Positions 1-22,970 of a stretch of 22,970 nucleotides of DNA are shown piece after piece. The notes beneath the pieces are model-generated. The model did no database searches. It saw only the letters and a list, made by a program, of their open reading frames with translations, and was not told the origin of the DNA. Positions within the stretch are counted from its first letter, which is position 1. Each line of letters starts with the position of its first letter. The stretch is from a virus. The position numbers and the translations under genes are program-made. The stretch lies in the UHGV virus genome UHGV-0259249; one strand, written 5' to 3'.

Positions 1-1
1 G

Positions 2-589
2 CTAAAACAGCACGTCATGGCCCCGCTGATTTCTTACTTTCGTGATGCGCGTGAATCACTGGGAATAACGTCAAAACAGATAGCGGAAGCCACCGGAAAG
101 AAAAACATGGCTTCGCACTGGTTTGGTACCAGTCAGTGGCAGTTACCGAACGAGGGTGATTACAACAAATTGCAGGAGTTGTTTGCGCGTGTTGCGGCAG
201 AAAAACATCAGCGCGGGGAACTGGAAAAGCCACACCACCAGCTGGTCAGCGCATACAGTGAACTGAACCGGCAATATGCCAGCCTGCTGGCAGAGTACAA
301 ATCTTTACGGCGTTATTTTTCCGTATCGGCTGCTGTTCCTTATACGGATGTCTGGACGTACAAGCCAGTGCAGTATTATCCGGGCAAACATCCCTGTGAA
401 AAACCAGCGGATATGTTACGTCAGATAATTACCGCCAGCAGTCGTCCGGGAGACTTGGTTGTCGACTTTTTTATGGGGTCAGGCTCCACAATTAAAGCCG
501 CAATGACGCTGGGGCGTCGGGCAATTGGTGTGGAACTGGAAAAAGAGAGATTTAATCAAACTGTAACTGTAATAGAAAATAATCTTTAA
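2..589 (+). CDS. DNA methyltransferase, beta-class N6-adenine/N4-cytosine family (5'-truncated by window edge; C-terminal part only)
   Basis: Frame is open from position 2 with no upstream stop, so the gene starts outside the window. Translation contains 'HPCEKPADMLRQIITASSRPGDLVVDFFMGSGST', matching the conserved HPxxKP...(V/L)DxFxGSGTT AdoMet-binding block at the C-terminus of beta-class amino-MTases; the catalytic DPPY-type motif should lie upstream, outside the window. Stop TAA 587-589. Confidence 0.75.
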   Translation, partial: LKQHVMAPLISYFRDARESLGITSKQIAEATGKKNMASHWFGTSQWQLPNEGDYNKLQELFARVAAEKHQRGELEKPHHQLVSAYSELNRQYASLLAEYKSLRRYFSVSAAVPYTDVWTYKPVQYYPGKHPCEKPADMLRQIITASSRPGDLVVDFFMGSGSTIKAAMTLGRRAIGVELEKERFNQTVTVIENNL

Positions 590-652
590 ACACGCTTTCT
601 GTTATTTATTAATTATTGAAACAATAAAAACATATGAGTATATTTACAAATA

Positions 653-696
653 TTGACATTGATTTTTATTGAAAAAATATCTTATCTCGTTAATAT
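653..696 (+). promoter_or_regulatory. candidate sigma70 promoter(s) for the tRNA pair within an AT-rich upstream region
   Basis: TTGACA at 653-658; TTGAAA at 669-674 followed 16 nt later by TAATAT at 691-696 and a GC-rich discriminator (cacccgg). AT-rich tract 590-700 could act as an UP element. Pattern match only. Confidence 0.3.
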
Positions 697-754
697 TCTC
701 ACCCGGTTCCGAGGGGGTATTGCTGGGGCATTTTATTTTTCTTGAGGAACCATT

Positions 755-830
<76 letters not shown>

Positions 831-833
831 TAT

Positions 834-908
<75 letters not shown>

Positions 909-1274
909 GCAGAGGACGATGCTAGGCCGTTTCAGGCACTGACACATTATATGTGTGGGATGTTTTTAACCTAACTCCTTACCACATCCTGTTCTGTAAT
1001 GAATATTATTTATTACGGTACCAGTGCTGTTTTTTTACAATAGTGGAATGGTGCATTACTGGTGGAGATTTGTATTTCCTGGCAGGGCTGGTAATGTATC
1101 ATTCCGGTGTTGTAAATGACACCCCAGAGACGTTCCTCAGTGCGAGGGTGGTTGAAAGAGTCGGTTTTGCGGGAAACCACAGCATCCATGCAGGACTGGA
1201 TGTTTCGGGAGGCACCCGACGTCTCTGGTCATAATAAAATCATCGTTTTCTCTTCATGCCATTTTATGCCATAG

Positions 1275-1300
1275 ACCGCTACGCCAGGCGGTTTTTTTTT
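1275..1300 (+). terminator. intrinsic terminator
   Basis: Hairpin ACCGC(1275-1279)/GCGGT(1288-1292) with 8-nt loop, followed by a 9-T run ending at 1300. Confidence 0.5.
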
Positions 1301-1482
1301 ATTCAGAATTCAGTATTTATGCGGCTCGCTACGGCGGGCCTTTTTCATATCCGCGCCACGCCCGGCGAATATCAAAAACCACAGAGCCTTTCAGGGGTGA
1401 GCTTACGGGATGGTCAGTGTGACTTTCTCTGTGGGCTGGTCACCCCCGGGCGCAGGCTCACCCACTAAAAGGAAAAGTCACG

Positions 1483-1908
1483 ATGTTTGGTATTTTCAAA
1501 AAGAAAACCCGCAAGGCCATTACTGAAGTGAAGAAGATGGAGAACCGCGACGCAGTGGAGGCGACTGTCTGGGGCGCGTATTCCATAGCATTCGCCGACG
1601 GCACCTGTGATGCGAAAGAAATCGCTGTGCTGGAGAAAACCATTGCAGCACTTCCTGCTTTTGCGCCGTTCTCGGGTGAGATTGCACAAATGAGTGCAAA
1701 TATCCGCGCCCGTTATGAAGTGTCGCCGCGCTCTGCCAATGCTGAAGCCCTTCGCCAGCTGGCTGATGTTGCCGGTACTGATGATGCAGTTAATGTACTG
1801 TGCCTGTGTCTGGATATCGCAGACCAGGATGGCATTGGTCCGGATGAAGAAGCGCAGCTCAAGAAAATTGCTCAGGCGCTGCAGTTACCGCTGGAGCAGT
1901 ACCTGTGA
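1483..1908 (+). CDS. TerB-domain (tellurite-resistance TerB-like) protein, 141 aa
   Basis: ATG 1483 with AGGA 9 nt upstream. Two copies of the TerB signature: 'AFADGTCDAKEIAVLEKTIAA' and 'IADQDGIGPDEEAQLKKIAQAL' (hydrophobic-x-ADG/DG-x-x-x-E-E-x-x-hydrophobic). Length and start 'MFGIFKKK' parallel classical TerB 'MSFFDKVKG...'. Stop TGA 1906-1908. Confidence 0.75.
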   Translation: MFGIFKKKTRKAITEVKKMENRDAVEATVWGAYSIAFADGTCDAKEIAVLEKTIAALPAFAPFSGEIAQMSANIRARYEVSPRSANAEALRQLADVAGTDDAVNVLCLCLDIADQDGIGPDEEAQLKKIAQALQLPLEQYL

Positions 1909-2057
1909 AAAGTGCGCGCCTTGTGCTGGCTGCCATCCTGCTGTTTCTGGTAGTGGCGGTGGATTTCACCGGACGGCTGATGTCGGTGCTGGCAGATGGT
2001 GTGCTGGTGGCGATGGCGCTGGTCGTGCTCCGGCCTTTACTGCGTAAATCTGAATAA
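1905..2057 (+). CDS. small hydrophobic membrane peptide (50 aa), translationally coupled to the TerB-like gene
   Basis: GTG 1905 overlaps the upstream TGA (GTGA overlap); GGAG 8 nt upstream. Translation MKSARLVLAAILLFLVVAVDFTGRLMSVLADGVLVAMALVVLRPLLRKSE is almost entirely hydrophobic, consistent with one or two TM helices. Below the ORF-track length cutoff, so found by hand. Stop TAA 2055-2057. Confidence 0.4.
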   Translation: MKSARLVLAAILLFLVVAVDFTGRLMSVLADGVLVAMALVVLRPLLRKSE

Positions 2058-2066
2058 CACCACACA

Positions 2067-2104
2067 AAAGGCATCTGCGGGTGCCTTTAACGGGGTGTTT
2101 TTTA
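2067..2104 (+). terminator. possible terminator / structured spacer before the lysis cassette
   Basis: Hairpin AAAGGCA(2067-2073)/TGCCTTT(2082-2088), then GGGGTG and a T-run at 2098-2103. The T-run is not immediately adjacent to the stem, so efficiency is uncertain. Confidence 0.3.
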
Positions 2105-2146
2105 CGGGCCGCTGGTGGCCCTTTTTTATTTACAGGAGAAAAAAGT

Positions 2147-2539
2147 ATGTCTGAACCCTTATCCGGTTCCGGCACGGCTGCGGCGCTCGGTGGGGCGATG
2201 GTGTACGGGCTGTTTACCGGAACGGATTTCGGGATTGTGTTTGGTGCGTTCGCCGGGGCGTTATTTGTGGCAACGATGCCGCAGGCGCTTTCAGCCTGGC
2301 GTGTGGCGGCGCATTTTCTGGTGTCGTTCATTATCGGCGTGCTGGGCGCAGAGGTTCTGGCATCCTGGCTGGTAAAGCATACAGAGTTTGACGGTGCACC
2401 TGTCGACGCATTGTGTGCAGTACTGGTGTCAGTGGTGTCGGTGAAGATTCTCTCGTTCATCCACCAGCAGGATATTGCATCGCTGGTGTCCGGCCTGTTC
2501 TCCCGCCTGCGGGGTGGAGGAGGCGGCAATGTTAAGTAA
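2147..2539 (+). CDS. holin-like multi-TM membrane protein (130 aa)
   Basis: ATG 2147 preceded by AGGAGA. Gly/Ala-rich hydrophobic segments (GAMVYGLFTGTDFGIVFGAFAGALFVA; HFLVSFIIGVLGAEVLASWLV; LCAVLVSVVSV), charged C-terminus, placed immediately upstream of the endolysin. Family not identified with certainty. Confidence 0.55.
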   Translation: MSEPLSGSGTAAALGGAMVYGLFTGTDFGIVFGAFAGALFVATMPQALSAWRVAAHFLVSFIIGVLGAEVLASWLVKHTEFDGAPVDALCAVLVSVVSVKILSFIHQQDIASLVSGLFSRLRGGGGGNVK

Positions 2540-2807
2540 CATTCCCGGATTACTGAATGTGGCGTTATGCACGGTTATCGTGCTGACGCTCTTTTTTTAT
2601 CGTCGCCGTGATTCCAGACATAAACCGCTGATGTCATGGCTGGCCTGGCTACTGATGCTGCTTTATGCCTTTGCACCACTCAGCTATCTGTGTGGTCGCC
2701 CGTTAGCGGCGAACTGGCTGGCGGTGGGGCTTAATCTGCTGTTCTGCGTGTTGGTGATTCGCGCACGCGGGAACGTTTCAAAAATCTTTGTATTACGAAG
2801 GCGCTGA
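2529..2807 (+). CDS. second holin/antiholin-like membrane protein (92 aa, ~3 TM)
   Basis: ATG 2529 overlaps the end of the previous gene; GGAGG upstream. Three hydrophobic segments and an Arg-rich C-terminal tail (VLRRR). Stop TGA 2805-2807 lies 1 nt before the endolysin start. Confidence 0.5.
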   Translation: MLSNIPGLLNVALCTVIVLTLFFYRRRDSRHKPLMSWLAWLLMLLYAFAPLSYLCGRPLAANWLAVGLNLLFCVLVIRARGNVSKIFVLRRR

Positions 2808-2808
2808 T

Positions 2809-3354
2809 ATGAAGTCGAAAGATGAAATTTTTGACGAAGTTCTGGGAAAAGAGGGCGGTTACGTCAATCACCCGGATGATAAAGGCGGACCGACAAAATG
2901 GGGTATTACTGAAAAAGTTGCCCGTGCGCACGGATACCAGGGCGATATGCGTGATCTGACGCGCGGACAGGCGCTGGAAATACTCGAGGCGGACTACTGG
3001 TATGGACCACGTTTTGACCAGGTGGCAGCGTTATCCCCTGATATTGCCGCAGAGTTGTGTGATACGGGCGTGAACATGGGGCCAACCGTGGCGTCAAAAA
3101 TGCTTCAACGCTGGCTTAACGTTTTCAACCTGCGCGGGAAACTGTATCCGGATATGGATGCTGATGGACGCATCGGGCCGCGTACTCTTAATGCGCTACG
3201 GGCATATATGAAAAATCGTGGCAGGGATGGCGAACTGGTCTTACTAACCGCGCTGAACTGTACGCAGGGTGACCGTTATCTGGAGCTGGCAGAGAAACGC
3301 GAGGCCAACGAGTCGTTTGTCTATGGCTGGATGAAAGAACGCGTGGGAGTGTAG
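2809..3354 (+). CDS. endolysin: glycoside hydrolase family 108-type N-terminal domain plus PG_binding_3-type peptidoglycan-binding domain
   Basis: ATG 2809 (GAAGG 8 nt upstream; the track's 2788 start is TTG). 'EGGYVNHPDDKGGPTKWGIT' matches the GH108 catalytic signature; 'DADGRIGPRTLNALRAY' is typical of the associated PG-binding domain. Confidence 0.85.
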   Translation: MKSKDEIFDEVLGKEGGYVNHPDDKGGPTKWGITEKVARAHGYQGDMRDLTRGQALEILEADYWYGPRFDQVAALSPDIAAELCDTGVNMGPTVASKMLQRWLNVFNLRGKLYPDMDADGRIGPRTLNALRAYMKNRGRDGELVLLTALNCTQGDRYLELAEKREANESFVYGWMKERVGV

Positions 3355-3428
3355 TTGAAATTCCACTTTTCAATGAAGTCGGTAAATCCACTTTGCAGAT
3401 AGCACGACATTAGACTTACTGAAAAAGC

Positions 3429-3467
3429 AAAACCCCGGCTGGGGGAACAGTCCGGGGTTTTCTGTTT
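3429..3467. terminator. intrinsic terminator after the endolysin (possibly bidirectional)
   Basis: ACCCCGG(3432-3438)/CCGGGGT(3452-3458) stem followed by TTTTCTGTTTC; the complement also ends in a T-rich run. Confidence 0.5.
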
Positions 3468-3530
3468 CTGACCTTGGGTAAGGCAAAGTAGAACATGAGG
3501 AAGTATAAACCAATTCTGTTGAGGTTGACT

Positions 3531-3677
3531 ATGAAAAACGGCCTTGAATTGAAAGCGCCTGTAACTGATGACATCAGCAGAGCGGTGGCTTTTGCCATTA
3601 AGTGGGTGGCTGTCGGTATCGCTGTGTCTCCGATTCTGTATGGGATGGCAAAATTGATCATTGCTGTGAAATCGTAA
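3531..3677 (+). CDS. small membrane protein (48 aa; alternative start ATG 3495 gives 60 aa)
   Basis: GAGG 7 nt upstream of ATG 3531. Polar N-terminus then a single hydrophobic helix (AVAFAIKWVAVGIAVSPILYGMAKLIIAV). No family recognised. Confidence 0.35.
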   Translation: MKNGLELKAPVTDDISRAVAFAIKWVAVGIAVSPILYGMAKLIIAVKS

Positions 3678-3694
3678 GTGGTGCGGGGGTAAAT

Positions 3695-3829
3695 ATGTCA
3701 GATAGCATCATAAAACTAGCGAGGATTCTCTGTGTGGTTGTTGGCCTTTCATTTTCAGTGATGCTGGTTGCCATTTTCATTGCTACTGCCTGGAGAGTCT
3801 TGAGCTTATCTGGATTGATTGGTGGATAG
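3695..3829 (+). CDS. small membrane protein (44 aa)
   Basis: ATG 3695 with GGGGG upstream. Sequence MSDSIIKLARILCVVVGLSFSVMLVAIFIATAWRVLSLSGLIGG is one long hydrophobic helix. No family recognised. Confidence 0.35.
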   Translation: MSDSIIKLARILCVVVGLSFSVMLVAIFIATAWRVLSLSGLIGG

Positions 3830-3859
3830 CTGACATGAGCCGAAAACACTGGACACAGA

Positions 3860-4015
3860 GTGCCGCGAACGGCGGCGAAATGGGCACTGGTAGCGATACT
3901 GGTGCCTTTTTTTCTGGTGGGATGCGTCAGCCTGGATAAGGCGCGCCAGCTTTTCGATACAGCTTCTCAGGTCTGTGAAATTGTCGACGGTGTTCGGCAG
4001 TGTATGCAGAACTGA
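3860..4015 (+). CDS. small lipoprotein (51 aa precursor; lipobox LVGC)
   Basis: GTG 3860 start found by hand (not in track). MPRTAAKWALVAILVPFFLVG|C has a positively charged n-region, hydrophobic core and lipobox Cys; the ~29-aa mature part has two more Cys. Weak RBS; the overlapping ATG 3835 frame stops early. Confidence 0.4.
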   Translation: MPRTAAKWALVAILVPFFLVGCVSLDKARQLFDTASQVCEIVDGVRQCMQN

Positions 4016-4189
4016 TCGCCTGTAAGAGCAGAATATTTTGCTGAAAAATGAAGGATGCGCCGGCGTCCGGAAAGCATGAAATTCTGTGTTTGTGGCTACT
4101 CAATAAAATAAATTCTTTCTGTCGCCGCGAATACTCAAATGTTGATCAGCGCCCGGGGCGGTGACGGGCTTCGATATCAGGAGAAGATA

Positions 4190-4465
4190 ATGGAAAAGAA
4201 AGAAGACAAACCAATGGTAATTGGTGCTGTGGCTGTTCCGTTTAAGTTTGAACTGTCACAACTGGTGGAGATGCGCATCAGTGATGAATGGGGTGAGGTT
4301 AAAGCTCGCGCTCAGTATGCAGATGGCGAAAACCAGTACTTGCTCCACTACAAAGCTGCTGATGGTCGTGCCACGACGGAGTGGTTTGGTGAATCAATGC
4401 TGGAAGCAACAGAAGATGCTCGTCATCCGGGCTGTCCGGTATTTGCCTTCATGAAATTACCGTAA
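4190..4465 (+). CDS. hypothetical acidic protein (91 aa)
   Basis: Strong RBS CAGGAGAAGATAATG. Soluble, net-acidic composition (16 D/E against 11 K/R). No family recognised by eye. Confidence 0.55.
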   Translation: MEKKEDKPMVIGAVAVPFKFELSQLVEMRISDEWGEVKARAQYADGENQYLLHYKAADGRATTEWFGESMLEATEDARHPGCPVFAFMKLP

Positions 4466-4779
4466 GGTGCGGTAGTTAATGAGTAACAGGCATTACAGCA
4501 GCTCTTCAGCGAGGGGCTGCGATAATGTGAGGAATAAAAAACCGGCAGGGGAAATCCATTGAAGATTTGCCGGTGGCGAAAGATGGCCATGTTTTTAACC
4601 TTAGTAGCAGAGTTACGGAGTGCAACTACGAATACTGCCGGTATATGGCTGAATGGCGTTTCAATGATGTACATCATCTTATCCGCAAATTTCAATGATA
4701 AATGTTCTCATTTGCGCGGGTCCTTTCTGAAATCTGAAACACCGGGGGGATGCGGACACGCAGAAAACGGCTAGTTTTT

Positions 4780-4930
4780 GCATTTTCATGGCGGCGGCGG
4801 CATGTGTGATAATTCATTGATAATTAAAAATTATTTCTGTTTTTACCTGTACAATCTTTTTTCTCCCCTGTCATTAGACCAGTTTGCAATTAATTGAAAT
4901 ATATAAATAAATCTGATTTTCACCTGCCAG
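4780..4930. other. putative cos region (cosN/cosB-like) upstream of the terminase genes
   Basis: GC-rich block GGCGGCGGCGGC (4790-4801; lambda cosN cohesive end is GGGCGGCGACCT) embedded in AT-rich DNA; direct repeat TGATAATT at 4807-4814 and 4818-4825; IHF-like match tATCAAtgaaTTA on the minus strand at 4810-4822; about 150 bp upstream of the small-terminase start. Confidence 0.3.
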
Positions 4931-4942
4931 ATGGAGTTGCCT

Positions 4943-5482
4943 ATGTCAAATGTGATTGGGATTGGTGATGCTTATCACTGGAGTGTTTTTAAAATCGCCG
5001 AGGCTTTTGGGCTTCATCGGGACACAGTAAAAAAACGTCTCCTCGCAGCTAACACTCCTGTGGCTGCAACTGTCAAAGGAAACCCCGTTTATGCCCTGCA
5101 GCATGTCGGACCTGCCCTGTTTGGCCCGAAGCATGAGGTGGTAGCAGACTCTGTTCATGATCCATCCCGGATGGAGCCGAAAGAGAGAAAGGACTGGTTC
5201 CAGTCTGAAAATGAAAGGATCAAGCTGGAAAAGGAACAGCGGAAACTCATCCCTGTCGATGAAGTGGTCATCGTCTATTCATCTATGAGAAAGGCTGTCG
5301 TTCAGGTTCTGGAGACCATTCCGGATATTCTGGAACGCGATTGCGCCCTGACTCCTCAGGCTGTTGGTGTCGTACAGCAGGCCATTGATGACCTGCGATA
5401 TACCCTTCAGGAAAAATCCTACGAGGCCTGTGCTGCTGAATTAATTTCTAATGAGGAAGGAGAGAGTCTCGAGGAGGAATAA
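4943..5482 (+). CDS. terminase small subunit (HTH-type DNA-binding N-terminus)
   Basis: ATG 4943 with GGAG 6 nt upstream (track start 4931 also possible). Sits immediately upstream of, and overlaps by ATGA-type coupling, the large terminase; N-terminal helix-turn-helix-like segment 'WSVFKIAEAFGLHRDTVKKRL'; acidic C-terminus. Confidence 0.65.
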   Translation: MSNVIGIGDAYHWSVFKIAEAFGLHRDTVKKRLLAANTPVAATVKGNPVYALQHVGPALFGPKHEVVADSVHDPSRMEPKERKDWFQSENERIKLEKEQRKLIPVDEVVIVYSSMRKAVVQVLETIPDILERDCALTPQAVGVVQQAIDDLRYTLQEKSYEACAAELISNEEGESLEEE

Positions 5483-7596
5483 TGGGTTTTTCATCAGCCC
5501 GAAACCTTGGCAGGGACATATCTGCAGGATTTTCCCCACCACGTCGCATGCCGATTTCGGAGGCTGTTAAAAAATTCATGCGAGTTCCTAAGGGCGCGGG
5601 TAACTCAGTGCCATGGGATCCTGAACTGACGCCCTACATTATTGAACCTATGAACTGTTTGGCATCGCGTGAATACGATGCGGTGATTTTTGTTGGTCCT
5701 GCGCGAACAGGGAAGACCATCGGTCTGATCGATGGATGGGTTGTCTATACCATCGTCTGTGATCCTTCGGACATGCTCGTCGTGCAGATGACCGAAGATA
5801 AGGCTCGCGAGCATTCGAAAAAACGGCTCGACAGAACGTTCAGAAGCAGTACAGCGGTAAAGAAAAGAATGAGTCCACGTCGTAATGACAATAACGTCCA
5901 TGATAAGACGTTCAAGGATGGCTCATTTCTTAAAATTGGTTGGCCCTCAGTCAATATTATGTCGTCGTCGGATTACCGGTTTGTTGCCTTAACCGATTAC
6001 GACCGCTTTCCGGAGAATATCGACGGTGAAGGTGATGGTTTTTCCCTGGCTTCAAAACGTACCACCACATTTATGTCTGCAGGTATGACGTTGGTGGAGA
6101 GTTCGCCAGGGCGTGAGATCACAAACAGTAAGTGGCGCAGAACATCACCGCATGAAGCCCCGCCCACCACGGGGATCCTTTCTCTGTATAACCGTGGCGA
6201 TCGTCGTCGCTGGTACTGGCCCTGCCCGGATTGTGGTGATTATTTCCAGCCATCTATGGAGGCTATGACGGGGTATCGTGACAATCCTGATCCTGTAAAA
6301 GCGAGTGAAGCGGCTCATATATTATGCCCTCATTGTGGCAACCGAATCACCGCAGACATGAAACGTGAACTGAATGGACGCGGCGTCTGGCTGCGTGAAG
6401 GTGAGCAGATTGACAGAGAAGGGAATGTTACCGGAACGCCCCGTCATTCAAGAATTTCCAGCTTCTGGATGGAAGGGCCGGCTGCAGCCTATCAGACCTG
6501 GGCGCAACTGGTTTACAAACTACTGACTGCTGAGCAGGAATATGAAGCCACAGGCAGTGAGGAAACACTGAAGGCGGTGATTAACACCGACTGGGGATTA
6601 CCTTATTTGCCTCGTTCCGCAATGGAGTTGCGCAGTGCAGATGTTCTGATGCAGCGGGCTGAGGATTACGGTAAGCGCCTGGTACCGCCGAAAGTGCGTT
6701 TTCTTATTGCGGCGGTGGACGTGCAGGGCGGGAAGAACCGACGGTTTGTGGTGCAGATTATTGGTTATGGCGAGGACGGTGAACGCTGGCTGGTGGACCG
6801 TTATAACATCCGACAGTCATTGCGCTGCGATGAAAATGGCGAAGCATTACCTGTGCATCCCGGGGCTTATCCTGAAGACTGGCAGCTGCTGGTCACCGAT
6901 GTACTGGAGAAAACGTATCCGCTCCAGTCCGATCCGGCCCGCAGAATGCCTGTACTGGCAATGGCGGTGGACAGTGGTGGTGAAGATGGAGTGACGGATA
7001 ACGCCTATAAATTCTGGCGAAAATGTCGTCAGGATGGACTGGGGCGACGGGTTTTTCTGGTAAAGGGAGACAGCACGAAACGCCAGAAAATTATCACCAT
7101 CACACACCCGGATAATACCGGGCGAAGCGATCGCCGTGCGGATGCTCAGGGAAAGGTGCCGGTATATCTCCTGCAGACAGACCTGCTGAAAGATCAACTA
7201 AGCAATAACCTGCAACGTGAAATGCCCGGGCCGGGCTACATTCATTTTCCTGACTGGCTCGGGGAGTGGTTTTATGAAGAGTTGACCTATGAGGAACGCG
7301 GTGCTGACGGGAAATGGCGCAAGCCGGGAAAAGGGAATAACGAAGCGTTTGACCTTTTTTGCTATGCCCATGCCGTCGCCATTCTGCGTGGCTATGAAAA
7401 AATCCGTGACTGGAGCAACCCTCCCCAGTGGGCAAGAGGGCAGGATGCTGACGCGGGTGCTTCGGCAGACAGACGTTCTTCCGGCACAGTGGACAAGAAA
7501 AACGTTGCCGGAAGAGATGAGCGGCAAAAAGCAGCGTCGCCGGAAGCGTTATCCGGAAACTGGTTATCACTACCCCGAAACGGAGGATGGTTGTGA
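5482..7596 (+). CDS. terminase large subunit, lambda GpA family
   Basis: 704 aa. Walker A-like 'GPARTGKT'; C-terminal blocks 'FLIAAVDVQGGKNRRFVVQIIGYG', 'YLLQTDLLKDQL' and 'NEAFDLFCYAHAV' parallel lambda gpA ('YLTAGIDSQLDRYEMRVWGWG', 'NEALDCFVYALAA'). Cys-rich 'CPDCGDYF...CPHCGN' zinc-ribbon-like element. Confidence 0.9.
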   Translation: MGFSSARNLGRDISAGFSPPRRMPISEAVKKFMRVPKGAGNSVPWDPELTPYIIEPMNCLASREYDAVIFVGPARTGKTIGLIDGWVVYTIVCDPSDMLVVQMTEDKAREHSKKRLDRTFRSSTAVKKRMSPRRNDNNVHDKTFKDGSFLKIGWPSVNIMSSSDYRFVALTDYDRFPENIDGEGDGFSLASKRTTTFMSAGMTLVESSPGREITNSKWRRTSPHEAPPTTGILSLYNRGDRRRWYWPCPDCGDYFQPSMEAMTGYRDNPDPVKASEAAHILCPHCGNRITADMKRELNGRGVWLREGEQIDREGNVTGTPRHSRISSFWMEGPAAAYQTWAQLVYKLLTAEQEYEATGSEETLKAVINTDWGLPYLPRSAMELRSADVLMQRAEDYGKRLVPPKVRFLIAAVDVQGGKNRRFVVQIIGYGEDGERWLVDRYNIRQSLRCDENGEALPVHPGAYPEDWQLLVTDVLEKTYPLQSDPARRMPVLAMAVDSGGEDGVTDNAYKFWRKCRQDGLGRRVFLVKGDSTKRQKIITITHPDNTGRSDRRADAQGKVPVYLLQTDLLKDQLSNNLQREMPGPGYIHFPDWLGEWFYEELTYEERGADGKWRKPGKGNNEAFDLFCYAHAVAILRGYEKIRDWSNPPQWARGQDADAGASADRRSSGTVDKKNVAGRDERQKAASPEALSGNWLSLPRNGGWL

Positions 7597-7811
7597 AAAA
7601 AGATGAGATTTTCCAGATGCTGGTTATCGTGCGTCAGGCATACAGGGATTCCCTGGATGGTAAAAGTGTGTCTTTTACCGGGGTGAATGGCAGGTCGATC
7701 ACCAACCATGATCCTGTTGCATTGCGCAGGGAACTTGAATACTGGGAAAAACGCTGGGCGGCGGCCTGCCAGCCCACAAGGAAACCGTACAAACTCGCCC
7801 GTTTCTCCTGA
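7593..7811 (+). CDS. head-tail joining protein, gpW-like
   Basis: GTG 7593 with GGAGG 6 nt upstream (ATG 7587 also possible, but spacing to the RBS is 0). ~72 aa; 'RDSLDGKSVSFTGVNGRSITNHDPVALRRELEYWEKR' resembles lambda W '[37 protein letters not shown]'. Confidence 0.65.
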   Translation: MKKDEIFQMLVIVRQAYRDSLDGKSVSFTGVNGRSITNHDPVALRRELEYWEKRWAAACQPTRKPYKLARFS

Positions 7812-7819
7812 GGTTTTTT

Positions 7820-9331
7820 ATGGGTTTTTTTGATAAAGCACTTGGTGCAATTGCGCCAGGGTGGGCAGTTACGCGCGCCAGAAACAAAATGCTGCTGAGA
7901 GCTTATGAGGCGGCGCAGCCTTCACGCCTGAATAAAGCCCGGCGTGAGAGTCGTTCTGCCGATACAGCAGTTTTTTCTGCTGGCACTTCGTTAAGGGAGC
8001 AGGCCAGGGCGCTGGATGAAGATCATGATATCGTGATTGGTCTGCTGGATAAGCTGGAAGAGCGGGTTATTGGTGCGCAGGGGATCCAGGTTGAACCACA
8101 ACCACTGAGAAGCGATGGCACCCTGCATGAATTGCTGGCAGAGCAGATCTCGGCATTGTGGTCTGAATGGTCTGTTCGCCCTGAGGTCACGGGGATGTTC
8201 ACTCGCCCGGAGGCCGAACGGATGGCATTGCGATCTGCTTTGCGTGATGGCGAGATGTTCGTACAACTGGTGCGTGGTCCTGTCGCCGGTCTGAATCATT
8301 CCACTGTGGTGCCATTATCACTGGAACTTCTCGAAGCAGATTTTGTTCCGGTCAGTCTGAACACGAACGCGGGTCAGCAAGTCCGCCAGGGCATTATTCT
8401 TAACAACTGGGGGCGGCCTGTAGGGTATCGGGTTTATAAATACCATCCTGCAAATATGCGTGGATTCAGCGCCGATCTCAAAACTGTTCACGCAGACAAC
8501 ATGCTTCATCTGGCGATGCGGAAACGGCTTCATCAGGTGAGAGGTGTCAGCCTGTTACATGGTGTGATTCGCCGGATTGCTGATCTGAAAGATTACGAAG
8601 AATCAGAGCGTGTGGCTGCCCGTATTGCTGCCGCGCTGGGTTTCTACATTAAGCGTGGTGATGCCGCCAGCTTTCCGACGGATAACGACTGGACACCCAC
8701 AGAACAAAAACCCCGATACTTTGATATTTCGCCGGGCATGATTTTTGACGAACTGGCCCCCGGTGAAGATCTGGGGATGGTGGAGTCGAATCGTCCGAAT
8801 GTTCATCTTTATGAATTCCGGAACGGGCAGTTGCGTGCTGTGGCTGCCGGAACCCGTGGCAGTTATTCCAGTATTGCCCGTGACTATAACGGCTCCTACA
8901 GTTCGCAGCGTCAGGAGCTGGTGGAAGGTTACGAAGGCTACGGGGTTTTACAGCAGTGGTTTGTCGGTCAGTACAGCCGCCCGGTGTACCGGGCATGGCT
9001 GGAGCAGGCGATACCTTTTCTTGAAATTCCTCCTGATGTGGATATGTCCACGTTTTTCAATGCCACTTATCTTGGCCCGGTGATGCCGTGGATTGATCCG
9101 GTGAAGGAGGCTGCAGCATGGCGGGCCATTCTTCGCGGTGGTGCCGGGACGGAGGCCGAGTGGATACGTGCCCGTGGGCAGTCACCGCAGGAGGTCAAAC
9201 GTCAGCGACTGCGTGAAACTGAATTTAACCGGGAAAACGGGCTGGTGTTCGATTCTGACGCCGCTAACGATAAAGGAGTGATCCCTGATGCAGCAAATGA
9301 TAAACCCGCGTCTTCGCGGGACGATGATTAA
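7820..9331 (+). CDS. portal protein (lambda gpB-type)
   Basis: 503 aa, positioned directly after terminase and W and before the prohead protease; size and order fit the lambda-type portal. Start ATG 7820. Confidence 0.8.
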   Translation: MGFFDKALGAIAPGWAVTRARNKMLLRAYEAAQPSRLNKARRESRSADTAVFSAGTSLREQARALDEDHDIVIGLLDKLEERVIGAQGIQVEPQPLRSDGTLHELLAEQISALWSEWSVRPEVTGMFTRPEAERMALRSALRDGEMFVQLVRGPVAGLNHSTVVPLSLELLEADFVPVSLNTNAGQQVRQGIILNNWGRPVGYRVYKYHPANMRGFSADLKTVHADNMLHLAMRKRLHQVRGVSLLHGVIRRIADLKDYEESERVAARIAAALGFYIKRGDAASFPTDNDWTPTEQKPRYFDISPGMIFDELAPGEDLGMVESNRPNVHLYEFRNGQLRAVAAGTRGSYSSIARDYNGSYSSQRQELVEGYEGYGVLQQWFVGQYSRPVYRAWLEQAIPFLEIPPDVDMSTFFNATYLGPVMPWIDPVKEAAAWRAILRGGAGTEAEWIRARGQSPQEVKRQRLRETEFNRENGLVFDSDAANDKGVIPDAANDKPASSRDDD

Positions 9332-11378
9332 TCCCCGCGCCAGCCTTGCGGGGGTGGATGCCGCTAATGGTCAGTGCTGGTATGAAATCCGTGCGCAGAC
9401 TGCCGGGCGGGTGGAAATTTACCTCTATGACGTGATTGGCGGATGGGGCATCACCGCGCAGCAGTTTATTGCTGACTGTAAGGATGCGGGGGTGTTTGAG
9501 GCCAGCGCTATTGATCTGCATATCCACAGCCCGGGCGGTGATGTGATGCAGGGGTTTGCCATTTTTAACACGCTGTCACGGCTGAAAGCGAAGGTGGATA
9601 TCTGGGTGGATGGTGTTGCAGCCAGCATGGCCTCCATGATTGTCTGCCTGCCTGGCGCCACAGTGCATATGCCTGAAAATTCCTGGCTGATGATACACAA
9701 GCCGTGGGGCGGGATCGCCGGTGATTCCGATGATATGCGTGATTATGCTGACTGGCTGGATCGCAACGAGGCGCTGATGCTGTCAGCCTACATGAATAAA
9801 ACCGGACTCGGGCAGGAGGAGCTGGAAGCCATGCTGAAAGCAGAAACCTGGCTGAACGGTGCTGAAGCCGTGGAAAAAGGCTTCGCTGATACGCTTGAAC
9901 CTGAATTACAGGCTGCGGCCTGTGTGAACCAAAATAAACTGAAGGATTACCATAATATGCCAGAACAGATTAACGCGCTTTTTGCTCCACGTGCAGAAAC
10001 GACAAACGGACAGCCGCAGGAGCCGAAAGCAACCCCGCAAAATGCGCAACAGATCGCTGCTCAGCAGGCACCATTAACCGGAAATGTGGATATCAGCGCA
10101 ATTGCTTCGCAGGTTCAGCAACAACTGATGGCAGCCAATGCGGAACGTGTGCAGGCTGTAACCGCAGTTTTTGCCTCTTTCCCGTCTTATGCCGCACTGA
10201 AAGCGGAGTGTCTGAACGACATGACCTGTACGGAAGCACAGGCCCGTGAAAAACTGTTGCAGGCGCTGGCAGCCGGAACGACACCAAGTGCAGGCCCGGG
10301 CGCTGTTCATATTCATGCCGGGAACGGTAATCTGGTCGGCGATTCCATTCGTGCGGCTGTGATGGCACGCGCCGGATATGCCGAAGCAGAAAAAGATAAT
10401 GCTTATAACGGTTTTACACTGCGCGAGCTGGCGCGTGCTTCGCTGGTTGATCGCGGTATCGGTATCTCCGGTCATTCCGCACCGATGGCGATGGTGGGGC
10501 TGGCATTTACTCACAGCAGCAGCGATTTCGGCAATATCCTGATGGATGTGGCTCATAAAGCTGCGTTGCAGGGCTGGGATGATGCCAGCGAAAATTTTGA
10601 CAAATGGACCCGTAAGGGAACGCTGACTGATTTTAAAACCGCGCATCGTGTCGGGCTGGAAACTTTCCCGACGCTACGAAAAGTATTGCCGGGGGCTGAA
10701 TATAAATATGTGACCCTGAAAGATCGTGGCGAACCGATTGCACTGGCGACTTATGGCGAATTGTTCAGCATTGATCGCCAGACCATCATCAATGATGACC
10801 TGGATATGCTGACCCGTATTCCGATGGCAATGGGGGCGGCAGCGCGGACTACCGTGGGTGATCTGGTCTGGGCCGTGCTGACCAGCAATCCGAAAATGTC
10901 GGATGGCAAACCGCTGTTCCATGCAGATCATGGCAACCTGGTGACTGCAGATTTGTCTATTGAGGGGCTGGATTCCGGGCGTAAAGCCATGCTGCTCCAG
11001 AAATCGGGTGACCGCCGCCTGAACATTCGTCCTGCTTTTATGTTGACGCCTGTTGCCATTGAGTCGCGTGCCAATCAGTTGATTAAGTCTGCCAGCGTGC
11101 CCGGTGCAGATGCGAACAGCGGCATTATTAACCCGATTCAGAATTTTGCCACGGTTCTGTCAGAGGCCCGTCTTGATGACAGCAGCCCGACGGATTATTA
11201 CCTGGTAGCAGCGCAGGGGCGTGACACGATTGAAGTGGCTTACCTCGACGGTATTGATACGCCGTATCTGGAGCAGCAACAGGGCTTTACGGTTGATGGT
11301 GCAGCATTCAAGGTGCGCATTGATGCCGGAGTGGCACCGCTTGACTGGCGTGGCATGGTCAAAGTGAAAAAACAATAA
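9288..11378 (+). CDS. prohead protease (ClpP/S14-like) - scaffold-like linker - major capsid protein fusion (696 aa)
   Basis: N-terminal ~200 aa has ClpP-like features ('HIHSPGGDVMQGFAIFNTL', 'VAASMASMIVCLPGATVHMPENSWLMIHKPWGG'); a Q/A-rich low-complexity linker (~aa 230-330); the C-terminal ~340 aa has capsid-like character. One uninterrupted frame with no internal stop. Confidence 0.8.
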   Translation: MQQMINPRLRGTMINPRASLAGVDAANGQCWYEIRAQTAGRVEIYLYDVIGGWGITAQQFIADCKDAGVFEASAIDLHIHSPGGDVMQGFAIFNTLSRLKAKVDIWVDGVAASMASMIVCLPGATVHMPENSWLMIHKPWGGIAGDSDDMRDYADWLDRNEALMLSAYMNKTGLGQEELEAMLKAETWLNGAEAVEKGFADTLEPELQAAACVNQNKLKDYHNMPEQINALFAPRAETTNGQPQEPKATPQNAQQIAAQQAPLTGNVDISAIASQVQQQLMAANAERVQAVTAVFASFPSYAALKAECLNDMTCTEAQAREKLLQALAAGTTPSAGPGAVHIHAGNGNLVGDSIRAAVMARAGYAEAEKDNAYNGFTLRELARASLVDRGIGISGHSAPMAMVGLAFTHSSSDFGNILMDVAHKAALQGWDDASENFDKWTRKGTLTDFKTAHRVGLETFPTLRKVLPGAEYKYVTLKDRGEPIALATYGELFSIDRQTIINDDLDMLTRIPMAMGAAARTTVGDLVWAVLTSNPKMSDGKPLFHADHGNLVTADLSIEGLDSGRKAMLLQKSGDRRLNIRPAFMLTPVAIESRANQLIKSASVPGADANSGIINPIQNFATVLSEARLDDSSPTDYYLVAAQGRDTIEVAYLDGIDTPYLEQQQGFTVDGAAFKVRIDAGVAPLDWRGMVKVKKQ

Positions 11379-11380
11379 AT

Positions 11381-11405
11381 AACCGCCGGACAGGGCGGTT
11401 TTTTT
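11381..11405 (+). terminator. intrinsic terminator after the capsid gene
   Basis: AACCGC(11381-11386)/GCGGTT(11395-11400) stem followed by T5; a second small hairpin GGCGCA-ttt-TGCGCC follows at ~11414-11428. Confidence 0.65.
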
Positions 11406-11450
11406 ATGGCTGAAGCGGCGCATTTTGCGCCGCATTTACCGGAGAAAAAA

Positions 11451-11780
11451 ATGTCAAAAAATTTTGTTCAGGACGGAAAAAACGTCGACTGGGTGAACGG
11501 GACCGGGAAGGCGGTGTCATCTGGCGATCTGGTTGTTCAGGATAATCTTGTTGGTGTTGCTCACGCTGATATTCCGGACGGGGATGTGGGCATTCTGCAT
11601 ACGGTGGGGGTTTTCTCTTTACCTAAAGAGGCAGAGGCGCTGACGCAAGGCAAGCTGGTGTATTTCAAAGCGGATACGGCAACACTGACCGCAACGAAAT
11701 CAGGTAATACGCTGGTGGGAACAGTATGGGCATCGGCTGAAGCCGGAGATGCCTGTGTTTGTGTGCGTCTGGGGTACTGA
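11451..11780 (+). CDS. head decoration protein (gpD-like)
   Basis: ATG 11451 with GGAGA 7 nt upstream (the track start 11406 lies inside the terminator T-run). ~109 aa, placed right after the capsid gene; Gly/Val-rich beta-type sequence similar in style to lambda D. Confidence 0.55.
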   Translation: MSKNFVQDGKNVDWVNGTGKAVSSGDLVVQDNLVGVAHADIPDGDVGILHTVGVFSLPKEAEALTQGKLVYFKADTATLTATKSGNTLVGTVWASAEAGDACVCVRLGY

Positions 11781-12136
11781 TGCATCGATTTCATAAACGG
11801 CTGATGCGGGCAGATGCCCGCATTTCCCGGCTTTTTTCCGAGGAGTGTCCGGCGATACTGTCTATTGGCAGCGAGCGTCGCCCTATTATGGTGATTTTTG
11901 AATCTCCGGATGCGCCGGTTCGTGTTCCGGGTGGTGGAGAAATTAACGATCAGGCTCCGGCATTCAGCGCACTGACAGAGGATATTAAGGGGCTCAGCAC
12001 AAATTGCACAGTGGAGCTGAACCACGAATTTTACCGCGTCACGCATATAGGTGCGGATGAAATGGGGCGCACACGCGTAACGCTCGGGCGTGGACGGGGG
12101 ACATCATTACCGACCATCGAATGGAGTAAAAAATAA
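11780..12136 (+). CDS. head completion / head-tail connector protein (family uncertain)
   Basis: ATG 11780 overlaps the stop of the decoration gene (TGATG). 118 aa; assigned by position between the head and tail-completion genes only. Confidence 0.45.
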   Translation: MHRFHKRLMRADARISRLFSEECPAILSIGSERRPIMVIFESPDAPVRVPGGGEINDQAPAFSALTEDIKGLSTNCTVELNHEFYRVTHIGADEMGRTRVTLGRGRGTSLPTIEWSKK

Positions 12137-12157
12137 ACTTCATAAGGAGATGTCGCA

Positions 12158-12841
12158 ATGGCGCGGGCATCACGCATCCGGCGAAATCTGTTGTTTGATA
12201 TCGACGTCGAAGAATTGCGGGATATTGTGGCGCAGGCTGGCGCAACGCAGCACCAGTTTCGTCTGGCCTATTCCCGCGCACTGAAGCGAACGGCATCAAA
12301 AATGCGCATGAAGGCGCTTGCGGAACTGAAAACCGGCCTGGCTCCCCGCAAAATGGACATGCTGCGCAGGCGTCTTTTTTCCACCCGCATTACCTGGGGT
12401 AATGCAATGGATGAAGCCCGTTTCTGGTTTGGTCTTAATGCGATCAAGATAAAGGATCTGCGCGGACGCATTCGTGGACGACGTGTTCGTCATCATGATC
12501 TCCGTGATCCGGTAACCGGGCGGTTTATCAAAGAGAACCGTGCCCGGCGACGTCGCCGCAAAGCCAGCGATCCCGTTTTTGAACCCAACGGTTCGTTTTT
12601 ATCTCCTGCCGCGTATGAAAACGGGCTGGTGATACGCAGCCGTAAAGAGAACCGACGAACGATCATCATCAAAAATCCGGAGACGGGGCGCGTCCGTGAA
12701 GCCGAGGCCAACATTTACGCCCGCACGATGGATTACGTGGAGGATGTGGCTTTTGCGGAGTGCCTGGAGATTTTTATGAAAGAGTTCGAATCAGACATCC
12801 GGCGACGCGCGAAGTACGGCATTACCGTGACCCCCCGATAA
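12158..12841 (+). CDS. Arg-rich tail-completion / virion morphogenesis protein (gpZ-like class)
   Basis: AAGGAG 8 nt upstream of ATG 12158. 227 aa with a poly-Arg block 'RARRRRRKAS', reminiscent of lambda gpZ-type proteins. Family call is tentative. Confidence 0.5.
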   Translation: MARASRIRRNLLFDIDVEELRDIVAQAGATQHQFRLAYSRALKRTASKMRMKALAELKTGLAPRKMDMLRRRLFSTRITWGNAMDEARFWFGLNAIKIKDLRGRIRGRRVRHHDLRDPVTGRFIKENRARRRRRKASDPVFEPNGSFLSPAAYENGLVIRSRKENRRTIIIKNPETGRVREAEANIYARTMDYVEDVAFAECLEIFMKEFESDIRRRAKYGITVTPR

Positions 12842-12857
12842 AAAACGTGAGGATGTA

Positions 12858-13427
12858 ATGGCTGAACCCTTATGCATGGCATCCTGGCACACTGCTGTGC
12901 TGGATGCCCTGAAAAAACTTAAATGGATCAATGATGCGGACACCTATCCGGAACGGGTCACGCAGCTGGTCACTCCGGCGGTGTTTCTGGCGGTCGATGG
13001 CTGGGATGCGAAAAGCAATGCAGACGGGCAGATGACGGTGGTGTTGTCTGCTGCGCTGTGGGTACTGGTTGACCGTGCCGGTGAGCCGGATAAAGAAAAA
13101 AAAGAAGAACGCAGGGCGATAAAGCCGGATATTTTTATCCGTTCGGCGGCAGCCGCGTTGTCGCACTGGCTCGACGGGCAGACGTTTGGACTGGCAAATG
13201 TGGAGCCTGCCATTTTTATATCAGCGGACGCAGATGAAACCGATCCGCGTCTGGATGATTATCTGGTCTGGCAGATTTCATTTAACCAGACGGTGACGTT
13301 TGGTATGGATCCCTTTGCCACGGATAACCTGCCGCTACAGCGGGCCTGGCTGGGCGTGGCACCGGAGATCGGGCGACAGCATGTGGATGATTACCGGCTG
13401 ATTTTTGAGGGAAAGCCACGTGAATGA
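12858..13427 (+). CDS. tail terminator / completion protein (weak gpU-like N-terminus)
   Basis: GAGG upstream of ATG 12858. N-terminal 'WHTAVLDALKK' resembles lambda gpU 'ELRAAVLDALEK'; located immediately before the baseplate and sheath genes. Function tentative. Confidence 0.45.
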   Translation: MAEPLCMASWHTAVLDALKKLKWINDADTYPERVTQLVTPAVFLAVDGWDAKSNADGQMTVVLSAALWVLVDRAGEPDKEKKEERRAIKPDIFIRSAAAALSHWLDGQTFGLANVEPAIFISADADETDPRLDDYLVWQISFNQTVTFGMDPFATDNLPLQRAWLGVAPEIGRQHVDDYRLIFEGKPRE

Positions 13428-14040
13428 GGTTCTGGGGGATTTACAGCGCCGCCTGGCAAATATGGTCCGGCGTGGGGTGATCCACTCGGTGCGGCTGGAC
13501 GGTGGTTTTCCGGAATGCCGCGTGGATCTGGGGGATATTGTGACCACCTGGCTGCCATTGTGTCAGGGTTTTGCCGGAAAAAACCGGGCAGATTTTGAGC
13601 CGTTTGCTGTGGGGGATGCGGTTACGGTGCTGTCAGAGGCCGGGGAGCTGAATAACGGTCGTGTTTTTCCCGGCTGGAATACCGGTGCGGCACCGGCTCC
13701 GCAGGGCAGCGACAGTGAGCACATCACCCGTTACGGAGATGGCACGGAAATTTGCTATAACCGGGAGACGCACTCACTGACCATTATTCTGGCAGAAGGG
13801 GGCACCTATGCCATTACCGGGAATGGTGTGCTGGACGGAAACGTCATGATCTCAGAAGACCTGATCGTGAACGGACGCACGATGGTTGAAGGTGAAGTGG
13901 TGGTGAAAAGTGATTTTTATGCAAAAGGCGAGGTGACGGATAAATCCGGCAGCATGAGCCGGATCCGGGAAACGTATAATGGACACGACCATCCCGGAGA
14001 CAGTGGGGGAACCACGAAAGTACCGAATCAGAAAATGTGA
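13420..14040 (+). CDS. baseplate spike protein, P2 gpV / Mu gp45-like
   Basis: GTG 13420 with GAGGGAAAG upstream. N-terminus 'VNEVLGDLQRRLANMVRRGVI' parallels P2 V 'MNTLANIQELARALRNMIRTGII'; C-terminal 'YNGHDHPGDSGGTTKVP' matches the conserved HxH...GDSGGTT spike apex. Confidence 0.8.
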   Translation: MNEVLGDLQRRLANMVRRGVIHSVRLDGGFPECRVDLGDIVTTWLPLCQGFAGKNRADFEPFAVGDAVTVLSEAGELNNGRVFPGWNTGAAPAPQGSDSEHITRYGDGTEICYNRETHSLTIILAEGGTYAITGNGVLDGNVMISEDLIVNGRTMVEGEVVVKSDFYAKGEVTDKSGSMSRIRETYNGHDHPGDSGGTTKVPNQKM

Positions 14041-14061
14041 CCTGCTGCGGCAGGTTTTTTT
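14041..14061 (+). terminator. intrinsic terminator-like hairpin between V and the sheath gene
   Basis: CCTGC-tgcg-GCAGG followed by T7 (14055-14061), immediately after the V stop codon. Confidence 0.55.
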
Positions 14062-14078
14062 ATGTCCGGAGAATGCAA

Positions 14079-22970: not shown

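Follow-up and report, generated by a model that had tools for sequence, protein, structure and literature searches.

The tciA-tciB gene pair and its surroundings

The DNA analysed here (the window) is a stretch of 22,970 nucleotides from the viral genome UHGV-0259249, and it carries two overlapping genes, tciA and tciB, on its plus strand, as are all the features described below. The first, tciA (1483..1908), starts with ATG and encodes a 141-aa orthologue of phage P1 TciA, a predicted cytoplasmic protein of the TerB family. The second, tciB (1905..2057), starts with GTG and encodes a 50-aa predicted hydrophobic inner-membrane peptide of the DUF3927 family. These gene names are applied to the window by homology with the P1 genes.

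TciA belongs to the TerB family over its full length; it is all-helical, and its N-terminus is basic and disordered. A preliminary description of this DNA, made without database searches, had proposed a TerB domain, and profile searches bore this out: TciA matches the Pfam TerB model PF05099 with 30.7 bits (gathering score 24.4; E=4.2e-7) in two stretches, and PHROG 632, labelled 'tellurite resistance', with E=7e-64. A profile of 10 phage homologues recovered the solved Klebsiella TerB structure 2JXU at E=4.8e-15 over nearly its full length, with profile positions 14-137 aligned to chain residues 20-144. Two acidic DG-x5-E motifs (D39-G40...E46 and D116-G117...E122) are invariant or nearly so in an alignment of ten diverse phage homologues. 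The AF2 model (pLDDT 85.9) predicts six helices in a TerB-like all-helical fold, preceded by the basic disordered N-terminus. In NCBIfam the only match to TciA was to DjlA, below threshold.

TciB is a membrane peptide of about 50 amino acids, translationally coupled to TciA. Its GTG overlaps the TGA stop of tciA (CCTGTGAAA; a GTGA overlap) and is preceded by a GGAG 8 nt upstream. Both the almost purely hydrophobic peptide and the coupling described earlier are real. The peptide has a GRAVY of +1.40; its two hydrophobic stretches, at about residues 6-19 and 25-42, flank a DFTGR segment, and its N- and C-termini are basic. AF2 models it as one continuous 47-residue helix (residues 2-48; pLDDT 92.5) rather than as a hairpin. 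TciB matches Pfam DUF3927 (E=2e-14) and PHROG 1470, 'TciB-like' (E=2.5e-24); DUF3927 is its only Pfam match, with neither holin nor small-toxin families recovered, and NCBIfam gave no match. The peptide is characterized by a conserved motif, VDF(T/S)-x4-S-x-L-A-D-G-x-L-V ... W-P-(L/I)-x-K, common to P1, P7, lambdoid, N4-like, Erwinia and Pseudomonas phages. A literature search for 'DUF3927' returned an incidental mention only.

The pair lies, as had been noted, between phage tRNA genes and the holins. Upstream, ARAGORN predicts tRNA-Thr (755-830) and tRNA-Gly (834-908), which score 73.8 and 65.6 bits with the Rfam tRNA model. This tRNA unit is closed immediately before the tciA leader by two hairpins with T-runs resembling intrinsic terminators (1273-1294 and 1323-1340, in a block spanning 1273..1345), and the second of these keeps its shape but not its sequence in the aligned relatives. 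Between tciB and the first holin lies a further block (2067..2130), with a hairpin at 2067-2088 and a terminator-like hairpin followed by a T-run at 2106-2121. It is followed by the lysis cassette, comprising genes matched in Pfam and PHROGs as Phage_holin_8 (2147-2539), Phage_holin_3_7 (2529-2807) and a GH108 endolysin (2809-3354), an order also seen in the RefSeq genome of E. coli STEC308. A crude consensus scan of the interval from the terminator at 1340 to the ATG at 1483 detected no sigma-70-like promoter, although a weak or non-sigma-70 promoter active in lysogens could escape such a scan.

Conservation of the pair and exchange of its slot

The association of tciA with tciB extends far beyond chance, and temperate and strictly lytic phages alike inherit the two genes together. 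The survey of gene neighborhoods for co-occurrence that the preliminary description had proposed found a TciB ORF directly 3' of TciA in 239 of 240 related viral loci, the single exception being cut by a contig end; the three locus sets (80/80, 80/80 and 79/80) were each searched with a single allele and are thus biased to close relatives. The same order was found in 13 of 14 closer genomic relatives; in one further relative tciB is frameshifted, and in another, from Paracoccus, the peptide is TciB-like and 52 aa long. Coupled junctions (GTGA, TGATG, TAATG or gaps of 0-3 nt) occur in 8 of the 9 phages that have TciB, and one protein, P0051, is a natural TciA-TciB fusion. Strictly lytic carriers of the pair include N4-like Salmonella phages and Erwinia jumbo phages. 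We also recovered one Vibrio phage, BUCT194, which lacks TciB and in which a TerC gene sits between two TerB genes; this was the only instance of TerC, as terC and terD/terE/terZ are absent both from the window and from the related prophage loci.

The pair is already known, being named in P1 and widespread as a phage accessory module, and the earlier statement that it is not a described system does not stand. Besides the P1 annotation, TciA and TciB are present in the same position in the lambdoid phage JLK-2012, they are catalogued as PHROG 632 and 1470, and they are annotated in RefSeq E. coli genomes. DNA that is 99.6% identical occurs in E. coli STEC306-308, where the successive genes are labelled 'TerB family protein', 'DUF3927 family protein' and 'putative holin'. 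Matches were found in 581 of 5426 complete E. coli genomes, about a tenth, and the cassette is carried by phages as disparate as P1, the lambdoid prophages, podophages of the N4-like group and jumbo phages of 240 kb.

The tRNAs are frequent but not obligate neighbors of the cassette: in two sets of related viral loci, 44/80 and 43/80 have them no more than 3 kb from tciA (~55%), and they also accompany it in P1/P7, JLK-2012 and the Erwinia jumbo phages. The proposal of an accessory cargo slot flanked by tRNAs and lysis genes holds, because phiP27, an Stx2e phage, shares the backbone (methyltransferase, tRNAs, cargo, holin, holin, endolysin) and has stxA2e/stxB2e in that slot, followed by a 3' remnant of tciB. 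In the window the exchangeable cargo is tciA-tciB, borne by the late region of an E. coli prophage of the phiP27 type, and the slot illustrates how cargo is exchanged at one defined position.

A structured leader upstream of tciA

The tciA gene is preceded by a structured 5' leader of ~130 nt (1351..1485), recognized by its conservation, a covariance model and covariation. Its conserved elements are a hairpin (1354-1357/1364-1367), a 7-bp helix CACAGAG/CUCUGUG (1380-1386/1427-1433), a helix GGGUGAGC/GCUCACCC (1395-1402/1456-1463) and a helix in which an anti-Shine-Dalgarno CCUUU (1387-1391) pairs with the Shine-Dalgarno AAAGG (1468-1472). The leader is better conserved than tciA itself: its nucleotide identity is 80-86% to leaders that stand upstream of a tciA allele only 41% identical in protein, and 73% to that of an Erwinia jumbo phage.

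RNAalifold on the leader alignment gave 31 pairs. In the covariation analysis 95% of the cells were paired and 17 pairs had double changes, with none of 500 shuffles reaching as high a value and slid controls being 33-46% paired. The 7-bp helix has three fully compensated variants, and the CCUUU/AAAGG pairing is present in all the leader sequences compared. With the covariance model (R1) the window reaches 142.8 bits; scores are 59-77 bits for six records of Erwinia jumbo phages and 66-71 bits for a third lineage, which is metagenomic. Among 80 close loci, 71 have the ATG at the end of the model. Related leaders of diverged sequence stand before other genes and retain the same architecture, including the anti-SD/SD pairing. 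The leader is not intrinsic to the tciA-tciB cassette, since a search with the covariance model found none at the P1, P7, N4-like and Pseudomonas copies.

Thermodynamic prediction presents a less uniform picture. In the ensemble computed for the window the Shine-Dalgarno is ~58% unpaired, because an alternative pairing specific to the window competes with the conserved helix, and the stability of the fold is not above that of shuffles (z=-1.5); given these two results, it is from comparative evidence that occlusion of the Shine-Dalgarno is proposed. An RNA thermometer is unlikely, as the predicted accessibility of the Shine-Dalgarno is flat from 20 to 45 C and the helix is GC-rich.

The block contains what is generally expected of a cis-regulatory leader, namely a compensated structure, a position in the 5' UTR and involvement of the ribosome-binding site, making it a candidate new cis-regulatory RNA. 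Rfam 15 gave no meaningful match to the leader region (1340-1485) in searches at E<=1 over 580-2200 and at E<=10 over 1300-1500, the best matches being 13-17-bit chance matches to miRNA and sRNA models; nor did a literature search with the leader sequence find anything. We also considered a likeness to antitermination sites of the nut/boxA-boxB kind and to AgvB/AsxR, the prophage anti-sRNAs; no Rfam family matched in the leader region. Tentatively, and with somewhat less than even probability, we propose that 1351-1485 represents an undescribed family of phage cis-regulatory RNAs that gates tciA and other late accessory genes, with tciAB as a regulated membrane module of the lytic phase that temperate and virulent phages have in common. 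In such an RNA a hairpin would be followed by a long helix occluding the Shine-Dalgarno, possibly with a pseudoknot, and the diverged versions would control further late-region accessory genes. The trigger might be a signal of the infected cell such as an ion or a metabolite, as with the Mn2+ riboswitch of TerC-family genes, or else it might be processing by RNase III. If confirmed, the leader would be a new phage riboregulator and offer a way to learn when and why phages turn on proteins of the TerB type.

The alternative that the block is a recombination joint, a mosaic boundary or a site acting at the DNA level draws on two observations: truncated 5' copies of the block lie beside unrelated genes with differing break points, and the tciA allele downstream has been swapped with the flanks staying similar. 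However, three helices are kept by compensatory changes across three lineages, the diverged leaders before other genes conserve the architecture with its anti-SD/SD pairing, and indels among the relatives are not multiples of three and so the block is not coding. We accordingly regard this alternative as improbable. The same indels led us to reject an ORF at 1256-1468 as the source of the conservation.

A proposed membrane function in lytic growth

Some inkling of when the pair acts comes from P1, whose gene context we took from its annotation record. There tciA-tciB lies downstream of the C1 operator Oban, inside the C1-repressed ban operon, and should thus be off in lysogens. Transcripts of tciA/B/C have been reported in lytic infection by P1vir, and preparations of purified P1 virions yielded TciA peptides. 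The occurrence in lytic phages, the location in the P1 ban operon and, in the window, the lack of a detected promoter and the terminators on either side of the pair within the late operon together favor a membrane function in lytic growth over a defense or resistance moron of the lysogen.

Taken as a whole, the explanation to which we give about an even chance is that the locus is P1-type tciAB cargo, gated by its leader, with an accessory membrane-associated role in lytic growth. On this proposal tciAB would have no promoter of its own and would be expressed from a Q-antiterminated late transcript reading through the flanking terminators, with the leader gating translation of tciA. TciB may then anchor or recruit TciA at the inner membrane, as has been reported for TerC with TerB, a complex described as a central unit linked to the inner-membrane stress response; Vibrio phage BUCT194, in which TciB is missing, has TerC in its stead. 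By the same analogy, a TciA-TciB complex could buffer envelope, ion or proton-motive-force stress during lytic growth, candidate stresses being premature holin triggering, membrane-acting host defenses, colicin-like pores and superinfection. The physiological role is proposed entirely by analogy with the ter operons. The function would be accessory and not essential: CRISPRi scored tciA, tciB and tciC of P1 as non-essential, loss has left one P1-like subgroup with the operon in about half of its members, and stx2e replaces the pair in phiP27. The name tciA/tciB has been catalogued for twenty years and asserts three functions; the inseparability of the genes, their obligately lytic carriers and their contexts, which point to expression in lytic growth, together make for a sharper and more testable hypothesis than 'tellurite resistance'.

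An alternative is that prophage expression of tciAB shields the lysogen through superinfection exclusion or abortive infection, through resistance to pore-forming colicins, or through the resistance to tellurite and oxidative stress that has been reported for ter operons, much as the preliminary description had suggested. The TerB homology of TciA is in keeping with this, as are the phage inhibition and colicin resistance reported for ter operons, the ability of the slot to hold stx2e, the terminators that bracket the pair like a classical moron, its commonness in E. coli prophages and the speculation of one review in a similar direction. However, PADLOC-DB returned no defense family at E<=1 for either TciA or TciB, the crude scan detected no promoter before the pair, and the window lacks terC, terD, terE and terZ, tellurite resistance having been reported to require TerC plus TerD-type proteins. 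Moreover, C1 represses the pair in P1, and its conservation in the obligately lytic N4-like and jumbo phages makes a lysogen benefit impossible there. The abortive-infection, exclusion and lysogen-stress reading thus found no direct support, and we consider it unlikely.

We assign a still lower probability to modulation of the neighboring holins by the pair, akin to antiholin action or lysis inhibition. The pair stands immediately upstream of two holin genes in the window and in 55-56 of 80 close relatives, and TciB is a small membrane peptide as are many holin regulators, but the pair is far from the lysis genes in P1/P7, N4-like, Erwinia jumbo and Pseudomonas phages, and other genes separate it from S in JLK-2012. 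Further, TciB has no holin-family match where its neighbors match Phage_holin_8 and Phage_holin_3_7, and the P1 knock-down plates normally. That TciB is a toxic peptide of the Hok/TisB type restrained by co-translated TciA is highly improbable, for although the gene order and tight coupling recall antitoxin-toxin pairs, co-occurrence is strict and the peptide is hydrophobic and of 50 aa, it has a specific conserved motif (VDF...LADG...WP) and not hydrophobicity alone, its Pfam match is to DUF3927 and to no small-toxin family, lytic phages carry the pair, and 12 metagenome contigs share a frameshifted tciA whose downstream region appears intact, which would be lethal were TciA an essential antidote.

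With the lytic-growth membrane role as the preferred reading, the locus may be set beside several known systems. Its leader resembles SD-sequestering leaders (riboswitches, RNA thermometers and RNase III-processed phage leaders) in being a structured 5' UTR with a conserved helix that pairs with the Shine-Dalgarno. Thematically nearest is the yybP-ykoY Mn2+ riboswitch of TerC-family genes, as the tciA leader also lies directly upstream of a Ter-family gene, but the leader matches neither yybP-ykoY nor any other Rfam family in sequence or structure. With the Stx cargo of phiP27 the cassette shares an identical backbone and insertion slot, a tciB remnant adjoining stx2e, although stx2e is unrelated to tciA-tciB in sequence and function. 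TerB of the terZABCDE operons has the same domain over nearly the whole length of TciA, a similar size (153 aa versus 141 aa) and a helical fold, and shares the pair of acidic DG-x5-E motifs. In contrast to these operons, tciA is phage-borne, the window lacks the TerC, TerD, TerE, TerZ and TerA partners, and a 50-aa peptide takes the place of multi-pass TerC as the partner.

From the P1 tciA-tciB(-tciC) cassette the locus differs in lacking tciC, no TciC-like ORF being present between 2057 and the holin at 2147, and in having the structured leader that P1 lacks. Likewise, the P1 genes are early ones in the C1-controlled ban operon beside the ban helicase, a location absent in the window, where the pair lies in a Q-dependent late region beside holins; the DNA of the two is dissimilar except in tciA and a ~80-nt tRNA-gene match. 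Common to both are the TciA orthologue (84.4% identical to that of P1), a coupled DUF3927 peptide of the same family (PHROG 1470), the gene order with its translational coupling, and a DNA methyltransferase and tRNA-Thr upstream.

The tciA-tciB pair and its setting

The 141-aa ORF (1483-1908, ATG start) and the 50-aa ORF (1905-2057, GTG start) share the overlap CCTGTGAAA, with GGAG placed 8 nt 5' of the GTG. Upstream lie the genes for tRNA-Thr (755-830) and tRNA-Gly (834-908), and downstream those for Phage_holin_8 (2147-2539), Phage_holin_3_7 (2529-2807) and a GH108 endolysin (2809-3354), an arrangement of ORFs, overlap and flanks that the preliminary description had located correctly. Beyond the endolysin are the small and large terminase, portal, a protease/head fusion and tail sheath; given this late gene set, the window comes from a phiP27-like prophage and is its late region. 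The best public match is DNA of E. coli STEC306-308 (99.6% identical), in which the RefSeq order is Q antiterminator, ORF6N-domain, OB-fold and hypothetical proteins, DNA methyltransferase, tRNA-Thr and tRNA-Gly, followed by a 'TerB family protein', a 'DUF3927 family protein', two holins and GH108. Three small overlapping ORFs 3' of the endolysin (3495-4015; 60, 75 and 51 aa) belong to PHROGs 1115, 4906 and 7528, which have no function assigned in PHROGs, and are 'hypothetical' in RefSeq; the last, which contains a lipobox-like LVGC, is a possible spanin component.

The 141-aa protein scores 30.7 bits against Pfam TerB (threshold 24.4), bearing out its earlier assignment to this family, and matches PHROG 632 end to end (E=7e-64), while a profile of ten phage homologs recovers Klebsiella TerB, whose structure is solved (2JXU), with E=4.8e-15 and nearly full-length coverage. 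The two signature repeats first noticed in it are the DG-x5-E acidic motifs that form the invariant core of the family; its AlphaFold model (pLDDT 85.9) has six helices and a basic, disordered N-terminus, MFGIFKKKTRK. For the 50-aa peptide the matches are Pfam DUF3927 (E=2e-14) and PHROG 1470, labeled 'TciB-like inhibition of cell division or resistance to colicin'. In phage P1, whose record lists tciA, tciB and tciC consecutively and each 'by homology', TciA is 84.4% identical to the 141-aa protein (tblastn), and the lambdoid phage JLK-2012 is annotated at the same position with Q, three tRNAs, tciA, tciB, further genes and holin S. Judged by these P1, JLK-2012, PHROG and Pfam matches, the pair is therefore the named and catalogued tciA-tciB, already known and annotated, and not the unrecognized system that had been supposed. 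Predictions of TciB topology differ: hydropathy gives two short spans with DFTGR between them, whereas AlphaFold gives a single continuous helix (residues 2-48, pLDDT 92.5).

Inheritance of tciA and tciB as a unit

We gathered loci with three TciA alleles and TciB as queries, and scored every ORF with HMMs of both proteins. TciB lies immediately 3' of TciA in all viral loci of the TciA-seeded sets (80/80 and 80/80) and in 79/80 of the TciB-seeded set, the remaining one being cut by a contig end, so that the proposed cassette is kept together in 239 of 240 viral loci. Among closer genomic relatives the figure is 13/14; one apparent exception is a frameshifted tciB, and in another, a Paracoccus relative, the gene that overlaps through TGATG encodes a 52-aa peptide like TciB. 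The arrangement recurs in P1, P7 and the small temperate phage LMessi, in the lytic N4-like Salmonella phages UTK0002 and FSL SP-058, in six records of 240-kb Erwinia jumbo phages and in a Pseudomonas Nickievirus. The junction is an overlap or a 0-3 nt gap in 8/9 annotated phages compared, across which TciB keeps the motif VDF(T/S)-x4-S-x-LADG-x-LV ... WP(L/I)-x-K and basic ends, and one database protein (P0051) is a natural TciA-TciB fusion. Thus, the two genes are inherited as one unit in lytic and temperate phages alike.

An instructive exception is the lytic, N4-like Vibrio phage BUCT194 (L010, 424-2677), in which a membrane protein of the TerC/Alx family is encoded between two TerBs; the ORF 3' of the second TerB is not TciB-like, nor was a TciB found in this phage, an order suggesting that TerC and TciB stand in for each other as membrane partners. 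A Pseudomonas juntendi locus (L264, 3441-3644) has a TciA homolog, 50% identical to the JLK-2012 allele, with no TciB next to it; the gene that overlaps it, once more through GTGA, encodes a distinct 67-aa protein whose N-terminus is signal- or lipoprotein-like.

A structured RNA leader of tciA

JLK-2012 and the window differ greatly in TciA (41% identical) as against the 165 nt upstream (85% identical). This leader block (1351-1485) is 80-97% identical in dozens of loci and 73% in an Erwinia jumbo phage; a coding role was rejected because its indels are not multiples of three. For 19 representatives RNAalifold predicts 31 pairs, comprising a 5' hairpin (1354-1357/1364-1367), a long helix that joins CCUUU (1387-1391) to the Shine-Dalgarno AAAGG (1468-1472) and GGGUGAGC (1395-1402) to GCUCACCC (1456-1463), and an apical stem. 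The covariance model built from this alignment, R1, ends exactly at the tciA ATG in 71/80 close viral loci, and also matches genomes with the JLK-2012 allele, six Erwinia jumbo phage records and a third, metagenomic lineage; no leader was found with it in P1, P7, N4-like, Pseudomonas or Vibrio phages.

In a set of 43 distinct sequences, metagenomic and viral, pairing holds in 95.2% of cells, and both sides are changed in 17 pairs; these alignments, being model-fitted, lean toward the model structure, and they cover few lineages. None of 500 shuffles reaches the observed values, and sliding the partners by 1-3 columns lowers pairing to 33-46%; a parallel analysis gave similar values. By these comparative measures the leader is shown to covary and to pair, as predicted, with the ribosome-binding site. 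An extra 7-bp helix, CACAGAG (1380-1386) with CUCUGUG (1427-1433), becomes CGUAGAG/CUCUACG in the Erwinia lineage and CAGAGAG/CUCUCUG in the third; it is always paired at 7/7, and such a partner is found for 4.7% of shuffled arms. Since it crosses the long helix, it would be either a pseudoknot or an alternative conformer. For the window, the predicted ensemble has the Shine-Dalgarno about 58% unpaired at every temperature between 20 and 45 C, owing to a local pairing that competes. Rfam 15 holds no matching family, yybP-ykoY included, and the leader sequence was not found in the searchable literature.

In a metagenome and viral scan, an intact TciA ORF directly follows 66/80 R1 matches, and 12/80 precede a tciA whose frame is shifted by one additional A in a run of A. 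The frameshifted genes, on twelve metagenome contigs (L412, L418, L433, L445, L447, L448, L450, L452, L464, L490 and L405 among them), are of the JLK-2012 type, with A7 for A6 after MFGIFGKK in the first 30 nt, an early stop and an intact leader; a pseudogene allele that recurs, a run prone to slippage or an assembly error common to the contigs might each account for it. A G-run just 3' of the anti-Shine-Dalgarno (1394-1397; also in loci L077, L307 and L378) ranges between G4 and G11 in leaders that are otherwise alike, and could be phase-variable or a homopolymer sequencing artifact. The roughly 400 nt between tRNA-Gly and the leader's terminator (909-1317), with a long hairpin (about 1029-1122, matched in Rfam only by sub-threshold miRNA-like models) and a terminator at 1273-1294, are missing in JLK-2012, where the leader is directly 3' of a tRNA.

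Diverged copies of the same architecture (hairpin, A-rich spacer, anti-Shine-Dalgarno helix, Shine-Dalgarno, ATG) score 36-54 bits with R1 (L032:5098-5233, L077:4914-5049, L090:5787-5902, L075:5312-5426, L449:8233-8348, L458:4459-4574) and precede other late-region genes 3' of the lysis cassette, coding for a 231-aa protein and for proteins of PHROGs 16910/17079/29765 (function unassigned). Shortened 5' parts adjoin unrelated genes. Given these copies and fragments, the element seems to be a modular leader that serves accessory genes in these phages, tciA chief among them.

Expression, role and the cargo slot

Terminator-like hairpins lie upstream (1273-1294, 1323-1340) and downstream (2106-2121) of the pair. 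A crude scan found no sigma-70-like promoter between 1323-1340 and the tciA ATG, and plus-strand promoter-like sites only near the tRNA genes, upstream of them (616-697) and at their junction (822-849). In the annotated genome nearest to the window, the pair lies 3' of the gene for the Q antiterminator, and in P1, in the ban operon, 3' of the C1 operator; its transcripts are reported during P1vir lytic infection, and TciA peptides were detected in purified P1 virion preparations (PMC9024508). These contexts, together with the occurrence in obligately lytic phages, point to expression during lytic growth rather than in lysogens, which, the scan being crude, we only infer. The literature searched reports no test of function. 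P1 tciA, tciB and tciC are non-essential in a genome-wide CRISPRi screen (PMC10695390), about half of a P1-like plasmid subgroup has lost the tci genes (PMC9603915), and the authors of an N4-like genome considered the role of TciA in a lytic phage unknown (PMC4319500).

We propose that late, read-through transcription would deliver tciA-tciB, that the leader would gate tciA translation, and that TciB may be the membrane partner of TciA, by analogy to the TerC-TerB complex of the ter literature (PMC12054061; PMC8123226), the two perhaps serving the infected cell as a buffer against membrane, ion or PMF stress. We give this package, taken together, about an even chance, with almost all the uncertainty in the physiological role. 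A moron for defense or resistance of the lysogen is unlikely in view of the pair's distribution in lytic phages, its P1 regulation, the lack of a detected promoter and of ter partners in the window, and a PADLOC search of the pair that returned no match. A function in lysis timing is less probable again, since most other types of phage have the pair away from their lysis genes. A pairing of toxin and antidote is the least credible reading, as the frameshift allele of tciA recurs and the TciB motif is specific.

The data also argue against the textbook label of tciA-tciB, a very widespread two-gene phage module whose role has so far been inferred. Its copy in the window carries a candidate new riboregulator, and it is a tentative prospect, at somewhat under even odds, that such leaders form a new family of phage RNAs that gate a membrane module of the lytic phase.

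About 55% of related viral loci have tRNA genes no more than 3 kb from tciA, and such genes flank tciA in P1, P7 and the Erwinia jumbo phages as well, an association that is frequent and not obligate. We compared window 755-2539 with the Stx2e phage phiP27 (L515, NC_003356, 1687-4077), where the order is methyltransferase, tRNA-Ile, tRNA-Arg, stxA2e, stxB2e, a tciB remnant, the same two holins and an endolysin. The 236 nt 3' of stxB2e match window 1963-2198, which covers the 3' half of tciB plus the spacer, at 87% identity; from this order and remnant, stx2e occupies exactly the position of tciA and the start of tciB in a common backbone. The slot between tRNAs and holin was thus rightly read as one for cargo: phiP27 shares the methyltransferase, tRNAs, two holins and endolysin with the window, but carries stx2e where the window carries tciA-tciB.

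Follow-up and report, generated by a model that had tools for sequence, protein, structure and literature searches.

How do phages of Gram-negative hosts get through the outer membrane when they carry no recognisable spanin? In the study of lysis this route is still unsettled for spanin-less phages, and ~13% of the phages of Gram-negative hosts surveyed by Kongari et al. have no assignable spanin (PMC6139136). The window analysed here (the whole stretch of 22,970 bp) represents a prophage of E. coli, phiP27-like (Glaedevirus-type), in which the lysis cassette runs holin, holin, endolysin and ORF3, the last being a gene for a very small lipoprotein. The reading that we favour, with a probability of about 0.5, is that ORF3 would act in lysis on the outer membrane without an i-spanin, its expression gated by a terminator, and that its two small neighbours, ORF1 and ORF2, would be separate cargo.

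All genes of the cassette lie on the + strand. The first encodes a holin-like protein of the Phage_holin_8 family (2144-2539; PF16931, E 8e-22; phrog_198, holin) and precedes ORF3 in almost every related locus. It is followed by a second holin-like gene, Phage_holin_3_7, with three transmembrane segments (2529-2807; PF05449, E 3e-21; phrog_217), downstream of which homologous cassettes carry ORF3 or a two-component spanin, one or the other. The endolysin (2809-3354) combines GH108 and PG_binding_3 domains (PF05838 and PF09374, E ~1e-26); in some relatives an M15 peptidase endolysin takes the place of the GH108 enzyme and ORF3 is retained. The interval between endolysin and terminase is a cargo hot-spot.

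Three short ORFs follow the endolysin in the window, and the original prediction had taken them for one module, a lipoprotein with membrane peptide partners. ORF1, described there as a protein of 48-60 aa with one C-terminal TM helix, was borne out, with a hydrophobic segment at its C-terminus (3495-3677, + strand, 60 aa; phrog_1115, E 4e-32; an in-frame internal ATG at 3531 gives the 48-aa form), as was the 44-aa hydrophobic ORF2, a single-helix peptide with true coordinates 3695-3829 (+ strand; phrog_4906, E 2e-19). ORF3, read from its GTG, is a lipoprotein precursor of 51 aa (3860-4015, + strand; phrog_7528, E 3e-30). Their substitution patterns mark all three as real genes under purifying selection: ORF1 was intact in 20/20 loci (pN/pS 0.40), ORF2 also in 20/20 (pN/pS 0.18) and ORF3 in 84/85 (pN/pS 0.21). 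No match to any of the three was found in Pfam, NCBIfam or PADLOC, and in PHROGs they fall only into families of 'unknown function'.

The module itself did not survive comparison with related prophages, which do not conserve the three ORFs as a set. ORF3 stands alone in 40/80 loci, and ORF1, a variant of it (ORF1b) and ORF2 are each found without the others; one locus (L183) has ORF2 without ORF1, and another (L007) has the two in reversed order. Copies of ORF1-ORF2 precede ORF3 in 41/80 cases and belong in the other 39/80 to lambdoid cassettes with a complete Rz/Rz1, where, by sequence reading, they sit between a phage-21-like S holin plus R lysozyme and Rz. Since they are equally frequent between endolysin and Rz/Rz1 in lambdoid phages, we conclude that ORF1 and ORF2 are not spanin subunits. 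The idea that ORF2 is a relic of the Rz transmembrane helix was considered separately and rejected, the match extending over 9 residues only. The GC content of ORF1 (0.443) and ORF2 (0.430) can be set beside that of the window (0.53) and of ORF3, which is phage-like at 0.54.

An intrinsic-terminator hairpin (3429-3467) with a U-tract on each strand marks the 5' border of the ORF1/ORF2 insert. Folding confirmed the proposed terminator, on the + strand (-26.3 kcal/mol, z -2.9, followed by UUUUCUGUUU), and added one on the - strand (-27.9 kcal/mol with a z of -3.6, then UUUUGCUUUUU); in a lambdoid locus (L002) the equivalent position is also occupied by a terminator, with a different stem sequence. 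Since no sigma-70 promoter for ORF1/ORF2 was found in a scan of the + strand, the classic promoter-gene-terminator layout of cargo is unsupported for them. Judged by their distribution and composition, ORF1 and ORF2 are independently mobile low-GC cargo, separate from ORF3; they would be small inner-membrane peptides inserted in the cargo hot-spot that separates the endolysin from the outer-membrane gene, with lysis-timing accessories or toxin-like peptides as candidate roles.

We regard as rather doubtful the more specific proposal that ORF1, and possibly ORF2 as well, encodes an inner-membrane peptide of toxin-like or holin-modulating character that tunes lysis timing or stabilises the prophage, maybe under antisense control of the type I toxin-antitoxin kind. 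It would fit the small, hydrophobic, single-helix character of the peptides, and also the two in-frame starts of ORF1, each preceded by a Shine-Dalgarno sequence (for the long form AAGGAG-N5-ATG in most relatives and AAGTAG in the window; for the short form GAGG-N7-ATG). A promoter-like site on the - strand, TAGTCA-18-TATACT (3531 to 3502), faces the two-way terminator ~30-70 nt off; it recurs in PhiR12_3, and in 11 loci a change of AAG to AAT turns its -10 hexamer into TATAAT. However, the site has only 9/12 matching positions and an 18-nt spacer, its nucleotide conservation is equally explicable by the Shine-Dalgarno and start region, and there is no Pfam match to Hok or other toxin families. 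LambdaSo Lcc6 provides a precedent for a small membrane protein as a lysis factor (doi 10.1101/2024.01.23.576932). Lcc6 and the Hok/Sok type I toxins resemble ORF1 and ORF2 as phage-encoded single-helix peptides of 44-65 aa, and ORF1 may further resemble type I toxins in its possible antisense promoter and its two starts, but no homology to either was detected, and Lcc6, unlike ORF1/ORF2, has its gene at a distance from the lysis genes and its helix at the N-terminus (doi 10.1101/2024.01.23.576932).

ORF3 is a lipoprotein comprising a signal peptide (3860-3922), a lipidated Cys codon (3923-3925) and a mature part of 30 residues with two further Cys, in keeping with the predicted lipobox LVG|C and two extra mature cysteines. 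It was the sole lipobox ORF in a six-frame scan of the 22,970-bp window, made with a scanner that detected the embedded Rz1 at all lambdoid control loci. Since 27% of random windows of the same composition contain a lipobox ORF by chance, the reality of ORF3 rests on its conservation and not on the lipobox pattern.

The GTG that had been taken for its start codon is not the start used by the family. In relatives ORF3 has 60 aa and begins at an ATG equivalent to window position 3835, with a Shine-Dalgarno sequence before it (AGGTG in the minimal cassette, GGTGGA before ATG 3835 in the window), and the resulting N-terminus, MSRKHWTHRxPRTAAKW..., is conserved at the protein level. Alignment of the window with STEC308 and phiP27 revealed a 2-bp loss (ACACAC to ACAC, ~3853-3857), which puts ATG 3835 and the native 5' end of the gene (3835-3859, + strand) out of frame and leaves the apparent GTG start at 3860, before which no Shine-Dalgarno sequence was seen (ccgaaaacactggacacagaGTG). 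Among 5,426 complete E. coli genomes, no full-length match to this stretch lacked the two extra bases, and the IMG/VR copies examined were in frame. Because the deletion unhooks the native start, the ORF3 allele of the window is probably poorly expressed or inactive.

As for the location of the product, position +2 of the mature protein can hold V, A, T, G, S or E, but D does not occur there, so that ORF3 is predicted by the Lol sorting rule to reside on the inner leaflet of the outer membrane. The mature peptide has a net charge of -1 and is no more than moderately amphipathic, with a hydrophobic moment of 0.40-0.49 (shuffle p 0.04); no hydrophobic segment follows the signal peptide, and AlphaFold2 returned a single low-confidence helix (pLDDT 68). 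LVG|C and the two mature Cys do not vary, even in subfamily B, which is 58% identical, and 23/23 representative clusters that retain the region have both Cys. A profile search of 1.84 billion representative proteins with the ORF3 alignment returned 23 clusters, nearly all of them small lipoproteins of the same family, and no link to a larger family.

The genomic position of ORF3 is equally constant. It is the last gene of the cassette, after the endolysin, in every locus examined, and in 80/80 IMG/VR loci endolysin and ORF3 follow each other on the same strand. In 40/80 of these loci ORF3 comes directly after an M15 endolysin, mostly with a gap of 20 nt and with its own Shine-Dalgarno sequence. 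It occurs with at least three types of holin and two of endolysin. ORF3 follows a lambda-S-type holin and an M15 endolysin in an Enterobacter locus (L171), another holin and a GH108 endolysin in a Lelliottia locus (L170), and, in loci of Salmonella and Enterobacter, an Ant gene that has been inserted. It stays with the holin-endolysin module even where the structural modules are unrelated. Prophages with a member of the family are present in 248/5,426 complete E. coli genomes (~4.6%); a species-level genome scan gave three loci only.

Eighty-four holin_8/holin_3_7 cassettes have an ORF3-like gene without an i- plus o-spanin pair, and 65 homologous cassettes have the pair without ORF3, a mutual exclusivity that is partly phylogenetic because many loci are closely related. 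No Rz was found beside an intact ORF3 in 160 loci. GER2, a candidate for coexistence of ORF3 and Rz, was rejected, as it has Rz/Rz1 but an ORF3 copy with four stop codons. No i-spanin gene was found adjacent to, overlapping or embedded at ORF3, and neither the window nor the entire 42.6-kb phiP27 genome contains a type-II membrane protein with a tail of at least 40 aa. Residues 2-24 of ORF3 match the N-terminus of the phrog_456 'Rz-like spanin' o-spanin of a sister cassette (BLASTP E 7e-8; phrog_7528 E 1.3e-4); for the mature domain no resemblance to any spanin family was detected. ORF3 seems to derive from an o-spanin gene. It shares with o-spanins (lambda Rz1 and the overlapped phrog_456/phrog_214 pair of sister cassettes) a lipobox, the lack of Asp at +2, Cys in the mature part and a place as last gene of the cassette directly after the endolysin, but unlike them it has no i-spanin in its phage genome, and its mature part of ~30 residues is predicted to be helical rather than Pro-rich and extended. 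Since a 30-residue mature peptide is too short for the periplasm, the well-understood spanin mechanism cannot apply to ORF3.

This bears on the published view, in which the phiP27 homologue of ORF3 (20706-20861) is listed as a separated o-spanin and paired with an i-spanin at 20348-20542 (Kongari et al. 2018, PMC6139136). The combined 62 periplasmic residues of that pair are the minimum among 528 systems (PMC6139136), and the proposed i-spanin starts with TTG, runs antisense to an ORF of 90 aa and was found only in phiP27-identical loci; the i-spanin half of the assignment looks wrong. Could ORF3 nevertheless be an ordinary o-spanin, with an i-spanin that is either unrecognised or non-canonical, such as ORF1, ORF2 or a holin-like protein? 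Its catalogue entry as a separated o-spanin and its N-terminal homology to a genuine one speak for this, the same authors considered type I or other topologies conceivable for i-spanins (PMC6139136), and in many loci an ORF1-family gene abuts ORF3 so closely that its stop overlaps the ORF3 start. We nonetheless consider it very unlikely, because nothing lies between endolysin and ORF3 in half of the 80 loci, ORF1/ORF2 are as frequent beside a complete Rz/Rz1, and the phiP27 genome as a whole offers no type-II membrane protein, besides the exceptional shortness of the published pair and the lack of conservation of its i-spanin. Moreover, the N-terminal tail of ORF1 has a net charge of +4, which by the positive-inside rule indicates a cytoplasmic tail. 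The suggestion of a non-canonical spanin or outer-membrane lysis module thus retains its lipoprotein in the o-spanin slot and loses ORF1 and ORF2 as its partners. Literature searches returned no paper on o-spanins without a partner, and none for the RefSeq accessions or PHROG numbers.

A second element is encoded within ORF3 itself. Its signal-peptide codons contain an intrinsic-terminator-like hairpin (3877-3914, + strand) made up of an A-tract, an 11-bp stem, a GNRA loop (GCGA) and U7, with a terminator-scan match at 3882-3907 (-24 kcal/mol, z -4.1). Across the alignment 97.6% of stem cells are paired and no double compensatory change occurs; the covariation shuffle control was uninformative, and the structure rests on the frozen synonymous sites, synonymous diversity being 0.047 within the hairpin vs 0.18-0.27 in its flanks. 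The hairpin nucleotides are almost unchanged in copies from Lelliottia, Enterobacter, Citrobacter and Salmonella, and also in the decayed GER2 pseudogene, although its ORF is broken. The internal terminator would limit expression of ORF3 to Q-antiterminated late transcripts, an arrangement that would suit a product with harmful effects on the host; a Q-like antiterminator is encoded by phiP27. Within ORF3, conservation is strongest in the signal peptide and hairpin and not in the mature domain, so that some of it may serve the RNA element.

Taken to its extreme, the same observation would make ORF3 a vestige of an o-spanin left after loss of the i-spanin, a peptide of little or no function around a terminator that is the thing actually conserved. 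Such a vestige would explain why o-spanin homology is confined to the N-terminus, why the hairpin is the most conserved stretch with nearly frozen synonymous sites, why the GER2 pseudogene keeps the hairpin in a broken ORF and why the start codon could be lost from the allele of the window. We consider it quite unlikely, as the mature region taken alone has a pN/pS of 0.16 at a normal synonymous diversity of 0.18 and the lipobox a pN of 0 against a pS of 0.27; retention of both Cys in subfamily B and in all 23 representative clusters, like the intact reading frame in all but one of 85 loci, also argues against a vestige.

ORF3 might also be lipoprotein cargo unconnected with lysis, serving receptor masking or superinfection exclusion in the manner of Cor and Llp or lysogenic conversion in the manner of Bor. 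Lambda bor occupies the equivalent region, downstream of Rz/Rz1, and Llp and Cor are small disulfide-containing outer-membrane lipoproteins that mask receptors; like these, ORF3 is a small phage-encoded lipoprotein, predicted in the outer membrane, near lysis genes, and it lies in the cargo hot-spot between endolysin and terminase. Yet it has no sequence similarity to Bor, Cor or Llp, is co-oriented and tightly coupled with the endolysin, is linked to the holin-endolysin module and not to tail or receptor-binding genes, and in the minimal arrangement starts 20 nt past the endolysin stop, which leaves no space for a promoter of its own. The terminator inside the gene, its phage-like GC content, the mutual exclusivity with spanins, the decay of the copy in GER2 (the one phage examined that has Rz/Rz1) and the lack of a Pfam, NCBIfam or PADLOC match likewise count against cargo. 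A Cor/Bor-type exclusion function, which the original prediction had also raised, is therefore disfavoured, and we judge a non-lysis role of this kind unlikely.

If ORF3 acts in lysis without an i-spanin, as we favour, it would fill the slot that homologous cassettes give to the two-component spanin and would perform or aid the last step, in which the outer membrane is breached once the endolysin has removed the wall. It could do so by either of two routes. A tethered, amphipathic, disulfide-bonded helix might destabilise the membrane directly; alternatively, ORF3 might work through host factors, as colicin lysis proteins do. Weighing against the favoured reading are the shortness and the non-cationic, moderately amphipathic character of the mature peptide, the low-confidence structure model, the frameshifted allele of the window, the partly phylogenetic exclusivity with spanins, the hairpin without double compensatory changes, and the concentration of conservation on signal peptide and hairpin. 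Colicin lysis proteins and entericidin B have precursors of ~45-52 aa and mature parts of ~27-33 aa and act alone on the envelope; lysis by a colicin lysis protein alone depends on outer-membrane phospholipase A, and in one case among the small bacteriolytic lipoproteins the stable signal peptide is functionally important. ORF3, whose mature 30 residues fall within the ~27-35 aa expected of a colicin lysis protein, has the same size and an unusually conserved signal peptide, and may parallel these proteins in function. It is unlike these proteins in its sequence, its two Cys and its place in a phage late operon rather than a colicin operon, and a Pfam search at E <=1 gave no match, including to the colicin lysis protein and entericidin families.

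Two known single-protein solutions among phages provide further points of comparison. In the unimolecular spanin gp11 of T1, as in ORF3, one gene fills the spanin slot and its product begins with a lipoprotein signal; ORF3, however, lacks a transmembrane helix at the C-terminus, and its length falls far short of what bridging the periplasm requires. Disruptin, phiKT gp28, resembles ORF3 as a small single protein proposed as a spanin substitute in outer-membrane disruption, but it is described as cationic and antimicrobial-peptide-like (bioRxiv 10.1101/515445), from which ORF3 differs in being lipid-anchored and in its net charge of -1. The disruptin-like chemistry suggested earlier does not fit a mature peptide that is not cationic.

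These comparisons can be extended, tentatively and at less than even odds, to the proposal that phiP27-type phages, including Stx2e- and Stx2k-converting ones, have a third outer-membrane device: a solo disulfide-containing lipoprotein of ~30 residues, evolved from an o-spanin through loss of the i-spanin and Q-gated by its internal terminator. Such a device would be distinct from both spanins and the cationic disruptin and would act on its own, much like colicin lysis proteins. Were it real, the unusually conserved signal peptide of ORF3 may contribute after cleavage.

The ORF3 family, which includes inducible Shiga-toxin phages, is a tractable case of spanin-less lysis and offers a natural comparison between homologous cassettes that differ in having a classical spanin pair or a lone mini-lipoprotein. 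The terminator within its signal-peptide codons is, in addition, an unusual overlap of RNA and protein constraints. If ORF3 alone fails to complement a spanin defect, the published spanin assignment of phiP27 needs revision; if it succeeds, ORF3 would be a new minimal outer-membrane disruptor, with a bearing on toxin release and on engineered lysis.

The terminator that the original prediction placed after the endolysin (3429-3467) is real as a structure, folding at -26.3 kcal/mol (z -2.9) ahead of a U-tract, and it has a terminator fold on the minus strand too. The three short ORFs predicted 3' of it were all found: ORF1 (3495-3677, 60 aa, or 48 aa from an internal ATG at 3531) and ORF2 (3695-3829, 44 aa), both hydrophobic membrane peptides, and the lipoprotein ORF3 (3860-4015, 51 aa from a GTG start), with a lipobox (LVG|C) and two further Cys. 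ORF3 was the only lipobox ORF in the window when all six frames were scanned, using a scanner that picked up the embedded Rz1 gene at all lambdoid control loci; since 27% of random windows of the same composition hold such an ORF, the lipobox pattern alone is weak evidence. That all three are real genes is settled by conservation, as they are intact in related loci (20/20 for ORF1, 20/20 for ORF2, 84/85 for ORF3) and have pooled pN/pS values of 0.40, 0.18 and 0.21, respectively, similar to the neighbouring holins (0.23-0.31). They belong to PHROG families phrog_1115, phrog_4906 and phrog_7528, all of unknown function.

The window is a phiP27-type E. coli prophage; the closest complete genome is that of E. 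coli STEC308 (99.7% identity across 3360-4130). The prophage segment begins with a fragment of a DNA methyltransferase gene and two tRNAs, after which come one TerB-family and one DUF3927 gene, a pair of holin-like genes (Phage_holin_8, 2144-2539; Phage_holin_3_7, 2529-2807), a GH108/PG_binding_3 endolysin (2809-3354), ORF1 to ORF3, and a phiP27 L33-like gene leading into terminase, head and contractile-tail genes. The TerB-family gene and the DUF3927 two-helix peptide (1483-2125) lie at the post-tRNA position of stx2e in phiP27, with a terminator-like hairpin (2106-2121) 3' of them and immediately 5' of the first holin.

We compared 80 IMG/VR loci with ORF3 and 80 loci with ORF1. ORF3 directly follows an M15 endolysin in 40/80 of the former, with a typical gap of 20 nt, while assorted inserts separate endolysin and ORF3 in the remainder: ORF1 plus ORF2; ORF1b, a diverged ORF1 with its stop overlapping the start of ORF3; a Cys-rich 93-aa ORF (L004 2473-2754, numbered locally, as for all L loci); in phiP27 itself, an antisense 90-aa ORF (L003 2654-2926); or, in Salmonella and Enterobacter, a P22 Ant-like antirepressor gene (L168 4444-5004; L172 4441-5004). 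The ORF1 loci comprised 41 phiP27-type cassettes with ORF3 downstream and 39 lambdoid cassettes, which from their sequences can be read as an S holin and R lysozyme of the phage-21 type, followed by ORF1/ORF2 and then by a complete Rz in which Rz1 is embedded. ORF1, ORF1b and ORF2 were each also seen singly, their order is reversed in one phage, and the GC content of ORF1/ORF2 is 0.43-0.44, against 0.53 for the window and 0.54, the phage level, for ORF3. Given these varied combinations, the lambdoid Rz/Rz1 contexts and the low GC, ORF1 and ORF2 are mobile cargo rather than dedicated partners of ORF3, and the idea of one unit with membrane peptide partners does not hold. The stretch that separates the endolysin from the outer-membrane lysis gene, of whatever type, is a cargo hot-spot, in which ORF1 and ORF2 sit just upstream of that gene. 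A short block at 4027-4086 (AGCAGAATATTTTGCTGAAAAATG...) lies 3' of ORF3 in the window and 3' of the R lysozyme in lambdoid PhiR12_3 (L002 2386-2445), and homology between the two phages stops exactly at the ATGAGCCG start common to Rz and ORF3. The block and this boundary both resemble joints left by mosaic recombination.

The cargo has features of its own. ORF1 has two in-frame starts (region 3480-3533), each with a Shine-Dalgarno sequence: AAGGAG-N5-ATG upstream in most relatives, weakened to AAGTAG in the window, and GAGG-N7-ATG downstream. The long form carries four extra positive charges, a pairing that recalls dual-start holins. A minus-strand promoter-like site (3502-3531, TAGTCA-18-TATACT) within the first ORF1 codons is aimed at the two-way terminator 3429-3467; it is kept in lambdoid copies, including PhiR12_3, and in 11 loci its -10 hexamer becomes TATAAT through an AAG to AAT change. 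An antisense RNA of ~70 nt could thus cover the ribosome-binding site of the long form, an arrangement that recalls type I toxin-antitoxin loci. Lcc6 of LambdaSo (doi 10.1101/2024.01.23.576932) offers a precedent, being a small membrane protein that acts as an accessory lysis factor.

ORF3 behaves differently from its neighbours: it is the final gene of the lysis cassette, on the same strand, in every locus examined. It follows holin_8 and holin_3_7 with an endolysin of M15 or GH108 type, a lambda-S-type holin with M15 in Enterobacter, and another holin with GH108 in Lelliottia, the copy there overlapping the endolysin stop; structural modules differ among the phages carrying these cassettes. 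Among more distant holin_8/holin_3_7 cassettes, gathered with a Salmonella holin as query, 65 have a classical overlapped or embedded pair of i-spanin and o-spanin (inner- and outer-membrane halves) 3' of the endolysin, of PHROG "Rz-like spanin" 214/456 or 1026/1275 or lambda-type Rz/Rz1. None of these 65 has ORF3, none of 84 classifiable ORF3 cassettes has a spanin pair, and in GER2, a phage with Rz/Rz1, the sole ORF3 copy is broken by four stop codons. ORF3 is a selected lipobox gene in the spanin slot, exclusive of spanin pairs and without a partner. That it is itself a cargo lipoprotein unconnected with lysis, as its place beside a cargo hot-spot might allow, is unlikely alongside this constant position and exclusivity.

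The gene itself is already known, its phiP27 homologue (20706-20861) having been catalogued as a separated o-spanin of a singleton family, paired with an "i-spanin" at 20348-20542; the pair's combined 62 periplasmic residues were the shortest among all systems in that study (Kongari et al. 2018, PMC6139136). This "i-spanin" (L003 2670-2864) is a TTG-start ORF antisense to the 90-aa ORF, which is the more plausible gene; it occurs only in phiP27-identical loci, is missing from nearly all other ORF3 cassettes, and is regarded as spurious. The RefSeq phiP27 'L32' CDS (20630-20785) is in another frame, leaving the lipoprotein unannotated there. Residues 2-24 of ORF3 show homology to the N-terminal end of a phrog_456 o-spanin encoded in a sister cassette (BLASTP E 7e-8; phrog_7528 E 1.3e-4), which suggests that ORF3 descends, in its 5' part, from an o-spanin gene. 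Even with this probable ancestry, we consider it very unlikely that ORF3 is half of an ordinary two-component spanin whose partner went unrecognised: neither the window nor the whole phiP27 genome encodes a type-II membrane protein with a tail of at least 40 aa.

The family is small and found only in Enterobacteriaceae, with 140 clusters at 90% identity and, among 1.84 billion representatives, 23 at 50%; it forms two subfamilies sharing the lipobox, the motif (E/D)KAR..(F/L)..A..VC and two Cys 9-10 residues apart. A copy of the ORF3 region with 93-94% identity occurs in PP818812.1, named Actinobacillus phage vB_Apl-pPE4; a Pasteurellaceae host is unexpected, and the phage resembles the E. coli phiP27 type. 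The GTG start originally proposed is not the family's. Relatives encode 60 aa (MSRKHWTHRxPRTAAKW...) from an ATG equivalent to 3835, preceded by a Shine-Dalgarno sequence; the window lacks 2 bp (ACACAC to ACAC), which puts this ATG out of frame and leaves a GTG, normally codon 10, without a Shine-Dalgarno sequence. Among 5,426 complete E. coli genomes there is no full-length match to the stretch that lacks the two extra bases, so the GTG start reflects either a private lesion or a mistake in assembly, and ORF3 may be crippled in the window. Three other variant ORF3 products in databases, P0010 (internal duplication of 10 residues), P0108 (alternative-frame N-terminus fused to ORF3) and P0245 (Ant-ORF3 fusion), are probably frameshifts or gene-calling artefacts near (AC)n and T-run stretches.

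Within the signal-peptide codons of the 60-aa ORF3 (codons 17-27, encoding ...KWALVAILVPFF) lies a hairpin (3877-3914) of textbook intrinsic-terminator shape, with an A-tract, an 11-bp stem, a GNRA loop and a U7 run (-24 kcal/mol, z -4.1). Synonymous diversity there is 0.047, versus 0.18-0.27 on either side, rare codons, ATA among them, do not vary, and the nucleotides are almost constant in Lelliottia (58% protein identity), Enterobacter, Citrobacter and Salmonella. Stem pairing survives most single substitutions, being kept in 97.6% of cells, and no double compensatory changes were seen. The hairpin is retained even in the decayed GER2 copy, as a vestige kept for its terminator might be; with a pN/pS of 0.16 and normal synonymous diversity in the mature region, we find this reading of ORF3 quite unlikely. 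phiP27 encodes a Q-like antiterminator, and the hairpin would stop transcripts lacking antitermination and restrict ORF3 to late infection, which would fit a host-harmful product.

Of the non-canonical spanin or outer-membrane lysis module originally envisaged, the lipoprotein in the spanin slot stands and the membrane peptides as its subunits do not. We put at about one in two the probability that ORF3 is an outer-membrane lysis factor working without an i-spanin. It would sit in the outer membrane, having no Asp at position +2, with its Cys residues presumably oxidised, and would help to open that membrane once the wall is degraded. Spanin-type fusion is physically implausible for a partnerless mature peptide of 30 residues. 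ORF3 might instead act as a tethered, amphipathic helix, with a hydrophobic moment of 0.40-0.49 and a net charge of -1, or in the manner of colicin lysis proteins, a candidate route suggested by their comparable size and by the unusually conserved signal peptide of ORF3. What is new is that ORF3 has no partner, that it and true spanin pairs strictly replace each other in homologous cassettes, that it probably descends in part from an o-spanin and that a terminator is embedded in it; the main interest of ORF3 is that it is directly testable by spanin complementation.

Follow-up and report, generated by a model that had tools for sequence, protein, structure and literature searches.

A Gifsy-2-type fused protease-scaffold-capsid gene in an enterobacterial prophage carries a conserved second start signal

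The 696-aa open reading frame described here is a real gene that belongs to the Gifsy-2-type 'tripartite capsid gene' family. It encodes the head shell of an enterobacterial prophage, in which a lambda-type head module is combined with a contractile tail. The fusion of protease, scaffold, and capsid in one gene is already known (from Gifsy-2, from a curated NCBIfam model, and from the RefSeq product name), and the present analysis adds only a conserved second start signal within the gene. Our overall reading, to which we assign a probability of roughly 0.72, is that of a Gifsy-2-type head gene giving a full-length and an internal-start product, which would co-assemble and subsequently mature by proteolysis. 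Herein, the use of the internal start, the product ratio, the position of the cleavage, and the order of assembly are what we infer. Throughout the text, "the window" denotes the whole 22,970-nt stretch of DNA that was analysed (UHGV virus genome UHGV-0259249), and residues are numbered from ATG 9288. The features are as follows.

7820..9331, plus strand: portal gene of the lambda family (Pfam Phage_portal_2, E 5e-89; named 'phage portal protein' in E. coli homologues)
9273..9278, plus strand: Shine-Dalgarno sequence AAGGAG of the full-length start, read directly, 9 nt before ATG 9288
9288..11378, plus strand: full-length fusion ORF for protease, scaffold, and major capsid protein (NF045540 and PHROG 133)
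9288..9368, plus strand: variable N-terminal leader, residues 1-27 (pLDDT < 50; beyond the family profiles)
9375..9902, plus strand: ClpP-fold (clan SK, S14-like) prohead protease domain, approximately residues 30-205
9624-9626, plus strand: codon of S113, within the protease domain
9696-9698, plus strand: codon of H137, within the protease domain
9843-9845, plus strand: codon of E186, which takes the place of the catalytic Asp of ClpP
9942..9946, plus strand: internal Shine-Dalgarno-like AAGGA, spaced 10 nt from ATG 9957
9957..11378, plus strand: putative nested in-frame gene starting at M224, scaffold and capsid, 473 aa, 50.6 kDa
9996..10082, plus strand: disordered P/Q/A/T-rich linker, residues 237-265 (pLDDT < 50; composition)
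10092..10271, plus strand: three-helix scaffold-like domain, residues 269-328 (pLDDT ~86-97)
10272..10331, plus strand: inferred candidate zone of maturation cleavage, residues 329-348 (AGTTPSAGPGAVHIHAGNGN)
10332..11375, plus strand: HK97-fold major capsid domain, residues 349-696, ~38 kDa
11381..11407, plus strand: intrinsic-terminator-like hairpin (7-bp stem, 6-nt loop) with a T7 run, found by scan
11451..11780, plus strand: head decoration/cement gene (Pfam Phage_cement_2 (DUF2190), E 4e-27; PHROG 122)

The frame from 9288 to 11378 is free of stops throughout and encodes a protein of 75.0 kDa. On the NCBIfam model NF045540 this protein scores 937.5 bits (cut-off 475), with residues 42-694 matching profile positions 2-651 of 652, while PHROG 133 covers it from end to end. 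All conserved columns and the catalytic residues are intact. RefSeq copies from E. coli (92.6-98.5% DNA identity) are called 'ClpP-like prohead protease/major capsid protein fusion protein', a name that is also borne by near-identical E. coli prophage copies (98% in DNA). The first-pass annotation had taken the ORF for a single gene, and had named a frameshift or stop between two genes as the observation that would speak against this. Many phages do have separate protease and capsid genes (e.g., HK97 gp4 and gp5, as is generally known), and the database record of phage PAN70 holds a disrupted copy. Nonetheless, a sequencing or assembly frameshift that joins two such genes here is vanishingly improbable: the same uninterrupted frame is found in independent genomes and viromes, namely in 92 of 92 closer loci, none of which has a frameshift or stop, and in 78 of 80 more distant ones (the remaining two had shorter ORFs and were omitted from the analysis). 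In addition, more than 100 clusters at 50% identity show the full-length architecture, for which a curated full-length HMM exists. The comparative data thus speak against separate genes.

Domain searches and structure prediction agree on a ClpP-like protease, a scaffold-like middle, and an HK97-fold capsid in one frame, which bears out the three-part reading proposed from the letters alone. The N-terminal part, read at that stage as serine-protease-like, indeed carries a predicted ClpP fold with a catalytic Ser and His, and S113 and H137 are invariant among 81 diverse sequences. Judged by these matches, the domain shares its fold and its catalytic Ser/His with ClpP, yet it is not the cellular enzyme, the score on TIGR00493 (cellular ATP-dependent ClpP) being 61.1 bits against an equivalog cut-off of 308.6. 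A Pfam search with E up to 0.01 returned no Peptidase_S78 match in the window protein. HK97 encodes an S78 (herpesvirus-like) prohead protease in a gene, gp4, that is separate from gp5 (delta domain and capsid), whereas the window protease has the ClpP fold and is fused. At the other end of the same frame, the capsid-like domain proposed earlier was recovered as an HK97-fold major capsid domain of the Mu gpT/Phage_capsid_4 type. The structure was predicted with a diverse 81-sequence alignment in place of a shallow one; with the shallow one, whose 26 sequences share 76% identity or more, AF2 reached a mean pLDDT of 46.5 and the capsid domain was unusable. Plain phmmer against PDB sequences matched ClpP only and gave no capsid match.

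Between these two domains, the first-pass annotation had described a low-complexity Gln/Ala-rich segment of ~100 aa. The richness in Ala and Gln stands (23% and 13%, respectively, over residues 241-345), but not low complexity throughout, as residues 269-328 form a confidently predicted three-helix domain and predicted disorder is limited to residues 237-265 and 334-345 of the stretch. The length of the linker is highly variable across the family. When aligned to lambda gpC with hhalign (probability 90.7%, E 1.2e-6, 264 columns), window residues 72-359 are colinear with gpC 123-422, and the scaffold-like domain falls on the C-terminal part of gpC/Nu3, so that homology to gpC/Nu3 is found for protease and scaffold alike. 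A sister family, NF045541 (scaf_prot_MCP2, 'prohead protease/major capsid protein fusion protein'), is homologous from about residue 238 onward, in its scaffold-capsid part; its N-terminal protease, on the other hand, is not ClpP-like, and one member has a weak Peptidase_S78 match. As the window protein scores below the NF045541 cut-off (379.9 bits against 525, with the match limited to residues 238-693), it is not a member of that family.

As to maturation, a cut likely falls within residues 329-348, which is a guess from predicted disorder: residues 334-345 are predicted to be disordered and lie between the scaffold domain and the N-arm of the capsid. A 346-aa relative (P0148) aligns to the window protein from residue 352. 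That the protein would process itself during head maturation, as the first-pass annotation had it, rests on homology to Gifsy-2 and on the invariant S113/H137. For the Gifsy-2 homologue, such self-processing is the accepted view according to PMC12315714, which cites Effantin et al. 2010.

The signal for a second start lies at codon 224. This codon is ATG in 92 of 92 closer loci and follows an AGGA-type core in all 38 dereplicated ones, counts that, like those below, come from phylogenetically related sequences and so do not represent independent events. Among ten conserved start-codon columns, a Shine-Dalgarno sequence accompanies only column 1 (25/35) and column 224 (38/38), the other columns reaching 0-3 of 38. 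Within the core, codon 219 ends in G in all 37 cases where it encodes K, E, or Q, as opposed to 50% of the codons for these amino acids across the ORFs, and the G stays while the encoded amino acid varies (K, E, Q, R). Protein-level conservation of a [KEQ][DE][FY]xxMP motif in the closer clade could be part of this internal-start signal.

The more distant set extends the picture. Of its 80 fused ORFs, 78 have a Shine-Dalgarno sequence with a start codon inside the linker zone (200-275), and 75 have one with ATG in particular in zone 210-270, compared to 0-19 of 80 in ten other zones of 60 residues. M224 had been considered non-conserved (M in only 9 of 81 representatives), a view that we rejected since the 80 more distant ORFs keep the start, shifted within the linker. 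Its position depends on the clade: codon 224 here, mostly ~240-250 (in alignment terms) elsewhere. The sister family NF045541 keeps an internal Shine-Dalgarno sequence with ATG as well (L111, L131, L152, and L155). Going by these alignments, what is conserved is an internal start somewhere in the linker, not one at a fixed codon. Around the gene, a scan for sigma-70 promoters gave sites no more often than shuffles did, and hence we do not propose an internal promoter.

Because the internal Shine-Dalgarno sequence and start are conserved in closer and more distant loci, the gene probably resembles lambda C/Nu3 in giving a second product, a scaffold-capsid protein of 473 aa, besides the full-length one. 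The first-pass annotation had supposed that protease, scaffold-like region, and capsid are made as one polypeptide. This holds for the full-length frame, but the signal at codon 224 suggests a second product next to it, so that a single polypeptide is probably an incomplete account. The alternative is that only the 696-aa protein is made, the internal signal being idle and each capsid subunit carrying a protease and scaffold of its own and shedding them once assembled. Translation that begins at 9288 has to continue through the uninterrupted frame to 11378, and within the window the upstream Shine-Dalgarno sequence is strong (AAGGAG, 9 nt) and the internal one weaker (AAGGA, 10-nt spacing). 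By a rough estimate, moreover, ~415 copies of an internal part of ~38 kDa could fit a T=7 procapsid, and PMC12315714 and PMC8508860 both present the gene as coding for one fused product. However, an idle signal sits poorly with its presence in the linker of essentially every family member and rarely in other zones, with a fixed synonymous position that keeps AGGA, and with the homologous lambda C gene, which is annotated with the nested in-frame start nu3. We therefore consider a single product unlikely.

The preferred reading, with two products, can be laid out as a sequence of steps. Initiation at ATG 9288 would give the full-length protein of 75 kDa, and a second initiation at the conserved internal signal and ATG 9957 would give a scaffold-capsid protein of 50.6 kDa without protease. 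Both would co-assemble on the portal into a procapsid, whereby the full-length protein, by way of its capsid and scaffold parts, would bring its protease domain into the interior of the shell. There, the protease (S113/H137, E186) would cut the disordered stretch at ~329-348 and afterward degrade the protease and scaffold parts, leaving a capsid subunit of ~38 kDa. DNA packaging would then lead to expansion of the shell, with the DUF2190 decoration protein, the product of the next gene, acting as cement. We see a somewhat better than even chance that, within this nested pair, the protease-free scaffold-capsid protein is the main building block and the full-length protein the vehicle for a few protease domains.

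The closest known system is Gifsy-2, whose protein STM1034.3n likewise counts 696 aa, is 51% identical over residues 31-692, and scores 949.6 bits on the same NF045540 model. Both have the same domain order (ClpP-like protease, middle domain, HK97-fold capsid) and the same neighbours (a lambda-type portal gene upstream, a small decoration-type gene downstream), and in both a terminator-like hairpin follows the gene. Gifsy-2 also has an internal ATG at the aligned codon, with GAGGAG 9 nt upstream. There are differences as well: Gifsy-2, a lambdoid siphovirus, has lambda-type tail genes, whereas the prophage in the window has a contractile tail, and the N-terminal leaders of the two proteins are unrelated. 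Its particles were studied directly, while the window copy is known from sequence alone; Effantin et al. reportedly studied Gifsy-2 particles by cryo-EM in 2010 (Virology 402:355).

Further relatives come from another host genus. Gp5 of the Pseudomonas phages MD8 and F10, which have siphovirus tails, is ~56% identical over residues 29-692, and in F10, with its MD8-like locus, AGGAG precedes an ATG that aligns with the internal one. For MD8 gp5, one gene for protease, scaffold, and major capsid protein is described in the accessible part of its paper, which makes no mention of an internal start (PMC8508860). A three-domain gene of the same kind is described for Paracoccus prophages (PMC6536676). 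Full-text literature searches, in texts other than the primary Gifsy-2 paper, yielded no statement of a nested start for these genes.

Lambda provides the precedent for the proposed nested start, as Nu3 is produced, by annotation, from an in-frame start inside C. The Nu3 start corresponds to gpC residue 239 and lies inside the aligned protease region, whereas the internal start in the window comes after the protease domain. The lambda capsid protein E, moreover, is encoded by a separate gene without detectable sequence relation, in contrast to the fused capsid domain here, and the decoration gene D lies between C and E, where the window has an unrelated DUF2190 cement gene after the capsid.

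In terms of annotation, the ORF should be regarded as the major capsid gene of the prophage, whereas several phage records call homologues only 'Clp protease'. If used, the internal start would offer a polyprotein-style head gene a way to set the ratio of protease to shell subunits, and would tie the Gifsy-2-type family mechanistically to lambda C/Nu3 and HK97 gp5. A nested pair, if true, would likewise account for the joining of two unrelated protease types (NF045540 and NF045541) to the homologous scaffold-capsid part near the same point of the linker.

The N-terminal leader is a separate matter. Over its first 44 nt it overlaps, in another frame, the 3' end of the portal gene, and its upstream Shine-Dalgarno sequence is kept in the six closest loci. 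The duplicated MINPR micro-repeat and two small GC hairpins noted by the first-pass annotation can both be read in the sequence, but the alternative initiation suggested for them was discarded: no Shine-Dalgarno motif was found before the second ATG (9324), strain A19 has ATA in its place, and among relatives the repeat is degenerate or missing (missing in phage yong2). Nor are the hairpins a signal in themselves, as the 111-nt N-terminal region folds no better than shuffles (z -0.5 on the plus strand, -0.4 on the minus strand). The first hairpin doubles as a terminator-like site on the minus strand, and the count of such sites in the region equals the shuffle expectation.

Downstream, a terminator directly after the ORF had also been reported, and the scan bears this out with the hairpin AACCGCC-GGACAG-GGCGGTT at 11381-11400 followed by T7. 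A hairpin with a T-run within 110 nt of the stop codon recurs in 79 of 167 related loci, compared to 23 of 507 control windows inside ORFs. The gene sits in a head module, with the portal gene upstream and the decoration gene downstream, in the same order as in Gifsy-2. Large terminase, portal, and head-tail attachment protein fall into Pfam families named for lambda or for the lambda gpA terminase, while the contractile tail genes (sheath, tube, baseplate) are assigned from the annotation of a near-identical locus (L001). The window contains no replication or lysogeny genes by which to judge whether the prophage is a defective remnant, with a head gene that looks intact although particles are no longer built. 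Such a remnant seems very improbable, though, as both modules, head and tail, are complete and run colinear with their counterparts in the isolated phages Chris1 and yong2, and no catalytic residue or conserved column has been lost. That a cement protein is encoded points to a shell stabilised in the manner of lambda rather than by cross-linking of the HK97 type. The cement gene likely starts at ATG 11451 and not at 11406, because PGAP calls that start in E. coli homologues; GGAGA is located 6 nt upstream of this ATG.

The stretch 9288..11378 (+) forms a single open frame of 696 codons, preceded by AAGGAG at 9273-9278 with a spacing of 9 nt to the ATG. It lies between the portal gene, which belongs to the lambda family and whose last 44 nt it overlaps, and the gene for a cement protein:

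7820..9331, portal gene (Pfam Phage_portal_2, E 5e-89)
9288..11378 (+), fusion ORF
11451..11780, cement protein gene (DUF2190)

In the encoded protein, Pfam recognizes CLP_protease at residues 73-202 (E 4e-29) and Phage_capsid_4 at residues 385-693 (E 2e-51), next to a weaker match to Mu-like_gpT, and residues 241-345 contain 23% Ala and 13% Gln. The frame, the Q/A-rich segment, the N-terminal repeat and the hairpin with its T-run are all in the sequence where the first-pass annotation had placed them. The frame is also uninterrupted in six Escherichia coli chromosomes (DNA identity 79.5-98.5%), in two isolated phages, Chris1 (85% protein identity) and yong2 (69%), and in every one of the 92 loci of a closer set, whose products share 48-98% identity with the window protein; this set joins the window to eleven annotated loci and 80 viral contigs from IMG/VR. 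The same holds for 78 of 80 loci obtained by scanning a single genome of each species, which come from Alpha-, Beta-, and Gammaproteobacteria and from metagenome bins labelled Opitutaceae, Acidobacteria, Bdellovibrionales, and Archangium. Against 1.84 billion representatives (50% identity), the window protein gave 3,946 matches at E ≤ 1e-30, of which the best 150 are mostly 640-750 aa long and align in one stretch to query residues about 30-692. This comparison across loci excludes an assembly artefact that joined separate genes. A dead prophage remnant is unlikely as well, since neither the head nor the tail module is disrupted and both match isolated phages in gene order.

AlphaFold2 gave a mean pLDDT of 46.5 with a shallow alignment and of 86.8 with a diverse alignment of 81 sequences, and the latter model divides the protein into six parts.

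Parts of the window protein in the AlphaFold2 model from the 81-sequence alignment
Residues 1-27, disordered leader
Residues about 30-205, alpha/beta domain
Residues 237-265, disordered linker
Residues 269-328, three-helix domain, confident
Residues 334-345, short disordered stretch
Residues 349-696, large domain

S113 and H137 align with the catalytic Ser and His of ClpP and are invariant in the 81 sequences (31-90% identity to the query); E186 occupies the position of the catalytic Asp, where 69 of the 81 sequences have Glu and 8 have Asp. The middle part had been described as one low-complexity Q/A segment, which is true of residues 237-265, a variable P/Q/A/T-rich linker, but not of residues 269-328, which form a folded domain. 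The family profile aligns colinearly with lambda gpC (window residues 72-359, gpC 123-422; hhalign probability 90.7%, E 1.2e-6). A single frame thus carries a protease of the ClpP fold, its catalytic residues intact, together with a region aligned to lambda gpC/Nu3 and an HK97-fold capsid domain, and the original three-part reading (protease, scaffold-like middle, capsid) was right in its main interpretation.

This architecture is already known: the gene type has a curated family model, a name in public annotation, and a prototype examined by experiment. On the curated full-length NCBIfam model, NF045540 (scaf_prot_MCP1), the window protein reaches 937.5 bits (cut-off 475). PGAP gives E. coli copies (92.6-98.5% identical) exactly the family's name, 'ClpP-like prohead protease/major capsid protein fusion protein', with the same start codon, and PHROG 133 is matched over its full length. 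The prototype is STM1034.3n of the Salmonella phage Gifsy-2, also 696 aa long; it shares 51% identity over residues 31-692 and reaches 949.6 bits on NF045540. Effantin et al. reportedly described, by cryo-EM, T=7 capsids modelled with HK97 gp5 and a gpD-like trimer. Gp5 of Pseudomonas phage MD8 is 56% identical to the window protein, and the fused head gene has been reported for 34% of Paracoccus siphovirus prophages (PMC6536676). Homologs in deposited phage genomes (records H2-H41) are named inconsistently, as 'ATP-dependent Clp protease proteolytic subunit', 'Clp protease-like protein', 'head maturation protease', 'phage protease/scaffold protein', 'hypothetical protein', or 'major capsid protein', and most of these labels leave the capsid function unstated.

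Within the frame, a second potential start can be recognized at codon 224 (ATG, 9957-9959), with AAGGA (9942-9946) as a Shine-Dalgarno (SD) motif at a spacing of 10 nt. In Gifsy-2 the aligned codon is likewise ATG, with GAGGAG 9 nt upstream, and the amino acids between motif and ATG differ. All 92 closer loci have ATG in this column, preceded by 38 different 18-mers that carry AGGA at the same position in every case but one, which has GGGAG. After dereplication at 90% identity (38 sequences), ten columns hold a conserved potential start codon. Of these, only the annotated start (25/35) and column 224 (38/38) come with an SD motif, defined as AGGA, GGAG, or GAGG with its end 4-12 nt upstream; at the remaining eight columns one is seen in 0-3 of 38. 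Part of the codon-224 signal may come from a [KEQ][DE][FY]xxMP peptide motif that is conserved within the closer clade. Codon 219 encodes K, E, Q, or R, always with G as its third base (37/37 K/E/Q codons and one AGG), compared with 50% G across all K/E/Q codons of the dereplicated ORFs and 100% G in none of the 23 other conserved K/E/Q columns. Since the residue varies and the third base is fixed, this points to selection on the nucleotide, preserving AGGA.

Among the 81 diverse representatives only nine have Met at residue 224, but almost all of the 81 have a Met slightly further into the disordered linker. A more distant comparison covered 80 fused ORFs, namely 77 genome-scan loci together with the window, Gifsy-2, and F10. 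In 78 of them, the zone aligned to window residues 200-275 holds an SD motif with a start in frame, typically as AAGGAG, AGGAG, or GGAGA, then 5-9 nt and ATG; the other two carry AAGGTGGA and AAAGGGGAA. An SD motif with ATG is found in 75/80 for the zone 210-270 versus 0-19/80 for ten other 60-residue zones. As the sequences are related, neither these counts nor those of the closer set are independent events. The predicted internal SD and ATG are thus conserved within the fusion ORF. We found no mention of a nested linker start in the accessible literature, which lacked the key Gifsy-2 paper, and a family-wide start of this kind would be a modest new point.

The sister model NF045541 combines a different, non-ClpP protease with a homologous scaffold-capsid part from about residue 238. 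Loci of this type are L111, L131, L136, L152, and L155, all from genome contigs, one of them with a weak Peptidase_S78 match; the four with a regex-positive site (L111, L131, L152, and L155) keep the internal SD and ATG. The proteases are swapped in the same linker that holds the internal start, which suggests a wholesale exchange of the protease module preceding a scaffold-capsid gene.

That only the 696-aa protein is made seems rather improbable to us; it leaves the conserved SD and ATG unexplained. Probably two products are made, a full-length one of 75.0 kDa (from 9288) and a scaffold-capsid one of 50.6 kDa (from 9957). The short one would resemble HK97 gp5 (delta domain plus capsid), and the pair would resemble lambda C/Nu3, where, according to its annotation, the scaffold is translated from an in-frame start within the protease gene. 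On the portal the two would assemble together, and protease domains would enter the shell as part of the full-length molecules. Next, the protease would cleave the exposed region around residues 329-348 and break down the internal parts, so that a shell subunit of about 38 kDa remains. Subsequently, the gpA-type terminase (5482..7596) would package DNA, the shell would expand, and the DUF2190 cement protein would stabilize it.

The N-terminus reads MQQ-MINPR-LRGT-MINPR-ASLAG, and the two MINPR units and two short hairpins (CCCGCG-TCTT-CGCGGG and CCCCGC-N9-GCGGGG) are present as claimed. The alternative initiation proposed there was rejected: the second ATG (9324) has no SD-like motif and is ATA in strain A19, and dinucleotide shuffles of the 111-nt region fold as well as the region itself (z -0.5 for the + strand and -0.4 for the - strand). 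In a junction alignment of seven loci, the SD and first ATG are kept in the six closest, and the repeat is degenerate in A19 (MTSPR/IINPR) and in SC476 and Chris1 (MISPP/MINPR) and absent in yong2. The leader is predicted to be disordered, lies outside both family profiles (PHROG 133 and NF045540), and is read in two frames over its first 44 nt, the other being the portal C-terminus. We treat the repeat as a putative clade-specific micro-duplication with no demonstrated function. On the - strand, the first hairpin (9305-9320, within the portal overlap) reads CCCGCG-AAGA-CGCGGG followed by TTTATCATTT and was scored as terminator-like; terminator-like sites in this region are as numerous as expected from shuffles, so it is probably due to chance.

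Directly after the stop codon, a 7-bp GC-rich hairpin (11381-11400) is followed by seven T. A hairpin with a T-run lies 3' of the gene in 79/167 related loci versus 23/507 control windows. This structure is plausibly a partial terminator or a 3' stabilizer favoring capsid mRNA. The mechanically called cement ORF starts at ATG 11406, within this T-run, and PGAP homologs start at the equivalent of ATG 11451, with GGAGA 6 nt upstream; the shorter 109-aa product is more likely.

Over window positions 4931-16402, the prophage is a hybrid of modules, combining head types named for lambda with a contractile tail, whereas Gifsy-2 joins its homologous head gene to a lambda-type non-contractile tail:

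5482-7596, gpA terminase (head type named for lambda)
7820-9331, lambda-family portal (head type named for lambda)
11759-12136, FII-like attachment protein (head type named for lambda)
About 14037-15548, sheath (PGAP annotation of the near-identical E. coli locus L001)
15545-16051, tube (same annotation)

The L001 annotation also includes baseplate V, a VgrG-like protein, gpW/gp25, and tail protein I. Between the genes for a tail-assembly chaperone and 'phage tail protein'/'tail protein X' lies a 552-aa ORF (16505-18163, +), whose E. coli homolog is annotated 'AAA family ATPase' and which, judged by position, may be the tape-measure protein. Upstream of the head module, accessory and lysis genes (17-589, 1483-1908, and 2788-3354, +) encode a protein with a DNA methylase domain (N6_N4_Mtase), one that matches the TerB domain weakly, and an endolysin of the GH108 plus PG_binding_3 type; the near-identical E. 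coli prophage differs here, with an M15 peptidase and a heptose-phosphate phosphatase gene. Adjacent genes for tRNA-Thr (TGT, 755-830, +) and tRNA-Gly (TCC, 834-908, +) lie upstream of the lysis and packaging genes, and the same pair is annotated in the prophage of E. coli NY1601.
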